Shown one piece after another: positions 1 to 59,915 of a DNA stretch of 59,915 nt. Within the stretch, counting starts at the first letter, position 1. Every line of letters begins with the position of its first letter. The stretch covers positions 1 to 59,915 of the forward strand of contig JAVBWN010000009.1 in NCBI GenBank assembly GCA_036677365.1, in the 5' to 3' direction. The notes under the pieces are model-generated. The model saw only the letters and a list, made by a program, of their open reading frames with translations. It did not search any database and had not been told where the DNA came from. The DNA comes from Acholeplasma sp. GTDB lineage: Bacteria > Bacillota_I > Bacilli_A > Acholeplasmatales > UBA5453. The translations under genes and the position numbers were made by a program.

Positions 1-617
1 AGACATTCAAACAGACTTCAATAAACTCAAAGTCCTTCAAAGAAGTTTATCTAGAAGAATCCAGGGTTCTAGTAACTATCATAAGAAAGTATTAGAAATC
101 GCCTTATTACATGAGAGAATCAGACATAAAAGAGATGACTTTTTACACAAACTATCTAACGCGATAACCAAGCGTTATGATTTGGTGAGTGTCGAAGGTT
201 TAAATCTTAAAGATATGTCTCAAACAAGTCTCTATTATGCCAAACAGATTTCTAGGTTTGGATGGACGAGATTTGTTTCATTCTTGAAGTATAAGTTAGA
301 AATACAAGGTAAGACTTTGATGGTGATAGACGAGTGGTACCCTTCGTCAAAGACCTGTAGTACCTGTGGTGAGATTCATAGTGAACTCAAACTCGCCAAT
401 CGAGTTTTTGAGTGTCCAAGTTGTGAGTTACATTTGGATAGAGATCATAACGCAGCAATCAATATCAACAAAGAAGGGTTTAGAAAGTATAAGTTAGCTT
501 TTCAGTTATAAACAAATAAGAACCGTAGGGACTACGGGGATAGCCTATTGAGTCACTGGCGGGTACGCTGGTTTGGATAGGAAGCCCCCACTTCTAGTTA
601 AGTGGTGGGTAGTTCAC
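1..617 (+). mobile_element. IS200/IS605-family element, right part; right end at ...GTAGTTCAC
   Basis: tnpB is followed by the subterminal hairpin GAAGCCCCCACTTC...AAGTGGTGGGT and the terminal TTCAC typical of IS605/IS1341 right ends. Confidence 0.85.
2..511 (+). CDS. tnpB: IS200/IS605-family TnpB (RNA-guided RuvC endonuclease), 5'-partial at window edge
   Basis: Frame is open from base 2 (DIQTDFNKLKVLQRSLSRRIQGSSNYHKK...HERIRHKRDDFLHKLS...VSVEGL). RuvC-II Glu, YPSSKTCSTC...FECPSC zinc ribbon and RuvC-III DRDHNAA are present. Confidence 0.93.
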   Translation, partial: DIQTDFNKLKVLQRSLSRRIQGSSNYHKKVLEIALLHERIRHKRDDFLHKLSNAITKRYDLVSVEGLNLKDMSQTSLYYAKQISRFGWTRFVSFLKYKLEIQGKTLMVIDEWYPSSKTCSTCGEIHSELKLANRVFECPSCELHLDRDHNAAININKEGFRKYKLAFQL

Positions 618-637
618 ATATGAAAAAGCATTTTTTT
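512..637 (+). ncRNA. Predicted TnpB omega/reRNA: scaffold to 617 plus flank-derived guide ~618-637
   Basis: Hairpins CCGTAG-GGA-CTACGG and CCCACTT...AAGTGG lie between the tnpB stop and the right end. Known TnpB architecture takes the guide from the 3' flank. The 5' boundary is uncertain and may overlap tnpB. Confidence 0.65.
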
Positions 638-819
638 ACTACGGGGCATTCAAAGCCCATGTGAGCGTGTTTCCACCGCTAGATGAATCATCTTATTTAC
701 AACCCAAACTCAAACCGTATCAAAATAAAAAAGGGAACCTGATTTTCAAAATCAATCAACCGATCCCTTACGATTTGATTATGGATGTTGCGAAAGCACT
801 CAAAACCCAATACACCTAA
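619..819 (+). pseudogene. 3' half of a DUF1801/YdhG-like gene interrupted by the IS
   Basis: Headless frame directly after the IS end: YEKAFFYYGAFKAHVSVFPP...LKPYQNKKGNLIFKINQPIPYDLIMDVAK*, resembling the DUF1801 C-terminus. Confidence 0.7.
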
Positions 820-822
820 AAT

Positions 823-858
823 AAAACCCAGAACAATGACGTTCTGGGTTAATTTTTT
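823..858. terminator. Bidirectional intrinsic terminator
   Basis: AACCCAGAAC-aatgac-GTTCTGGGTT between convergent genes, with A/T tracts. Confidence 0.75.
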
Positions 859-1538
859 GAAATGATGTCTCGAATGAATTGATAGGCTCTTTCGAGTTGT
901 TCTAATTGAGATGCCGTAAAGTTATCCGCCATTAACAACCCTTTAAAAGCATCAAAATCGGCTTCGTGGATGGTAAATTCAGGGTGGTCATACATGAAAT
1001 CGTTGTAAACCGATTGTAGATATCGTAAACTTTGATGGTCCTGTTCAGTTAAAGTGATGGATAATCGGTACTCGATGTATGCCCGTTTAGATACGGTAGG
1101 CGATATTTGGTTTGTCTTGTAGGTTTGGATTTCCGATTGAATGGTATTAAATGTGACCACATCGTTGATGGATAAGGTTAAACCCGCGGTTTCATAGACC
1201 GTTTTAAGTTCTGAAGATGTGAGTCTAAATAACTGTGCCATGGTGGTTTGTTGAGTAATCGATAGGGTATATAGGGTTTGCATGAACGATAAATAAATCG
1301 CCTCATCATTGGAATTGGGGTTATCTGCATGCAAACGGTATAAGAGGATAAAATCATCGGCAGGGTTACCAACATGGTATAAAATGTCGTGTTTTGAGGT
1401 GTTTGTAAAGGTCATCGATAAGTCATTGTAATAAAGCGGTGAATCAAAGCTGACGGATTCTTCCATCGGAGCCATGCCACACGCCTGCATCAAAAAGACC
1501 ATGCAGCCAAGGACCAAGATTAGGATGAATTTTTTCAT
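849..1538 (-). CDS. Hypothetical lipoprotein
   Basis: 229 aa; MKK + hydrophobic stretch + lipobox MQAC; AAGGAGG RBS. Confidence 0.75.
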   Translation of the reverse strand: MKKFILILVLGCMVFLMQACGMAPMEESVSFDSPLYYNDLSMTFTNTSKHDILYHVGNPADDFILLYRLHADNPNSNDEAIYLSFMQTLYTLSITQQTTMAQLFRLTSSELKTVYETAGLTLSINDVVTFNTIQSEIQTYKTNQISPTVSKRAYIEYRLSITLTEQDHQSLRYLQSVYNDFMYDHPEFTIHEADFDAFKGLLMADNFTASQLEQLERAYQFIRDIISKN

Positions 1539-1561
1539 GTGGGCACACCTCCTTTGGTTGT

Positions 1562-1594
1562 ATCATATCATATGAATTTGACAAAATTATGACA
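1562..1594 (-). promoter_or_regulatory. OmpR/PhoB-type tandem boxes (TGTCATA-N4-TGTCAAA) plus -10 TATGAT
   Basis: Minus-strand boxes at 1594-1588 and 1583-1577 (11-bp period), 9 nt upstream of TATGAT (1567-1562). Confidence 0.6.
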
Positions 1595-1597
1595 AAG

Positions 1598-3004
1598 TTA
1601 TGAATGCATCTGAATCAAGACTTTAAACACCACATCGCCAGAATCATTGAATAATTTATAAGGGAAACCATACATTTCACAAATTTGTTTGACGATGAAT
1701 AAACCTAAACCAGACCCTTTTTCTTGTTGGGTATTCAAACGGTAGAAGGAATCAAACAGTTTCACCAATTCAGATTCAGGGATTGACCCACGGTTACGGA
1801 TGATCAGTAAATATTGATTTTGTTTGATTGACCCATCGATTTTAACCTGGGGTTCTGTGGTATAGGATAAAGCATTTTTGACCAAATTGGTGATCAAAAT
1901 GCTCAATAATTCAGCACTCATCGAAAGTGTTGCGGGTTCGATGTGTTTTAAAATTTTGATTTTCTTTTGTTTCGCGAGTTCTTCTAAGGGTTGTAAGATA
2001 GACGCGAATGCTTCGGTACTGACCGTATCGCCTTCGGTTTTCTTATCTTCAAGTCTCAAAGAATAGGTGAGGTCTTGGGTAATCGTTGAAATCGATTCGA
2101 TCTGTTTCAAGAGTTCTCTTAAATACGTATCTTTGTCTTTATATCGACCGACCCCATCGATCATCCCTTCAATCATGCCTTTCATGACAGCGAGTGGGGT
2201 TTTGATTTCATGGTTGATGGTCATGATCAATTGTTTTTTCTTCGTTTCTTGAGCTTTCTCATAATCGATATCTGAAGCTAATTTTTGATTGGCTTCATGG
2301 AGTTCACTGAAGGCTTTTTTTAAATGGAAGGTCATTTCATTCAAAGCGGTGATCAAGTCTCTAAACTCATCTTGACGTTTCAGATTCAAAGGGTGATTGA
2401 AATCCAAATTCGACAAATCTTTCGCATACTTACCGATTTGATGGATGGGTTTAGCGATGCTTCTAGAAATGATTAAGGATAGTATAACAATCGCGATGAA
2501 TACAAATATCGATTGGGTAATGTTGATGTTATTGAGCACTTGGTCCACATGTCGTAACGATTGGATTTTGGTTGAGACAATCAAATAGTCATCAAACTCA
2601 AATTGATAAATGTAGCTGATTTGATAAACGTCATCCTGTAAATCGACATAATAGGTCAATTTGCCATCTTGGATGGCGGATTCACTATCGTAGATGCCGA
2701 TGACAAAATCCAATATAGTGTCATTGGAAAGAAATGTGGGTCCAATCGATTCTGTGATGGTCGTGTTTTTGTAACGGATGAAGGCTGTTTCACTCGATAA
2801 GTTCATCAAACTGGTGTTTTCTAGCGATGTCCCTTGTTGAATGATGGCAGCATTCGATAATATGCTGTTTTTAACACTGTCGATGTTTTCTTCGATGTAC
2901 ATCGGTGAAAAACGGGTATAACTATAATACATGCTACCTAAAAAAACCAATGAAAAAGAGATCAACAACATGAAAAATGTTTTGAAGAACAGATTGATTT
3001 TCAT
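1598..3004 (-). CDS. Membrane sensor histidine kinase (HAMP-HisKA-HATPase)
   Basis: Two TM segments, HAMP, H-box INHEIKTPL, N-box NLVKNA, G-box GSGLGL. Confidence 0.95.
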   Translation of the reverse strand: MKINLFFKTFFMLLISFSLVFLGSMYYSYTRFSPMYIEENIDSVKNSILSNAAIIQQGTSLENTSLMNLSSETAFIRYKNTTITESIGPTFLSNDTILDFVIGIYDSESAIQDGKLTYYVDLQDDVYQISYIYQFEFDDYLIVSTKIQSLRHVDQVLNNINITQSIFVFIAIVILSLIISRSIAKPIHQIGKYAKDLSNLDFNHPLNLKRQDEFRDLITALNEMTFHLKKAFSELHEANQKLASDIDYEKAQETKKKQLIMTINHEIKTPLAVMKGMIEGMIDGVGRYKDKDTYLRELLKQIESISTITQDLTYSLRLEDKKTEGDTVSTEAFASILQPLEELAKQKKIKILKHIEPATLSMSAELLSILITNLVKNALSYTTEPQVKIDGSIKQNQYLLIIRNRGSIPESELVKLFDSFYRLNTQQEKGSGLGLFIVKQICEMYGFPYKLFNDSGDVVFKVLIQMHS

Positions 3005-3021
3005 GGTGACCTCCTTAAGTA

Positions 3022-3690
3022 TTATTTTTCGAATTTATAACCCGATTTATACACAGTTTTGATATAATCGGCGGCTTTGCCTAATTTTTGTCTCAAGCGT
3101 TTGATGTGGGTATCGACGGTTCGGTCGTAACCGAAGTAATCGTAGCCCCAAACCAAGTTGAGTAAATCTTCACGCGTATAGACGCGTCCGATATTTTGAA
3201 TGAAGAGTGTGAAAAGTTCCCACTCTTTTTTATTGAGTTCAATCGGTGTTTGATCGATGAGGATTTTGTATTTGTCAAAATTGTATTGGATGATGCCGTA
3301 AGTCGATAAGGCTTCTGGGGTTTCTTTTTGATACCGAGCGAGCACCGCTTCAATCTTTTTCAAGACGATTTTTGGGCTATAGGGTTTGGATATGTAATCA
3401 TCGATCCCCAACGAATACCCCTTCAATTGGTTTTCTTCATCACTGAGGGCAGACAACATCATGATGGGTATCGCAGATTGCTTTCTTAGCGCTTTGGCGA
3501 TTTCAAACCCACCCACATGCGGTAACATGACGTCTAAAAGTGCTAGATCAAATGTTTCTTTTTGAATGGTATTTAAAGCCACCAAACCGTCCATGATCTG
3601 TGTGATATCAGCGTTCGGGTAGGCATCTAAGATGTAATCATGTAGTAAGTCATTCAAGTGTTTCTCATCTTCAACAATGAGTATGCGCAT
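3022..3690 (-). CDS. OmpR/PhoB-family response regulator
   Basis: MRILIVEDE, LLDVMLP, KPY and wHTH RTVDTHIKRLRQKL; start moved to the ATG after the AAGGAG RBS. Confidence 0.95.
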   Translation of the reverse strand: MRILIVEDEKHLNDLLHDYILDAYPNADITQIMDGLVALNTIQKETFDLALLDVMLPHVGGFEIAKALRKQSAIPIMMLSALSDEENQLKGYSLGIDDYISKPYSPKIVLKKIEAVLARYQKETPEALSTYGIIQYNFDKYKILIDQTPIELNKKEWELFTLFIQNIGRVYTREDLLNLVWGYDYFGYDRTVDTHIKRLRQKLGKAADYIKTVYKSGYKFEK

Positions 3691-3766
3691 AGAATCGTCT
3701 CCTTTTCGGAACCTTTCTTTAATGATAACATAAATCATTTATATACAAAACGCCATTGATTCATTT

Positions 3767-3821
3767 TGTCACAACAATGTCATAAGTAATTCAAAGATTT
3801 GTCACATCTTTTCCCTATACT
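3767..3821 (+). promoter_or_regulatory. Phased TGTCA boxes plus -10 TATACT upstream of the DUF4349-vWA operon
   Basis: TGTCACA 3767, TGTCATA 3778, degenerate ATTCAAA 3789, TGTCACA 3800 (11-bp period); TATACT at 3816-3821. Confidence 0.65.
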
Positions 3822-3853
3822 GAAGGTGTCAAAAACAGAAACGAGGGTCTTGT

Positions 3854-4651
3854 ATGAAAAAAGTCATGGTTTTGTTCAGTTTGTTGTTACTCAGTTTTAC
3901 ATTATATGGGTGTAGTGCAGCGTATGAACCAGGTGAACTCTTACCGGAAGAGACATCTGAAGTTACTTTAACTTCCGCAACCAGAAAAGTCATTTACAGC
4001 GTGGATATGGGCATCAAAGCGAAACAATTGTTACCTTTATACGATGAAATTGTTGATTTGATTAACTCAGATGAATGGATTGAATCCCAAAACATCGGTA
4101 CCCAAAGTGGACGTGTGGTGTTAAGGATCAAAACCGAAAGACTCCAAGCGTTCATTCAAGGGTTGAGAAGTCAGTATGAAGTGAGTTATTTCAACAGTTC
4201 ATCCATCGATGTGTCTGTCCATTACTACAACAATCAAGCGAAAATCGATACGTTAGAAGCTGAACAAACCCGTTTGATTGAACTCTTTCAATCTGCCAGT
4301 ATTGGGGAACAAATTCAAATCAACCAACGTTTATCCGAAATTGAAATTGACCTTAGAAACCTCACCACAGAAAATAACGAAACCGATAGTTTGATTGAAT
4401 ACAGTCAAGTGACGCTATACTTAAATGCTTCAGCCCCTTATGAATCCTTGAATTTTGGTCAAAAAATCAACCGTGCATTCTTTGGTGGTATCGATGCGTT
4501 CGTGATGGTCGTTGAATCCTTATTCTTAGCATTTCTAAGCATGTTACCATTCTTGGTCGTCATCATACCTTCAGTGTATGGCATCCTTTATCTGAACAAA
4601 AGAAATCATCAAAAACGTCTGGCGAGACGACAACAAGAACGCAATCGATGA
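3854..4651 (+). CDS. DUF4349-family lipoprotein with C-terminal TM segment
   Basis: Lipobox LYGC; RKVIYS..., DVSVHYY, coiled coil, YSQVTLYL, C-terminal TM and basic tail. Confidence 0.8.
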   Translation: MKKVMVLFSLLLLSFTLYGCSAAYEPGELLPEETSEVTLTSATRKVIYSVDMGIKAKQLLPLYDEIVDLINSDEWIESQNIGTQSGRVVLRIKTERLQAFIQGLRSQYEVSYFNSSSIDVSVHYYNNQAKIDTLEAEQTRLIELFQSASIGEQIQINQRLSEIEIDLRNLTTENNETDSLIEYSQVTLYLNASAPYESLNFGQKINRAFFGGIDAFVMVVESLFLAFLSMLPFLVVIIPSVYGILYLNKRNHQKRLARRQQERNR

Positions 4652-4661
4652 GGTGAAATAT

Positions 4662-6173
4662 ATGAAAAAAAGTCTACTTGTAGTATTGGTTGTATTATTA
4701 TTTACATTGTCTGGCTGTGGGACTTATTACCCTGGGTATGAGTACCCTATCTATGAACAAGGAGAAGTTTACGCTGAAATCACAGAAAACCCGTTCATAA
4801 AAACCACAGACATGCCCGTATCGACATTCTCAGTCGATGTCGATACCGCAGCCTATTCAAACATTCGTCGAATGATCCATGCGGGTCAATTACCCGAAAA
4901 GAATGTTGTTCGTATTGAAGAAATGGTGAATTATTTCAAATACGATATCGAAGGACCAAACGAAACCGAAAAAATCCATGTTCATCATGAATATAGTTAC
5001 GCCCCTTGGGCACCGCTCCATGGGTTATTGATGATTGGTCTGAAAACAGAGGCTATTGAATTTGAAACCGCCGTCCCCATGAATTTAGTCTTTTTAATTG
5101 ATGTTTCTGGCAGCATGTTTTCAAACGATAAATTACCACTGCTCAAGCAATCACTCGGTATCTTAGTTGACAACTTAAGACCCACCGATCGTATTTCCAT
5201 CGTCACTTACGCGGGTTCAGCGAAAGTCATCTTAGAAGGCGACGATTCAACAGAAAAAGAAGACATCCTATCGATCATTCAAAGTCTGGAAGCGGGTGGG
5301 TCCACTGCCGGTGCTTCAGGCATTCAATTGGCTTATGAGGTTGCGAGTAGAAACTATATTTCAAATGGAAATAATCGCATTATTTTAGCCACCGATGGTG
5401 ATTTTAATGTCGGTATGAATTCTGTAACTGAACTTGAAGATTTCATCGAATCTAAGAAAGCCACAGGTGTATTCTTGAGCGTCTTAGGGTTTGGTACAGG
5501 GAATATTCGTGACGACATCATGGAATCTTTAGCCGATCATGGGAATGGGGTTTATTATTACATCGATTCAATCAAAGAAGCCGAAAAAGTATTCATCCAT
5601 CAATTGGGTGGGTCAATGGTGATGGTTGCGAAAGACGTTAAACTTCAAATTGAATTCAACCCAGCCTTGGTGAAAGGTTATCGTCTGATTGGGTATGAAA
5701 ACCGTGTTTTAAACAACGAAGACTTTGAGAATGACTTTAAAGATGCGGGTGACATGGGTGCAGGTCATGTGGTGATTGCTTTTTATGAAATCATTAAAGC
5801 AACCTCAGAAGAAGAAATTCCAACTTTATCTTTTGACCCAGTTACCGATTTGAAATACACCGGTGAAAATCATCTAGATGAACTGCTCACCTTATCCATC
5901 CGCTACAAAGAAGCTACCGAAGATACGTCTCTTTTGATTGAAACCATCATCTTAGGTTCAAGTTATCAAACCAACCCATCCACCGAATTTGGATTTGCGA
6001 GCGCTGTGGTGGAGTTTGGATTATTGTTGAGAGATTCTGCATATCAATCGAATGCAAGTTTTGATGCCATCATTGAAAGAACCGATGCCGCTTTGGGCTT
6101 TGACCCTCACGACTACCGAAGCGAATTCATCTTACTTGTCTTGGCAGCGAAAGACTTAATGAATAAAGACTAA
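4662..6173 (+). CDS. vWA-domain lipoprotein, YfbK/DUF3520 type
   Basis: Lipobox LSGC; STFSVDVDTAAYS, VRIEEMVNYF, MIDAS DVSGSM, ATDGDFNVG, YRLIGYENR. Confidence 0.9.
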   Translation: MKKSLLVVLVVLLFTLSGCGTYYPGYEYPIYEQGEVYAEITENPFIKTTDMPVSTFSVDVDTAAYSNIRRMIHAGQLPEKNVVRIEEMVNYFKYDIEGPNETEKIHVHHEYSYAPWAPLHGLLMIGLKTEAIEFETAVPMNLVFLIDVSGSMFSNDKLPLLKQSLGILVDNLRPTDRISIVTYAGSAKVILEGDDSTEKEDILSIIQSLEAGGSTAGASGIQLAYEVASRNYISNGNNRIILATDGDFNVGMNSVTELEDFIESKKATGVFLSVLGFGTGNIRDDIMESLADHGNGVYYYIDSIKEAEKVFIHQLGGSMVMVAKDVKLQIEFNPALVKGYRLIGYENRVLNNEDFENDFKDAGDMGAGHVVIAFYEIIKATSEEEIPTLSFDPVTDLKYTGENHLDELLTLSIRYKEATEDTSLLIETIILGSSYQTNPSTEFGFASAVVEFGLLLRDSAYQSNASFDAIIERTDAALGFDPHDYRSEFILLVLAAKDLMNKD

Positions 6174-6213
6174 GTCTCCATATCTAGGATCCCCCGTTCA
6201 ACTTAGTCTACCC

Positions 6214-6246
6214 AAAAGCGATGTCAAACCCCTGACGTCGCTTTTT
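6214..6246 (+). terminator. Intrinsic terminator
   Basis: AAAAGCGATGTCA...TGACGTCGCTTTTT. Confidence 0.7.
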
Positions 6247-6295
6247 GGATTTTTATCCTTAGTTTTAGGTTATAATTGTAGTTGGAAGTGATACT

Positions 6296-8665
6296 ATGGC
6301 ACTTAAAATTGGTGTGGGTGAGATGGTCTCTTTTTTATACGCTTCAGGCGATTTAACGGCAGAAACATTTCAAAATGTGTCTCAACTTGAAGGTATCAAA
6401 GCCCATCAACACATCCAAAGCAAGTATGGGTCGTTAGACCAAAAAGAAGTCAGTATCAAAACAACTTATGCCTATCAAGACGAAACCTATCTTTTACAGG
6501 GTCGAATGGATGGATTACTTCAATCTGATACACTTTGGATTGAAGAAATCAAATCGACTAGAAAAGATATTTTTGACTTGTTATTCATCCCCAACCTAGA
6601 ACACGAAGCCCAACTCAAAATATACGCTTTCATGTTTATGCACAATGAAGGCATCCCACAAATCGGTGGGCGATTGACTTATATTGAACTATCCAAATAC
6701 CAAACCAAAACGATCGAATACCAATTTGATTATGATTCATTGAAAGCCTTTTTTGAAGCATCCATCCTTGCTTATGGTAAGTGGTTGATTCAACTTGAAG
6801 CCCATTTAAAACTCAAAAAAGAAACCTTAGAAGCGATGAAATTCCCTTTTGATACTTACCGTCAAGGTCAACGTGATTTGATGAAACACGTCTACCATAC
6901 CATGAAACAAGAAGACATCTTATTCGCCATCGCACCCACCGGTATTGGTAAAACGATGGCGACCTTGTTTTCAACCTTTAAAGCCTTAACGGCTGACAAT
7001 GAAAAGATTTTTTATTGTACAGCGAAAAATCAAGGGAAGAAGGTTGCGATCGAATCGATGGCGACTTTGCACCAACAAGGGTTACAAACCAAAACGATTG
7101 AAATCACCTCGAAAGATGACATTTGTTTCTTAGAAAAACGCGATTGTGACCCAGAAAAATGTCCGTTTGCCAAAGGGTTCTTTGACCGATTATCGGTGGC
7201 GATGCAAGACATATTTACCAATGAATCACTGATGACCCGCAGTGTGATTGAAGCCTATGCTAAAAAACATACGATTTGTCCATTTGAGTTTTCTTTATTT
7301 GTATCTTATTACGTTGATTTGATCATTTGTGACTATAACTATGTATTTGACCCTAGAATTCATTTGGTCAGATACTTTGATGATGATACCTATAAACCCA
7401 AATTACTCATTGATGAAGCACACAACATGATTTCTAGGTCTAGAGACATGTTTTCAGCCTCCCTTTTAAAAAGCGATTTGATCACCTTAAGACGTGCAGG
7501 GTCAAAACTCAAACCAACGATCCGTGGGGCTGTCAATAAACTGATTGACCGTTTTGACCATTATGAAGCCGAACTCGAAGGTACCACATTTAAAAGCTAC
7601 CTACCAGTCGATATGACTTACTTAGACCTCGTTAGTAACCTCATGATGAAAATCACCAACGCGATTAAAGAAAATCCAAAGTATGGTAAGAAATCTGAGG
7701 TGATGGATGGCTACATGAAACTCCTCACACTGTCGGTGATTGCGGGTTATTACGATACACAGTTTAGGTTTAACATTACCAAATTTGAAGAAGATATCGA
7801 TATCACCATCCAATGTTTGGATGCGAGTACATTCATTAAATCCACACTCACCGATAAGACCTATGGGGCTGTATTCTTTTCTGCTACCTTGTATCCGATT
7901 GATTACTATCAAACCCTTTTATCCAAGGGGTTAGGTAACGTGGTTCAAATCCCATCACCTTTTGATCCAAATCACCTAAAAATCATGATCAATGACCGTG
8001 TGAATACCAGATACAAAGAAAGAGAAAACTCTTTAGCAGCCATTGTCCAATCGATTGAAACGGTGGTATCTTCAAAAATCGGGAACTATATCGCATTCTT
8101 TCCTTCCTATCAGTATTTGAATCAAGTAAAAGATGCGCTATCGAACACATTGAATGCCGATATTTTGGTTCAATCGAGACAAATGGATAGTACTGAACGC
8201 GACCACATCCTAAGCCGTTTCAAGAAAGACTTAACCCGCTCACAAATTGCATTTTTCGTCATGGGTGGGATGTTCGCTGAAGGGATTGATTATGTGGGTG
8301 ATATGCTTTCTGGGGTCATCATTGTGGGGGTAGGGTTACCGATGGTTAATGAACCCAACCAACAATTGAGGGCTTATTATGACGATACATTTAATCGGGG
8401 ATTTGATTATGCGTATACTTACCCTGGCATGAATAAAGTCATCCAAGCGGTCGGTAGAGTCATTAGAAGAGACGATGATTATGGGATTGCGTTACTGATG
8501 GACGATCGCTTCGTCACGCCTTTATACAAACGGTTGATGCCAAAGGAATGGCAAGCCAAAACCGTTGTTAGAACGGACAACTACTTAAATGATTTATTGA
8601 CAGAATTTTGGACTAAGATGGCACAAAAGTTTCCAAAAGAGCCCATCAAAGATGAAACAATATAG
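6296..8665 (+). CDS. DinG/Rad3 (XPD)-family Fe-S helicase with N-terminal PD-(D/E)xK nuclease domain
   Basis: GRMDG...EEIKS and QLKIYA nuclease motifs; APTGIGKT; Fe-S cysteines; IDEAHN; QAVGRVIR. Confidence 0.9.
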   Translation: MALKIGVGEMVSFLYASGDLTAETFQNVSQLEGIKAHQHIQSKYGSLDQKEVSIKTTYAYQDETYLLQGRMDGLLQSDTLWIEEIKSTRKDIFDLLFIPNLEHEAQLKIYAFMFMHNEGIPQIGGRLTYIELSKYQTKTIEYQFDYDSLKAFFEASILAYGKWLIQLEAHLKLKKETLEAMKFPFDTYRQGQRDLMKHVYHTMKQEDILFAIAPTGIGKTMATLFSTFKALTADNEKIFYCTAKNQGKKVAIESMATLHQQGLQTKTIEITSKDDICFLEKRDCDPEKCPFAKGFFDRLSVAMQDIFTNESLMTRSVIEAYAKKHTICPFEFSLFVSYYVDLIICDYNYVFDPRIHLVRYFDDDTYKPKLLIDEAHNMISRSRDMFSASLLKSDLITLRRAGSKLKPTIRGAVNKLIDRFDHYEAELEGTTFKSYLPVDMTYLDLVSNLMMKITNAIKENPKYGKKSEVMDGYMKLLTLSVIAGYYDTQFRFNITKFEEDIDITIQCLDASTFIKSTLTDKTYGAVFFSATLYPIDYYQTLLSKGLGNVVQIPSPFDPNHLKIMINDRVNTRYKERENSLAAIVQSIETVVSSKIGNYIAFFPSYQYLNQVKDALSNTLNADILVQSRQMDSTERDHILSRFKKDLTRSQIAFFVMGGMFAEGIDYVGDMLSGVIIVGVGLPMVNEPNQQLRAYYDDTFNRGFDYAYTYPGMNKVIQAVGRVIRRDDDYGIALLMDDRFVTPLYKRLMPKEWQAKTVVRTDNYLNDLLTEFWTKMAQKFPKEPIKDETI

Positions 8666-8699
8666 ACTTTTTCAAGTATAATACATTACATAGGGAGAT

Positions 8700-10178
8700 A
8701 TGAATATGTCAGAGATGTTATCGAAACGTTCTAAATGGACTTACACCACATCCGGTCTTGGCAGAGACATGATGTACGCGCTTTATAGTACTTACTTGAT
8801 TGTATTTTTTACAGATGCTTTAGGCTTATCCAACTGGGCTTTGGTCGCGGTTGGGGTTGTCATCGCGGTTGCCCGTATATGGGATGCCATCAACGATACA
8901 TTGATGGGCATCATCATCGACAATACGAAGAGTAAGTATGGTAAATTCAAACCATGGTTGATCATTGGAGCCATCACCTCCGCCCTTATGTTTTTCCTTT
9001 TATTCCAAGATTTTGGATTATCGGGTGGCTGGTTTGTCTTGGTATTTACCATCATCTATGTGATGTCAGATATGACATTCACGATGAATGACATTGCTTA
9101 TTGGTCGATGTACCCTACCTTTTCAAACGACCCGAAAGAGCGTGAATCGATTGGTTCAAAAGCGAGAATATTCGCGAATTTAGGGATGTTCTTAACGATT
9201 GCTTTGGTACCCATCATTTATCAAAATTTTGCCGGTGGTCCAAAACAAGCATTCTTCTGGATTGCTTTGGTGATTGCGAGTATATACCTCATTTCACAAA
9301 TTTTGGTATTCTTCATTGTCGAACAACCGAAGAACCCACTCGCGGATGTGAAACAACCCAAAACCTCACTCAAAGATGTCATTAAAATCATCACGAAAAA
9401 TGACCAACTGATGGTCATCATCATCGCGATATTCTTATTCAATTCAGGGTATTACATCACCACATCCTTAGGGATATATTTCTTCAATTATGATTTCAAT
9501 AAATATGGCGGCGCTGAGTTTACGATATTCTCAGGGATCCTCGCCATCAGTCAATTGACTGCGTTATCGTTATTTCCAGTGCTGGCGAAGAAAATCACCC
9601 GAAAACAAATTTTTACCATCGCGATTGGTTTGATTATGATTGGTTATCTGTTATTCTTAACGGCAGGCAACGTATTGCCAAAAACCATGTTGGTGGTTGG
9701 TTTGGCTGGCTTCTTCATTTTCTTTGGTGAAGGGTTCATCCAAGTGTCGGTCTTGGTCATGTTGGCGGATACGATTGAATATGGCCAGTGGAAACTCAAA
9801 ACACGTAATGAGTCGGTGGTTTTCGCCATCAACCCATTCGTGGTGAAGTTAGCCACCTCCGTTCAAATACTGGTGGTTACATTAACGCTCGCTTGGTCGG
9901 GATTGAATGACAAAGTCATCAAACCACTCACCAATGCGAGGGAAGCAGCAGCATTACTTGGTACCCCATGGACGACCGAACAATCACGCGCTTTTATCAG
10001 TGCGAATGTCACCGATGGCATGTTGTTGGCTCTTCGAGTATCGATGATTGTATTGCCTGCATTGTTTATTTTAGGTGCTTATTTGGTTTATCGAAAGTTT
10101 TATAAGATTGACTATGCTTTGTTCGATCAAATCAAAGCAGATATTGCATTAGATTTAGAAAAAGGAGAAAAATCATGA
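8700..10178 (+). CDS. GPH-family (MelB-like) glycoside:cation symporter
   Basis: RIWDAIND, YGKFKPW, MLADTIEYGQWK; about 12 TM segments. Confidence 0.88.
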   Translation: MNMSEMLSKRSKWTYTTSGLGRDMMYALYSTYLIVFFTDALGLSNWALVAVGVVIAVARIWDAINDTLMGIIIDNTKSKYGKFKPWLIIGAITSALMFFLLFQDFGLSGGWFVLVFTIIYVMSDMTFTMNDIAYWSMYPTFSNDPKERESIGSKARIFANLGMFLTIALVPIIYQNFAGGPKQAFFWIALVIASIYLISQILVFFIVEQPKNPLADVKQPKTSLKDVIKIITKNDQLMVIIIAIFLFNSGYYITTSLGIYFFNYDFNKYGGAEFTIFSGILAISQLTALSLFPVLAKKITRKQIFTIAIGLIMIGYLLFLTAGNVLPKTMLVVGLAGFFIFFGEGFIQVSVLVMLADTIEYGQWKLKTRNESVVFAINPFVVKLATSVQILVVTLTLAWSGLNDKVIKPLTNAREAAALLGTPWTTEQSRAFISANVTDGMLLALRVSMIVLPALFILGAYLVYRKFYKIDYALFDQIKADIALDLEKGEKS

Positions 10179-11005
10179 AAGTATTAGATCAAGTATTTGT
10201 CCTTAAAAATGGTGTCAAACTACCAAAAATTGGGTTAGGCACTTGGCAAGTTAAAGATGGCGATGAAGCCTACCATTCGGTTTTGTATGCATTAAAGCAT
10301 GGGTATCGTCACATCGATACCGCTGAAGGCTATCGTAATGAAGAATCTGTGGGTAGAGCCGTTAGAGATTCGGGTATACCAAGACACGAGGTCTTCGTCA
10401 CCTCAAAACTAGAATCCCACATCAAAACCTATGAAGGTGCGAAACAAGCGTTTGAAAACACCTTAAAAGCCTTAGGTTTTGATTACCTAGACCTATTTTT
10501 AATCCACGCACCATGGCCATGGAGTGAAATTGGCAAGGACTGTCGTGAAGGCAATGTTCAAGCGTGGAAAGCGATGGAAGAACTCTACCGTGCAGGTAAA
10601 ATCCGTGCGATTGGGGTTTCTAATTTCGATCCGAATGACATTGAAAACATTTTAAAACATTGTGAAATCATCCCACATGTCAATCAAATCGGGTATTTCA
10701 TTGGTCTCGATCAAAAGAAAACCTTAGAGTACTGTGAAACCAAAGGGATTGTGGTTGAAGCGTACTCACCACTCGGTATCGGGTATTTGCTCAGTAACCC
10801 AGTGATTGGTGAGGTTGCGAAAAAGTATCAAGTATCCCCTGCACAAATCTGTATCCGTTACTGCATCCAAAAGAATACAGCCCCACTACCAAAATCCACC
10901 CATGAAGAAAGAATCATTCAAAATACCCAAGTGGATTTTGAAATCAAACCTGAGGACATGGCCATTTTGGAAGAAATCAAAGGCGACCCACGTCGTTGGA
11001 GTTAA
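10175..11005 (+). CDS. Aldo/keto reductase
   Basis: IGLGTW, GYRHIDTA, DYLDLFLIH, IGVSNF, AYSPLG, PKS. Confidence 0.95.
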   Translation: MKVLDQVFVLKNGVKLPKIGLGTWQVKDGDEAYHSVLYALKHGYRHIDTAEGYRNEESVGRAVRDSGIPRHEVFVTSKLESHIKTYEGAKQAFENTLKALGFDYLDLFLIHAPWPWSEIGKDCREGNVQAWKAMEELYRAGKIRAIGVSNFDPNDIENILKHCEIIPHVNQIGYFIGLDQKKTLEYCETKGIVVEAYSPLGIGYLLSNPVIGEVAKKYQVSPAQICIRYCIQKNTAPLPKSTHEERIIQNTQVDFEIKPEDMAILEEIKGDPRRWS

Positions 11006-11012
11006 TTGAAAT

Positions 11013-11043
11013 AAAAGTATTTTCGTCACTGAAAATACTTTTT
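11013..11043 (+). terminator. Intrinsic terminator
   Basis: AAAAGTATTTTC-gtcact-GAAAATACTTTT. Confidence 0.7.
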
Positions 11044-11174
11044 CTTTTTTGAAATATTGTGGATTATGTCATCTTTTCAGATGTCGATACCGTATATGTG
11101 TGTTAAAATAACCATTGAAGACAATCTCTATGAGATGGTTATCAATCAATCTAATACAATCGAGGCGTTTTTTT

Positions 11175-12332
11175 ATGACATATCGCGTTAAATTCATTTT
11201 GGTTTTCAGCCTATTATGGGTCATTTTTATGGGTTCAACCCTAAAGATTCAAGCAGATTCAACCGTAGATGCCATTTATTTTGGTTCCTATACTTGTTTA
11301 AACTGCCAACAAGTCGAAGCTTCTTTTGTTTTACAAGACATCCAAGACCAAGGTTATGTATTACAAAAATACATGAGTGAAGACAATTATGACTTATTTG
11401 AGTCGATGTTTACCCGTTATGCAAGAACGTATAACGTCCCAAAAAATAAAAATCTAGTCCCGATTTTGTACGTCGGACAAACTTATTATGCAGGCGCTGA
11501 AGTCATCATTGAAGGCATTCAATCCGGCGAGGTTCAATTGGTGATGGATGGTAGTGCACCATTAGACCCGATTGAATTTGTTTATGGTGACATTACCCTA
11601 AGCGATTTATGGGTATTATTGGGTTCTACCGCAGTCCTTGGGATCCTCGATGCATTCAACCCGTGTGCGATCGCGATGCTACTCATGTTTCTATCATTTC
11701 TAACCGATAAAAAGCGTTCAAAAGCGATTTTTTACATTTGTCTATCGTATATCATCGCGATATTTGTGACGTATTTCATCTTAGGTACTTTCTTATCTAG
11801 AGCCTTGGCATTACTTGTACCTTACATGGTGATTTTTTATACCATCATCATTGTCTTAGCATTATTCATATCGGTACTCAATTTCATGGATTTCTTCGCT
11901 GCGAGAAGAAAAGCCTATGGTGAGATTAAAAACCAACTGCCAAGACGTTTCTTTGTCGTGACTAAAAAGTTGATGAATAATTTCGCAGAAAGCATTGAAT
12001 CTGGGGATATCACCGTGTATCTTGTTGCTTTTTTGATTGGGATGTTCGTCGCGATTGTCGAATTTCCATGTTCCGGACAAGCGTTTGTTGCTTGGACAGC
12101 GATTGTGGTAGACCGTACCGCCCATGTGCTCTTATTCAATGTGCTGTTGTTTGTCTATGTGTTGTTATTCGTTTCACCGCTCATCATCATCAGCGGCATT
12201 ACCTTAAAATCTCAAAACATCCAAGTGGTCTCTAATTTTGTTCGTACTCGATTAGATATCATCAAATTGGTGAATGCGATTGTTTTTTTAGGGGTTGCGA
12301 TTTATTATATCTTTAGAGTATTCATTAGGTAA
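11175..12332 (+). CDS. Glutaredoxin-like CxxC domain fused to a CcdA/DsbD-type membrane domain
   Basis: Signal/TM segment, CLNC, then DAFNPC and EFPC paired membrane cysteines with about 6 TM segments. Confidence 0.75.
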   Translation: MTYRVKFILVFSLLWVIFMGSTLKIQADSTVDAIYFGSYTCLNCQQVEASFVLQDIQDQGYVLQKYMSEDNYDLFESMFTRYARTYNVPKNKNLVPILYVGQTYYAGAEVIIEGIQSGEVQLVMDGSAPLDPIEFVYGDITLSDLWVLLGSTAVLGILDAFNPCAIAMLLMFLSFLTDKKRSKAIFYICLSYIIAIFVTYFILGTFLSRALALLVPYMVIFYTIIIVLALFISVLNFMDFFAARRKAYGEIKNQLPRRFFVVTKKLMNNFAESIESGDITVYLVAFLIGMFVAIVEFPCSGQAFVAWTAIVVDRTAHVLLFNVLLFVYVLLFVSPLIIISGITLKSQNIQVVSNFVRTRLDIIKLVNAIVFLGVAIYYIFRVFIR

Positions 12333-12336
12333 GCCT

Positions 12337-12639
12337 ATGCCAATCAAAAAAGTAAGCATCATCGATGCCACAGGTAAAGTGGTATTCAAAGGGGCTCTAT
12401 CGAGCTTAAAATTTAAAAAAGAAAGCATTCAAAAAGCATCGATTGAGCTATTCAATGATGATAATCCGTGTATCATCCATGAATCGTATGCGGTAGAACA
12501 TTTGGCCTCTAAAGCTGAACAATTGATTTTATCGTTAAACAAAAAAGTATTGTTGATCGATGAGGTTTTGATTCAACAACTGTTGGATATTGAACTCGCT
12601 AAATATTTGAACCATCACCTCGAACTGGAAGTGAAATGA
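12337..12639 (+). CDS. Hypothetical protein
   Basis: 100 aa; 4 nt after the previous stop and overlapping the iscS start (ATGA). Confidence 0.6.
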   Translation: MPIKKVSIIDATGKVVFKGALSSLKFKKESIQKASIELFNDDNPCIIHESYAVEHLASKAEQLILSLNKKVLLIDEVLIQQLLDIELAKYLNHHLELEVK

Positions 12640-13775
12640 TGAGATTCTACGATTTAGACCACGCAGCAACCACGCAAATCCATCCCAAAGTGTTGGCAGC
12701 GATGATGCCTTATTTAACCGAATCCTATGGGAACCCATCCTCGATGCATACCCTTGGGATGCAAAACAAAAAAGACATCAATACCGCGAAAAAACACATC
12801 TCTTCGCTGTTGAAGTGTGATTTCAACGAATTGATTTTTACTGGTTCAGGCACCGAAGCCACCAACCTCGCGATCGAAGGGTATGCCAGAAAACACCCAC
12901 ATAAAACAGAAATCATCACGACACCCATCGAACACGCAGCCACATTAAATACCATCCGATACCTAGAAACATTAGGGTACAAGGTGCATTATTTAGAAGT
13001 AGATGCGATGGGTTATGTCTCATTAGCAGATTTAAAATCCAAACTAAATCAGAATACATTGCTGGTCAGTATCATCTGGGGAAACAATGAGTTAGGAACG
13101 ATTCAACCCATTGAAATGATGACAGAAATCATCCATCAACACGGGGCATGTTTTCATGTCGATGCCGTCCAAATGCTTGCACATAAACCGATGGACTTAT
13201 CCGTTTTAAATGTCGATATGATGTCATTTTCCGGTCATAAAATACACGGCCCTAAAGGCATCGGTTTGTTGTATAAAAAAAAGGAGATCGAGATCGAACC
13301 CCTCATCCATGGTGGCGGTCATGAATTCAAATACCGTTCTGGGACAGAAAACATCGCTGGTATCATCGGATTTGATCAAGCATTGACGCTTTTAAATGAT
13401 CAATATGACGATAAAGCGAAACACCTCACCGCTTTGGCATCCGCTTTTTACCATCAAATCCGTGCTATTTTACCAATACATCTGAATGGTCCAACGCTAA
13501 ATCAATCTAGAATCCCAGGGTTATTATCCTTATCGTTTGAAGGAATCTCTGGCTTAAAACTTCAATTCAAACTCAATCAAAAACAAATCTATGTATCCAC
13601 AGGAAGCGCATGTCATTCCAATGAGGTTGGGGTATCCCACGTCATTGAAGCGATTCATGCAAAATCCCCAGAAGGGGTCATTCGAATCAGTTTTGGAACT
13701 GAGACGACCTTAGAAGATATCCCGTATTTAGTTGACGCTTTCCAAACAGCGTATGACGACCTTAAAAATGATTAA
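12636..13775 (+). CDS. iscS: Cysteine desulfurase (IscS/NifS type)
   Basis: DHAATT, GNPSS, HVDAVQ, SGHKIHGPKG, STGSACHS. Confidence 0.92.
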   Translation: MMRFYDLDHAATTQIHPKVLAAMMPYLTESYGNPSSMHTLGMQNKKDINTAKKHISSLLKCDFNELIFTGSGTEATNLAIEGYARKHPHKTEIITTPIEHAATLNTIRYLETLGYKVHYLEVDAMGYVSLADLKSKLNQNTLLVSIIWGNNELGTIQPIEMMTEIIHQHGACFHVDAVQMLAHKPMDLSVLNVDMMSFSGHKIHGPKGIGLLYKKKEIEIEPLIHGGGHEFKYRSGTENIAGIIGFDQALTLLNDQYDDKAKHLTALASAFYHQIRAILPIHLNGPTLNQSRIPGLLSLSFEGISGLKLQFKLNQKQIYVSTGSACHSNEVGVSHVIEAIHAKSPEGVIRISFGTETTLEDIPYLVDAFQTAYDDLKND

Positions 13776-13798
13776 AGCTCAGTCACCTGAGCTTTTTT
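13774..13798. terminator. Bidirectional terminator
   Basis: AAAGCTCAG-tcac-CTGAGCTTTTT between convergent genes. Confidence 0.75.
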
Positions 13799-14809
13799 CT
13801 ATAGATTTTTAAGATCGTTCAAGAGCGCATCCACCATCGCTAGGGTTGTAAACCAAGAAGTTACCAAGCGGATGGTTTTTGTATCGCCATGGTCTGTCCA
13901 TAACTCAAAAGCGTACTGTTTGGATAAGACAGCCACCTGTTGACTTTTAAGCGTGACGAATATTTGATTCGTATGGACAGGGTAAATGGGTTTTATCCCC
14001 ATTTGAATCAATCCTGCGGTTAATTTAGATGCCATGGCATTGGCATGCTGACCCAATTTGAAGAAGAGGTTATCTGTAAACAACCCTTCAAATTGAATCG
14101 CCGCGACAAACCCTTTCGCAAGCAGTCCGCCACTTTGTTTGATGGCATGTCTAACATAGGGTTTTAAGTCTTTATGTTGGATGACCAAGGCTTCACCCAA
14201 CATCGCCCCATTTTTCGTACCACCGATATAAAACGCATCAGAATTACTACAAATATCATTTAATGTTAAACCCGAGGCTGCGAGGGCGACACCCAGTCTC
14301 GCGCCGTCAATAAATAGATAGAGCCCCTGTTTTTGACAGTATTGATAAAGTTGTTCAAGTTCTGCCTTGGTATAAAAAGTCCCAGTTTCAGTGGCGTTAG
14401 AAATGTATACCATTTTTGGAACAACACGGTGTTCATCTGTAAAACCGCGCACCGTTTCATCGATGGCTTTAACGGTTAATTTACCCGAGTCATTTGGTAT
14501 CAAGATAATTTGATGTCCAGTCGATTCAATCGCCCCCGTTTCATGCACAAAGATGTGTCCAGTATCGGCAGAAATCACCGCTTCATAGGGTCTTAAAGCG
14601 TGGCTGATCAAGACTTTATTCGTGATCGTTCCCCCCACCAAGAAATGGATATCGACCTCACGACTTAACTGTTGTTGGATGGTCTTTTTTACAGATTGAC
14701 TCAAAACATCCAAACCATAGCCGTTGAATTGGGTTTGACTGTATTGATTGAGTAAAGCCATAATGGCTGGGTGTGCGATTTCACTATAATCATTTTTAAA
14801 ACTAATCAT
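13799..14809 (-). CDS. ltaE: Low-specificity L-threonine aldolase
   Basis: MISFKNDYSE, HETGAIE, DGARL, IGGTKNG, RLVTSW; start placed after the AAGGTG RBS. Confidence 0.88.
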   Translation of the reverse strand: MISFKNDYSEIAHPAIMALLNQYSQTQFNGYGLDVLSQSVKKTIQQQLSREVDIHFLVGGTITNKVLISHALRPYEAVISADTGHIFVHETGAIESTGHQIILIPNDSGKLTVKAIDETVRGFTDEHRVVPKMVYISNATETGTFYTKAELEQLYQYCQKQGLYLFIDGARLGVALAASGLTLNDICSNSDAFYIGGTKNGAMLGEALVIQHKDLKPYVRHAIKQSGGLLAKGFVAAIQFEGLFTDNLFFKLGQHANAMASKLTAGLIQMGIKPIYPVHTNQIFVTLKSQQVAVLSKQYAFELWTDHGDTKTIRLVTSWFTTLAMVDALLNDLKNL

Positions 14810-14905
14810 GGTATCACCTTTTCCTATGATTATTATAACGGATAACACATGAGAATTGATATAATGGTGATAGAAAAAGTCATATATATGAGATAGGAGC
14901 CGCTT

Positions 14906-15664
14906 ATGGCCAAACTTCCTTTTAAAATCCAACAAATCCTAGGTAATAAAAAAGGCATCCAAGACCACATCGGTGAATCTGAATCCTCAGTGGTTTTTTA
15001 TGGTGATTTTGTTTTGAAAAAATCCAAGAAAAATAGGGATGCTAAAAGGGAATCCCGTGCTTTAGCATTATTAGAAGGTTCCATACCTGTACCTAAAGTC
15101 TTAGCCTATATAGAAACAAAAAAATACAGTTATCTACTGATGACGAAATCACCAGGCCAACCTTTGTTCCAATGGCCTTTAGAAACGGCCATAAAAGTGG
15201 CTTGTGAGGGGTTGAAACGGTTGTGGGGTATCTCGATTCATGACCCTATCTTAAGTTCAAAATCAGAAGCCTTGAATACAGTTTCATACAATGTTCAAAA
15301 TCACAGAGAAATCTTAATTGAAAACGCCGACCCAGGGACATTTACCAACGAAGGGTTTACATCGCCTGAAGCATTACTATCTTATTTAGAAACGCATTAT
15401 CCAAACGATGAACCCTTGGTTTTGTCTCATGGCGATTATTATTTGCCGAATGTGTTATATGATGGCAATCAAATCACCGCGATGATCGATTTTGGATACA
15501 TTGGCTATTTTCCAAAAGAACGAGACATATCGGCCTTACTTAAAAGTTTGGTTTACAATTATGGTGAAAATCCAAACTACTTGAATTGGGTCGAACAAGC
15601 CTTGGGTTGTTCAATCCAGAAAGACATCATTGAATACTTCAAGTTGTACGATGAGTTGATCTAA
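14906..15664 (+). CDS. Aminoglycoside phosphotransferase, APH(3')-like
   Basis: GESESSV, IPVPKVL, SHGDYYLPNV, IDFG, ERDI, C-terminal YFKLYDELI. Confidence 0.8.
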   Translation: MAKLPFKIQQILGNKKGIQDHIGESESSVVFYGDFVLKKSKKNRDAKRESRALALLEGSIPVPKVLAYIETKKYSYLLMTKSPGQPLFQWPLETAIKVACEGLKRLWGISIHDPILSSKSEALNTVSYNVQNHREILIENADPGTFTNEGFTSPEALLSYLETHYPNDEPLVLSHGDYYLPNVLYDGNQITAMIDFGYIGYFPKERDISALLKSLVYNYGENPNYLNWVEQALGCSIQKDIIEYFKLYDELI

Positions 15665-15775
15665 AGCACATGAGAGCGTTTACCCGCTCTTTTTGTTTGA
15701 TATTCAAATGAATATAGTGGTTTGAAGCGTAATCGTATGTTATAATAAGAAAAATTAATTCAAAGGACACTTATT

Positions 15776-16942
15776 ATGCAAAAAAAACATACCTTAATGA
15801 TCATATCTTCCATCCTCATGATGTTATTGATGGGCACCGTATACGCTTATAGTGTATTTCGTTACCACATAGAAACCTTATATCAAACCACGACACTCGA
15901 ATCTGGACTGCCTTACATGACCTCGTTGTTTTTTTATGCACTGTCGATGATGGTGACTGGTAGACATCTAAAACCCAATCGTTTGAGGGGGTTGGTGTTT
16001 TATGGGACACTCCTCATTGTCTTGGGGTATTTTCTATCGGGTATTTCACAAAACATTCTAACACTCATGGTTTCTTATGGGGTGTTGATTGGTACCGGGG
16101 TAGGGATGGTTTACGGTGTACCCATTTACATGGTACAAAAACTATTCCCTAAAAAGAGTGGGTTCATGACAGGCATCATTTTATTGGGTTTTGGGATGTC
16201 CCCACTCATCACTGCACCTTTGGTCAGTTGGTTGATTGATTCTACAAATATCCGTCAAACCTTCTTCATTTTGGGTGTGTTGTTTTTAGTGATTCAATTG
16301 CCATTATCGTTTTTATTCATCTTGAAAGAAAGAAGTACATTCAAACAAACCCCTCTAGATATACGTACTAAAGAGAAGCTCAAACCGTTTAAACGGATTT
16401 ACGCATTATTTGTCATCGCCACCTTGGTGGGGTTGATGATGATCGGTTTAACCTATCAAGTCGGTGTACGCTATTATGGTCTCAATGAAACCTCGGTGAC
16501 GTTTGCTTTATCGATCTTCGCCATATTGAATGGGATAGCGCGTCCGTTATTTGGTAAGCTGATGGATAGCCGCGGGTTTAAATTCTCAGGCATGGTCAGT
16601 GTGACCTTGATTGTCATCGCGAGTGTGATTGGTTTAATCAACCGTGGTGAGCAGTTTATATTGTTTGGATTATCGTTTGGTCTATATTGGTTCAACTTAG
16701 GTGCATGGCTTTCCATCGTACCTGCAACCATCAAAGAGTTCTATGGGATTCAACAATACGCTAAAAAGTATGGTTTGATGTTCACAGGGTATGGGGTGGG
16801 TGCCATCTTAGGCACATTGATTTCGGGGTATATTATGGATATGCTTGGTGAAACAACCTATATTTATGGGTTTATATTGGGTCTGATGCTTGTATCGTTC
16901 ATCCTACTCAGTCAGATGCCTAAAAAAATAAAAACGCTCTAA
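15776..16942 (+). CDS. MFS transporter, OFA (oxalate:formate antiporter) family
   Basis: GTVYAYSVF, FPKKSGFMTG, NGIARPLFG; about 12 TM segments. Confidence 0.85.
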   Translation: MQKKHTLMIISSILMMLLMGTVYAYSVFRYHIETLYQTTTLESGLPYMTSLFFYALSMMVTGRHLKPNRLRGLVFYGTLLIVLGYFLSGISQNILTLMVSYGVLIGTGVGMVYGVPIYMVQKLFPKKSGFMTGIILLGFGMSPLITAPLVSWLIDSTNIRQTFFILGVLFLVIQLPLSFLFILKERSTFKQTPLDIRTKEKLKPFKRIYALFVIATLVGLMMIGLTYQVGVRYYGLNETSVTFALSIFAILNGIARPLFGKLMDSRGFKFSGMVSVTLIVIASVIGLINRGEQFILFGLSFGLYWFNLGAWLSIVPATIKEFYGIQQYAKKYGLMFTGYGVGAILGTLISGYIMDMLGETTYIYGFILGLMLVSFILLSQMPKKIKTL

Positions 16943-16949
16943 TTGAGCG

Positions 16950-17366
16950 TTAAAATCCAGACAATAAAGTGATCAAAACAAGGAATACTGGGATGATAAT
17001 CAACAAAATAATAATTATACCTACATAAGACACCAAAATATGGATTACAAATTGTCCTTTTGACTCAAACTCAAAGTACTTTTTAAAGATTATGACGTAT
17101 TCATAAATGAAAGCTATTACTAAAAGGGGTAAAACAATCATCGTAAAGATTTGATTGCTGGTCATAATGGGTAAAACGAGAAATAATGCGAACATTAGGA
17201 TGAATAGTATGGTGAAATAAAAAATAATGTAGTGAATTAGTATCTTCTTTGTGTAATAATATTCAAAGTATTTCATAACCAAAATTTTAATACCAATAAA
17301 TATGAATGATAATGCCGCTATCATAGCAATAAGGCTGATAAAATAACCCAACAGTAGAAAGAACAT
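16950..17366 (-). CDS. Hypothetical membrane protein
   Basis: About 4 TM segments, AT-rich, AAGGAG RBS. Confidence 0.6.
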   Translation of the reverse strand: MFFLLLGYFISLIAMIAALSFIFIGIKILVMKYFEYYYTKKILIHYIIFYFTILFILMFALFLVLPIMTSNQIFTMIVLPLLVIAFIYEYVIIFKKYFEFESKGQFVIHILVSYVGIIIILLIIIPVFLVLITLLSGF

Positions 17367-17438
17367 AGACATCTCCTTAAATGTTAATACAATTGACAAT
17401 ATGATAACATAAATTAGAATTAAAATACATATTTAATT

Positions 17439-17467
17439 AAAATGTCTCTAACAATAGAGACATTTTT
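17439..17467 (-). terminator. Intrinsic terminator after rsmH
   Basis: AAATGTCTCTA-acaa-TAGAGACATTT. Confidence 0.7.
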
Positions 17468-17471
17468 CTTA

Positions 17472-18506
17472 TTATGCTTTGATGGCACAGCGGAGTTTAG
17501 CGGACCGTGCCCTTGGGTTGTCATGAACTTCTTGAAGTGAAGGTAAATCGGGGCCGGTTACCAAAGCGTACGTGCCTTGTCGTTGGTAAAACTGAAATGC
17601 TTTTTTGACCAAACGGTCTTCACCCGAATGGAATGTTAAAATCGCGACTCGTCCACCTGGTTTTAATAATAGGGGGAGTTTTTCCATCAAGTCATAGAGG
17701 GCTTCATACTCTTGATTGACATCGATGCGTAGGGCTTGAAATGTACGTTGTGAGGCTTTCTTAATCGATTCCTCTTGAATCGATTTAGGCAGTTTAGATA
17801 ATGCTTTTTGAATCACTTTATGCAAGTCTTTGGTGGTTTCGATGAGTTGTCCAAGTTGGATTGATTTAGCAATCTCGGACGCGATTTCTTTTGCATACAC
17901 TTCATCGGCATTTTCAATGAGCATCCCTTCGAGTTCATCTTCGGTGAGTTCTAATAAACGAATATTGGCTGGGATACCGATATGAGGGTTCATTCTTAAA
18001 TCGAGTGGACCATCGTATTTAAATGTAAAACCCCTAGATGGGTCATCGATTTGCATCGAAGAGACACCCAAGTCAGCGAGCACAAAGTCAAACCCATCCA
18101 CAGGGATTTGGTCTAAATCTCTAAAATTGATGTTGTGCAACGTGAAATGGTCTTTGGTAAAACCAGCATCGATCAACCGTTGTTCAGTTTTAGGTAATTC
18201 AATGGGGTCTAAATCGGTGGCGTGCAAATGGCCGGTGTGGTTTAATTGTTCGAGCATTTTACGGGTATGACCCCCAAAACCCAGGGTGCAATCTAATCCG
18301 ATTTCACCGGGTTGTATGTTTAAAAAAGACAATATCTCATCGACCATGATGGAACGGTGCATACCCGCAGGGGTATTGCCTTTCTCCATCACATGGGCGA
18401 TGACGTCTTGATATTTATCGGGTTGTTGTTCTTTGTATTTTTCCTCAAAGGTTTTTGGGTACTTACCTGAGTAACGTTTACGTCTTTTGGGTTTGTTTTC
18501 TTCCAT
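17472..18506 (-). CDS. rsmH: 16S rRNA m4C1402 methyltransferase (RsmH family, N-terminally extended form)
   Basis: DCTLGFGGH, DLGVSSMQID, PLDLRM, FQALRI, FHSGEDRLVK, NPRARSAKLR. Confidence 0.92.
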   Translation of the reverse strand: MEENKPKRRKRYSGKYPKTFEEKYKEQQPDKYQDVIAHVMEKGNTPAGMHRSIMVDEILSFLNIQPGEIGLDCTLGFGGHTRKMLEQLNHTGHLHATDLDPIELPKTEQRLIDAGFTKDHFTLHNINFRDLDQIPVDGFDFVLADLGVSSMQIDDPSRGFTFKYDGPLDLRMNPHIGIPANIRLLELTEDELEGMLIENADEVYAKEIASEIAKSIQLGQLIETTKDLHKVIQKALSKLPKSIQEESIKKASQRTFQALRIDVNQEYEALYDLMEKLPLLLKPGGRVAILTFHSGEDRLVKKAFQFYQRQGTYALVTGPDLPSLQEVHDNPRARSAKLRCAIKA

Positions 18507-18590
18507 GATATTCACCTGTACTTGAGTATATTACCAAAAATCGAGCGATTTCACAATCCAGCCCTTACGAATCTTTTACAATCCAATGAT

Positions 18591-18650
18591 TTGACAGGCA
18601 TGATATTATGGATTATAATAACAATTAATGATATCAAAAACTGATAACAT
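18591..18650 (+). promoter_or_regulatory. Consensus sigma-A promoter plus palindromic operator
   Basis: TTGACA(18591)-N17-TATAAT(18614); ATGATATCA-N5-TGATAACAT at 18628-18650 just before the RBS. Confidence 0.75.
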
Positions 18651-18664
18651 AGAAAAGGTGACAT

Positions 18665-18997
18665 ATGGAAAGTCGATATGAAAAGAAACTGTACTTAGGC
18701 TTTTTAAATATCCATATTTTGTACCATGCTTCGATAGAACCCATCTATGGGGTATGGATGCTAGAAGAACTCAAACACCATGGGTATCAAGTAGGACCAT
18801 CCCATGTATATCCCTTACTGAAAGAAATGGTCGCGGAGGGCTTATTATCTGTTGAAGAAAATGCCGCTTCAGGACGAATGAGAAAATACTATAGGATTAC
18901 AGAAAAAGGCCTATATTTGCTTATAGAACTCTACGATAAAATCGAAGAACTCAGTCGTGAAATCCACCATAAGAAACAGGTGATTTCACGTGAATAA
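18665..18997 (+). CDS. PadR-family transcriptional regulator
   Basis: HILYHA...YGVWMLEELKHHGY...YPLL...RKYYRITEKG. Confidence 0.9.
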   Translation: MESRYEKKLYLGFLNIHILYHASIEPIYGVWMLEELKHHGYQVGPSHVYPLLKEMVAEGLLSVEENAASGRMRKYYRITEKGLYLLIELYDKIEELSREIHHKKQVISRE

Positions 18998-20195
18998 ATC
19001 CAATACCATAAAAAGAAACGCTTTCTTATTTTTGATGTTGTTAGGCGTCATCAGTTTATTATCGGATTTCACACATGAAGGTGGAAGAAGCATCTATGGG
19101 TCATATCTGGGTTTGATTGGGGCTTCCGCTTTGGTCATTTCATTTACTTCTGGTTTGGGTGAATTCATTGGTCAAGCGTTCCGTTTGGTCACAGGACCGA
19201 TTGCGGATAAGACTAAGAAGTATTGGTTGATGATGTTTGTGGGTTATGCATTAAACTTACTGGTCATCCCGTTACTGATGTTTGTTGAAGTGTCGTTTTG
19301 GCAAGTCGCGATTATCCTGATTTTATTAGAACGTGTGGGTAAAGGCATCCGTGCCCCTGCGAAAAGTGCCCTCACTTCATTTACTGCACCCCATTTAGGG
19401 GCAGGGAAATCATTCGCGATTCAAGAAGCGATGGATCAGTTTGGTGCGTTTTTAGGTCCTTTATTCGTGTTCGCTGTATTAAAGCTCAATACAGGGTCAG
19501 AACTCGATGGCTATCAATTGGCTTTTGGATTGTTGGGGATATTCGCTATCTTAACATTGGTGGTATTGGTCATCGCGAAGTTCAAATACCCACACCCCGA
19601 TACATTTGAAAAAACAACCGCCAAACAATCCATTCAAAACAACCCAGCATTCATCTATTATATGGTTGCTGTCGGATTGATTGCTTTTGGATTCATCGAT
19701 TACCCCGTACTCGCATTTCATATGAGCCAGGTGTCTTTAATAGAAGTAACCTACATCCCGCTCTTGTATGCACTCGCGATGGGTGTAGATGCGATTGCAG
19801 CTCTTTTTTTCGGGTATTATTACGATAAAAAAGGCATCATCGCTTTGATTTGGGCCATTGGCATCGGTTTGTTTATGACCCCAGTATTCTTTTTAACCCA
19901 CCACGTGGTCGGTATCATTTTAGGGGTTATTCTGTGGGGGATTGGTATGGGTGCACAAGAATCTATCCTCAAAGCTGTGATTTCATCCATGGTCTCAAAA
20001 GAAAAACGCGCGACAGCGTATGGAATATTTTATACCGTCTTTGGTGCAGCATGGTTTCTAGGGTCACTTTTGATTGGGTTATTTTACGAATGGCATGTGG
20101 TTTATGTGGTGTTGTTTTCAACACTGATCGAATTTATAGCCGTAATGTTATTGATGATATATCGAAAGAAACATTTTGAAATGGAGGCGAAATAA
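18990..20195 (+). CDS. MFS transporter
   Basis: SLLSDFTHEG, ERVGKGIRAP, DQFGAFLGP; 12 TM segments. Confidence 0.88.
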   Translation: MNKSNTIKRNAFLFLMLLGVISLLSDFTHEGGRSIYGSYLGLIGASALVISFTSGLGEFIGQAFRLVTGPIADKTKKYWLMMFVGYALNLLVIPLLMFVEVSFWQVAIILILLERVGKGIRAPAKSALTSFTAPHLGAGKSFAIQEAMDQFGAFLGPLFVFAVLKLNTGSELDGYQLAFGLLGIFAILTLVVLVIAKFKYPHPDTFEKTTAKQSIQNNPAFIYYMVAVGLIAFGFIDYPVLAFHMSQVSLIEVTYIPLLYALAMGVDAIAALFFGYYYDKKGIIALIWAIGIGLFMTPVFFLTHHVVGIILGVILWGIGMGAQESILKAVISSMVSKEKRATAYGIFYTVFGAAWFLGSLLIGLFYEWHVVYVVLFSTLIEFIAVMLLMIYRKKHFEMEAK

Positions 20196-21374
20196 ATGGT
20201 AGACAATAAAGTTAAATGGGGAACATTCCTGTGGGATGTGTTCATGTGTTCGATAGGTTCATATGGTGGACCCGAAGCACACTATGGGGTATTTTCATCG
20301 GTTTTAGTTGAAAAGAAGAAATATTTGACCGAAGAAGAACTGACAGAAATGATTGGTTTATATGCTTTGGTCCCAGGACCGAGCAGTTCACAGACCATCA
20401 CTGCCATTGGATATCATGTGGGTGGACCTGTTTTAGCATTCTTAACATTCTTGGTATGGGCACTACCAGCCATCGTTATGATGGGTTTGATTGGCGTATT
20501 TTTCAGTCAACTAGACAATCATGAAGGGTGGAAACCCATCATTACCTTTTTACCAGCTGTCGCTGTAGGATTCATCATCTATGCTGCATTCACGTTATCG
20601 AAAAAAGTATTGAAAAAACGTAACGACTGGATTTTGTATGTCGTGATGCTGGCTGTGGGTTTATGGTTGGTGGGCTTATCGATGTGGGTAGTACCGATCA
20701 TGTTGGTGATAGGCGGACTCATCTATGTTTTCCCACACAGGAAAGAAAAAAGCATCCTTGAGGTTAAATTAAAACCAAGGTGGTATGTGTTGCTGATTGT
20801 CGTTGGTTTAGCATTATTCAATGAAGGTTTGAGGGTATGGATCACAGCCCCTTGGGTAACTTTGTATACATCCTTCTATCGTTATGGGTATTCTGTCATT
20901 GGTGGGGGACAAATTGTGATCCCATTGATGATTCAAGATTTGGTTCAAAATCAAACCCTGATCAGTTTACATGACTTCTTATCAGGGTATGCAATAGACC
21001 AAGCCATCCCTGGCCCACTCTTTAGTTTCGCAGCCTTTGTCAGTTCACGCTCATTTGCTGGCAGTGGTTTCTCATTCTTGGCTGGGATGATCGGTGGTTT
21101 CAGCATATTCTTACCAGGTATATTATTGGTATATTTTATCTACCCTTTATACCGTAATTCTAGAAAAATGATTCGTATGAAACATTTCTTAAAAGGTGTC
21201 ACAGTTACTGCAGCCAGCTTAATATTAATGACAGCCATCACACAGTCCATAAAACTCCCTATGGACTTCGCGGTATATGGGGTGGTCATCGTTTCAACTT
21301 TACTGTTGTTATGGAAGAAGATACCAGCACCACTCATTGTTGTTTTAGCGGCACTACTGGGGTTCATTTTGTAA
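20196..21374 (+). CDS. chrA: Chromate efflux transporter (long-chain CHR)
   Basis: Tandem GGP...PGP and GGG...PGP motifs. Confidence 0.88.
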   Translation: MVDNKVKWGTFLWDVFMCSIGSYGGPEAHYGVFSSVLVEKKKYLTEEELTEMIGLYALVPGPSSSQTITAIGYHVGGPVLAFLTFLVWALPAIVMMGLIGVFFSQLDNHEGWKPIITFLPAVAVGFIIYAAFTLSKKVLKKRNDWILYVVMLAVGLWLVGLSMWVVPIMLVIGGLIYVFPHRKEKSILEVKLKPRWYVLLIVVGLALFNEGLRVWITAPWVTLYTSFYRYGYSVIGGGQIVIPLMIQDLVQNQTLISLHDFLSGYAIDQAIPGPLFSFAAFVSSRSFAGSGFSFLAGMIGGFSIFLPGILLVYFIYPLYRNSRKMIRMKHFLKGVTVTAASLILMTAITQSIKLPMDFAVYGVVIVSTLLLLWKKIPAPLIVVLAALLGFIL

Positions 21375-21400
21375 GAAAGAATAAATTGATGATTGATAAT

Positions 21401-21424
21401 AACGGCTTAAATTGAGCCGTTTTT
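21401..21424 (+). terminator. AACGGCT-type hairpin/terminator at the left edge of the island
   Basis: AACGGCTTA-aat-TGAGCCGTTTTT. Confidence 0.7.
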
Positions 21425-21695
21425 ATCTTTATAAATCCTTCGAAATGAAGTTATGAATCAAATCAGAGTATATTATACAATTTCTTTGATTACAGATAGA
21501 TACCTATTTGTCAATTAGATGTGGTAATAATGATTTATTTATGCTAACATTAAAATATAAAGGACTCCTACGCTTAAACAAGAAAAGGTTTCTATTGGTT
21601 TTAAGGTAAAAATCTATGAATGTAAGCTTAAATCATATGATTCGACATAAATGATAATCCAAATCAAACCTAATTTCTAGATGGAGGATAGATTG

Positions 21696-22178
21696 ATGAG
21701 AAAAACGGTTTACATGATTGATGTTTCAAAAAAATACAACAAGAATTGGTATGAGTTTAAAGGAATTAGTGTTTCTGATATGTATTATATATTCAATAAA
21801 AAGTATAAAAACATATCTATATATTATGATATTCCAGATAATGATGATGGCGACTGCACTGTTAAATTTTCAGCTTTAAAGAAAAAGAAAATTAAATCTA
21901 GTTTTAAGTTTTCAAAAATTAAAAATACGAATACTGATGTCATGATCATTACTGATGGTGAAGCAAATCTATTTAACTACTCGCATCTAGAAGTATTTTG
22001 TTTAGCTAAACAACATCAGGAAATCATGACAGGAATAGCACTTTATATCAGTGTACACGATTTTGATTGGAATGCGTTTTGTTATTTCGCAACAGATGAC
22101 ATATTACAAGAGGTTATGGCATATATTAAAGAAAAAGCTCAACTTGTTATAACGGATGATTACTCGTATTTTAGTTAG
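21696..22178 (+). CDS. Hypothetical protein (island)
   Basis: GGAGG RBS before MRKTVY; 160 aa. Confidence 0.65.
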   Translation: MRKTVYMIDVSKKYNKNWYEFKGISVSDMYYIFNKKYKNISIYYDIPDNDDGDCTVKFSALKKKKIKSSFKFSKIKNTNTDVMIITDGEANLFNYSHLEVFCLAKQHQEIMTGIALYISVHDFDWNAFCYFATDDILQEVMAYIKEKAQLVITDDYSYFS

Positions 22179-22237
22179 TTAGCTGATTATTGGATAAAAC
22201 AATGGTTGACGGAGATTTTTTTTATCATGGTTTAACT

Positions 22238-22298
22238 TTTCTTACGATGAGTAATATACATGATAAGGCGTTTGATAATCGATTGAACTATTAAGATT
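22238..22298 (+). repeat. 61-bp direct repeat, copy 1
   Basis: 53/61 identical to 23535-23595 by manual alignment. Confidence 0.85.
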
Positions 22299-22485
22299 CG
22301 AATACGCAAAAAACGAAAGAGAAGCATTTAAAAAGGAATATGTATGGATGGTTGAGTATGGATACCATTCAAAAAAGAGTGATGTAGAGAATAGGACTCA
22401 CAATAAAATATGGTCACCAGGAAGAAATTATTATTTGATAGATAACAAAGGTAATTATTATCCAGGTGATTATTATGGAAGGTAA
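22297..22485 (+). pseudogene. Headless C-terminal stub of a probable nuclease toxin (GIY-YIG-like tail)
   Basis: FEYAKNEREAFKKEYVWM...THNKIWSPGRNYY...GR*; the TAA abuts the ATG of the LRR gene; no convincing start codon/RBS. Confidence 0.45.
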
Positions 22486-23457
22486 ATGGAGAACATGAGA
22501 AATTTTACAGAAAAAGACGGATTTAAATTTACATCTATCCATGGCTATAGCGGTGCATTGCTTAATCATGAAGCAATACTGATTAATAATAACGATATAA
22601 AAAGGCATGTTGAATATATCAATCAAAAAAAGCTAGAAAAAGTAGTCATTTACTTATTTGGCAGCGGAATAGAAGATTTAAATTTTTTAAAAGAAATACC
22701 CCACATCAAGTATCTTAAGATTTATAGTGATGGTAATAGGGATTTTTCGCCACTATATTATTTAACTGAACTGATTGGTTTAGCTCTGAGTAATGCGAGT
22801 GAACTATCATTAGAACCATTTAAAAAGTTAGAATTTTTTTCATCTGATAGAATTCATCTTATCAAAGACATCGATAAAGCAATCTCATTAAAAACATTGT
22901 CAATGGCAGATGTTTTGCATGAAATGAAAATAGAAGATTTAAGTATTTTATCTAATTTAACCAATCTCGATACTGTCTCAATCGGAGGATTAAAAATAAA
23001 AACACTCAAGGGTATTGAAAACTTAAAACGATTAAGAGTATTGTATCTTGCTGGTTTACCCTATTTAGATTCATTAACACCATTAACAGAACATCGAGAC
23101 ACTCTGACAAGTTTAGCAATTTATAGGTGTAGAAAGATATCTGATTTCACACCCATAGAATCATTATCTAGATTACAATTTTTAAAATTTGAGGACATGA
23201 GTAAAATAGATCATATCCACTTTATAAATGGCTTAAATAACTTAAAAACATTTATTTGTGACTCATGTAATATCATGGATGGAAACTTGAGTTCCCTCCT
23301 AAATCTAGAGTATGTAGGTATATATCCTAATCGAAAGCATTATTATGTGATTAAGTCAGGGAAAGAAGTAAGAGTGACATTATTTAATACATTTAAACGC
23401 AATATTCGCGTTACAGGTTATGAAGATATAGAGTTATGGAGACAATTTTCGCTTTAA
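22486..23457 (+). CDS. Leucine-rich repeat protein (candidate immunity protein)
   Basis: Repeated LxxLxxLxxLxL (LSILSNLTNLDTVSI, IENLKRLRVLYL, IESLSRLQFLKF); no signal peptide. Confidence 0.85.
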   Translation: MENMRNFTEKDGFKFTSIHGYSGALLNHEAILINNNDIKRHVEYINQKKLEKVVIYLFGSGIEDLNFLKEIPHIKYLKIYSDGNRDFSPLYYLTELIGLALSNASELSLEPFKKLEFFSSDRIHLIKDIDKAISLKTLSMADVLHEMKIEDLSILSNLTNLDTVSIGGLKIKTLKGIENLKRLRVLYLAGLPYLDSLTPLTEHRDTLTSLAIYRCRKISDFTPIESLSRLQFLKFEDMSKIDHIHFINGLNNLKTFICDSCNIMDGNLSSLLNLEYVGIYPNRKHYYVIKSGKEVRVTLFNTFKRNIRVTGYEDIELWRQFSL

Positions 23458-23534
23458 TGTATTGAGATATTTCATTAGTTGAGTTTTAATCTTAGTGGAC
23501 CTCTGTCAAGAAAGTGGACACACTAAGTATGACA

Positions 23535-23595
23535 TTTCTTACTTTAAGTAATTCACTTGATAAAGCGTTTGATAATCGAATGAACTATTAAGATT
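23535..23595 (+). repeat. 61-bp direct repeat, copy 2
   Basis: 53/61 identical to 22238-22298. Confidence 0.85.
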
Positions 23596-23738
23596 TGTAT
23601 GATTTATCTGGTGTTCCATTTTAAAATCAGAATGGTGCTAGAGCAACTTACTTAAAAGTAGGAACTCTTTGGAGTATCGTGGATTATGAATATTATTTAT
23701 GGCATGACAAAAAAGAGTTTTTATTAGGGGGTTAGATT

Positions 23739-24200
23739 ATGAGTTTTGATTATAATGAATATTATCATGCATTAGTTTTAAGTCCTGCAATCTTTTTAGC
23801 ATTTGGATTAGTTATTACCGTTTTAGGTGTAATTTTCCAAATCAAACCTCAACTAATGCCTCGAAAGATTAAAGAACAGTTCAAATTTGCAGGCTTATTA
23901 ATATCACTACTGGCACTTCTAATTTCTCTTTTTGTGGTTACAACTACAAGTCATTTTTCTTTGATACATGATAAAGAGGAACAAGTTATAGAAACGAATG
24001 GTACTATAACTAAGATGTACTTTGATCGGTATCATATGAAAATGTATTATGAAAATGAGTATGTGAACCCAATGTATATCGTTATCAATGATAAAACTTA
24101 TTACATAATGACTATTGGCGATTTTGAGGTTGGTGATGAAGTAACGATTGATTATTTACCCAAATCCATGATCATAATGAACATTGAAACCAAAGAATAA
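23739..24200 (+). CDS. 2-TM protein with C-terminal beta (OB-like) domain; paralog of 26351-26914
   Basis: YNEY N-terminus; INDKTYYIMTIGDFEVGDEVTIDYLPKS. Confidence 0.75.
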   Translation: MSFDYNEYYHALVLSPAIFLAFGLVITVLGVIFQIKPQLMPRKIKEQFKFAGLLISLLALLISLFVVTTTSHFSLIHDKEEQVIETNGTITKMYFDRYHMKMYYENEYVNPMYIVINDKTYYIMTIGDFEVGDEVTIDYLPKSMIIMNIETKE

Positions 24201-24209
24201 ACATCCTGA

Positions 24210-24837
24210 TTTGGATATTTAAATAGCATAAGATTACAACGGTTAAGATTTATTAGTGCAGATGGCATACTTGGTGAAACAGGAAATCTATTAAACCAAA
24301 ATATGTATGCATATGCTGGTAATAATCCGGTTATGAATGTTGATCCTAATGGAGATTCATTTTTATCAATATTAATCGAGATAACCGCAACAATGCTCAC
24401 AGTAGGACTAATGTCTGATGCACCAGCAGATGAACACTCGGAAGATAATGTAACTGTATCAGGTGGAGCATCACCAATTCCATCAGTATTTGGTATTGAA
24501 ATTTTTGGTTTATGTGTTAGCTAATTTTGGATTAGAAGGTACTTCATGCAATGCTGTAGGTGTTTGTCAAGGTTACCATCAAGTTGGTTTTCAAATTATA
24601 AAAATTGGAGCTAGTTACACAGAATATTATGACGGTAACAACTCATTATCGTTCTCAGTTGGAATATTATATCTATCAGTGAATAACAGAAATTACTTTG
24701 ATATTGATTCATGGGGGGGCGGAGTATCCTTCAGTTTTATGAATGGAACCCCTGGTGGAGGAATATCCGGATCAATTGACATAGACATTATCGGTTTACT
24801 TCGAGATTTACGAGATGCAGTGAAAAAAGGTGATTAG
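24210..24837 (+). pseudogene. Orphan Rhs C-terminal cassette (end of core plus variable CT), frameshifted
   Basis: YLNS...RFISADGILGETGNLLNQNMYAYAGNNPVMNVDPNG is the Rhs core terminus (PxxxxDPxG). The frame stops at 24524 and continues in the overlapping frame to 24837. Confidence 0.85.
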
Positions 24838-24839
24838 TC

Positions 24840-25286
24840 ATGATGAATGAAAAAGAAGTTGATGAATTAGATACTATTTTGCGTTATAAGAAAAGTATAA
24901 ATATAGACTCATATTTTACTTTTGTTTTGGCTATTATTTTAATAATATTATCGGCTATCCTTTCAAAAATTATTGGAGTACGAATTCAGTATTTCGAATT
25001 TCCAATAATAATATTGGCTTTATTTCAAAATATCGCACAAGATTTTATGTTTCATAGAAGTATCGGTAAGAGAATTTATAGACTTAAAATTGTTACAAAC
25101 ATAGACTCCAAAAAGAAACTTTTTAAAGCACTGGTCATGCGAAAATTTTATGAATCTACTTATATTCCATTAATTAACAAGGACTTTGCTGCTATAGTTA
25201 ACATGATAGAAGCGATGACTGAAACTAAAATCGTGGACGATATAAAAAACAAGACCAATAAAGTGAGAGGAAATGAAATACTATGA
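24840..25286 (+). CDS. RDD-like membrane protein, probable cognate immunity of the Rhs-CT
   Basis: Two TM segments then SIGKRIYRLKIV (RDD-like); starts 2 nt after the Rhs-CT stop. Confidence 0.6.
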   Translation: MMNEKEVDELDTILRYKKSINIDSYFTFVLAIILIILSAILSKIIGVRIQYFEFPIIILALFQNIAQDFMFHRSIGKRIYRLKIVTNIDSKKKLFKALVMRKFYESTYIPLINKDFAAIVNMIEAMTETKIVDDIKNKTNKVRGNEIL

Positions 25287-25804
25287 GATTATTTCGCGTT
25301 TTAGAAGAAGAATATATCACTGATGAACCTCTGGATGAATTTATTGAAAGACTATCTAATGCCACAGATAGACATATGAAAATCAGACTACTCATGAAAA
25401 ATATGGATCAATCAAAACTATTTTATGGTTATGTGGATCGGACTAGTTTTGATATCATTCGTTATATCACACATGGTAATTCATTCAATCCAGTAATCTC
25501 AGGATCATTATCAACAAGTTATGATAAAACAAAAATTAATCTCATCTATCACATAGACAAGGGTATTAAATCATTTATTTACGCACTATGGGTATTCATG
25601 TTTCTATTCTTCATAGCTTTATTAGCGATAGATCTATATAACATAATGAATAATGAATTTAGTCTATACAACCTTCTACTAGTATTTATGTTCATTATGA
25701 GCGTGTTCATTATCAAGTTTGGGTATTCTTTAGATTTTGAAGCTACTAGAACCACGATGAGAAGATTTATTAATCAAGAATTTAATCATGAGCAACATCA
25801 TTAA
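25283..25804 (+). CDS. Hypothetical membrane protein
   Basis: 173 aa, two C-terminal TM segments, ATGA overlap with the previous gene. Confidence 0.7.
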   Translation: MRLFRVLEEEYITDEPLDEFIERLSNATDRHMKIRLLMKNMDQSKLFYGYVDRTSFDIIRYITHGNSFNPVISGSLSTSYDKTKINLIYHIDKGIKSFIYALWVFMFLFFIALLAIDLYNIMNNEFSLYNLLLVFMFIMSVFIIKFGYSLDFEATRTTMRRFINQEFNHEQHH

Positions 25805-25852
25805 TCATACCCAGTCATTATGGTAGGGTTAAAACATATAAGAGGTGATATA

Positions 25853-26122
25853 GTGAATAAAACGATTGTAACTTTTGGCCTTAGATCGATAATAACATTC
25901 TTAATTGGAACAGTATTTTTATCATTCGCTTTATTCCAGTTAATGAATCGAAATGATCCAATACGTTTTGTTTTCATACCACTGTTCACTTATCTCTATA
26001 TTGTCGTCATTTTTATGTCATTTAGCCATGTACGATTTAAACAAGATTGTTTCATCATTCGTGGTGATTTTGGTATAAGGAAAGACCAAATTCAAAAAAG
26101 AGCTAAAATTTTAGTTATATAG
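25853..26122 (+). CDS. Small membrane protein, possibly truncated
   Basis: GAGGTG RBS, GTG start, two TM segments then a short beta region that ends abruptly. Confidence 0.5.
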   Translation: MNKTIVTFGLRSIITFLIGTVFLSFALFQLMNRNDPIRFVFIPLFTYLYIVVIFMSFSHVRFKQDCFIIRGDFGIRKDQIQKRAKILVI

Positions 26123-26350
26123 TCGTGCATTTATTGGCAGTCATCACGAGCATTATTGCTGTGTAAACTTCATATTTTTATTATATTAGCCATAAAAATT
26201 GGAATATTAATCTTAAAAATATTTACTTGAATCATTACGACTGGCACCATCGGTTGAACAATCACATTCGATAACTACTATATTGACTCAATACACATTA
26301 ACTATCATACATAATGAACTCAGTTAAATAACAAAAAAATGGAGGACCAA

Positions 26351-26914
26351 ATGGAATTTTTATACAATGAATATTTTACTAATTTATTTGTTATACCATT
26401 TGTAATGTGTGTCATTTCAATTTCACTCATGTTAGGCTTAATAATTCACAACGTACTTGCAAAAAGACCCTTAACAATTAAGTTTAAGATACACTTGATA
26501 ATTTCATTATTTGTCATTATTCTATTGCTAATAGTTTCAGTATCCTCGTTAAAACATGGTGTAAAATTGTTAAAAGATGATAAGAATAGTGTAATTATGA
26601 TCGAAGGGGAAATTGAAAAGATTGAAAAAGTTGTATTTTCACCACGCTACATGTATAACGATAGAGTGGTATTTGCAAAAATAATAACGATTAATGGTGA
26701 AAAATACTATTGTATGACAGTTGGAGATTTATCTATAGGCGATTATGTAGAAGTATCATATCTGGAAAATAGCCGATTAATCATAAAAATTGATCATTAT
26801 GATGTTATGACCCGCGCAGGAACTTATTGGATGGATGGTAAAATACAACCTATTGCTCGTGGAATAACAAGAGGATTCTGGAACGATTTTGAAGAGACAT
26901 ACTTAAATGGATGA
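26351..26914 (+). CDS. 2-TM plus OB-like protein; paralog of 23739-24200
   Basis: GGAGG RBS; YNEY; INGEKYYCMTVGDLSIGDYVEVSYLENS. Confidence 0.75.
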   Translation: MEFLYNEYFTNLFVIPFVMCVISISLMLGLIIHNVLAKRPLTIKFKIHLIISLFVIILLLIVSVSSLKHGVKLLKDDKNSVIMIEGEIEKIEKVVFSPRYMYNDRVVFAKIITINGEKYYCMTVGDLSIGDYVEVSYLENSRLIIKIDHYDVMTRAGTYWMDGKIQPIARGITRGFWNDFEETYLNG

Positions 26915-26946
26915 TGAGGTTTTTCGATTAATGAAAAGGAGAAAGC

Positions 26947-27411
26947 ATGAGTCCAATTGATAGAATCAAAAAAGAATATTACGCAACATTAGTCATAGAT
27001 TTATTCGTTTTAATTGTATCATTCATGGCAATGGTATGGTCACTTATCGACGATTTTGAAGTACCAAATTATGACATTGAAGCAATTATACGTGTTGTCT
27101 TCCTTCCGTTTACATGTTTCTTTTTAATAGTTGTGTTTACGCATTTTCTCGTAAAACTATTAAAAGACTTTAAACAAATACGTTCAAATAATTATAAGCA
27201 ACTGATTGGAAGAGTTGTAGGGTTTGCTAAAAACCAAACAGAAACAGGCAACCAAATTAATAATTTTCCAAAGATTTATATAAGAGAAACTAAAAAAACA
27301 ATAGAACTCCATGTTAGTGATCATGTTAATTTAAATCAAGAATATACTTTTTTGTATCTAGAACACACGAGAATCGGAGCTGTGAAGTGTGAAGAGGTTG
27401 ATGATAAGTAA
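26947..27411 (+). CDS. 2-TM protein with beta-rich C-domain (possible distant third member of the same architecture)
   Basis: AAGGAG RBS; KEYY, two TM segments, GRVVG...YTFLYLEHTRI. Confidence 0.7.
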   Translation: MSPIDRIKKEYYATLVIDLFVLIVSFMAMVWSLIDDFEVPNYDIEAIIRVVFLPFTCFFLIVVFTHFLVKLLKDFKQIRSNNYKQLIGRVVGFAKNQTETGNQINNFPKIYIRETKKTIELHVSDHVNLNQEYTFLYLEHTRIGAVKCEEVDDK

Positions 27412-27454
27412 TAATGAAATATGGAATTTGATAAATCCATAGAAAGAGGCCCAT

Positions 27455-28297
27455 ATGGGAGCATGGGGTACAGGATTATATTCAGATGATATCGCACAAG
27501 ATGTTAAATTTTTATACAAAGAATTATTAATGGTAGGATTATCAAATGAAGAAGCGACCCAAAAACTAATCAAAGATAGCCAATGGTTGATCAATGATAT
27601 GTATGATGGTCCTGTGTTTTGGTTTGTTTTAGCGGATACACAATGGAAATTAGGTAGATTACTACCTGAAGTTAAAGAAAAAGCAGTGAAATACATTCAG
27701 GACGGAGAACATCTAAAAATATGGTTAGAAGAAAATCCTAAATTAGGATTAAAGAGAAAAGAAGTCTTGGATAAATTAGTAAATCAACTGAACTCTCCAA
27801 TGCCAGAAAAGAAGAAGATATCTCCTTATAAATACTACCGAAATGATTGGAAGTTGGGCGATACATACGCATACCAGTTAAGTGGAGATTTCGCTAAAGA
27901 AAACGGTCTTGATGGTAGATATATTATCATTCATAAAATCGGTGATCATGATTTTAATAAAGGAATGGATAAGGATGTTTTTCCTATTGTTTATATGAAA
28001 ATCACACCAGATAAGAATCTTCCGAAGAATGTCAATGAAATAGAAGCATGTGATTATATTAGAATTGATCGAAACTTTGACGATAAAAAGTTTGAGTATA
28101 GATCGTTTCTTTGGGAAACATCCAATAGATTCTACAATCATTTGATTTACCTTGGTAATTATTCTATTACACCACCGAATGATGAATGTACAACGAGATA
28201 TTATGGATTAATTTCAACTAAGCTATCTGATTATCGAAATAAAGAAATCCGTATAAAGAATTACTTTGAAAACAAGGATTATACATTTGGGAATTGA
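27455..28297 (+). CDS. DUF4259-like N-domain plus Imm26-like C-domain (candidate immunity protein)
   Basis: MGAWGTGLYSDDIAQD start; FWFVLADTQWKLG; WKLGDTYAYQL. Confidence 0.65.
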   Translation: MGAWGTGLYSDDIAQDVKFLYKELLMVGLSNEEATQKLIKDSQWLINDMYDGPVFWFVLADTQWKLGRLLPEVKEKAVKYIQDGEHLKIWLEENPKLGLKRKEVLDKLVNQLNSPMPEKKKISPYKYYRNDWKLGDTYAYQLSGDFAKENGLDGRYIIIHKIGDHDFNKGMDKDVFPIVYMKITPDKNLPKNVNEIEACDYIRIDRNFDDKKFEYRSFLWETSNRFYNHLIYLGNYSITPPNDECTTRYYGLISTKLSDYRNKEIRIKNYFENKDYTFGN

Positions 28298-28470
28298 ATA
28301 TTTATGTGTTCTTAATAAAAGATGTGATTATCTAATTTACTAAGAATTTTAACCATAAAAGATTTAATATATCTATTTTTTAAAATTGAAGATAGTTAAT
28401 GGAAACATTGATAGACTAACATATTAAAACGTTATAACCTTATTTAAGACTTTCATACTAAAAAAACTAT

Positions 28471-28494
28471 AAAACGGCTTTTTTAAGCCGTTTT
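28471..28494. repeat. Second copy of the ssrA-downstream hairpin
   Basis: AAAACGGCTT-tttt-AAGCCGTTTTATT is nearly identical to 28986-29012, including flanks. Confidence 0.7.
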
Positions 28495-28627
28495 ATTCTT
28501 TTTGCGAAGATTAAGTAGTTTGAATACGAATGAGAAACACAATTATTATTGTTATTATGTGGGTGATGATTTTATTTGATATTTTTATATTTTAAATATT
28601 TTTATGTAAGTATTTCTTTTAAAAATT

Positions 28628-28646
28628 AAGGCCAAAACAAGGCCAA
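28628..28646 (+). repeat. Tandem 11-bp-period repeat AAGGCCAA (integrase arm-type-like)
   Basis: AAGGCCAA at 28628 and 28639. Confidence 0.45.
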
Positions 28647-28922
28647 GTTGCACTAATCTTGAAAGATCCATTAATTAATTTACTCCTTAAACAACAGTGT
28701 ACAGGAACAATACTAGCTAGTATTGATAAAAAATCATTTTTAGATATCCGTTTGCCTGTAATAAAAAGTGATTATTTAAGTGAAATAAAAAGCAACTATA
28801 AATTAGCTGATTCTTTATATATATAATCACAAAAACTATTAGATAAATTGATTGTTATTATTGATGATTCTATAGAGTTATGTGAATCGGACGTCGAAAA
28901 AAGATTGGATTCGCTTCTATAG
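28647..28922 (+). pseudogene. C-terminal remnant of a type I R-M specificity subunit (HsdS-like)
   Basis: LLLKQQCTGTILASIDKKSFLDIRLPVI...*SQKLLDKL...SIE; in-frame TAA at 28824; no start. Confidence 0.6.
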
Positions 28923-28985
28923 CTTTGAGTATTGATTTTTGTGATAATTAAGTCTTTTTTAAGTATATCGCCTATAAAAAATATT

Positions 28986-29009
28986 AAAACGGCTTAGTTA
29001 AGCCGTTTT
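28986..29009 (-). terminator. tmRNA terminator hairpin
   Basis: AAAACGGCTT-agtt-AAGCCGTTTT, about 10 nt past the ssrA CCA. Confidence 0.75.
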
Positions 29010-29018
29010 ATTTCGTCT

Positions 29019-29366
29019 TGGTGGAGATGAGGGGAGTCGAACCCCTGTGCATGATTTTTCCTGTGATACTTTCTACATGTTTAGTCAATCCGTTATATTC
29101 ATCCAGCAATCATAGATTGACATATTATCACTAGACTAACCTTATTGATTCATTTGATTGCTTAAGGTGGCAACAACCAAATATATCTTACTGTTTTGTG
29201 CCTTAGACTAAGTCGTAAGAAAACCTAGCGTTGGCTCGCACTTTTTCTTAAGCAGCGAATTGTAAATTTTGGTTTCCGGTTATTAATAACCTCGGTGTTT
29301 TTACTTGCACAACCAAGACATGCTTATATCACATTTAAAACCCTGACGAATCCAGAGAACATCCCC
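29019..29366 (-). ncRNA. ssrA: tmRNA; tag peptide (A)GNQNLQFAA* at 29277-29248
   Basis: 5' GGGGATG, 3' GGTTCGACTCCCCTCATCTCCACCA tRNA-Ala-like end; ATAACC|GGA resume context; tag ends in FAA. Confidence 0.95.
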
Positions 29367-29376
29367 ATGCGCAATC

Positions 29377-29405
29377 ATTATATAAGAATTGATTAAGTAA
29401 ATCAA
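29377..29405 (-). promoter_or_regulatory. ssrA promoter
   Basis: TTGATT-N17-TATAAT on the minus strand, 10 nt upstream of the mature 5' end. Confidence 0.65.
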
Positions 29406-29420
29406 GAATAAATAACCAAT

Positions 29421-30134
29421 CTATTCAGATTGTTTGAGTTTAGCAACCCTAGAGTATTTAGGGTTATCCCCATAGCGAATCAAATAATCACTTGCACTTT
29501 GGATATTACAACTGTTTCTGTCAACCAAAGGCATCACATAACCAATATGGTCAGCCACCTCAATTGAAAGAGAAACCAAATCAGGCACATGTAAACCGGC
29601 CATGACAACGGCGTTATTCATCGCGTTTTGAATGGTTAATGGTTGGGTTTGGATGGTCTCACGAATGCGGTTTAACAACAGGATACTCAAACTGATATCG
29701 ATCTCATTGAGCGGAGCTGTTCTAAAATAGCTCGATAATAAAGCGAAACAAGCATAGGCTAAATGTTCATCGGTAGATTTCGATAAATCCTTTAGACTGA
29801 TTGAATAATCCTTGAGTTCAAAAAAGAAATTCGATATACCTTGATCGATGATAGGGCTCGAATGGGCTTTCAAACACCAGTCTAATAAACGGGATTGGTC
29901 ATACGTTTTTGGATCAACAATCATGGTTGCTAATAACATGGATTCATAGTAATTCAAATCGAACAACGCCATAGCCAAAGCGTTGTTTTTTGGTAGTTTC
30001 GATGCGTATTGTCTCAAATCACCCATTTTTATACCGATGTATTGAAAAGGTTTGGGTTGCTTAGATAGTCTTTTAAAAGTGCCTTCATCTTTCATGGCGA
30101 ACAAGTCATTGAGTATTTGGTTTAGATCGTTCAA
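29421..30134 (-). CDS. DNA alkylation repair protein (AlkD-like)
   Basis: IGIKMGDLRQYA, LAMALF...YESMLLATMI, QNAMNNAV; TTG start after AGGAG. Confidence 0.75.
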   Translation of the reverse strand: MNDLNQILNDLFAMKDEGTFKRLSKQPKPFQYIGIKMGDLRQYASKLPKNNALAMALFDLNYYESMLLATMIVDPKTYDQSRLLDWCLKAHSSPIIDQGISNFFFELKDYSISLKDLSKSTDEHLAYACFALLSSYFRTAPLNEIDISLSILLLNRIRETIQTQPLTIQNAMNNAVVMAGLHVPDLVSLSIEVADHIGYVMPLVDRNSCNIQSASDYLIRYGDNPKYSRVAKLKQSE

Positions 30135-30395
30135 AGTACCACTCCTAACTAACCACATCATATCATAAAAACAATCGAATTCAGGATATAAAGGTTGGAT
30201 TTTATGAGGGGATGTATATAATTTTTTGTTTTTGGGTTGACAATGAAACACATTACTATATAATAGTATTGACTTAGGTTTATTATTGCTTAACCCAAAG
30301 TTTATATATACTAAACATTGGCGGAATGACTGACCTATCGGTTTAGGGTTATTCTTGTTAATGAAAAACGGATAACGTCTTATTGGGGGTATTGT

Positions 30396-31454
30396 ATGAA
30401 AAAATTGATTGAATTGAAAGGTATCACCAAGGCGTTTGGTGGTCAAGTGGTACTAAAGGGCATCGACTTGGACATCTATGAAAACGAATTTGTTACCCTC
30501 TTAGGTCCATCCGGTTGTGGAAAAACAACCACACTTCGCATCATTGGTGGGTTTGAAAAACCGTCTTCCGGTGAAGTGCTATTTAATGGCGAATCTGTGG
30601 CGGATTTACCACCACACAAAAGACCAACCAATACGGTCTTTCAACGCTATGCATTGTTTCCCCATTTAGATGTGTATGAAAATGTTGCGTTCGGATTGAG
30701 ATTAAAAAAAGAATATCAAAAAATGCCTTCCAAAGCACGGGAAGCTTTGATTGAACAAAAAGTATCCAAATACCTTCAAATGGTTGGTTTGGTTGGCTAT
30801 GAAAACAGAAGTGTCCATAAAATGTCAGGGGGTCAACAACAAAGGGTCGCGATTGCGAGGGCTTTGATCAATGAACCCCAAGTATTATTACTCGATGAAC
30901 CACTCGCTGCACTCGATTTAAAGCTCCGCCAGGAGATGCAATATGAGCTTAAAGAAATCCAACGCAATGCGGGTATTACTTTTATATTTGTTACCCATGA
31001 CCAAGAAGAAGCGCTCACGATGAGCGACAAAATCGTGGTCATGAATGAGGGTGAAATCCTTCAAGTAGGCACACCAGAAGATATCTACAATGAACCAAGC
31101 AGTCGATTTGTTGCGGGATTCATCGGTGAATCGAACATCATCGAAGGCATCATGAAAGATGACTATTTGGTTCACTTTGATGGTAAAGATTATGTTTGTG
31201 TTGACTATGGATTCAAAAAGAATGAAGTGGTCGACATTGTCTTAAGACCAGAGGATTTAGATATTGTCGAACCAGGCCAAGGTTTCATTGAAGGCATTGT
31301 AGATTCCATCATTTTCAAAGGTGTTCATTATGAGATTGATGTGAAAACACCAGAACGTATATACACGATTCATACCATTAAGTACCACGCGGAAGGGTCA
31401 CAGGTATCCATCGTATTCGATAAAGAAGATGTCCACGTGATGGAAAAATGGTAA
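30396..31454 (+). CDS. potA: Spermidine/putrescine ABC transporter ATPase
   Basis: [36 protein letters not shown] tail. Confidence 0.93.
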
Positions 31455-32278
31455 GCATGAAAAAAGCAATACCATTGAAGAATAAACTCAGTCTAAGGGA
31501 CTTAAACCTAATGGGTAGCCCTTATTATGTGGTGTTATTCTTCCTCATCCTCATTCCGCTCATATTGATCTTATTTTACGCGTTTTCAGAACGCGTTAAT
31601 GACTTATTTATTTCTTTTTCATTCAAGTATTTCGGCCAGTTTTTAAATGAACCAGCTTTCATTAAAACCATGTTGGATTCAATCAAACTTGCCATATATA
31701 CCACGTTGGTTACGTTGTTTATTGGGTATCCAACCGCATATTTGATTACCAAATCGAATAAGAAAACACAAACATTACTGATTCTCATGATTACCGCACC
31801 GATGTGGGTCAATATGTTGTTAAGGACCCTCGCTTGGAAACAAATCTTTGAAATGCTAAATGCATCGTTGTTGGGTACGGATATCGCCATCATTACCGGG
31901 ATGGTGTATGTATTTTTACCATTCATGGTATTACCGATTTATACCGTTTTGTCCAAGATTGATCCAAAACTCTATGAAGCTGCGGATGATTTGGGTGCGA
32001 ATAAGTTTCAAACATTTTTAAAAGTTACCTTACCATTATCGATTACAGGTGTCTTATCAGGCATCACGATGGTATTACTCCCAGCAGCAACCACTTTAGT
32101 CATCCCTAAATATTTGGGTAAAAACCGATATTTGATCGGCAATCTCATCGAAGACCGTTTCCTCACTGCAGGTAACTGGGGCTATGGTTCAGCCATCGCC
32201 ATCATCCTATCGGTGGTCATCATGGCGATGGTCATCTTCACCAAGAAACTCGATCGAAATAAGGGGGCTAAAGAATGA
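31448..32278 (+). CDS. potB: Spermidine/putrescine ABC permease
   Basis: [27 protein letters not shown]. Confidence 0.9.
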
Positions 32279-33060
32279 AATCCCTTAAAAAATGGATATC
32301 CAAATCGTATATTGGGATCATCCTCGCGTTTTGTTACGCACCGATTTTATCACTAATCATTTTTTCTTTTAATGAGAATAAGAGTTTGACCAATTGGGGT
32401 GGATTTTCACTCAAATGGTATGAAAAATTATTCGATTCAACCGACATCATGACCGCGGTCATCATGACATTGGTTATCGCGATTCTCGCAACTCTGATTT
32501 CAGTATTCATCGGAACCCTCGCAGCGATTTCACTGTCGAAATCGAAAAAGGTATTTAAAGATGTGATGCTTGGGGTCAATAACGTGCCTATCGTTAACCC
32601 AGAAATTGTCACAGCCGTGGGGTTATTGTTACTATTTGTTTCTTTCCAAATTGACCGTGGTTACACGACCATGTTGCTAGCCCATGTGGCGTTTTGTACC
32701 CCATATGTCGTGATTACAGTTTATCCAAAGGTTAAAAGTTTGGATCCTAACCTCGCGGAAGCAGCGAACGATTTGGGGGCGACCCCAGTTCAAGCTTTAT
32801 GGTTGGTGGTATTCCCACAAATCAAGGTCGCGATATTCGCGGCTGCTGCGATTGCGTTTACGATGAGTTTTGATGATTTTGTTATTTCGTACTTTACCGC
32901 TGGGTCGGCTACCAACATCAGTATTTACTTATATACGCTCAGACGTGGGGTTGAACCAACGATCAATGCGTTATCTACCATCATCATCGTCATCATTGGC
33001 GTGGTGGTGACTTATCGATATTTGAAATCGAACCAAAACAACGAACAGGAGATTGAATAA
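32275..33060 (+). CDS. potC: Spermidine/putrescine ABC permease
   Basis: IIFSFN, PEIVTAV, EAANDLGA, SFDDFVIS. Confidence 0.9.
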   Translation: MKSLKKWISKSYIGIILAFCYAPILSLIIFSFNENKSLTNWGGFSLKWYEKLFDSTDIMTAVIMTLVIAILATLISVFIGTLAAISLSKSKKVFKDVMLGVNNVPIVNPEIVTAVGLLLLFVSFQIDRGYTTMLLAHVAFCTPYVVITVYPKVKSLDPNLAEAANDLGATPVQALWLVVFPQIKVAIFAAAAIAFTMSFDDFVISYFTAGSATNISIYLYTLRRGVEPTINALSTIIIVIIGVVVTYRYLKSNQNNEQEIE

Positions 33061-33061
33061 C

Positions 33062-34138
33062 ATGAAAAAAACATTGGCTTTAGCTTTACTCACGTTGGTG
33101 AGTGTGACTTTGTCTGGTTGTGGTGTGGTCAGAAGCATCACCTGCATCAACAAAGATAAACTGAATTTATTTAACTGGGGCGAATACATTGACCCAGCCA
33201 TTTTAAGGGGATTTGAAGAGGAAAACAACGTCTGTGTGACGATGTCTACTTTCGCATCCAATGAATCAGCCATCACCAAAATGAAAACACAAGCGTTTGA
33301 TTTGGTGATCCCTTCCGATTACGCGATTGAACAAATGGTTCAAGAAGACCTCATCCAAACGTTGGATTGGTCAAAGATTGAAAACTTCAATCCGAACACC
33401 GATTTAGCACCAGGGTTGGTATCGATTTTAAATGCATTAGAATTTGATTTACTCGATTATGGTGTCCCTTATTTTTGGGGGAATGTTGGTATTTTATACA
33501 ATAAAGATGTCGTATCCCAAAGTGAACTTGAAGCCCAAGAGTGGGATATATTCAAGTCATCCTCCTATGAAATTGCTTTTTATGATTCAGCTCGAGATGG
33601 CTTTATGGTGGCTTTAAAGAGTTTAGGGTATTCGATGAATACATCGACTCAAACCGAACTCAATGAAGCGGAAAACTGGTTGATGGACTTAGCCAATAAC
33701 AACAATGTGGTATTCTTAACCGATGAAATTTTGGATGATATGGTCTCACTTACTTACGATGTAGCACTCACCTATTCAGGCGATGCCATATATCTCATGA
33801 GTGAACAAGACAAACTTGATTTCTTCGTACCGAACAGTGGAACAAACGTTTGGGTCGATGCGTTGGTCATTCCGAAGAATGCGAAAAATGTCGATTTGGC
33901 TTACGCATTCATCAATTATGTGCTAACTGCAGAATCAGCAACCCTCAACACCGAATATGTCATGTATTCCAGTCCAAGAAAAGATGTCTATGAAGCGATG
34001 ATTTCGGAAAGCTCAGATTTCTACGAATACCGTAATGCGTATAATGTTGTGATCCACACGAACGATGAAGTGTTCCGTTATGTACCAACGACCAAAGCAT
34101 TCATTTCAGATGCTTGGGCGAGAATTCGTGCATTGTAA
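33062..34138 (+). CDS. potD: Spermidine/putrescine-binding lipoprotein
   Basis: Lipobox LSGC, NWGEYID, PSDYAI, PYFWGNVG, WVDALVIP. Confidence 0.9.
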   Translation: MKKTLALALLTLVSVTLSGCGVVRSITCINKDKLNLFNWGEYIDPAILRGFEEENNVCVTMSTFASNESAITKMKTQAFDLVIPSDYAIEQMVQEDLIQTLDWSKIENFNPNTDLAPGLVSILNALEFDLLDYGVPYFWGNVGILYNKDVVSQSELEAQEWDIFKSSSYEIAFYDSARDGFMVALKSLGYSMNTSTQTELNEAENWLMDLANNNNVVFLTDEILDDMVSLTYDVALTYSGDAIYLMSEQDKLDFFVPNSGTNVWVDALVIPKNAKNVDLAYAFINYVLTAESATLNTEYVMYSSPRKDVYEAMISESSDFYEYRNAYNVVIHTNDEVFRYVPTTKAFISDAWARIRAL

Positions 34139-34152
34139 TAGATAAAGCCTAT

Positions 34153-34182
34153 AGGATGTCACTTTAGTGACGTCCTTTTTTA
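34153..34182 (+). terminator. Intrinsic terminator
   Basis: AGGATGTCAC-ttta-GTGACGTCCTTTTTT. Confidence 0.75.
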
Positions 34183-34241
34183 TTAAAGAATTTAATAATT
34201 CCCTTTCTTATGGTAAAATGGAAAAGAATTGAGGTTTACTT

Positions 34242-34610
34242 ATGCAAACAAGACACGAAATTAGAATTGAAACCATGACATTTTTATACCAACAAGACCT
34301 CCGTGGGGATATTGTTGTTGAACCATTTAAAGAATCCTATGATTTGTACCACGCGGTTTTAGCCCATTTAGCTGAAATTGACCAATTGATCAAAGATACC
34401 TTGGTCAACTACACCATCGAACGATTGTCCTTTGTTGACCGCGCCATCATCAGGCTCGCTGTATATGAAATGATGTATACCGATACACCAAAACCAATCG
34501 TCATCAATGAAGCCATAAAACTCACCAAAGCTTACTCTAATTTAGAAGATGAAAAACAATCCGCTTTTACCAACCGCTTACTAGACAACATCTCCAAACG
34601 ACTCGGGTGA
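34242..34610 (+). CDS. nusB: Transcription antitermination factor
   Basis: RLSFVDRAIIRLAVYEM, VINEAIKL, FTNRLLD. Confidence 0.93.
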   Translation: MQTRHEIRIETMTFLYQQDLRGDIVVEPFKESYDLYHAVLAHLAEIDQLIKDTLVNYTIERLSFVDRAIIRLAVYEMMYTDTPKPIVINEAIKLTKAYSNLEDEKQSAFTNRLLDNISKRLG

Positions 34611-34614
34611 TACC

Positions 34615-35964
34615 ATGCAAGACGTTAGATACCTAACGGTTTCCGCGTTAACCAAATACATTAAGCAAATCCTTGAAAACGATAAGCACTTAGGCCAAAT
34701 CTATATCAAGGGTGAAATCTCGAATTTGACCAAACATAGCCGTGGTCATTTTTACTTTACACTCAAAGACGAGTCCGCTCAAATTCGCGTGACGATGTTT
34801 TCAAACTACGTCAAGAATTTAGTGTTTAGTCCTAAAGATGGCGACAAAGTCAGACTCTTTGGTTCGATGAGCGTGTATGAAGCTGGTGGGTCTTACGCCA
34901 TCAATGCGTATACCATGGAACAAGATGGTATTGGCAGTTTGTATCTCGCTTATGAAAAGCTCAAAAGAGAACTGCAAGACAAAGGCTATTTTGACGCCAT
35001 AAGAAAAAAAACCATTCCCGCTTATCCAAAAGCCATCGGGGTCATTACATCACCAACCGGGGCGGCCATTCGAGACATCATTCATACCATTGAAAGACGT
35101 TATCCAACCACTAGACTTTATTTATACCCAGCCTTGGTTCAAGGCGAAGAAGCGAAATATTCGATTGAAAAACAAATCAAACAAGCCAACCAAGATGGCT
35201 TAGTCGATGTCCTCATTGTGGGTCGTGGCGGTGGGTCGATTGAAGACCTGTGGGCATTCAATGAAATGCCAGTCATCGAAGCGATTTATCGTTCAGAGAT
35301 ACCCATCATTTCAGCGGTTGGGCACGAAACAGATTTTACCTTGGCTGATTTTGTATCCGACTTAAGGGCACCCACCCCTACCGCAGCAGGTGAACTCGCT
35401 ACGCCAAGCAAAGACAATTTATTAGAAACGGTCTTAGGGTATCAACGCGGCTTACAAGTCTATATTCAAAAATACCTCGAACAACAAAAAACGACCCTCA
35501 TTCATTTGGATGAACGCTTGATGGTGAATGCACCAGAAGCGCTCATCAAGCAATTGAAAGACCGGTATACGGTTTCGCAAGAAAACCTCAACAAAACCAT
35601 GAATCAACTGCTGATGCATAAAAGAAATCAAGCACAGATGTTGGCTCAACGCGTCACGTCGTTTGATGTGGTCGCTTTGGTCCAATACAAAAAAGAGAAA
35701 AATGCTTACTTGGTCAGTCAATTAGAGAGTCATTACGAACGCATCATCTCCAAAAAAGACGATCATTTTCAACGGTTATTACAAGCGTTGAAACACCAAA
35801 ATCCACTCACATTGATGGATAAAGGCTATACCTATACAACGAAAAATCAAAAACGCATCGAATCGATCGATGATATCGATATCAATGACACCATCGAAAC
35901 CACACTCAAAGATGGAAAACTCACCTCCGTGGTGAAACACAAGGAGACACACACATGGAAATGA
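34615..35964 (+). CDS. xseA: Exodeoxyribonuclease VII large subunit
   Basis: GEISN, GHFYFTLKD, RGGGSIEDLWAFN, GHETD, RAPTPT. Confidence 0.96.
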   Translation: MQDVRYLTVSALTKYIKQILENDKHLGQIYIKGEISNLTKHSRGHFYFTLKDESAQIRVTMFSNYVKNLVFSPKDGDKVRLFGSMSVYEAGGSYAINAYTMEQDGIGSLYLAYEKLKRELQDKGYFDAIRKKTIPAYPKAIGVITSPTGAAIRDIIHTIERRYPTTRLYLYPALVQGEEAKYSIEKQIKQANQDGLVDVLIVGRGGGSIEDLWAFNEMPVIEAIYRSEIPIISAVGHETDFTLADFVSDLRAPTPTAAGELATPSKDNLLETVLGYQRGLQVYIQKYLEQQKTTLIHLDERLMVNAPEALIKQLKDRYTVSQENLNKTMNQLLMHKRNQAQMLAQRVTSFDVVALVQYKKEKNAYLVSQLESHYERIISKKDDHFQRLLQALKHQNPLTLMDKGYTYTTKNQKRIESIDDIDINDTIETTLKDGKLTSVVKHKETHTWK

Positions 35965-36164
35965 CATTTGAACAAGCCATTCAAGCGTTAGAAAAAACCG
36001 TTAAAGCGCTTGAGAACAAGGACATCGCATTAGATGAAGCTGTCCGTTTATACAATGAAGGACTCAAGCTTTCTAAAATTTGTTATGAATTATTAACAGC
36101 ATCCGAAAAATTGGTGGTTAAAACCATCACGCCCAATGGTAGTGAGGATTTTAAACTAGAATAA
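35955..36164 (+). CDS. xseB: Exodeoxyribonuclease VII small subunit
   Basis: TFEQAIQALE...LDEAVRLYNEGLKL. Confidence 0.93.
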   Translation: MEMTFEQAIQALEKTVKALENKDIALDEAVRLYNEGLKLSKICYELLTASEKLVVKTITPNGSEDFKLE

Positions 36165-36173
36165 GAGGTTTTT

Positions 36174-38009
36174 ATGCAGCTAAAAGACATCAAAGACCCA
36201 AAAGACATTAAAAACTTATCCATCAAAGAACTCGAAGTCTTGTCTCAAGACATTCGTCATTTTTTGGTCGATTCGATCAGTAAAACCGGTGGACACCTCG
36301 CTTCTAATTTAGGGGCGGTTGAGTTATCCATCGCTTTACACTATGTCTTTGAGTCACCCAAGGACCAGTTCATCTTTGACGTTGGACACCAATCCTATAC
36401 CCATAAAATTTTAACGGGCAGAGCCCACCTGTTCGATACCTTGAGACAACATCAGGGTCTTTCAGGTTATATCAACTACCTAGAATCGATCCATGATGTT
36501 TGGGAATCAGGACATGCGGGTACGGCTGTATCTGCACTCCATGGGGTCTTAAAAGCCAAACAATTGAAAGGTGAAGAAGGTACTGCCATCGCGCTGGTTG
36601 GTGATGGTTCTATCACCTCAGGGATGAGTTTTGAAGCCCTCAATTTATTGGGTTCAGACCCAACCCTCAAAGGGATTGTTATTTTAAATGATAACAACAT
36701 GTCGATTTCTAAAAACGTTGGTGCGCTATCTAAAGTATTGACCCTCCTTCGAGGCAATCGTTTCTTGATGAAACTAAGAAACGGAATCGCGAGAATTACA
36801 CCCAATCTATTGGTTCGAATCTACCGTCGATTCAAACGTATGATTAAAGCATTTTTCCAATCCGGCAACGTTTTTGAAGAACTCGGCTATGTCTATATTG
36901 GCCCGATCGATGGAAATGATTTAAAAACCGTCATCAAAACATTAAAACAAGCGCAGAAAATGAAAAAAAGCGTTGTTATCCACGCTGTCACCGAAAAAGG
37001 TAAAGGCTATGAAGTCGCCTCCACCGACAACGATGGTAAATTCCACGGGGTTGGGTCATTTGATAAAAATACTGGAGCACCGACCAAAATCAATCACCAA
37101 GGGATGAAATCTTTCTCTGAAGTGATGTCAACAGCGATGATCGCGTATCAATCGATCCAAAAGACGTTTGTTGTGATGCCAGCGATGTTGGTCGGTACTA
37201 AATTTGAAACGTTTTATCAACAATACCCAGACCGTTTGATCGATGTCGGGATTGCTGAAGAACATGCGGCGACCATGGCATCCGCGTTATCCCGTAATGG
37301 GGTATCGGTATTTTTACCGCTATACGCTACGTTTAGCCAACGCGCCTATGACCAAATCATGAATGACATCGCGAGAAGTGATACCAAAGTCGTCTTTGGT
37401 ATCGACCGTGCTGGGTTTGTTGGTGACGATGGGTCCACGCACCAAGGGTTATACGACGTTTCGATGTTCCATTCAATGCCCAATGTGGTCATTACCATGC
37501 CATATGATGCGAAAGAAGCCTTTGATTTATTACATTATGGGTTTAGTCAATCACACCCATTTGTCATCCGTTACCCGAGATTAGAAACCCCATTTGACTA
37601 TAACCATTTGCCTGCCTTTGATACGATTACGCCAACTTGGACGATTTTAAGTGAAGGCGTATCTCAAGTATGGATTTCTTATGGACCAGGGTTAGATTTA
37701 CTACTAAAAGCGAAAGATACCTTACAAGCGGATGCGAAAATTGTCAATGCCAGATTCATCCGTCCAATGGATATCGATACATTAAAAACGATTCTTGATT
37801 TAGATGTGCCTGTGTTTGTGTATGAAGAAGCGTTCGCTTCAGGGACACTATATCATCATATTTTAGAATTCATGGCTTTACATAACTACCATCAAACCAT
37901 CCGTCATATGTCGGTTAAAGACATCATCCATCATGGTTCTAGAGAACACAATCAAAGAGATGCGAAAGTGGACTTTGATTCGTTGATTGAGGCACTAAAA
38001 AACCTATGA
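36174..38009 (+). CDS. dxs: 1-deoxy-D-xylulose-5-phosphate synthase
   Basis: GGHLASNLG, DVGHQSY, GDG...LNDN, DRAG.VGDDGSTHQG. Confidence 0.96.
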   Translation: MQLKDIKDPKDIKNLSIKELEVLSQDIRHFLVDSISKTGGHLASNLGAVELSIALHYVFESPKDQFIFDVGHQSYTHKILTGRAHLFDTLRQHQGLSGYINYLESIHDVWESGHAGTAVSALHGVLKAKQLKGEEGTAIALVGDGSITSGMSFEALNLLGSDPTLKGIVILNDNNMSISKNVGALSKVLTLLRGNRFLMKLRNGIARITPNLLVRIYRRFKRMIKAFFQSGNVFEELGYVYIGPIDGNDLKTVIKTLKQAQKMKKSVVIHAVTEKGKGYEVASTDNDGKFHGVGSFDKNTGAPTKINHQGMKSFSEVMSTAMIAYQSIQKTFVVMPAMLVGTKFETFYQQYPDRLIDVGIAEEHAATMASALSRNGVSVFLPLYATFSQRAYDQIMNDIARSDTKVVFGIDRAGFVGDDGSTHQGLYDVSMFHSMPNVVITMPYDAKEAFDLLHYGFSQSHPFVIRYPRLETPFDYNHLPAFDTITPTWTILSEGVSQVWISYGPGLDLLLKAKDTLQADAKIVNARFIRPMDIDTLKTILDLDVPVFVYEEAFASGTLYHHILEFMALHNYHQTIRHMSVKDIIHHGSREHNQRDAKVDFDSLIEALKNL

Positions 38010-38698
38010 GACTCGATCATTATATGGTAGAAACCTTCCATAAAACACGTTCCCAAGCCCAAGACCTCATCCGTCAAGGTAAGGTGATGGTCGGCAGTCA
38101 AATCGTCACGAAAACAGGTTTTGATTTGAAACAAGACAAGGTAACCATTTTAGAAGACAACCTGTATGTTTCACGGGGTGGTTTAAAATTACTAGACGCC
38201 ATCACTGCGTTTCAGATTGATTTTAAAGACTTGGTGGTATGTGACATTGGGTCTTCCACCGGTGGTTTCACGGATTGTGCCTTACAACACCACGCTAAAA
38301 AAGTGTATGCTTACGATGTGGGTTCAAACCAGATGCATGAATCGCTTCGATTTCACCACCAAGTTGAGCTCCATGAACAAACCAATATTCTAGACGTAAC
38401 TCTACCAAAAGACATCGACATGTATACCATCGATGTCTCATTCACCTCAGTAAAACCCATCTTAAACCATTTAGAACCTACGAAAGGTCGATACCTGGTT
38501 TTGGTCAAACCTCAATTTGAAGTTGGACCAGACTACATCAAAGATGGGATTGTTAAAGACCCAAAAAAGCAAATCGACGCTTTGAACGGTATTATCACTT
38601 ATGCCAAGCAATTGAATTTTCAAATCCTTGCTCATAAAACTTCCGATTTACTCGGTAAAATGGGCAACCAAGAATTTTTACTCTTTCTATCAAAGTAA
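38006..38698 (+). CDS. tlyA: TlyA-family rRNA methyltransferase
   Basis: S4 domain MRLD, YVSRGGLKL, DIGSSTGGFTD, KPQFE, GNQEF. Confidence 0.93.
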   Translation: MRLDHYMVETFHKTRSQAQDLIRQGKVMVGSQIVTKTGFDLKQDKVTILEDNLYVSRGGLKLLDAITAFQIDFKDLVVCDIGSSTGGFTDCALQHHAKKVYAYDVGSNQMHESLRFHHQVELHEQTNILDVTLPKDIDMYTIDVSFTSVKPILNHLEPTKGRYLVLVKPQFEVGPDYIKDGIVKDPKKQIDALNGIITYAKQLNFQILAHKTSDLLGKMGNQEFLLFLSK

Positions 38699-38707
38699 GG
38701 TGACGTT

Positions 38708-40369
38708 ATGTTAAAGACACTCAAAATTGAAAATCTCGCCATCATCGAAGATTTAAGCGTTGAATTCAACCCTTCGATGACCGCCCTCACTGGTCAAACC
38801 GGTGCAGGTAAAAGTCTACTCATCGACTCCTTGAAGTTGTTGTTTGGCGCGAGAGCCGATGCTGACCTCATCCGTTATGGGGCAGAAAACGCCACGGTGA
38901 TGGGTGTTTTTAGTGATATTCGTAAGCCACTTGAACAATACTTAAAGACCTTAGACATCGATAGCGAAACATTAACCATCAAACGTGAAATCAGCCGAAA
39001 CAATAAGAATCAAATCAGCGTCAACCAAAAAAACATCACTTTAGGTGAATTGAAACGCATCGCTTTTTTCTTAGGCGATATCCACGAACAACACGATATA
39101 TCTAAATTGTTGGATCCGAAACTACAGTTATCATTGATTGACCAAATGGACCCTGATGGGATTTCACCCTTATTCAATCAATACCTTTTAACCAAAGAAA
39201 ACTATTTGGCACAACTTAAAAAATACGAACAAGCGAAAAAGGAACAACAATCGAAGACATTGGAACTAGAACGCTTAAAAGATGAACAAGACGAACTGAA
39301 AAAGTTCGGATTGAATGTGACAGAAACCTCTGAGCTGACCGAGAAAATCGAAAAACTATCCCACGAAGAAAAAATCGTCTCAAGGGTGTCTAGAGCCTAT
39401 GAGATTTTAGATGAATTGTACCAAAAAGGCGATTTGTATGAAGCGGCCGATGCGTTATCTGAGATAAAAATGTATGATGGTTTATACGCCACCGGCAGTG
39501 AATCATTAAAAAATGTCTATTATGAACTGGAAGGTTTGAGGAGCGATTTAAAGAAGAGTTTGGACATATTTGAATATCGCTCTGAGTTTGAACTAGACAC
39601 CTTACAAGAACGTTTATTCGCCATCACTCAACTCGAAAAGAAGTACCGTATGAGTGTAGCCGAGCTTGAGACTTATTTGAAAGACATCGAAGAAAAAATC
39701 CTCATGACAGAGGACTATGAAGGGTATTTAAAATCACTGAAATCCGATTTAGATCACAAGCATAAACTCACATTAGAAGCAGGGTTAAAACTCCATCAAT
39801 CTAGAGAAAAGCTTGCCAAAAAACTCACCACCGAAATCATCGATGAACTACAGTTGTTGGATTTGGAAAAAGTGCGTTTTGAGATTGTGTTTGAAAAACA
39901 AGAACAACCCCCAGTACTTTATGAAGATGGCTTAGACATCGTCACTTTTTACATTGGGTTAAACCAGGGTGAACCCCTAAAACCGTTGTATAAAACGGCA
40001 TCGGGTGGAGAACTTTCTCGATTCATGTTGGCTTTAAAAATCATATTTGCCAAATTCCAATCCTTAGGTTTGGTCGTATTTGACGAAATCGATATGGGGA
40101 TTTCTGGCAAAACCGCCTCCAAAGTCGCTACAAGAATCCACGCGCTCAGTGCCCATACCCAAGTTTTAACCATCACACACTTGGCACAAGTCGCCGCGAA
40201 AGCCGATTATCACTACCATATTTTAAAGAAGATTAAAGACAATCGTACAGTGACTCAAATCGATATTTTAAATACAGAAAAACGCATCGAAATCATCGCT
40301 GAGATGTTGTCAGGCGAACGCATGGATGCGTATGCCATACAACATGCGAAAGCCTTGTTAGAAAAATAA
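38708..40369 (+). CDS. recN: DNA repair protein RecN
   Basis: TGQTGAGKS, ASGGELSR, FDEIDMG, ITHLAQVAA. Confidence 0.95.
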   Translation: MLKTLKIENLAIIEDLSVEFNPSMTALTGQTGAGKSLLIDSLKLLFGARADADLIRYGAENATVMGVFSDIRKPLEQYLKTLDIDSETLTIKREISRNNKNQISVNQKNITLGELKRIAFFLGDIHEQHDISKLLDPKLQLSLIDQMDPDGISPLFNQYLLTKENYLAQLKKYEQAKKEQQSKTLELERLKDEQDELKKFGLNVTETSELTEKIEKLSHEEKIVSRVSRAYEILDELYQKGDLYEAADALSEIKMYDGLYATGSESLKNVYYELEGLRSDLKKSLDIFEYRSEFELDTLQERLFAITQLEKKYRMSVAELETYLKDIEEKILMTEDYEGYLKSLKSDLDHKHKLTLEAGLKLHQSREKLAKKLTTEIIDELQLLDLEKVRFEIVFEKQEQPPVLYEDGLDIVTFYIGLNQGEPLKPLYKTASGGELSRFMLALKIIFAKFQSLGLVVFDEIDMGISGKTASKVATRIHALSAHTQVLTITHLAQVAAKADYHYHILKKIKDNRTVTQIDILNTEKRIEIIAEMLSGERMDAYAIQHAKALLEK

Positions 40370-40389
40370 AAAAAGGCTTTCGCCTTCTC

Positions 40390-40578
40390 TTATTGTCTTT
40401 CGATCAACATAATGATTAATGCAATAAACGGTAAAATGATCATCCCTAAAACGAGCACGACTACAATCGTTTTACCCCACCAAGTCTTCAGAGGATTTCT
40501 TAGGGTTGGCACTTCGAATGTGTTTGTATTGGTTTCTGGTTTCTTCGTTTTTGGTTTATTTGATTTGTTTTCAGCCAT
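40390..40578 (-). CDS. Small membrane protein
   Basis: GAGGTG RBS; basic N-terminus and one C-terminal TM segment. Confidence 0.65.
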   Translation of the reverse strand: MAENKSNKPKTKKPETNTNTFEVPTLRNPLKTWWGKTIVVVLVLGMIILPFIALIIMLIERQ

Positions 40579-40648
40579 AATTATCACCTCAACTTGATTT
40601 CATCATTATGATTATAATACATAAGCCCAAAAAAAGAAAGTGATTTCC

Positions 40649-41827
40649 ATGAAAAGTAGCGTAAGAATCATTTTTCACATCGACTTGAACGCGTTTTTCG
40701 CATCCGTCGAAATGATCGAAAATCCATCGCTTAAGAACAAAGTTTTCGCTGTGGGGGGCGGTCTCAACTTCAACCGTGGCGGTATTTTAACCACGGCCTC
40801 ATATAAAGCGCGTCAGTATGGCATCCGTAGTGGGATGACCATTGCGAACGCGCTTCATTTATATCCTAAACTCATCGTTGTTCCAAACCGACATGGTGTA
40901 TACCACCAATACTCCATGAAGTTCATTGAATACTTGAAGACTTATACCCATTTGGTGTGGCAAGTCTCCATTGATGAAGCGTATGTGGATGTCACCGACA
41001 TCGAAGGCATTCATCCCCTCGCTTTGGCGAAAAAGATGCAATCCGAACTCGTCTCAAAATTCCAACTGCCCTCATCAATTGGTATCGCCCCGACCCTTTT
41101 TCTCGCTAAAATGGGGTCTGATATGAAAAAACCTATGGGCATCACAGTCATTAGAAAACGCGATGTAAAACAAAAAATCTACCCACTACCCATCAAAGAC
41201 ATGTATGGTTTAGGTAAGAAAACCTACCCTAAACTCGAAAAGATTGGCATCCATACCATCGCGGATTTCGTAGACCCAGCCAATATGAAAAAAATACTCG
41301 AAATCATCAGTCAAAAAAGTTATGATGCCTATATACTAGACATCCATGGTTTATCTTCCAACAAAGTAGACCCATATAAATACGCATTACCAAAAAGCAT
41401 CTCCAATGAAACCACGTTGTCGTTTGATACGGATATAGAAAGTGTCATTAAAGAAACACTCATCAGTCAATTGAAAGAAGCATACCCAAGGATGATTCAT
41501 GACCGCCTACAAACCAAAACGGTGGGGATAAGATTAAGATACCACAATTTTGAAACCACGCAGAAAGTCAGAAGTATCGCTCAGTACACCGATGATTACC
41601 AACAAATCGAAGACATCATTGTCGAATTGTTTGAAAATTTCTACACAGGTAAACCGGTGCGTTTGGTGGGGGTTTCTTTAAATAACCTTAAAACCAAGGA
41701 TGCGATAGAAAAGCCATTTGATCTGTTTGAGTATCAGGCTATAGAAGAGAAAAAATCACGCATCCTGGATGCGCTAAAAGCGGTTAATGAAAAAAAAGCG
41801 AAAGAACCCAAGGATTCTATCGATTGA
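40649..41827 (+). CDS. dinB: DNA polymerase IV
   Basis: HIDLNAFFASVE, ASYKAR, SIDEAYVD, AKMGSDMKKPMG. Confidence 0.95.
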   Translation: MKSSVRIIFHIDLNAFFASVEMIENPSLKNKVFAVGGGLNFNRGGILTTASYKARQYGIRSGMTIANALHLYPKLIVVPNRHGVYHQYSMKFIEYLKTYTHLVWQVSIDEAYVDVTDIEGIHPLALAKKMQSELVSKFQLPSSIGIAPTLFLAKMGSDMKKPMGITVIRKRDVKQKIYPLPIKDMYGLGKKTYPKLEKIGIHTIADFVDPANMKKILEIISQKSYDAYILDIHGLSSNKVDPYKYALPKSISNETTLSFDTDIESVIKETLISQLKEAYPRMIHDRLQTKTVGIRLRYHNFETTQKVRSIAQYTDDYQQIEDIIVELFENFYTGKPVRLVGVSLNNLKTKDAIEKPFDLFEYQAIEEKKSRILDALKAVNEKKAKEPKDSID

Positions 41828-41870
41828 AAATCTAAAAAAAGTATATAATAGAACATAAAGAGGTGAATCT

Positions 41871-44072
41871 ATGATTCGATTAGAAGGCGTATCTAAATAT
41901 TATAATACCGATAATAACGTCGTCTTAGGGCTACGACGTGTCAACTTAGATTTTAAGCTAGGTGAGTTTGTCGCGATTACTGGGGAATCCGGCAGTGGTA
42001 AGTCTACTTTGCTAAATGTCATTTCAGGGTTAGACAAGTATGATGAAGGTGAACTTTATGTCAATGGTGAAGAAACCAGTTATTATACGGTAGAAGAATT
42101 TGAACAGTACCGTAAACAATACATTGGGTTCGTTTTCCAAAACTACAACATCATCGATTCATATACCGTCTATCAAAACGTCATGGCAGCGTTGATGATT
42201 CAAGGCTATGACCCAGAAAAACGAAAAGCACGTGCACTCGAACTCATCGACCGTGTGGGTTTGACGTCTCATAAAAACCATCGTGCATCCAAACTGTCGG
42301 GTGGTCAAAAACAACGCGCAGTCATTGCGAGAGCCCTCGCCAAAGACTGCCCAGTGATTGTAGCCGATGAACCTACGGGCAATTTAGACAGTGAAACAGG
42401 CAAAAAGGTGTTAGAGTTATTAAAAGAAGTATCGAAAGACAAATTGGTGCTGATTGTTACGCATAACTATGAACAAGTAGAACCTTACGCTACCCGTAAA
42501 ATCCGCATGTTTGATGGTGAAGTGGTGGAAGATAAAACCGTCAAGGCTGTATCCCCATTTGAAGTGAAACCAACGTTATCATCGAAAAACTTAAGTCCAA
42601 TCGATGTCTTAAAATTGGCATTTGTTTCCTTGTTTAGTATCCCTAAAAAGACATTCTTAATTTTCATCACCTTGATGTTTGCTTTCGCAGCCATCGCTTC
42701 GGTGTATAGTTTAAATGAATGGGTTCAAAACCTTGGGGGTATCAATAACTATAACCCCGTGTTTAGACAAAACTTTGAAGGTAGGGTCGTCGTGACTAAA
42801 GTGGATGGGACCCCATTCTCTCAAAATGAACTCAACGATCTGTTGGCCAAAAATCGTGTTGAAGGCATCATTCATAACGATGTCTTACTCGATATGGAAT
42901 ATCAAATTATATACAATTCATATTTTAATTACGGCTCTTTAAGACCGTATGTTGGGCAATCATTCCCATTAGAATCGGGAAGAATGCCTGAGGCTATGAA
43001 CGAGATTGTCCTATATCCAACCTATTGGGGACAAACTTATACGATTGGTGATACAGTGACCGTATCTTATGCGAATAACAACAAAAATGAATTTACCGTG
43101 AACCCATCGACATCTTATACCATGACGGTTGTGGGTCTTTTAGAAGAATCTTTCTACAATTATGCAGGGGTTGTGCACCCTTCATTCTTCAATCGAAACA
43201 TCACCAATACCTACGCGACAAGCAACTTGATGGCTGCTTATGCCATTCATCCCAATCTATTGCTTGAGTTGAAACAATCCAGCAATTTAGAAAGCGTGTT
43301 GGGGTTCAATAAAAATATGGTCTTCATCGATGATACATTGCCAGATGGCCAAGCCAAAGCCACATCTATATTGTATGATGCCTTGGTAGAACGTTTTGGT
43401 ACCCAAGCGAATGTCCAATCCCAAGTTTTCAAACTTGTTAAACCAGAAGTCAAATTTACCCCTGAAAAAAGTATGGATTTACAAATCATTGGAAAAATCA
43501 ATGCTGACCCATGGATACAAGAAGTTTATGTGAATAGCACAACCTATCTAGACCTCTTTGGCGAAGGCCCATATCAAGTCTCTTTACTGACAGCAGATAC
43601 ATTTGATGCTCGGGCTGTGATGGGTAGTTTAAGCGAAAATTATCAATCGGTTCACCCATTCGAATATGTGGGTTATGATTATAATATGGGCTTAGGTGGG
43701 TTATTGACCTTTGTATATTTCTTGGTTGGTGGTTTCATCTACATCATTTTAAACTTAGTGATCAAATCCATCATCCAATCCAGACGTAAAGACTTTGTCA
43801 TTTTCCGATCGATTGGGGCGTCTAAAACGGATTTAAGAAAACTCCTTTCATTTGAACAAGTCTTATTCAATGCCTTTGGATTCGTCTTGTCATTTATCCC
43901 ACTCATTGTGATGAATATTTACATCCCTGAGTTCAAAGTGATGCGTTACATTCCAGTATGGATGTATGGGGTATTCTTCCTCATTTTCTTGGTGGTTTTA
44001 CTCAGCATCAACAACAAATTCGCCAACAAATTGTTTGGTAAGAGTGTCATCACGACACTGAAGAGTGAGTAG
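41871..44072 (+). CDS. MacB-like fused ABC ATPase/FtsX-type permease
   Basis: GESGSGKS, LSGGQKQR, ADEPTGNLD; large extracellular loop; FRSIGA plus TM segments. Confidence 0.9.
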   Translation: MIRLEGVSKYYNTDNNVVLGLRRVNLDFKLGEFVAITGESGSGKSTLLNVISGLDKYDEGELYVNGEETSYYTVEEFEQYRKQYIGFVFQNYNIIDSYTVYQNVMAALMIQGYDPEKRKARALELIDRVGLTSHKNHRASKLSGGQKQRAVIARALAKDCPVIVADEPTGNLDSETGKKVLELLKEVSKDKLVLIVTHNYEQVEPYATRKIRMFDGEVVEDKTVKAVSPFEVKPTLSSKNLSPIDVLKLAFVSLFSIPKKTFLIFITLMFAFAAIASVYSLNEWVQNLGGINNYNPVFRQNFEGRVVVTKVDGTPFSQNELNDLLAKNRVEGIIHNDVLLDMEYQIIYNSYFNYGSLRPYVGQSFPLESGRMPEAMNEIVLYPTYWGQTYTIGDTVTVSYANNNKNEFTVNPSTSYTMTVVGLLEESFYNYAGVVHPSFFNRNITNTYATSNLMAAYAIHPNLLLELKQSSNLESVLGFNKNMVFIDDTLPDGQAKATSILYDALVERFGTQANVQSQVFKLVKPEVKFTPEKSMDLQIIGKINADPWIQEVYVNSTTYLDLFGEGPYQVSLLTADTFDARAVMGSLSENYQSVHPFEYVGYDYNMGLGGLLTFVYFLVGGFIYIILNLVIKSIIQSRRKDFVIFRSIGASKTDLRKLLSFEQVLFNAFGFVLSFIPLIVMNIYIPEFKVMRYIPVWMYGVFFLIFLVVLLSINNKFANKLFGKSVITTLKSE

Positions 44073-44080
44073 GTGAACCC

Positions 44081-46291
44081 ATGATAACCGCACAAAAATT
44101 AGACAAATTCTTCAATCGTGGGAAACGAAATGAAATCCACGTCATCAATCAAATATCGCTCGATTTACCAGACCATGGCTTGGTGGTCTTATTTGGTCCA
44201 TCTGGGTCAGGTAAAACCACTTTACTCAACGTCTTGGGTGGATTAGACCGTGCTAAAGGTGAGATTCATTTTAATGACATCACCTTAAACGGCTATTCGA
44301 TGACCAAATGGGACAAAATTCGTAATAGACACATCGGGTATATCTTTCAAAACTACATGTTGTTAGAAAATATCTCCATCTATGAAAATATCAAATTGAC
44401 TCTAAACATGATTGGAATCACCGATAAAGATGAGATCAACAAACGTGTTGAGTATCTACTTGAAAAAGTCGGTCTTAAGAATTATAAGAAACGTAAAGCT
44501 GGGTTATTGTCTGGGGGTCAACAACAACGGGTCGCAATCGCCAGAGCTTTAGCGAAAAACCCTGAAGTCATCATCGCCGATGAACCCACAGGTAATCTCG
44601 ATTCGAAAAATACCGTGGATATCATGAATATCATCAAGACCATTTCAAAAGAAAAATTGGTCCTTTTGGTAACGCATGAACGAGAACTCGCAACATTTTA
44701 TGCCGATCGAATCATTGAGTTGAAAGATGGACAAATCGTCAGTGATACAGAAAACAGTGGCGATGGCGGAAGTTTAGAACTCAAACACGACACAGATATA
44801 TACCTCAAAGATATGGATATGACTGGGGTATCTAATGAAGCCTTAGATGTATCTTTTTATAGCGACAAAAAAACAGAAAAAATCAAATTACGTTTGGTCT
44901 TAAAAAATGGCACTTTATATTTGGATGTGGATCAAAAACATGCCCAAAAAGTCAATTTACTCTCCGACAAGAGTGAGGTTAAATTGATTGATGACCACTA
45001 TAAAGATTTAGAAAAGAACGTCATGGATAACCTCGATTCCTACCAATTTGGATCCATCATCGATGAAACCAAAGTCGAGAAATCTCAACCGGTCATCACT
45101 TGGAAACATGCGTTTAAATTGGCATTAAATAAAATCATCAATTCAACGACCAAACGGAAATTCCTATTTGTGGGATTTATCTTGGCCGGGTTCTTGTTAT
45201 TGATTGCGTTTGGGTTTGTATCTCGAATGATCATTTTGGATGACAAACTCTTTATGCCATTTGATAAAAACTATGTGGTTGCGACAAACATTCAAAACAG
45301 AACCGAACTCGATGCCATCATCCACGATGAAAATACAGTGTATGTGACCCAACGACCTTCTTATATGGTGATGTTTGAACTCCCTGTTTATTATCAAGAA
45401 TCGTATGGGATAGATTCGTATGTTGCCATCGATTTTGTCTCAAACATTGAGAATAAAGCCATTATTTATGGACGAAATGTACAAAATGATGGTGAAATCT
45501 TGCTAGACTATACGTTGTTTAAAGGGGATAATAATACACTAACTCAAATACTACGGGCTTATGGTGTAGCAACCCCTCAAGCATTGTTGGGTAAAACAAC
45601 CTATGTGAATCAAAAAGCGTATACATTGGTCGGTTTTGTGGATCAAGGGTATAGTGCTGTATACATGCGTGAAATTGATTTTTATCGTAGTATATTACCT
45701 AATCCTGGAACAAAGACACTTGAAGTTTTACAAGATGAGTATTTTGATCAAGCAACTTACCCTATAGCTGAACTATTCGTACTTTCAAAGAATCCAACGG
45801 AAAGCGTTCAATTCATCGATGGCTTGGGAACAACAATTGATGCTTCACACCCCTATTTAGAGTATCGTGATAATTATCTAACCATGATGGCTTTGGTCTA
45901 TAGTTTCTTATGGGTATTCTCACTTGTCATCGTCATCATCACTTTAATAGCATTATTCTTCGTACTTCGTGCCTCCTTAGCAGAACGAATCACTGAAATC
46001 GCTGTGTTTAGAGCCCTGGGTGTGCGAAGGATCGATATCATCAAAACATTCATCGTGGAAATATTTGTCATCACGACGGTGTCATTCATCGTCGGGTATA
46101 TCTTTGGTATATATTATTTTACCAACGTCAACACCGCCTTATATGACAGTAACTTAATCATTTTCCCTGCCGTATTCATGGTGCTTGGGGGTCTATTCAT
46201 CTATGGTGTAAGCCAATTGATTGGTTTGATTCCAGTATGGAGTTTGTTACGCAAAACGCCCGCTCAAATCATGAGCGCTTATGATATATAA
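44081..46291 (+). CDS. MacB-like fused ABC ATPase/FtsX-type permease
   Basis: GPSGSGKT, LSGGQQQR, ADEPTGNLD; EIAVFRALG plus TM segments. Confidence 0.9.
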   Translation: MITAQKLDKFFNRGKRNEIHVINQISLDLPDHGLVVLFGPSGSGKTTLLNVLGGLDRAKGEIHFNDITLNGYSMTKWDKIRNRHIGYIFQNYMLLENISIYENIKLTLNMIGITDKDEINKRVEYLLEKVGLKNYKKRKAGLLSGGQQQRVAIARALAKNPEVIIADEPTGNLDSKNTVDIMNIIKTISKEKLVLLVTHERELATFYADRIIELKDGQIVSDTENSGDGGSLELKHDTDIYLKDMDMTGVSNEALDVSFYSDKKTEKIKLRLVLKNGTLYLDVDQKHAQKVNLLSDKSEVKLIDDHYKDLEKNVMDNLDSYQFGSIIDETKVEKSQPVITWKHAFKLALNKIINSTTKRKFLFVGFILAGFLLLIAFGFVSRMIILDDKLFMPFDKNYVVATNIQNRTELDAIIHDENTVYVTQRPSYMVMFELPVYYQESYGIDSYVAIDFVSNIENKAIIYGRNVQNDGEILLDYTLFKGDNNTLTQILRAYGVATPQALLGKTTYVNQKAYTLVGFVDQGYSAVYMREIDFYRSILPNPGTKTLEVLQDEYFDQATYPIAELFVLSKNPTESVQFIDGLGTTIDASHPYLEYRDNYLTMMALVYSFLWVFSLVIVIITLIALFFVLRASLAERITEIAVFRALGVRRIDIIKTFIVEIFVITTVSFIVGYIFGIYYFTNVNTALYDSNLIIFPAVFMVLGGLFIYGVSQLIGLIPVWSLLRKTPAQIMSAYDI

Positions 46292-46293
46292 AA

Positions 46294-46314
46294 AAACCAA
46301 GGCAACCTTGGTTT
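46294..46314. terminator. Bidirectional terminator
   Basis: AAACCAAGG-caa-CCTTGGTTT between convergent genes. Confidence 0.7.
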
Positions 46315-47245
46315 AGGATAAAATATCTAAATAAGTTAAGGAAGAAACGTGTGTCCACGTTTCTTTTTTATTGTAGTCAAACTGCTTTAAGTATTGAATT
46401 ACTTCATTGGTCACTTTGGTTGGGGTAGAAGCACCTGAGGTTACCGATACCGATTGAGCGGTTTTGAACCATGCTGGGTCAATGTCGGATACGCCTTCGA
46501 CACGGTAACTTGGGATATTACGTTCATGGGTGGATACGAAGGCGAGTTTGTTAGAATTGGAAGATAACGCGTCCCCAACCACGATACAAAGATCAACCAA
46601 AGGTTGTTCAATCACCGCTTGTTGTCTGGTTGTGGTGGCGTCACAAATATCGTCATCAAACAATAAATCCGGGTATTTAATTTTCAAAACATTCAATACC
46701 ACATCGATATCGTAGCGTGATAATGTCGTTTGATTCGTGACAAACAATGGTTTGTCTGGGTATTTTTGGGTAAAATTCAGCGCGTCCACCGCGTTGGTCA
46801 AAAACGAAATTTCTTCAGATATCCCCAAAATACCTTCAGGTTCTGGGTGGTTTTTATGTCCGATATAGACAATTTCATAACCCAAGTTTAAGTGCTTTTT
46901 AACCGCGTCATGAACTTTGCTGACGTCTTTACAAGTGGCGTTAACGATGGTTAATCCCTTGGCTTTGGCTTTTTCAATGACTTGATCGGATACCCCATGG
47001 GCGGTCATGATGACTGTCCCTGAGGTAATATCATCCAATAACGCCAGCCTGGTTTTATTTGGATTATCCAATGAAATGACACCAAAATGTCTAAACGCCT
47101 CGGTTATTTTTTTGTTATGTACAATTAAACCCAAAATGTGGATGGGTCTTGGATATTGATCATCTTCAATGGTCTTTTTGACCATATGGAGTGCTTTAGC
47201 TACCCCGTGACAGTAGCCTCTTGGACGTAAATCTATGACATTCAT
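46313..47245 (-). CDS. ispH: 4-hydroxy-3-methylbut-2-enyl diphosphate reductase
   Basis: GYCHGV, IVHN, TAHG, ATC, ICDATTTRQ, SSNS, GASTP. Confidence 0.96.
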   Translation of the reverse strand: MNVIDLRPRGYCHGVAKALHMVKKTIEDDQYPRPIHILGLIVHNKKITEAFRHFGVISLDNPNKTRLALLDDITSGTVIMTAHGVSDQVIEKAKAKGLTIVNATCKDVSKVHDAVKKHLNLGYEIVYIGHKNHPEPEGILGISEEISFLTNAVDALNFTQKYPDKPLFVTNQTTLSRYDIDVVLNVLKIKYPDLLFDDDICDATTTRQQAVIEQPLVDLCIVVGDALSSNSNKLAFVSTHERNIPSYRVEGVSDIDPAWFKTAQSVSVTSGASTPTKVTNEVIQYLKQFDYNKKETWTHVSSLTYLDILS

Positions 47246-47339
47246 GGTATCACCTGTGATTATTATAACAAACAACCGGTTTAAATTCTAACATTAGGTA
47301 TAAACGACAAAATAGAGTATAATATAAACGGTGATTTTT

Positions 47340-48584
47340 ATGTTTAAAACAAGTATACAAGAAAAAATAAATGCATTGGGTTACAAGACGTTCACACCGA
47401 TTCAAGAAGCGGTTTTTAAGTCTTACCCTAAAGAGAAGCACATCATTGGATTGGCACCGACAGGCACTGGGAAAACCCATGCGTACTTATTGCCAATCAT
47501 CAATGATTTGGATTTGGCTTATGAAGCTGTACAAGCAGTCATTTGTGTGCCTACCAACGAGTTGGTTGCACAAGTTGAAACGATGTTAAAAAGCGTCAAT
47601 ATTGGTTTTACTGTGAAAGCATTGACGACCTCTAAAGACCGTTTAAGAGAATTGGATGCTTTATCCAAAAAACAACCTCAAATCGTCATTTCTACCCCAG
47701 GCAGATTGGAAGATTACGCGATTCAAGAAGGTAAATTGAAAATCCATACAGCCAAAGTTTTCGTTTTAGATGAAGCAGACATGATGCTCGACATGGATTT
47801 CATGACCACATTAGACCGTGTCTTTTACGCTGTAAGGGATGCGAAAATGATGTTATTCTCAGCGACTTTACCTGAAGGTTTAACCAAATGGATTGACACT
47901 TATTTTGGTAAAGCATTCATGATCGATTTGAAAGACCCTTCCGTTTTAAAAATAACCCATGGTTTGGTCTATACCCGATTTGAGACAAGAGACCACGATT
48001 TTAAACGATTGGTCAAAGCCATCAACCCATACTTATGCATGGTGTTTGTCTCTAAAAAAGAACAGGTTGACCATGTCTATCAACAACTTTTAGATGTGGG
48101 TATCAAAGCGATTCGAATCTCTGGGGATACCCCATCGAGAGAAAGAAAAACCATTTTAGATGACATCAAACAATTAAAGTATACCTACATTGTGTCATCT
48201 GATTTGGGGTCACGTGGTTTAGACATCATCGGTGTTTCTCACGTCATTCACTATGAATTACCATACCACCTAGAATATTACATCCACCGTTCAGGTCGAA
48301 CTGGTAGAGCCAATCAAACGGGTATTTCATATGCACTAGTAACCAATGAAAATTCTCGAAAAATTGAAAATTTGGTCAAAAAAGGCATCACATTCCAACG
48401 TTATCAATTCGATGGTGATTCATTGGTACCAATCATTAAAAAGCCTAAGAGCAGCCTCTCTGAAGAAGAATTAGCAGCGATCCGTAAAGTCAAAAAACCA
48501 ACCAAAGTATCCCCCAACTATAAGAAGAAAAATAAGAAATTGGTGAAAAAAGCACGTAACGCCGTGCGATTTGGAGGTAAATAA
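47340..48584 (+). CDS. cshB: DEAD-box RNA helicase (CshB-like)
   Basis: TPIQ, PTGTGKT, DEAD, SAT, RGLD, HRSGRTGR; adjacent to nfo as in Bacillus. Confidence 0.85.
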   Translation: MFKTSIQEKINALGYKTFTPIQEAVFKSYPKEKHIIGLAPTGTGKTHAYLLPIINDLDLAYEAVQAVICVPTNELVAQVETMLKSVNIGFTVKALTTSKDRLRELDALSKKQPQIVISTPGRLEDYAIQEGKLKIHTAKVFVLDEADMMLDMDFMTTLDRVFYAVRDAKMMLFSATLPEGLTKWIDTYFGKAFMIDLKDPSVLKITHGLVYTRFETRDHDFKRLVKAINPYLCMVFVSKKEQVDHVYQQLLDVGIKAIRISGDTPSRERKTILDDIKQLKYTYIVSSDLGSRGLDIIGVSHVIHYELPYHLEYYIHRSGRTGRANQTGISYALVTNENSRKIENLVKKGITFQRYQFDGDSLVPIIKKPKSSLSEEELAAIRKVKKPTKVSPNYKKKNKKLVKKARNAVRFGGK

Positions 48585-49471
48585 TGTTAAAAATCGGTTC
48601 ACATGTCGGACTATCCGGCAATGATATGTATGAAGGTTCTGTGTTGGAAGCCATCAGTTATGGTGCAAATGCATTCATGGTCTACACAGGTGCCCCACAA
48701 AACACCATTCGCAAATCCTTGATGGATTTGAATATTGCTGGCGCAGAAAAACAAATGCTCGCCCATGGGTTGTCGTTTGATAATGTCGTGGTTCACGCGC
48801 CTTATATCATCAATCTAGCCAACCCTGACCCTGAAAAACGCGCCTTCGCTGTGGAATTTTTAACCAAAGAAGTAGAACGCACCTACGCGATGCACGTGAG
48901 ACAAATCGTTTTACACCCTGGGTCTGCTGTTGGAAAAGATAGGGATGAAGCCTTAAAATGGATTGCGGAGGGCGTCAACCAAGTCATTCAAAATACGGCA
49001 GAAAAACCTGTCAAAATCGCTTTAGAAACCATGGCTGGTAAAGGCAATGAAATGGGTAAAACATTTGAAGAAATCCGCGATATGATTGCTTTGATTAAAG
49101 ATAAGAGCCGCATTTCTGTTTGTTTTGACACGTGTCACACCTCAGATGCAGGTTATGATATTCAAAATGATTTTGAAGGGGTCATCCAACACTTTGATCG
49201 CGTGGTTGGTAAATCCTACATATCGGTTTTCCACGTCAACGATTCTAAAAATCCAAAAGGGGCAGCGAAAGACAGACACGCCAACTTAGGATTTGGTGAA
49301 ATCGGCTTTGATGCTTTGTTAAAAGTGATTTATCATCCCGATTTTGAGCATGTGCCTAAAATATTAGAAACCCCATACATCGACGATAAAGCCCCTTATA
49401 AACATGAGATTCAAATGATCAAAAACCAAACCTTTAATCCGAATTTAGAGTCAGATGTGAAAAATAGTTGA
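48584..49471 (+). CDS. nfo: Endonuclease IV
   Basis: HAPYIINL, ETMAGKG, DTCH, HVNDSK, DRH, ETP. Confidence 0.96.
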   Translation: MLKIGSHVGLSGNDMYEGSVLEAISYGANAFMVYTGAPQNTIRKSLMDLNIAGAEKQMLAHGLSFDNVVVHAPYIINLANPDPEKRAFAVEFLTKEVERTYAMHVRQIVLHPGSAVGKDRDEALKWIAEGVNQVIQNTAEKPVKIALETMAGKGNEMGKTFEEIRDMIALIKDKSRISVCFDTCHTSDAGYDIQNDFEGVIQHFDRVVGKSYISVFHVNDSKNPKGAAKDRHANLGFGEIGFDALLKVIYHPDFEHVPKILETPYIDDKAPYKHEIQMIKNQTFNPNLESDVKNS

Positions 49472-49526
49472 AAGATTTTTCGATAGTTCGTTATAATATT
49501 TATAAAACACAAAGGAGAAGTACATT

Positions 49527-50399
49527 ATGAGAGATTTCATCATTGTTACCGATTCAGCCTGTGATTTGTCTGACGATTTAGCAAAATCACTGGATTTAGA
49601 AGTATTACCTCTTAAATTTGTCATCGACGGGGTAGAATACCCAGATTACCTAGACCACCGTTCGATGGCTCCGAAAGATTTTTATGACCGTGTTCGCAAA
49701 GGCATGATGCCATCAACCGCACAAGTCAATGTGCAAGAATACGTCGATGTTTGTGAAAAATTGATCAAAGCCCAAAAGGATATTTTAATTCTAACCTTCT
49801 CAAGTGCGCTCTCTGGGACATACAACAGTGCGCGTTTGGCGGTTGAACAATTAAGAGAATCTTACCCAACATTTAAAATCCATTTGGTTGATACCTTAGC
49901 TGCCTCTTTGGGTCAAGGGTTAATCGTATCTAAGGCGGGTAAAATGCGTAAACAAGGGTATTCGATTGAACAAGTCAGAGATGAAGTTGAAAAAACCAAA
50001 CTTAACTTGGCACATTGGTTTACCGTTTCAGATATCAACCACCTCAAACGTGGGGGCAGAATCAGTTCAACCGCTGCTGTGGTTGCGAATCTACTCAACA
50101 TCAATCCAATTTTACACGTATCGGATGAAGGTAAACTCATTGCGAGAACCAAGGTCATTGGCCGCAAAAAAGCTTTACATGCGTTATTCAATAAGATGAA
50201 GGAAACCTACAATCCTTTGTTACATAAAACGGTATTCATTTCTCACGGGGATGACATCGATGCTGCCAACATGCTCAAAGACATGATTCTTTCAGAACTG
50301 GATTGTGAAGTTGAACTCATCAACTACATTGGACCAGTCATTGGTGCCCATTCGGGTCCAAATACCATCGCGCTATTCTTTTATGCCACTTCAAGATAA
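49527..50399 (+). CDS. DegV/FakB-family fatty-acid-binding protein
   Basis: TDSACDL, SSALSGTY, LKRGGRI, GAHSGP. Confidence 0.93.
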   Translation: MRDFIIVTDSACDLSDDLAKSLDLEVLPLKFVIDGVEYPDYLDHRSMAPKDFYDRVRKGMMPSTAQVNVQEYVDVCEKLIKAQKDILILTFSSALSGTYNSARLAVEQLRESYPTFKIHLVDTLAASLGQGLIVSKAGKMRKQGYSIEQVRDEVEKTKLNLAHWFTVSDINHLKRGGRISSTAAVVANLLNINPILHVSDEGKLIARTKVIGRKKALHALFNKMKETYNPLLHKTVFISHGDDIDAANMLKDMILSELDCEVELINYIGPVIGAHSGPNTIALFFYATSR

Positions 50400-50431
50400 A
50401 CACCTGCGGGTGTTTTCTTTTCTTTGAATAA

Positions 50432-50449
50432 TATTTCGAATTCGAAGCA
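50432..50449 (+). promoter_or_regulatory. MhqR-like operator palindrome
   Basis: TATTTCGAATTCGAAGCA (perfect core TTCGAATTCGAA) upstream of mhqO/mhqD-like genes. Confidence 0.6.
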
Positions 50450-50505
50450 TTATAGTTGAGTTCGTCTGGTGTAACCCCTATAATGAAAGCATGGAGGGGA
50501 TTTTT

Positions 50506-51495
50506 ATGAAACCACTATTGGGATTACATCATGTCACTGCGATGACGAGCAGTGCAGAACGCATCTATGAATTTTTTACTTATGTTTTAGGACTTCGCTT
50601 GGTCAAGAAAACAGTCAATCAAGACGACATTCAAACGTATCACCTATTTTTCGCGGATGACCGCGGCAGTGCGGGGACAGATATGACGTTCTTCGATTTT
50701 AAAGGTCAACCGAAAGCCATCAAAGGGGCCAATGAAATATCCAAAACTGGATTTAGGGTACCCAATGATCTGGCTATTGCCTATTATGAAAGAAGATTTA
50801 AGCACTACAAAGTCAAATCATCCCCGGTTCAAACTTTGTTTGGTAAAAAGATATTGCCATTTGAGGATTTCGATGGTCAAGAATATGTCCTTTTTTCAGA
50901 TGAAAACAATACCGGGGTCAAAGCAGGCATCCCGTGGCAACAAGGCCCAGTACCGAATGAGTTTGCCATCTATGGGTTAGGTCCGATTTTCTTTAGAGTC
51001 AATCATGCAACATTAATGGATCAAGTATTAACTGAAAAACTCACATTCAAAAAAACAGCCACAGAAGGCAATTATACACTGTATGAAACAGGCCTTGGTG
51101 GCAATGGCGGTAGTGTGATTGTCGAATACACTAAAGATTTACCACCAGCACGTCAAGGGTTTGGTGGGGTTCACCATGTCGCTTTTGGTGTGCATGATAC
51201 CACCGATATTCAATCTTGGATTACCCATTTGAATCAAAAACAAATCATGCATTCCGGGTTGGTGGACCGTTTCTACTTCAGGTCTTTGTACAGTCGTATG
51301 TATCCAGGCATACTCTTTGAGTTTGCGACTGAAGGTCCAGGGTTCATCGATGATGAAGAACCGTATGAAACATTGGGTGAATTATTGGCGTTACCCCCTA
51401 AGTATCGTCATTTAAGAAAAGAAATCAGTGGTATGGTTAGACATATCGATACGACAAGGTCAGATATAACATTTAAAAAGGAGTATGAATTTTAA
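50506..51495 (+). CDS. Ring-cleaving dioxygenase/glyoxalase (MhqO/MhqA family)
   Basis: GLHHVTA, LVKKTVNQDD, GGVHHVAF, DRFYFRSLY, EFAT. Confidence 0.92.
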   Translation: MKPLLGLHHVTAMTSSAERIYEFFTYVLGLRLVKKTVNQDDIQTYHLFFADDRGSAGTDMTFFDFKGQPKAIKGANEISKTGFRVPNDLAIAYYERRFKHYKVKSSPVQTLFGKKILPFEDFDGQEYVLFSDENNTGVKAGIPWQQGPVPNEFAIYGLGPIFFRVNHATLMDQVLTEKLTFKKTATEGNYTLYETGLGGNGGSVIVEYTKDLPPARQGFGGVHHVAFGVHDTTDIQSWITHLNQKQIMHSGLVDRFYFRSLYSRMYPGILFEFATEGPGFIDDEEPYETLGELLALPPKYRHLRKEISGMVRHIDTTRSDITFKKEYEF

Positions 51496-52087
51496 TATGA
51501 TTCATATGTATAAAAAAGGCAATGACCATACGTTGATACTCTTACATGGTACCGGTGGCAATGAACAGGATATGATACCACTGGCAGACATGGTATCGAG
51601 GGAATCGAGTATCTTATCGATTCGCGGTAACGTCTTAGAACATGGCATGCCAAGGTTCTTTAAACGTATCGCGATGGGTGTGTTTGACATGGAAAGTCTC
51701 AAACAAGAAACCGAGCATCTATATTCGTTTATCCAAAAAGCATCTCTTGATTATCAATTTGATTTAAAGAAAGCCACCATCATTGGTTATTCCAATGGAG
51801 CGAATATTGCGATATCGATGTTGTTTACCTATGATAATCCTGTGGGACAAGCCATTTTACTTAGACCCATGGTTCCAACCGAAAATATCTTAAGCAAACA
51901 ACTCAATGAAACATCGGTGATTATATTAACCGGTAAATATGATACCATCGTGCCTCCTGAACATGGGGAAATTCTTAAAAAACACTTTGATCATCTACAA
52001 GCAAATACACTTTGGGTTGAACTGAATGCGACCCATCGCTTAACCGAAGAAGACATCAAAATCATCAAAGAAAAGATAAAAAAATGA
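51485..52087 (+). CDS. Alpha/beta hydrolase (MhqD/YodD-like carboxylesterase)
   Basis: LLHGTGGNE, GMPRFF, GYSNGAN. Confidence 0.9.
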   Translation: MNFNMIHMYKKGNDHTLILLHGTGGNEQDMIPLADMVSRESSILSIRGNVLEHGMPRFFKRIAMGVFDMESLKQETEHLYSFIQKASLDYQFDLKKATIIGYSNGANIAISMLFTYDNPVGQAILLRPMVPTENILSKQLNETSVIILTGKYDTIVPPEHGEILKKHFDHLQANTLWVELNATHRLTEEDIKIIKEKIKK

Positions 52088-52109
52088 GTTCATGTTGAAC
52101 TCATTTTTT
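52081..52109. terminator. Bidirectional terminator
   Basis: AAAATGAGTTCA-tgt-TGAACTCATTTT. Confidence 0.75.
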
Positions 52110-52114
52110 CTCAT

Positions 52115-53344
52115 TTAGCGAATGGTGGAACCCGATTTTACAAATAAGTTATCAAACTTGGCATGACGATAAATACGGCAGTTTCTCGCAATCTTCGCGT
52201 TGTCAGGTACATATCCATGTTTCTCAATGACATTGATCCCAGAGGACAACACAGATGGTCTTTCTTCATTTGGTGTGTAGTCATCCGAATAACCCACAAT
52301 GGCATTTCTACCAATGTATACTTTCTTGTCTAAAATGGCACGTTCAACAATCGCATTTTCAGAAATAATCGTATTGTTTAAAATGACTGAATCTCGCACA
52401 ATGGCGCCTTTTTCAACTCTTACACCAGGACTCAAAACACTGTTGATGACTGTACCATCAATGACAGAACCGTTGGAAATTAACGAGTTGACGATGTGGG
52501 CATTTGAACCTACCCTCACTGGTGGCATCTCTTCTGAACGGGTATAAATCTTCCATGTATCCGAGTATAAATCCAATCTTGGTTCAGCCATGTTTAAGAG
52601 TTCAATGTTGGTTTGTAAATAGGAATCATACGTACCCACGTCTCTCCAATAGCCATTGAATTCAAAGGCATATACCTTACTATCGGCTTCTTTGATGAGG
52701 GTAGGTAGAATGTGTTTACCAAAGTCCAGATTTGGGTCTTTGATGGTATCGAGTGCACGATATAACATGTCTGCTGAGAATACATATATTCCCATCGATG
52801 CTTGGTCGGACTTCGGTTGTTTTGGTTTTTCTTCAAAACCGACAATGCGCATGTCATCGTTGGTTTCCATGATCCCGAAACGATGGGCTTCATTTAGTGG
52901 TACTTTTTGAGTAGCGATGGTTACCGTCGCACCTTTTTCAATATGGAAATTGATCATCTTTCGGTAATTCATTTTATAGATGTGGTCCCCAGATAAAATT
53001 AAGATAAACTTGGGTTCTCTACGTCTCACAAACTCAATGTTTTTTAGCACAGAATCTGCGGTACCCATATACCATTCATTGTGTGGTTGTAAGAGGGTGA
53101 CTTGAGAGTCTCTACGGTCGAGGTCCCAAGGTTTGCCAGTACCAATGTGTTCATTGAGGGAAAGCGGTAAATACTGTGTTAAAATCCCGATATCATAAAT
53201 ACCTGAATTCGCACAGTTGGATAATGAAAAGTCAATGATTCTAAATTTACCTGCAAATGGAACCGCAGGTTTACTACGTTTTTCTGCCAGCAAGTCAAGT
53301 CTTGACCCTTTACCACCAGCTAAGATGAGTGCTAATGTTTCCAT
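52115..53344 (-). CDS. glgC: Glucose-1-phosphate adenylyltransferase
   Basis: LAGGKGSRL, KPAVPFAGKFRIIDF, GDHIYKM, EEKP, YWRDVGT. Confidence 0.96.
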   Translation of the reverse strand: METLALILAGGKGSRLDLLAEKRSKPAVPFAGKFRIIDFSLSNCANSGIYDIGILTQYLPLSLNEHIGTGKPWDLDRRDSQVTLLQPHNEWYMGTADSVLKNIEFVRRREPKFILILSGDHIYKMNYRKMINFHIEKGATVTIATQKVPLNEAHRFGIMETNDDMRIVGFEEKPKQPKSDQASMGIYVFSADMLYRALDTIKDPNLDFGKHILPTLIKEADSKVYAFEFNGYWRDVGTYDSYLQTNIELLNMAEPRLDLYSDTWKIYTRSEEMPPVRVGSNAHIVNSLISNGSVIDGTVINSVLSPGVRVEKGAIVRDSVILNNTIISENAIVERAILDKKVYIGRNAIVGYSDDYTPNEERPSVLSSGINVIEKHGYVPDNAKIARNCRIYRHAKFDNLFVKSGSTIR

Positions 53345-53356
53345 GATTGATTCCCC

Positions 53357-54781
53357 CTATTTATTTAAAATGTGTTCATAAAGACTTAAATATTCTAAAC
53401 CCATGTGTTCTAATGAATGGTCCAATTTCATCGCGGATTGAACCAAAAGTCGCCAGTCCGATGGGTTGTTGGTATAAAGTAAAATCGCATCTAACAACAC
53501 TTGTTTAAGTTCGTGTGCGTTGTAGTTGGCGAAACTGAATCCGTGGCCTTCCTTGGTATATTTGTTGTAAGGCATGACGGTATCTTTTAAGCCACCAGTT
53601 TCGCGGACCAATGGTAGGCAGCCATAACGCATCGCAATCAATTGTCCTAAACCACAAGGTTCGAATTGACTTGGCATCAATAATAAGTCTGCTGCGGCGT
53701 AGAGCTGATGTGCTAAGGCATTGTTAAAACCAATAAAGGTATACACACGGTTTCGATACTTATTTTGAAGGTAGCGTAAGAAGTTTTCGTAATGCAAATC
53801 ACCACTACCGATGAAGACGAACTTCGCTGTGCTTTCAGCGATGGCTTCTTCTAAAGTAGTCATCATCAAATCGATCCCCTTTTGTTTCGCCAGTCTACCG
53901 ATATAGGCGACCAAAGCGGTATCGGTTGATAACTCTAGATTGAGTTTTTTAAGCAACGCAAATTTGTTTTGTTTCTTGGCTTGAACAAAGTGCTTTTCAT
54001 TGAATGTTTTTTCTAAATAGGTATCTGTTTCTGGATTATAGATGTCATAATCTATGCCATTTAAAATACCAGAGAAGTTATTCAATCTGGATTTCAATGC
54101 GCCATCCAAGGTAAAACCATAATACTCAGTTTGAACCTCTTGCATATAGGTTGGTGAGACGGTATTGATGTGGTTGGCACGCATGATGGCGGCTTTTAAG
54201 AAGTTTAAACGGTCAAAGTGGATATATGCGTAATTGAATGGTCGGCCAATCAAGCGATAAGCATCTTTTGGGAAAGACCCTTGGTATTCTAGATTGTGAA
54301 TGGTTAACAGGGTTTTCACCGATTTAAATAATGGTTTTTGTCGATATATTTCATCGAGTAAATATGGGATCAATCCAGTTTGCCAGTCATTGATGTGTAG
54401 CAGATCAAATGGGTTATGGATCAATTCAATATATTCTAAAATGGCAAAATCATAAAATAAAAAGCGTTTATCATCATCGTAGTAACCATAATAATTCGCG
54501 CGTTTAAAAAATAATTCATTTTCAACGAAAATATAGGTTACACCATCGTGAATGGTTTCGTAGTATTTCGCCTTGAAGGATTCATCGGCAATTTTGACTT
54601 CTCTTTCACCGATGTATTTGAATGTATTTAGTTTTGAATATATCGAATCATACAGGGGTGTGATCACCGCTGTGAACTTGCCCAATCGATTCATGATTTT
54701 TGGTAGAGCAGAAGCCATATCGGCTAAACCACCCGATTTTGAAAAGGGGTAAGCCTCACTAGAACAAAATAAAATGCGCAT
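53357..54781 (-). CDS. glgA: Glycogen synthase
   Basis: KSGGLAD, NDWQTG, TIHNLEYQG, PSQFEPCGLGQ. Confidence 0.96.
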   Translation of the reverse strand: MRILFCSSEAYPFSKSGGLADMASALPKIMNRLGKFTAVITPLYDSIYSKLNTFKYIGEREVKIADESFKAKYYETIHDGVTYIFVENELFFKRANYYGYYDDDKRFLFYDFAILEYIELIHNPFDLLHINDWQTGLIPYLLDEIYRQKPLFKSVKTLLTIHNLEYQGSFPKDAYRLIGRPFNYAYIHFDRLNFLKAAIMRANHINTVSPTYMQEVQTEYYGFTLDGALKSRLNNFSGILNGIDYDIYNPETDTYLEKTFNEKHFVQAKKQNKFALLKKLNLELSTDTALVAYIGRLAKQKGIDLMMTTLEEAIAESTAKFVFIGSGDLHYENFLRYLQNKYRNRVYTFIGFNNALAHQLYAAADLLLMPSQFEPCGLGQLIAMRYGCLPLVRETGGLKDTVMPYNKYTKEGHGFSFANYNAHELKQVLLDAILLYTNNPSDWRLLVQSAMKLDHSLEHMGLEYLSLYEHILNK

Positions 54782-54942
54782 ACGGTCACCTCATTAACAT
54801 TATAACCTAATGAAACGGGTTACACAATAACACCCACAGTGATTTTACGTTTGTGTCATAAAAATACCATATTCATAAATGAATTGATAAAAGAAAACCC
54901 CCGTGTTATAATGTTACTAGTCATTTAAAGGAGATTCAATTT

Positions 54943-55494
54943 ATGTCTAAAAAACCGTATGCAAGACCACAGTATAAAGTAAAACCAGCGGTGATTATCA
55001 TCGTTGCAATTGTTGTTTTCTTATTTTCAGCTTTAATTGTCATTGTTCAACCTTCTGACCAAGACAAAATTTATAAAGCATACCACAATGCTGGATCACC
55101 AAACTTAACAGCAAACCACGTTATTCAATCGATCACTGTTTCAAAATTAGGGAAATTAATTGACTCAGGTGCACCAGTGGTCGTATTCTTTGGAGAAGTA
55201 TCCTGTTCTGCATGTATCAGTGAAATTGGTTGGTATGACCTTGAATTTAAAGGCGCAGGGTTGGTATCTGAACTCAGTGTCATCTATTACGTAAAGCGTT
55301 CATCGATGAGTGCTTCTGATGTTGAAAAATTCCAAACCAAATATGCCATGACGTTGACCGCTACCCCGGAACTTTACTATTTAAACGAGGGTGAAATCGT
55401 ACATAGAAGATCTGACTTCAATAGCGACACACAACCGATGGCCGGTCAAATCAAGAGTTTCTTCACAGCCATTAAAAACGATTTAGCAGATTAA
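54943..55494 (+). CDS. Membrane-anchored thioredoxin-fold protein
   Basis: N-terminal TM segment; VVFFGEVSCSAC; TP (cis-Pro) motif. Confidence 0.6.
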   Translation: MSKKPYARPQYKVKPAVIIIVAIVVFLFSALIVIVQPSDQDKIYKAYHNAGSPNLTANHVIQSITVSKLGKLIDSGAPVVVFFGEVSCSACISEIGWYDLEFKGAGLVSELSVIYYVKRSSMSASDVEKFQTKYAMTLTATPELYYLNEGEIVHRRSDFNSDTQPMAGQIKSFFTAIKNDLAD

Positions 55495-55543
55495 AGCACA
55501 TCACACGTGCTTTTTTTCTACTTAAGGAAAGATTGGTATAGTT

Positions 55544-57211
55544 ATGATTCAACAAATCAAACAAAATTTAAAAGAAAAAGTCACACGACACTTTAACATA
55601 GACAGTCTCAATGTTGTCGTTGAAGAACCAAAAAGAGGGAATGCAGATTTAGCTATCCCACTTTTTGCGTTAGTGAAACAATTGGGTAAACCCATGCCAT
55701 GGGTTTTAGAAGAAGTGAAAACGGCCATTGGTGCTTATGATATGGTCAGTGATATTCAATTCTTGAATGGGTTTTTAAATATTTCCATCAACCGCGCCGT
55801 TTTTGCAAAATCGGTCATCGAACAAGTACTGAATGAACAATCCAATTTTGGGAACCAATCGATGGGTAAAACGGTATGTATTGACTATTCTGCACCCAAT
55901 ATTGCGAAAAGTTTCTCCATTGGCCATTTACGTTCAACCATGATTGGGAATGCCCTCAAAAACATCTATCAAAAACTCGGTTATCGCGTGGTTGGCATCA
56001 ACCATTTAGGTGACTGGGGTACCCAATTCGGTAAAATGATTGTTGCCTATAACAAATGGGGTAACCGTGCCGAAATTGAAAAAAATCCAATCGTAGAACT
56101 TCAAAAATTATATGTTAAATTCCATGATGAAGTCGCCAATGACCCAACCTTAGAAGACCAAGCCAGAGCGGTTTTCAAATCACTTGAAGACGGTGATGCA
56201 AATACACTCGAACTTTGGCGTTATTTTAGAGATGAATCATTGAAAGAATTCATGTCGATGTACGACTTACTTGGCGTCAGCTTTGACTCTTATGATGGCG
56301 AATCATTTTACAACGATAAAATGGCAGCTGTCGCGGATGAATTGGAACAAAAAGGCTTACTCGTTGAAGACGATGGTGCGATGATCGTTAGAATCGACCC
56401 ACTACCACCAGCCCTCATCAAGCGTAGAGATGGCGCAACCCTCTATATCACACGCGATTTAGCAGCACTGCTTTACCGTTTTAAGACCTATCATTTCGAT
56501 AAAGTATTGTATGTTGTCGGCAATGAACAAAAGCTTCACTTTGACCAACTCAAATCGGTATCCAAACTTATGGGTTATGATTTAGACATCCACCATGTCA
56601 ATTTCGGATTGGTCATGCAAGATGGGAAAAAGATGTCTACCCGTGGGGGTAGAGTCGTGAAGTTATACGATGTCATCAAAGAAGCAATCGCGAGTGCATC
56701 TCAAGCCATTTTTGATAAGAATCCAAACTTGAATAACCAAGAAGCCGTGGCGAAAGCGGTTGGGATTGGTGCGGTCATCTTCAATGACTTGAAAAATGAT
56801 CGAAATCTTGATATTGAGTTCAATTTAGAGTCCATGTTGGCCTTTGAAGGTCAAACAGGCCCTTATTTACAATACAGCAGTGTCCGTATCGCATCCATTT
56901 TAAAAAACCAAACTTTGACTGAGGTTTATCCTTTTGAATCTTACACTGAAGACTTGCCATTTGAACTCATCAAACAGCTCTCAGCGTTTGAAGATGCCCT
57001 TGAAAAAGCAGCAGAGCTCAATGGTCCTCATGTCATCAGCCGTTATTTATTACAACTTGCTCAAACATTCAACCAGTTTTATGGTCAATATAAGATCATT
57101 ACGGAGGACGAAGCACTCAAACAAGCAAACCTTCACCTCATTCAAGCCGTTCGTATCGTCTTGAACGAAGGCATGAGATTGCTCGGGATGATTGCACTCG
57201 ATGAAATGTAA
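55544..57211 (+). CDS. argS: Arginine--tRNA ligase
   Basis: DYSAPNIAK..SIGHLRST, NHLGDWGTQFG, KKMSTR, TGPYLQY. Confidence 0.97.
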   Translation: MIQQIKQNLKEKVTRHFNIDSLNVVVEEPKRGNADLAIPLFALVKQLGKPMPWVLEEVKTAIGAYDMVSDIQFLNGFLNISINRAVFAKSVIEQVLNEQSNFGNQSMGKTVCIDYSAPNIAKSFSIGHLRSTMIGNALKNIYQKLGYRVVGINHLGDWGTQFGKMIVAYNKWGNRAEIEKNPIVELQKLYVKFHDEVANDPTLEDQARAVFKSLEDGDANTLELWRYFRDESLKEFMSMYDLLGVSFDSYDGESFYNDKMAAVADELEQKGLLVEDDGAMIVRIDPLPPALIKRRDGATLYITRDLAALLYRFKTYHFDKVLYVVGNEQKLHFDQLKSVSKLMGYDLDIHHVNFGLVMQDGKKMSTRGGRVVKLYDVIKEAIASASQAIFDKNPNLNNQEAVAKAVGIGAVIFNDLKNDRNLDIEFNLESMLAFEGQTGPYLQYSSVRIASILKNQTLTEVYPFESYTEDLPFELIKQLSAFEDALEKAAELNGPHVISRYLLQLAQTFNQFYGQYKIITEDEALKQANLHLIQAVRIVLNEGMRLLGMIALDEM

Positions 57212-58242
57212 TGGAACAAGGAAAAAAGACAAGCATTGCTAAAAACCTATTATTTGTGTTCATTATGCTTGCGGTAGTCCTTACAGTTGTATTCAGTTTA
57301 AATGATATTAGCCTAATTTTAGAAGCCGTCAAGCAAGCCAACCCATGGTTGATTGCCTTGGCAGCGTTGGTGTTCTTACTTTATATGTTAACCACCAATT
57401 TAGCACTTCATTTTGTGACCACAGGGTTGGGTGTCAAACTACCATTTTTAGACACCATGGCCATTGGTTCAGCTGAATACTTCTTTAATGCGATTACGCC
57501 TTTTTCCTCTGGTGGACAACCATTTCAAGCCTATTTTTATATGAGAAAGGGCGTCAGTGGTGACAATGCCATGTCGATTTTGATGTCCAATTTTATTGTT
57601 TATCAAGTCATCATGACCGTATTATCCACAATTGGACTGGTCATGTTCTATGGCCAAATTCGAAGTGTGTTGAACCACTACATGATTTTGATCCTCATCG
57701 GTTATGTCGCTAATATGTCGGTCTTAGGCATTTTAATTTCGATATCAACCATACCAGGCATATCCAAAATATTTGAATGGATTTTTAGAACAATAGGTAA
57801 AATCAAGTTTCTTAAAAAAACCATGATGAAGCTTGAACACCGTACATTTGATTTTGTGAAAGAGTTCCAAATCGGGATTGGTTTATTGTTTAAACGTAAA
57901 CGTGTTTTGATTGGGGCTTCACTTTTAAGGATTTTAGGGTTATCATTATTACACGCAGTACCGTTCGTTGTATTCCTAGCTTTAGGTGTAAACCTCGATA
58001 TGGGTGATTTAATTTTCGTCATATCGATGAGTTTATTCTCGACCACTTTCATGATGTGGGTACCCACCCCAGGCGCATCAGGGGGCACAGAATGGGCCTT
58101 TACGGTTATATTCACAGTGCTTGTGTCAGGGTCGACCGCCGTTTTAGTTACCTCCATGTTGATCTGGCGATTTGTTACTTATTATCTAGGGATGTTTATC
58201 GGATTTATCGCGTATATGATTTTACGCAAAAGGGGAATTTAA
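57211..58242 (+). CDS. Lysylphosphatidylglycerol-synthase-TM/UPF0104 flippase-like membrane protein
   Basis: NAITPFSSGGQP, PTPGASGGTE, WRFVTYY. Confidence 0.85.
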   Translation: MEQGKKTSIAKNLLFVFIMLAVVLTVVFSLNDISLILEAVKQANPWLIALAALVFLLYMLTTNLALHFVTTGLGVKLPFLDTMAIGSAEYFFNAITPFSSGGQPFQAYFYMRKGVSGDNAMSILMSNFIVYQVIMTVLSTIGLVMFYGQIRSVLNHYMILILIGYVANMSVLGILISISTIPGISKIFEWIFRTIGKIKFLKKTMMKLEHRTFDFVKEFQIGIGLLFKRKRVLIGASLLRILGLSLLHAVPFVVFLALGVNLDMGDLIFVISMSLFSTTFMMWVPTPGASGGTEWAFTVIFTVLVSGSTAVLVTSMLIWRFVTYYLGMFIGFIAYMILRKRGI

Positions 58243-58244
58243 TC

Positions 58245-59420
58245 ATGAGGATTGGGATATTTACCGATGCTTATTTACCACTCATCAGTGGTGTCACAAC
58301 GTCTATTTACATGTTGGCTGAAGGTCTTCGAAAAGAAGGTCATGAAGTCTACATCATTACCACATCTGGTAAGAATGTGGTCGAAGAACCATATGTTATC
58401 CGCTTGAAAGGCATGCCAGTGCCGAAAAAAGGCTTAAAGACGTTTAGAATTGTGCCATTTACCAAAACACACATCAAGAAGATTGAAGCCTTAAAACTCG
58501 ATGTCATGCATGTCCATACGGAGTTTTCGATTGGTTCGGTTGCTGTTCACATGAGAGATAAATATGGCATACCGATGGTATTTACCGTACACACGATGTA
58601 TGAAGAATATTTACATTATGTATCCAAGTTTTTAGCACGCTTCTTAAGAAAACCACTCATGCATTATTTGAAGAAGTTGATGAAACGCTTCATTTTAAGA
58701 GCAGATGTTACCATCACACCAACACAAAAGGTGAAGGATTTGATGCAAAGTTATGACATCAACGGTCATTATGAAATCATTCCAACCGGCATTAAACTGG
58801 ATAAGTTCGTGGGTTCAAATTATACCAAAGAACAAGTACAAAACTTAAAAGCATCGCTAGGCATTCAACCGGATGAATTTGTATATTTATTCTTAGGCAG
58901 AATATCCAAAGAAAAATCCATTCCTGTATTGATCAATGCATTCGCTGAAATCCATAAGGAAGTCAAAGCGAAGTTCCTAATCATTGGTGACGGTCCTGCA
59001 ATGAACGAATTGAAAGCCTTGGTCGAAGAACTTGGCATTCAAGACAAGGTTGTATTCACAGGATTCATCAATTGGAATGATGTTGGACTATATTATCAAA
59101 TTGGGGATGCGTTCTTAAATGCATCCGTGACAGAAACCCAAGGTTTAACTTATATTGAAGCACTTGCTGCAAGCTTACCTGTCATCGTCAAATATGACAC
59201 CTGCTTATTAGAAGTTGTGAAAGAATTTGACAATGGTTTGTTCTTTAGACAAAACAATGAACTACCATTCTTAATGAAACGTATTTACGCAGACCCAGAG
59301 TTGAGAAATAAACTTACAAAAAATGCGTATAAATCTATTGAAAAATATTCTCAAGAATGTTATTCTAGTAGTGCACTCAAAGCTTATCAAAAAGCAATTG
59401 AGATTAAAAAAGCTGAATAA
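58245..59420 (+). CDS. GT4 glycosyltransferase, monoglucosyl-diacylglycerol synthase (MGS)-like
   Basis: MRIGIFTDAYLPLISGV, HTEFSIG, HTMYEEY, GRISKEK, ETQGLTYIEA. Confidence 0.88.
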   Translation: MRIGIFTDAYLPLISGVTTSIYMLAEGLRKEGHEVYIITTSGKNVVEEPYVIRLKGMPVPKKGLKTFRIVPFTKTHIKKIEALKLDVMHVHTEFSIGSVAVHMRDKYGIPMVFTVHTMYEEYLHYVSKFLARFLRKPLMHYLKKLMKRFILRADVTITPTQKVKDLMQSYDINGHYEIIPTGIKLDKFVGSNYTKEQVQNLKASLGIQPDEFVYLFLGRISKEKSIPVLINAFAEIHKEVKAKFLIIGDGPAMNELKALVEELGIQDKVVFTGFINWNDVGLYYQIGDAFLNASVTETQGLTYIEALAASLPVIVKYDTCLLEVVKEFDNGLFFRQNNELPFLMKRIYADPELRNKLTKNAYKSIEKYSQECYSSSALKAYQKAIEIKKAE

Positions 59421-59432
59421 GCTTTTTATAAT

Positions 59433-59517
59433 GCCCGAGTGGTGAAATTGGTAGACGCGCTGGACTCAAAATCCAGTGGGGTGACTCATGCCGGTTCGAG
59501 TCCGGCCTCGGGCACCA
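59433..59517 (+). tRNA. tRNA-Leu (CAA)
   Basis: GCCCGAG/CTCGGGC acceptor stem, CTGGA-CTCAAAA-TCCAG anticodon arm, long variable arm, GGTTCGAGTCC, encoded CCA. Confidence 0.97.
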
Positions 59518-59527
59518 ACTCGTATAT

Positions 59528-59550
59528 AACGGCTCAACAGAGCCGTTTTT
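59528..59550 (+). terminator. AACGGCT-type hairpin terminator after tRNA-Leu
   Basis: AACGGCTC-aaca-GAGCCGTTTTT. Confidence 0.75.
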
Positions 59551-59567
59551 ATTATGTTCAAGTACCT

Positions 59568-59587
59568 AATTGCACACAAATTGCACA
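59568..59587 (+). repeat. Tandem 11-bp-period repeat AATTGCACA (integrase arm-type-like)
   Basis: AATTGCACA at 59568 and 59579. Confidence 0.5.
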
Positions 59588-59727
59588 TTTTTTAGTCCTT
59601 GCATAAAATGTGACTGCAAGAACATACTCGATATACAATTTTTTTAAGTGGAATATTTTTTAGTTTCAAATCCAGATTTGTATTATAATAAAACTACTAT
59701 GACAGTTATCCTACCCGAGAGAGGTTA

Positions 59728-59915
59728 TGGAAAAGAACTGTTATTAATTCACGCCATAAACAAAAAGAATTGACGTTATATTGGTCCATATTGGAAGGTA
59801 AATTTTATAATGAAAGATGTTAATAGATGGTTTGGAGTCCCAGAATCTGAATTGAAGAAAATAACAAAAGACAACTATCATAATGTTAAACTCAAACACA
59901 ATATTGAACTTACTT
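59728..59915 (+). pseudogene. Probable disrupted hypothetical gene running off the window
   Basis: GAGAGG RBS plus ATG gives only 6 codons. A shifted frame reads ELLLIHAINKKN*RYIGPYWKVNFIMKDVNRWFG... to the window end. Confidence 0.35.

Follow-up and report, generated by a model that had tools for sequence, protein, structure and literature searches.

We have identified an array of toxin remnants and immunity-type genes in a wall-less bacterium of the Acholeplasmataceae. The AT-rich block that separates chrA from ssrA is most probably a decayed array of headless Rhs orphan toxin/immunity modules, kept as a defensive immunity set. Intact antidote-type genes stand beside broken toxin ends, a pattern that points to toxin warfare among wall-less bacteria.

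Block architecture and borders

The block spans 21.4-28.3 kb of the window, by which we mean the whole 59,915-nt stretch of contig JAVBWN010000009.1 that was analysed. Its GC content is 0.25-0.32 (0.253-0.321 in 1-kb windows from 21001 to 29000), compared with about 0.35-0.43 elsewhere and about 0.39 in the flanks. Nine small ORFs (A-I) occupy 21681-28297, all on the + strand as an earlier sequence-only reading had described, and a Shine-Dalgarno-like motif is present at eight of the nine. The headless frames that it had placed 0-3 nt upstream of the next ATG were all three found, with gaps of 0, 3 and 2 nt to B, C and D, respectively. The array adjoins ssrA, also as described, and has chrA at its other side, where the flank was confirmed by a PF02417 match (E 1.6e-56). 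The features are listed below, with CT denoting a Rhs protein's C-terminal toxin domain.

21375..21680, +: left junction, the terminator-like hairpin of chrA (21401-21421) followed by a non-coding leader
21681/21696-22178, +: gene A, immunity candidate, a soluble protein of 160 aa that contains an HDFDW motif
22190..22303, +: repeat copy 1, decayed 3'-end remnant of an ankyrin-repeat immunity gene
22294..22485, +: stub 1, last ~60 aa of a Rhs-borne toxin domain, N-terminal half gone
22486..23457, +: gene B, leucine-rich-repeat protein, immunity candidate cognate to the stub-1 toxin family
23505..23600, +: repeat copy 2, junction element with an ankyrin-gene 3' remnant
23625..23735, +: stub 2, 36-aa headless frame with its stop 3 nt ahead of the C ATG
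23739..24200, +: gene C, 2-TM protein paralogous to G
24210..24837, +: stub 3, truncated core end of Rhs, homologous from 24246 onwards, with a hydrophobic, glycine-rich CT
24840..25286, +: gene D, 2-TM protein, candidate for immunity to the stub-3 CT (pairing in G015)
25283..25804, +: gene E, immunity candidate, hydrophobic in two C-terminal segments, its own toxin stub missing here
25820..26122, +: ORF F, doubtful 100-aa 2-TM ORF
26339/26351-26914, +: gene G, 2-TM protein paralogous to C
26947..27411, +: gene H, 2-TM protein whose C-terminal domain is beta-rich
27455..28297, +: gene I, soluble protein of 280 aa, candidate for immunity to GIY-YIG-like Rhs CTs
28469..28496, no strand: bidirectional terminator-like hairpin, duplicate of the ssrA-adjacent hairpin (28985-29010)
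29019..29366, -: tmRNA gene (ssrA), right border

At the left border, positions 21400-21561 are 96% identical to positions 8356-8517 of L015, a corresponding island, after which L015 enters a Rhs stub and the window enters gene A. At the right border, the 0.55 kb separating the two terminator-like hairpin copies is missing from one contig of run X5. The two repeat copies within the block are 82% identical over 74 nt. The final 28 nt of copy 1 match, at 96% identity, the end of an ankyrin gene located behind a full-length Rhs gene in the congener G008, which carries an additional repeat copy (L024, 10375-10451).

Toxin remnants and their neighbouring genes

The headless frame of stub 1 runs from 22279 to 22485, and its stop abuts the ATG of gene B. 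Stub 1 shares 84% identity with the C-terminus of P0001, and P0001 itself begins with a Rhs core-end motif. An LRR protein had been noted among the downstream genes, and gene B bears this out with a match to LRR_4 (PF12799) at 35.7 bits (gathering score 27). The ORF upstream of full-length B homologues in other genomes consists of a core end and a P0001-like CT in 10 of 10 cases, and stub 1 aligns with the C-terminal part of every one of these CTs. The toxin domain paired with the B family is ~110 aa long and is without a Pfam match; the B homologues beside intact toxins are 31-44% identical to B.

Stub 3 is the Rhs core end that the sequence-only reading had recognised. It scores 32.1 bits (E 1.2e-7) against TIGR03696 (Rhs_assc_core; cut-off 32.5) and 32.7 when its in-frame neighbours are included, and 101 nt of its core end are 97% identical at the nucleotide level to the L015 stub. 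Two frames, overlapping over 24454-24524, are needed to read stub 3, which has a frameshift near 24511 and a stop 2 nt before the D ATG; contigs from three runs have 2 extra nt at 24511/24512. The congener G015 carries, in order, a 2096-aa Rhs, an orphan CT homologous to stub 3, and a D homologue (59% identical) directly 3' of this intact, single-frame CT. Stub 3 plus D and the G015 pair share 80% nucleotide identity over 996 nt, and the stub 3 protein is 82%/74% identical to the G015 orphan CT. Intact pairs of a CT and a cognate-type gene are seen elsewhere for stub 3 with D (in G015) and for the stub-1 family with the B family (at all ten loci). The dN/dS of D is 0.28, and the stub-3 CT is similar to the island genes in this respect (0.28-0.39). 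The RDD-like label given earlier to D was not sustained, as PF06271 (RDD) scores 17.5 bits, below its gathering score of 24.1.

In G010, a 2068-aa Rhs is immediately followed by a homologue of gene I (44.5% identical). Among 14 further I-family loci, a core-end plus GIY-YIG-like ORF stands upstream in five and a GIY-YIG-like fragment in two more. A profile of six I-paired CTs was compared with the PDB and returned SLX1 (E 0.0025), followed by endonuclease II, UvrC and I-TevI; nearly all of the 11 listed matches are GIY-YIG proteins, with individually weak scores, and one I-paired CT has a weak Pfam GIY-YIG match (E 0.013). The gene I protein, for which the AF2 model has a pLDDT of 90.8, has no Pfam match at E 0.1 or below. 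As to its earlier DUF4259/Imm26-like label, no PF15428 (Imm26) match was found among 17 I-family members, and the DUF4259 half is weak, with PF14078 matched by only two of the 17 (best E 0.001) and two homologues called DUF4259 in the source annotation. The G008 copy of I is frameshifted, so orphans do decay.

Gene A has 15 homologues in the representative library, with alignments starting at M6 and a Shine-Dalgarno-like motif ahead of 21696. One of them, in L054 (G626), directly follows a Rhs-core-end ORF, and no PDB structure matches the AF2 model of A (pLDDT 86.8) significantly. In L015, a homologue of E (42% identical) comes immediately after a 357-aa Rhs stub. The paralogous 2-TM proteins noted previously are C and G, which are 33% identical over 152 aa (E 3e-13). 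G has a homologue (66% identical) in the ssrA-side island of G008 and a dN/dS of 0.33. H has homologues in the corresponding islands of G008 (94% identical) and L015 (68%), with a dN/dS of 0.31-0.44, and a distant H-like gene is found behind a Rhs stub in L021. F is without a Shine-Dalgarno-like motif, and a homology search with it returns F itself and one partial homologue. The proposal that homologues of these genes follow Rhs-type toxins in other genomes thus holds for A, B, D, E and I. Toxin homologues, also proposed for the stubs, exist for stubs 1 and 3; a search of 200 further genomes from the order gave no match for stub 2.

Rhs genes in the family and the origin of the array

The assignment to the Acholeplasmataceae is upheld by the closest named ChrA loci, which belong to Paracholeplasma vituli (82%) and to Acholeplasmataceae MAGs. 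A wall-less host, as previously supposed, is indicated by the lack of PF00905 and PF01098 matches in the 99.86%-complete genome (no PBP or FtsW gene). Rhs-type conflict had been proposed for this lineage, and a Rhs core is indeed found in nine of 22 family genomes, the present genome (G000) among them, three congeners (G008, G010 and G015) having open Rhs frames of 2038-2268 aa. Two of the full-length congener Rhs were confirmed as RHS_repeat plus DUF6531, and the N-terminus of these full-length proteins, read from sequence, is signal-peptide-like. In congeners, orphan CT/immunity modules lie behind Rhs proteins of about 2,000-2,300 aa, and a strongly hydrophobic segment opens 19 of 22 CTs. 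The Rhs content of G000 is just two headless cores. The window holds no full-length Rhs toxin, as had been observed, and the 37-contig assembly of G000 contains no full-length Rhs, no RHS_repeat above cut-off and no LXG, its number of contigs leaving a small chance of a hidden rhs gene; a deletion scar lies at C6:47.5-49.0 kb, where two congeners have full-length Rhs.

The locus is not invariant across relatives, a point on which the sequence-only reading had depended; with this, none of the three outcomes that would have told against that reading was seen. Cassette content is unlike between near-identical strains, and cassettes are joined in other orders in contigs of other samples. Relative to L015, the flanks are 98% identical at the nucleotide level, H 77% and I 88%. 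Relative to G008, H is 97% identical despite a flank identity of 81%, which argues for recent transfer of the intact gene. A promoter scan gave 32 sites, fewer than the 55.5 in shuffles.

We propose that recombination stacked the modules, with the conserved core end and the recurring ankyrin immunity gene remnant as its sites, and that the stacked modules were later trimmed through deletions. The surviving genes may neutralise matching toxins of neighbouring Acholeplasmataceae, which would leave the strain disarmed yet still protected, as in orphan-immunity islands. Nuclease-like CTs would be countered by the soluble A, B and I; hydrophobic, glycine-rich CTs, probably membrane-acting, would be the targets of the 2-TM C, D, E, G and H. 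Cross-protection is uncertain, since D (59%), I (44.5%), E (42%) and B (31-44%) show modest identity to their homologues next to intact toxins.

The block might instead be a pure relic, the remains of a lost Rhs locus whose small genes are merely undegraded so far and bring no benefit today. Truncated toxin parts, one of them frameshifted, the broken G008 copy of I, an F that looks spurious and the loss of full-length Rhs from the genome would all fit. Yet eight ORFs are intact and carry Shine-Dalgarno-like motifs, whereas all toxin parts are broken. The island genes have dN/dS values of 0.23-0.44, which are summed over long divergence and hence are no proof of present-day constraint, and H appears to have been exchanged intact with the G008 lineage. 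RNA-library contigs cover much of the island (B, C, D, G, H and I) and not the chrA bins; since DNA may be present in libraries of this sort, they argue weakly in the same direction. Taken with the intact genes, these observations make a pure relic improbable.

Capture of the rAID-1 or integron type, in which a dedicated recombinase puts immunity cassettes into repeated intergenic sites, is most unlikely. Low GC, co-directional small genes, the 74-nt intergenic repeat present twice with a third copy in G008, and the sample-dependent cassette order all suit it, but all six PF00589 matches of G000 are on other contigs, the repeat is better explained as the 3'-end remnant of an ankyrin immunity gene, and the G008 integrase near ssrA belongs to a different element, one that carries repressor and Abi-like genes. 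Orphans have been reported as toxin-switching stock for Rhs and CDI loci, and the modules here could likewise be kept for recombining into a main rhs gene, changing the deployed toxin. We give this very little credence: congeners do carry main genes with orphans behind them, and stub 3 does retain its 101 nt of core end, 97% identical to the L015 stub, but G000 has no main rhs gene as a recombination partner, and stubs 1 and 2 are without a core end and without half or more of the CT. The decayed orphan array with a retained immunity set remains our preferred reading.

A wider extension of this reading is tentative and, in our judgement, rather doubtful. Rhs warfare in the Acholeplasmataceae may act across naked membranes, with the hydrophobic CT helix just past the core-end motif inserting or carrying the toxin into the membrane of the neighbouring cell. 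Many of the payloads would then be membrane-acting and met by 2-TM immunity proteins, and strains like the present one would have abandoned the weapon and now rely on a library of immunity genes traded horizontally. If so, AID-type defence would have arisen independently of the T6SS, the Bacteroidales and any dedicated recombinase. The array raises the question of how a Sec-exported Rhs protein delivers its toxin when attacker and target expose membrane only. It also offers candidate pairings: the LRR family with the ~110-aa toxin domain, the I family, itself weakly DUF4259-like, with CTs that are GIY-YIG-like, and 2-TM proteins with hydrophobic CTs.

Comparison with known systems

Orphan rhs-CT/rhsI arrays ('C-terminal displacement') are known in Enterobacteria, as are orphan cdiA-CT/cdiI modules. 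The present block resembles them in having a headless fragment that starts within the core end's conserved PxxxxDPxG region (here stub 3), and in its variable CTs with a small gene following at once, tandem modules, strain-variable content and low GC. It differs in that the genome has no main rhs gene (the homologous G015 cassette does follow one), two of the three stubs are without a core end, the host is a wall-less Acholeplasmataceae bacterium, and the full-length relatives start with a signal-peptide-like sequence and have no T6SS adaptor.

WapA-type Rhs toxins are known in Bacillota, including Bacillus subtilis. The congener Rhs are similar to these in having RHS repeats, DUF6531, a core, a polymorphic CT and an adjoining immunity gene, with no T6SS context. 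They are unlike them in that there is no cell wall here for anchoring or crossing, and in the strongly hydrophobic opening of most CTs. WapA of Streptococcus suis is a WapA-type Rhs toxin of Bacillota, according to the available part of its description (PMC12704120).

The AID/rAID-like label of the sequence-only reading stands as an analogy of function only: the island would serve much as the acquired interbacterial defence (AID) clusters of Bacteroidales do. The available part of the rAID-1 report gives as criteria a tyrosine recombinase of XerD-like type on the 5' side (sharing 44% identity or more with that of B. fragilis), at least two co-directional low-GC downstream genes and integron-like intergenic repeats (10.1101/471110). 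By that description, the nine + ORFs with GC of 0.25-0.32 are a co-directional low-GC set of this sort, and the single repeat, in two copies, is better explained as a gene-end remnant. There is no XerD-like recombinase here and there are no mobile-element genes within the island, and for want of the recombinase the island is not a rAID-1 member. As outlined there (10.1101/471110), the Bacteroidales AID/rAID-1 systems share with it a co-directional low-GC orphan immunity cluster, the absence of matching toxins from the genome and evident horizontal exchange; here the toxins are Rhs rather than T6SS effectors, their remnants are plainly visible, and the lineage is another. The related notion of a captured immunity library holds for the orphan immunity-type genes, but the block looks like a decayed, displaced Rhs array rather than a dedicated capture device.

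A T6SS immunity islet of Salmonella Typhi has immunity genes without a toxin, as presented in the available text of its source (PMC7400221). So far as that text goes, both loci keep immunity-type genes without the cognate toxin gene; the secretion route and gene families differ, and the array here is far larger. Our literature search returned nothing that combines Acholeplasma with a polymorphic toxin, and works joining Acholeplasma and Rhs concern unrelated topics, judging by title and abstract. The array is of a kind already known, in a lineage undescribed for it; with it, a wall-less lineage joins those that have Rhs toxin-immunity systems and immunity islands without toxins.

Layout of the island and its host

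The island occupies 21.4-28.3 kb on contig C9 of a 1.97-Mb genome that comprises 37 contigs and is rated 99.86% complete. GC content is 0.25-0.32 across 21-29 kb, compared with ~0.39 on both sides. The sequence-only reading had described a same-strand gene array with headless frames before genes B, C and D, and all of these were found as described.

Features of the island and its borders
Left neighbours: MFS transporter gene, then chromate transporter gene (chrA; PF02417, E 1.6e-56)
21681-28297, + strand: nine ORFs together, A to I
Before B, C and D: three start-less stop-to-stop frames (stubs 1, 2 and 3), with stops 0, 3 and 2 nt before the respective ATGs
22230-22303 and 23527-23600: two copies of a 74-nt repeat, 82% identical to each other
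29019-29366, - strand: tmRNA gene (ssrA), other border of the block, from an Rfam search

A simple hydropathy scan placed two hydrophobic segments in every ORF from C to H, and none in A, B or I. Eight of the nine ORFs (all except F) are preceded by a purine-rich Shine-Dalgarno-like motif, the position of which sets the starts of A and G at 21696 and 26351. The tmRNA was the sole match in the Rfam search of the island, and a promoter scan found fewer sites than in shuffled versions of the island. The segment at 28430-28982 is a 0.55-kb stretch between terminator-like hairpin copies (28469-28496 and 28985-29010) and contains a 67-aa open frame without a family match; a contig from public sequencing run X5 has 32 other letters in its place.

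The nearest named ChrA loci are those of a Bacillota MAG (98%) and Paracholeplasma vituli (82%), then come two MAGs of the Acholeplasmataceae (77% and 74%), with Acholeplasma laidlawii at 66%. Transpeptidase (PF00905) and FtsW/RodA (PF01098) searches gave no match in the genome; the same searches matched 10 of 14 control genomes. The one Mur_ligase_M match in the genome, a 429-aa frame, is taken to be a putative FolC. On the basis of the ChrA relatives and the absence of PF00905 and PF01098, the assignment to a wall-less member of the Acholeplasmataceae therefore holds.

Toxin remnants and candidate immunity genes

The proposal that the island is a captured set of orphan immunity genes is supported in substance, as homologues of A, B, D, E and I follow Rhs-type toxins elsewhere. 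The island appears to be an orphan Rhs toxin/immunity array, retained as a putative immunity set.

When 399 genomes of the class were scored with gene B, 20 had matches, and these included ten full-length homologues (31-44% identity) from five GTDB families. In all ten cases, the ORF immediately upstream has a core-end motif joined by a hydrophobic linker to a ~110-aa C-terminal toxin domain (CT) that is homologous to that of P0001. This 190-aa protein was the one match when longer proteins were searched with stub 1; it has the Rhs core-end motif at its start, and its terminal stretch is 84% identical to stub 1. The stub aligns with the C-terminal ~60% of the P0001-like domain, and the half bearing the GxYxIxF...YVGKG motifs is missing. 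The consistent presence of this CT upstream of B homologues, together with the alignment of stub 1, argues that B is the candidate cognate partner for toxins of one conserved family, and shows stub 1 to be a true toxin remnant. One of the ten upstream toxins is frameshifted (L067, G495) and another internally deleted (L069, G593); at both loci an intact LRR immunity gene follows the damaged CT, a decay pattern like that in the window. The P0001-like domain had no Pfam match, and a profile of stub-1-type CTs had no significant PDB match. An hhalign comparison gave no link to the GIY-YIG-like CTs described below (probability 0.24%), and the GIY-YIG-like motif order in the stub-1-type CTs is regarded as a mere impression because profile searches gave no support.

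Stub 3 and gene D have an intact counterpart in a congener. Frame 24210-24524 scored 32.1 bits (E 1.2e-7; cut-off 32.5) against the Rhs-associated core model TIGR03696; core homology begins at 24246, and the CT runs on in another frame (24454-24837). Congener G015 (L020) has a 2096-aa Rhs gene followed in order by an immunity-type gene, a headless orphan paired with its own gene, and a second, 209-aa single-frame orphan. The two halves of stub 3 share 82% and 74% identity with this second orphan, and a D homologue (59%) lies directly 3' of it. Stub 3 plus D share 80% DNA identity with this pair over 996 nt. At 24511/24512, contigs from three public runs are two bases longer than the window, and the frameshift in stub 3 is therefore peculiar to this strain or assembly. 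In three runs, contigs extend upstream of 24246 as Rhs core sequence with loose ends; thus, the same CT occurs on longer Rhs genes in nature.

Gene I had been called DUF4259/Imm26-like. Two of its more than 233 homologues are labelled DUF4259 by a source, but Pfam support is weak. In congener G010 (L026), an I homologue (44.5% identical) begins 4 nt past a 2068-aa Rhs gene. The search with I matched 15 of 400 scored genomes of the phylum, and context was counted at 14 loci, excluding this genome and congener G008. At five of the 14, a YxVYxL...YVG...R...H...E domain ends just before the I homologue, in an upstream ORF that also has a core-end motif; two have fragments of such a domain, one has a YD-repeat fragment, and six have nothing similar. 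A profile of six I-paired CTs matched SLX1 (E 0.0025), T4 endonuclease II, UvrC and I-TevI in the PDB, and Pfam GIY-YIG matched one of these CTs with a weak individual score (E 0.013). The model of I itself (pLDDT 90.8) had no Foldseek PDB match at E <=0.001, and a VIA-wide search with it gave generic helical-repeat entries only (Z <=7.5, residues 10-118).

The remaining genes belong to smaller or more distant families. Gene A has 15 representatives, with only two full-length copies among 400 scored genomes of the class. One of the two lies directly behind an Rhs-core-end ORF within an orphan array (L054), and the other is preceded by an ORF whose hydrophobic C-terminus is similar (L053); a model of A (pLDDT 86.8) had no Foldseek PDB match at E <=0.001. 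At the chrA-ssrA locus of a near-identical relative (L015), a 357-aa headless Rhs stub with a different CT has an E homologue (42% identical) directly behind it. G, H and I occur together in the ssrA-side island of G008 (L024), adjoining two more toxin stubs, and at another G008 locus (L021) an Rhs stub precedes a gene distantly like H (27% over 75 aa). An ESM Atlas search with H returned unnamed clusters only, C is a paralogue of G, and the homologues of F were F itself and one partial match. The 36-aa stub 2 had no match in 200 other genomes of the order. The tail of G (26795-26911) was rejected as a fourth stub, as its search gave only the G008 copy and one chance-level match.

Over 28 nt, the 3' part of the 74-nt repeat shares 96% identity with the terminus of the ankyrin-repeat gene located behind the full-length Rhs gene of G008, and it also matches the ankyrin gene of the G015 array. 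Copy 1 resembles, with frame shifts, ~80 nt just before that end of the G008 gene. The repeat is therefore read as an immunity gene 3' remnant recurring at cassette borders rather than as attC-like. In G008, the 5' part of copy 2 is found again, both before a truncated Rhs stub (L021) and in the ssrA-side island; an IS3-family inverted repeat was considered for the 5' half of the repeat, on a match of 16 nt.

Rhs genes in the lineage and variation of the island

An Rhs core was found in 9 of 22 genomes of the GTDB family, this one counted, and in 7 of the 9 other genomes of the genus. G015, G008 and G010 have Rhs open frames of 2096, 2038, 2068 and 2268 aa; two of these long proteins were scanned and contain RHS_repeat (E 1.9e-20 and 1.6e-16) and DUF6531. 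The sequence-only reading had seen no full-length toxin in the window, and this extends to the genome: the only Rhs cores are stub 3 and a second headless stub followed by an ORF (contig C6, 38715-39620), with no RHS_repeat above cut-off and no LXG. At C6:47.2-49.0 kb, the site of a full-length Rhs and immunity gene in G008 and G010, the genome keeps the upstream flank to the Rhs start, a 65-nt ankyrin gene-end remnant (89% identical) and the downstream flank. Judging from these retained pieces, a full-length Rhs was lost or replaced here.

Two lipoprotein-like ORFs lie between the retained pieces (C6:47200-49030). The second stub, of 302 aa (TIGR03696, 76.9 bits), belongs to another orphan locus (C6:36800-41000), where it is followed by a 168-aa ORF and accompanied by several small membrane ORFs; the larger three-stub array of G008 (L021) is a relative of this locus. 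Within this clade's CTs alone (loci L015, L020-L032, L038-L048 and window 24354-24521), 19 of 22 distinct Rhs CTs contain a 19-aa stretch of strong hydrophobicity (Kyte-Doolittle mean >=1.6) in the 70 residues that follow the core-end motif, and nuclease-like CTs have it too.

Comparison of cassette content across relatives, proposed as a check on the captured-immunity reading, revealed a variable locus. The flanks of L015 are 98% nt identical to the window (dS ~0.054), and its chrA-ssrA content differs: an Rhs stub, E', H', I' and an IS66 fragment (L028 matches the same and was counted once with it). Paracholeplasma vituli (L017) has genes unrelated to the island between chrA and ssrA. No island homologues lie beside ssrA in G007 or G012, the congeners covered by this comparison; the contigs of G009 and G014 stop short of the region. 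Compared with the L015 copies, H is 77% and I 88% nt identical, well below the flanks, and H is 97% identical to its G008 copy, where the flank is 81%; this discordance argues that cassettes move between lineages. Junctions in contigs of X5 (22303 to 24856; 24346 to 27413) and of a further public run, X15 (25231 to 22491, with 30 other letters between), thus show that cassette order varies among environmental strains. Values of dN/dS are 0.23-0.44 for D, E, G, H and I, and 0.11-0.26 for the flanks. In the X15 RNA library, contigs partly cover B, C, stub 3, D, G, H and I, and none falls in the chrA bins; as these contigs lack strand and level and may include DNA carry-over, island expression is only hinted at.

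Mobile sequences also adjoin the locus in relatives. In G008, an element at L024 10580-18130 lies between the immunity island and ssrA, edged by copies of the terminator-like sequence described above for the window, and encodes a repressor-like protein, a tyrosine integrase (PF00589, E 1.9e-20) and a putative AbiH-like protein. IS66-type sequences adjoin ssrA in L015 and G014. Upstream of chrA in L015 (6905-7148), only 37 codons from the start and 41 from the end of the MFS transporter gene remain.

Comparison with known systems

Orphan rhs-CT/immunity arrays are a known kind of locus. The island has the same anatomy, except that the main rhs gene is missing from its genome. In the literature searched, no paper combines 'Acholeplasma' with 'polymorphic toxin', although supplements of large toxin surveys may list such genes; matches for 'Acholeplasma' with 'Rhs' or 'immunity protein' were unrelated by title and abstract, and those listed for 'Mollicutes' with 'polymorphic toxin' concerned Spiroplasma. 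We found no description there of an orphan Rhs array in a wall-less lineage.

In function, the island would be most similar to the acquired interbacterial defence (AID) clusters of Bacteroidales, and the earlier AID/rAID-like label is kept in this sense of resemblance. By the published criteria (10.1101/471110), an rAID-1 cluster must have a XerD-like recombinase at its 5' end, as well as low-GC genes that all run in one direction and repeats like those of integrons. Because a XerD-like recombinase is absent, the island is not a member of rAID-1. A known kind of array, the orphan Rhs toxin/immunity array, is now seen in a wall-less lineage.
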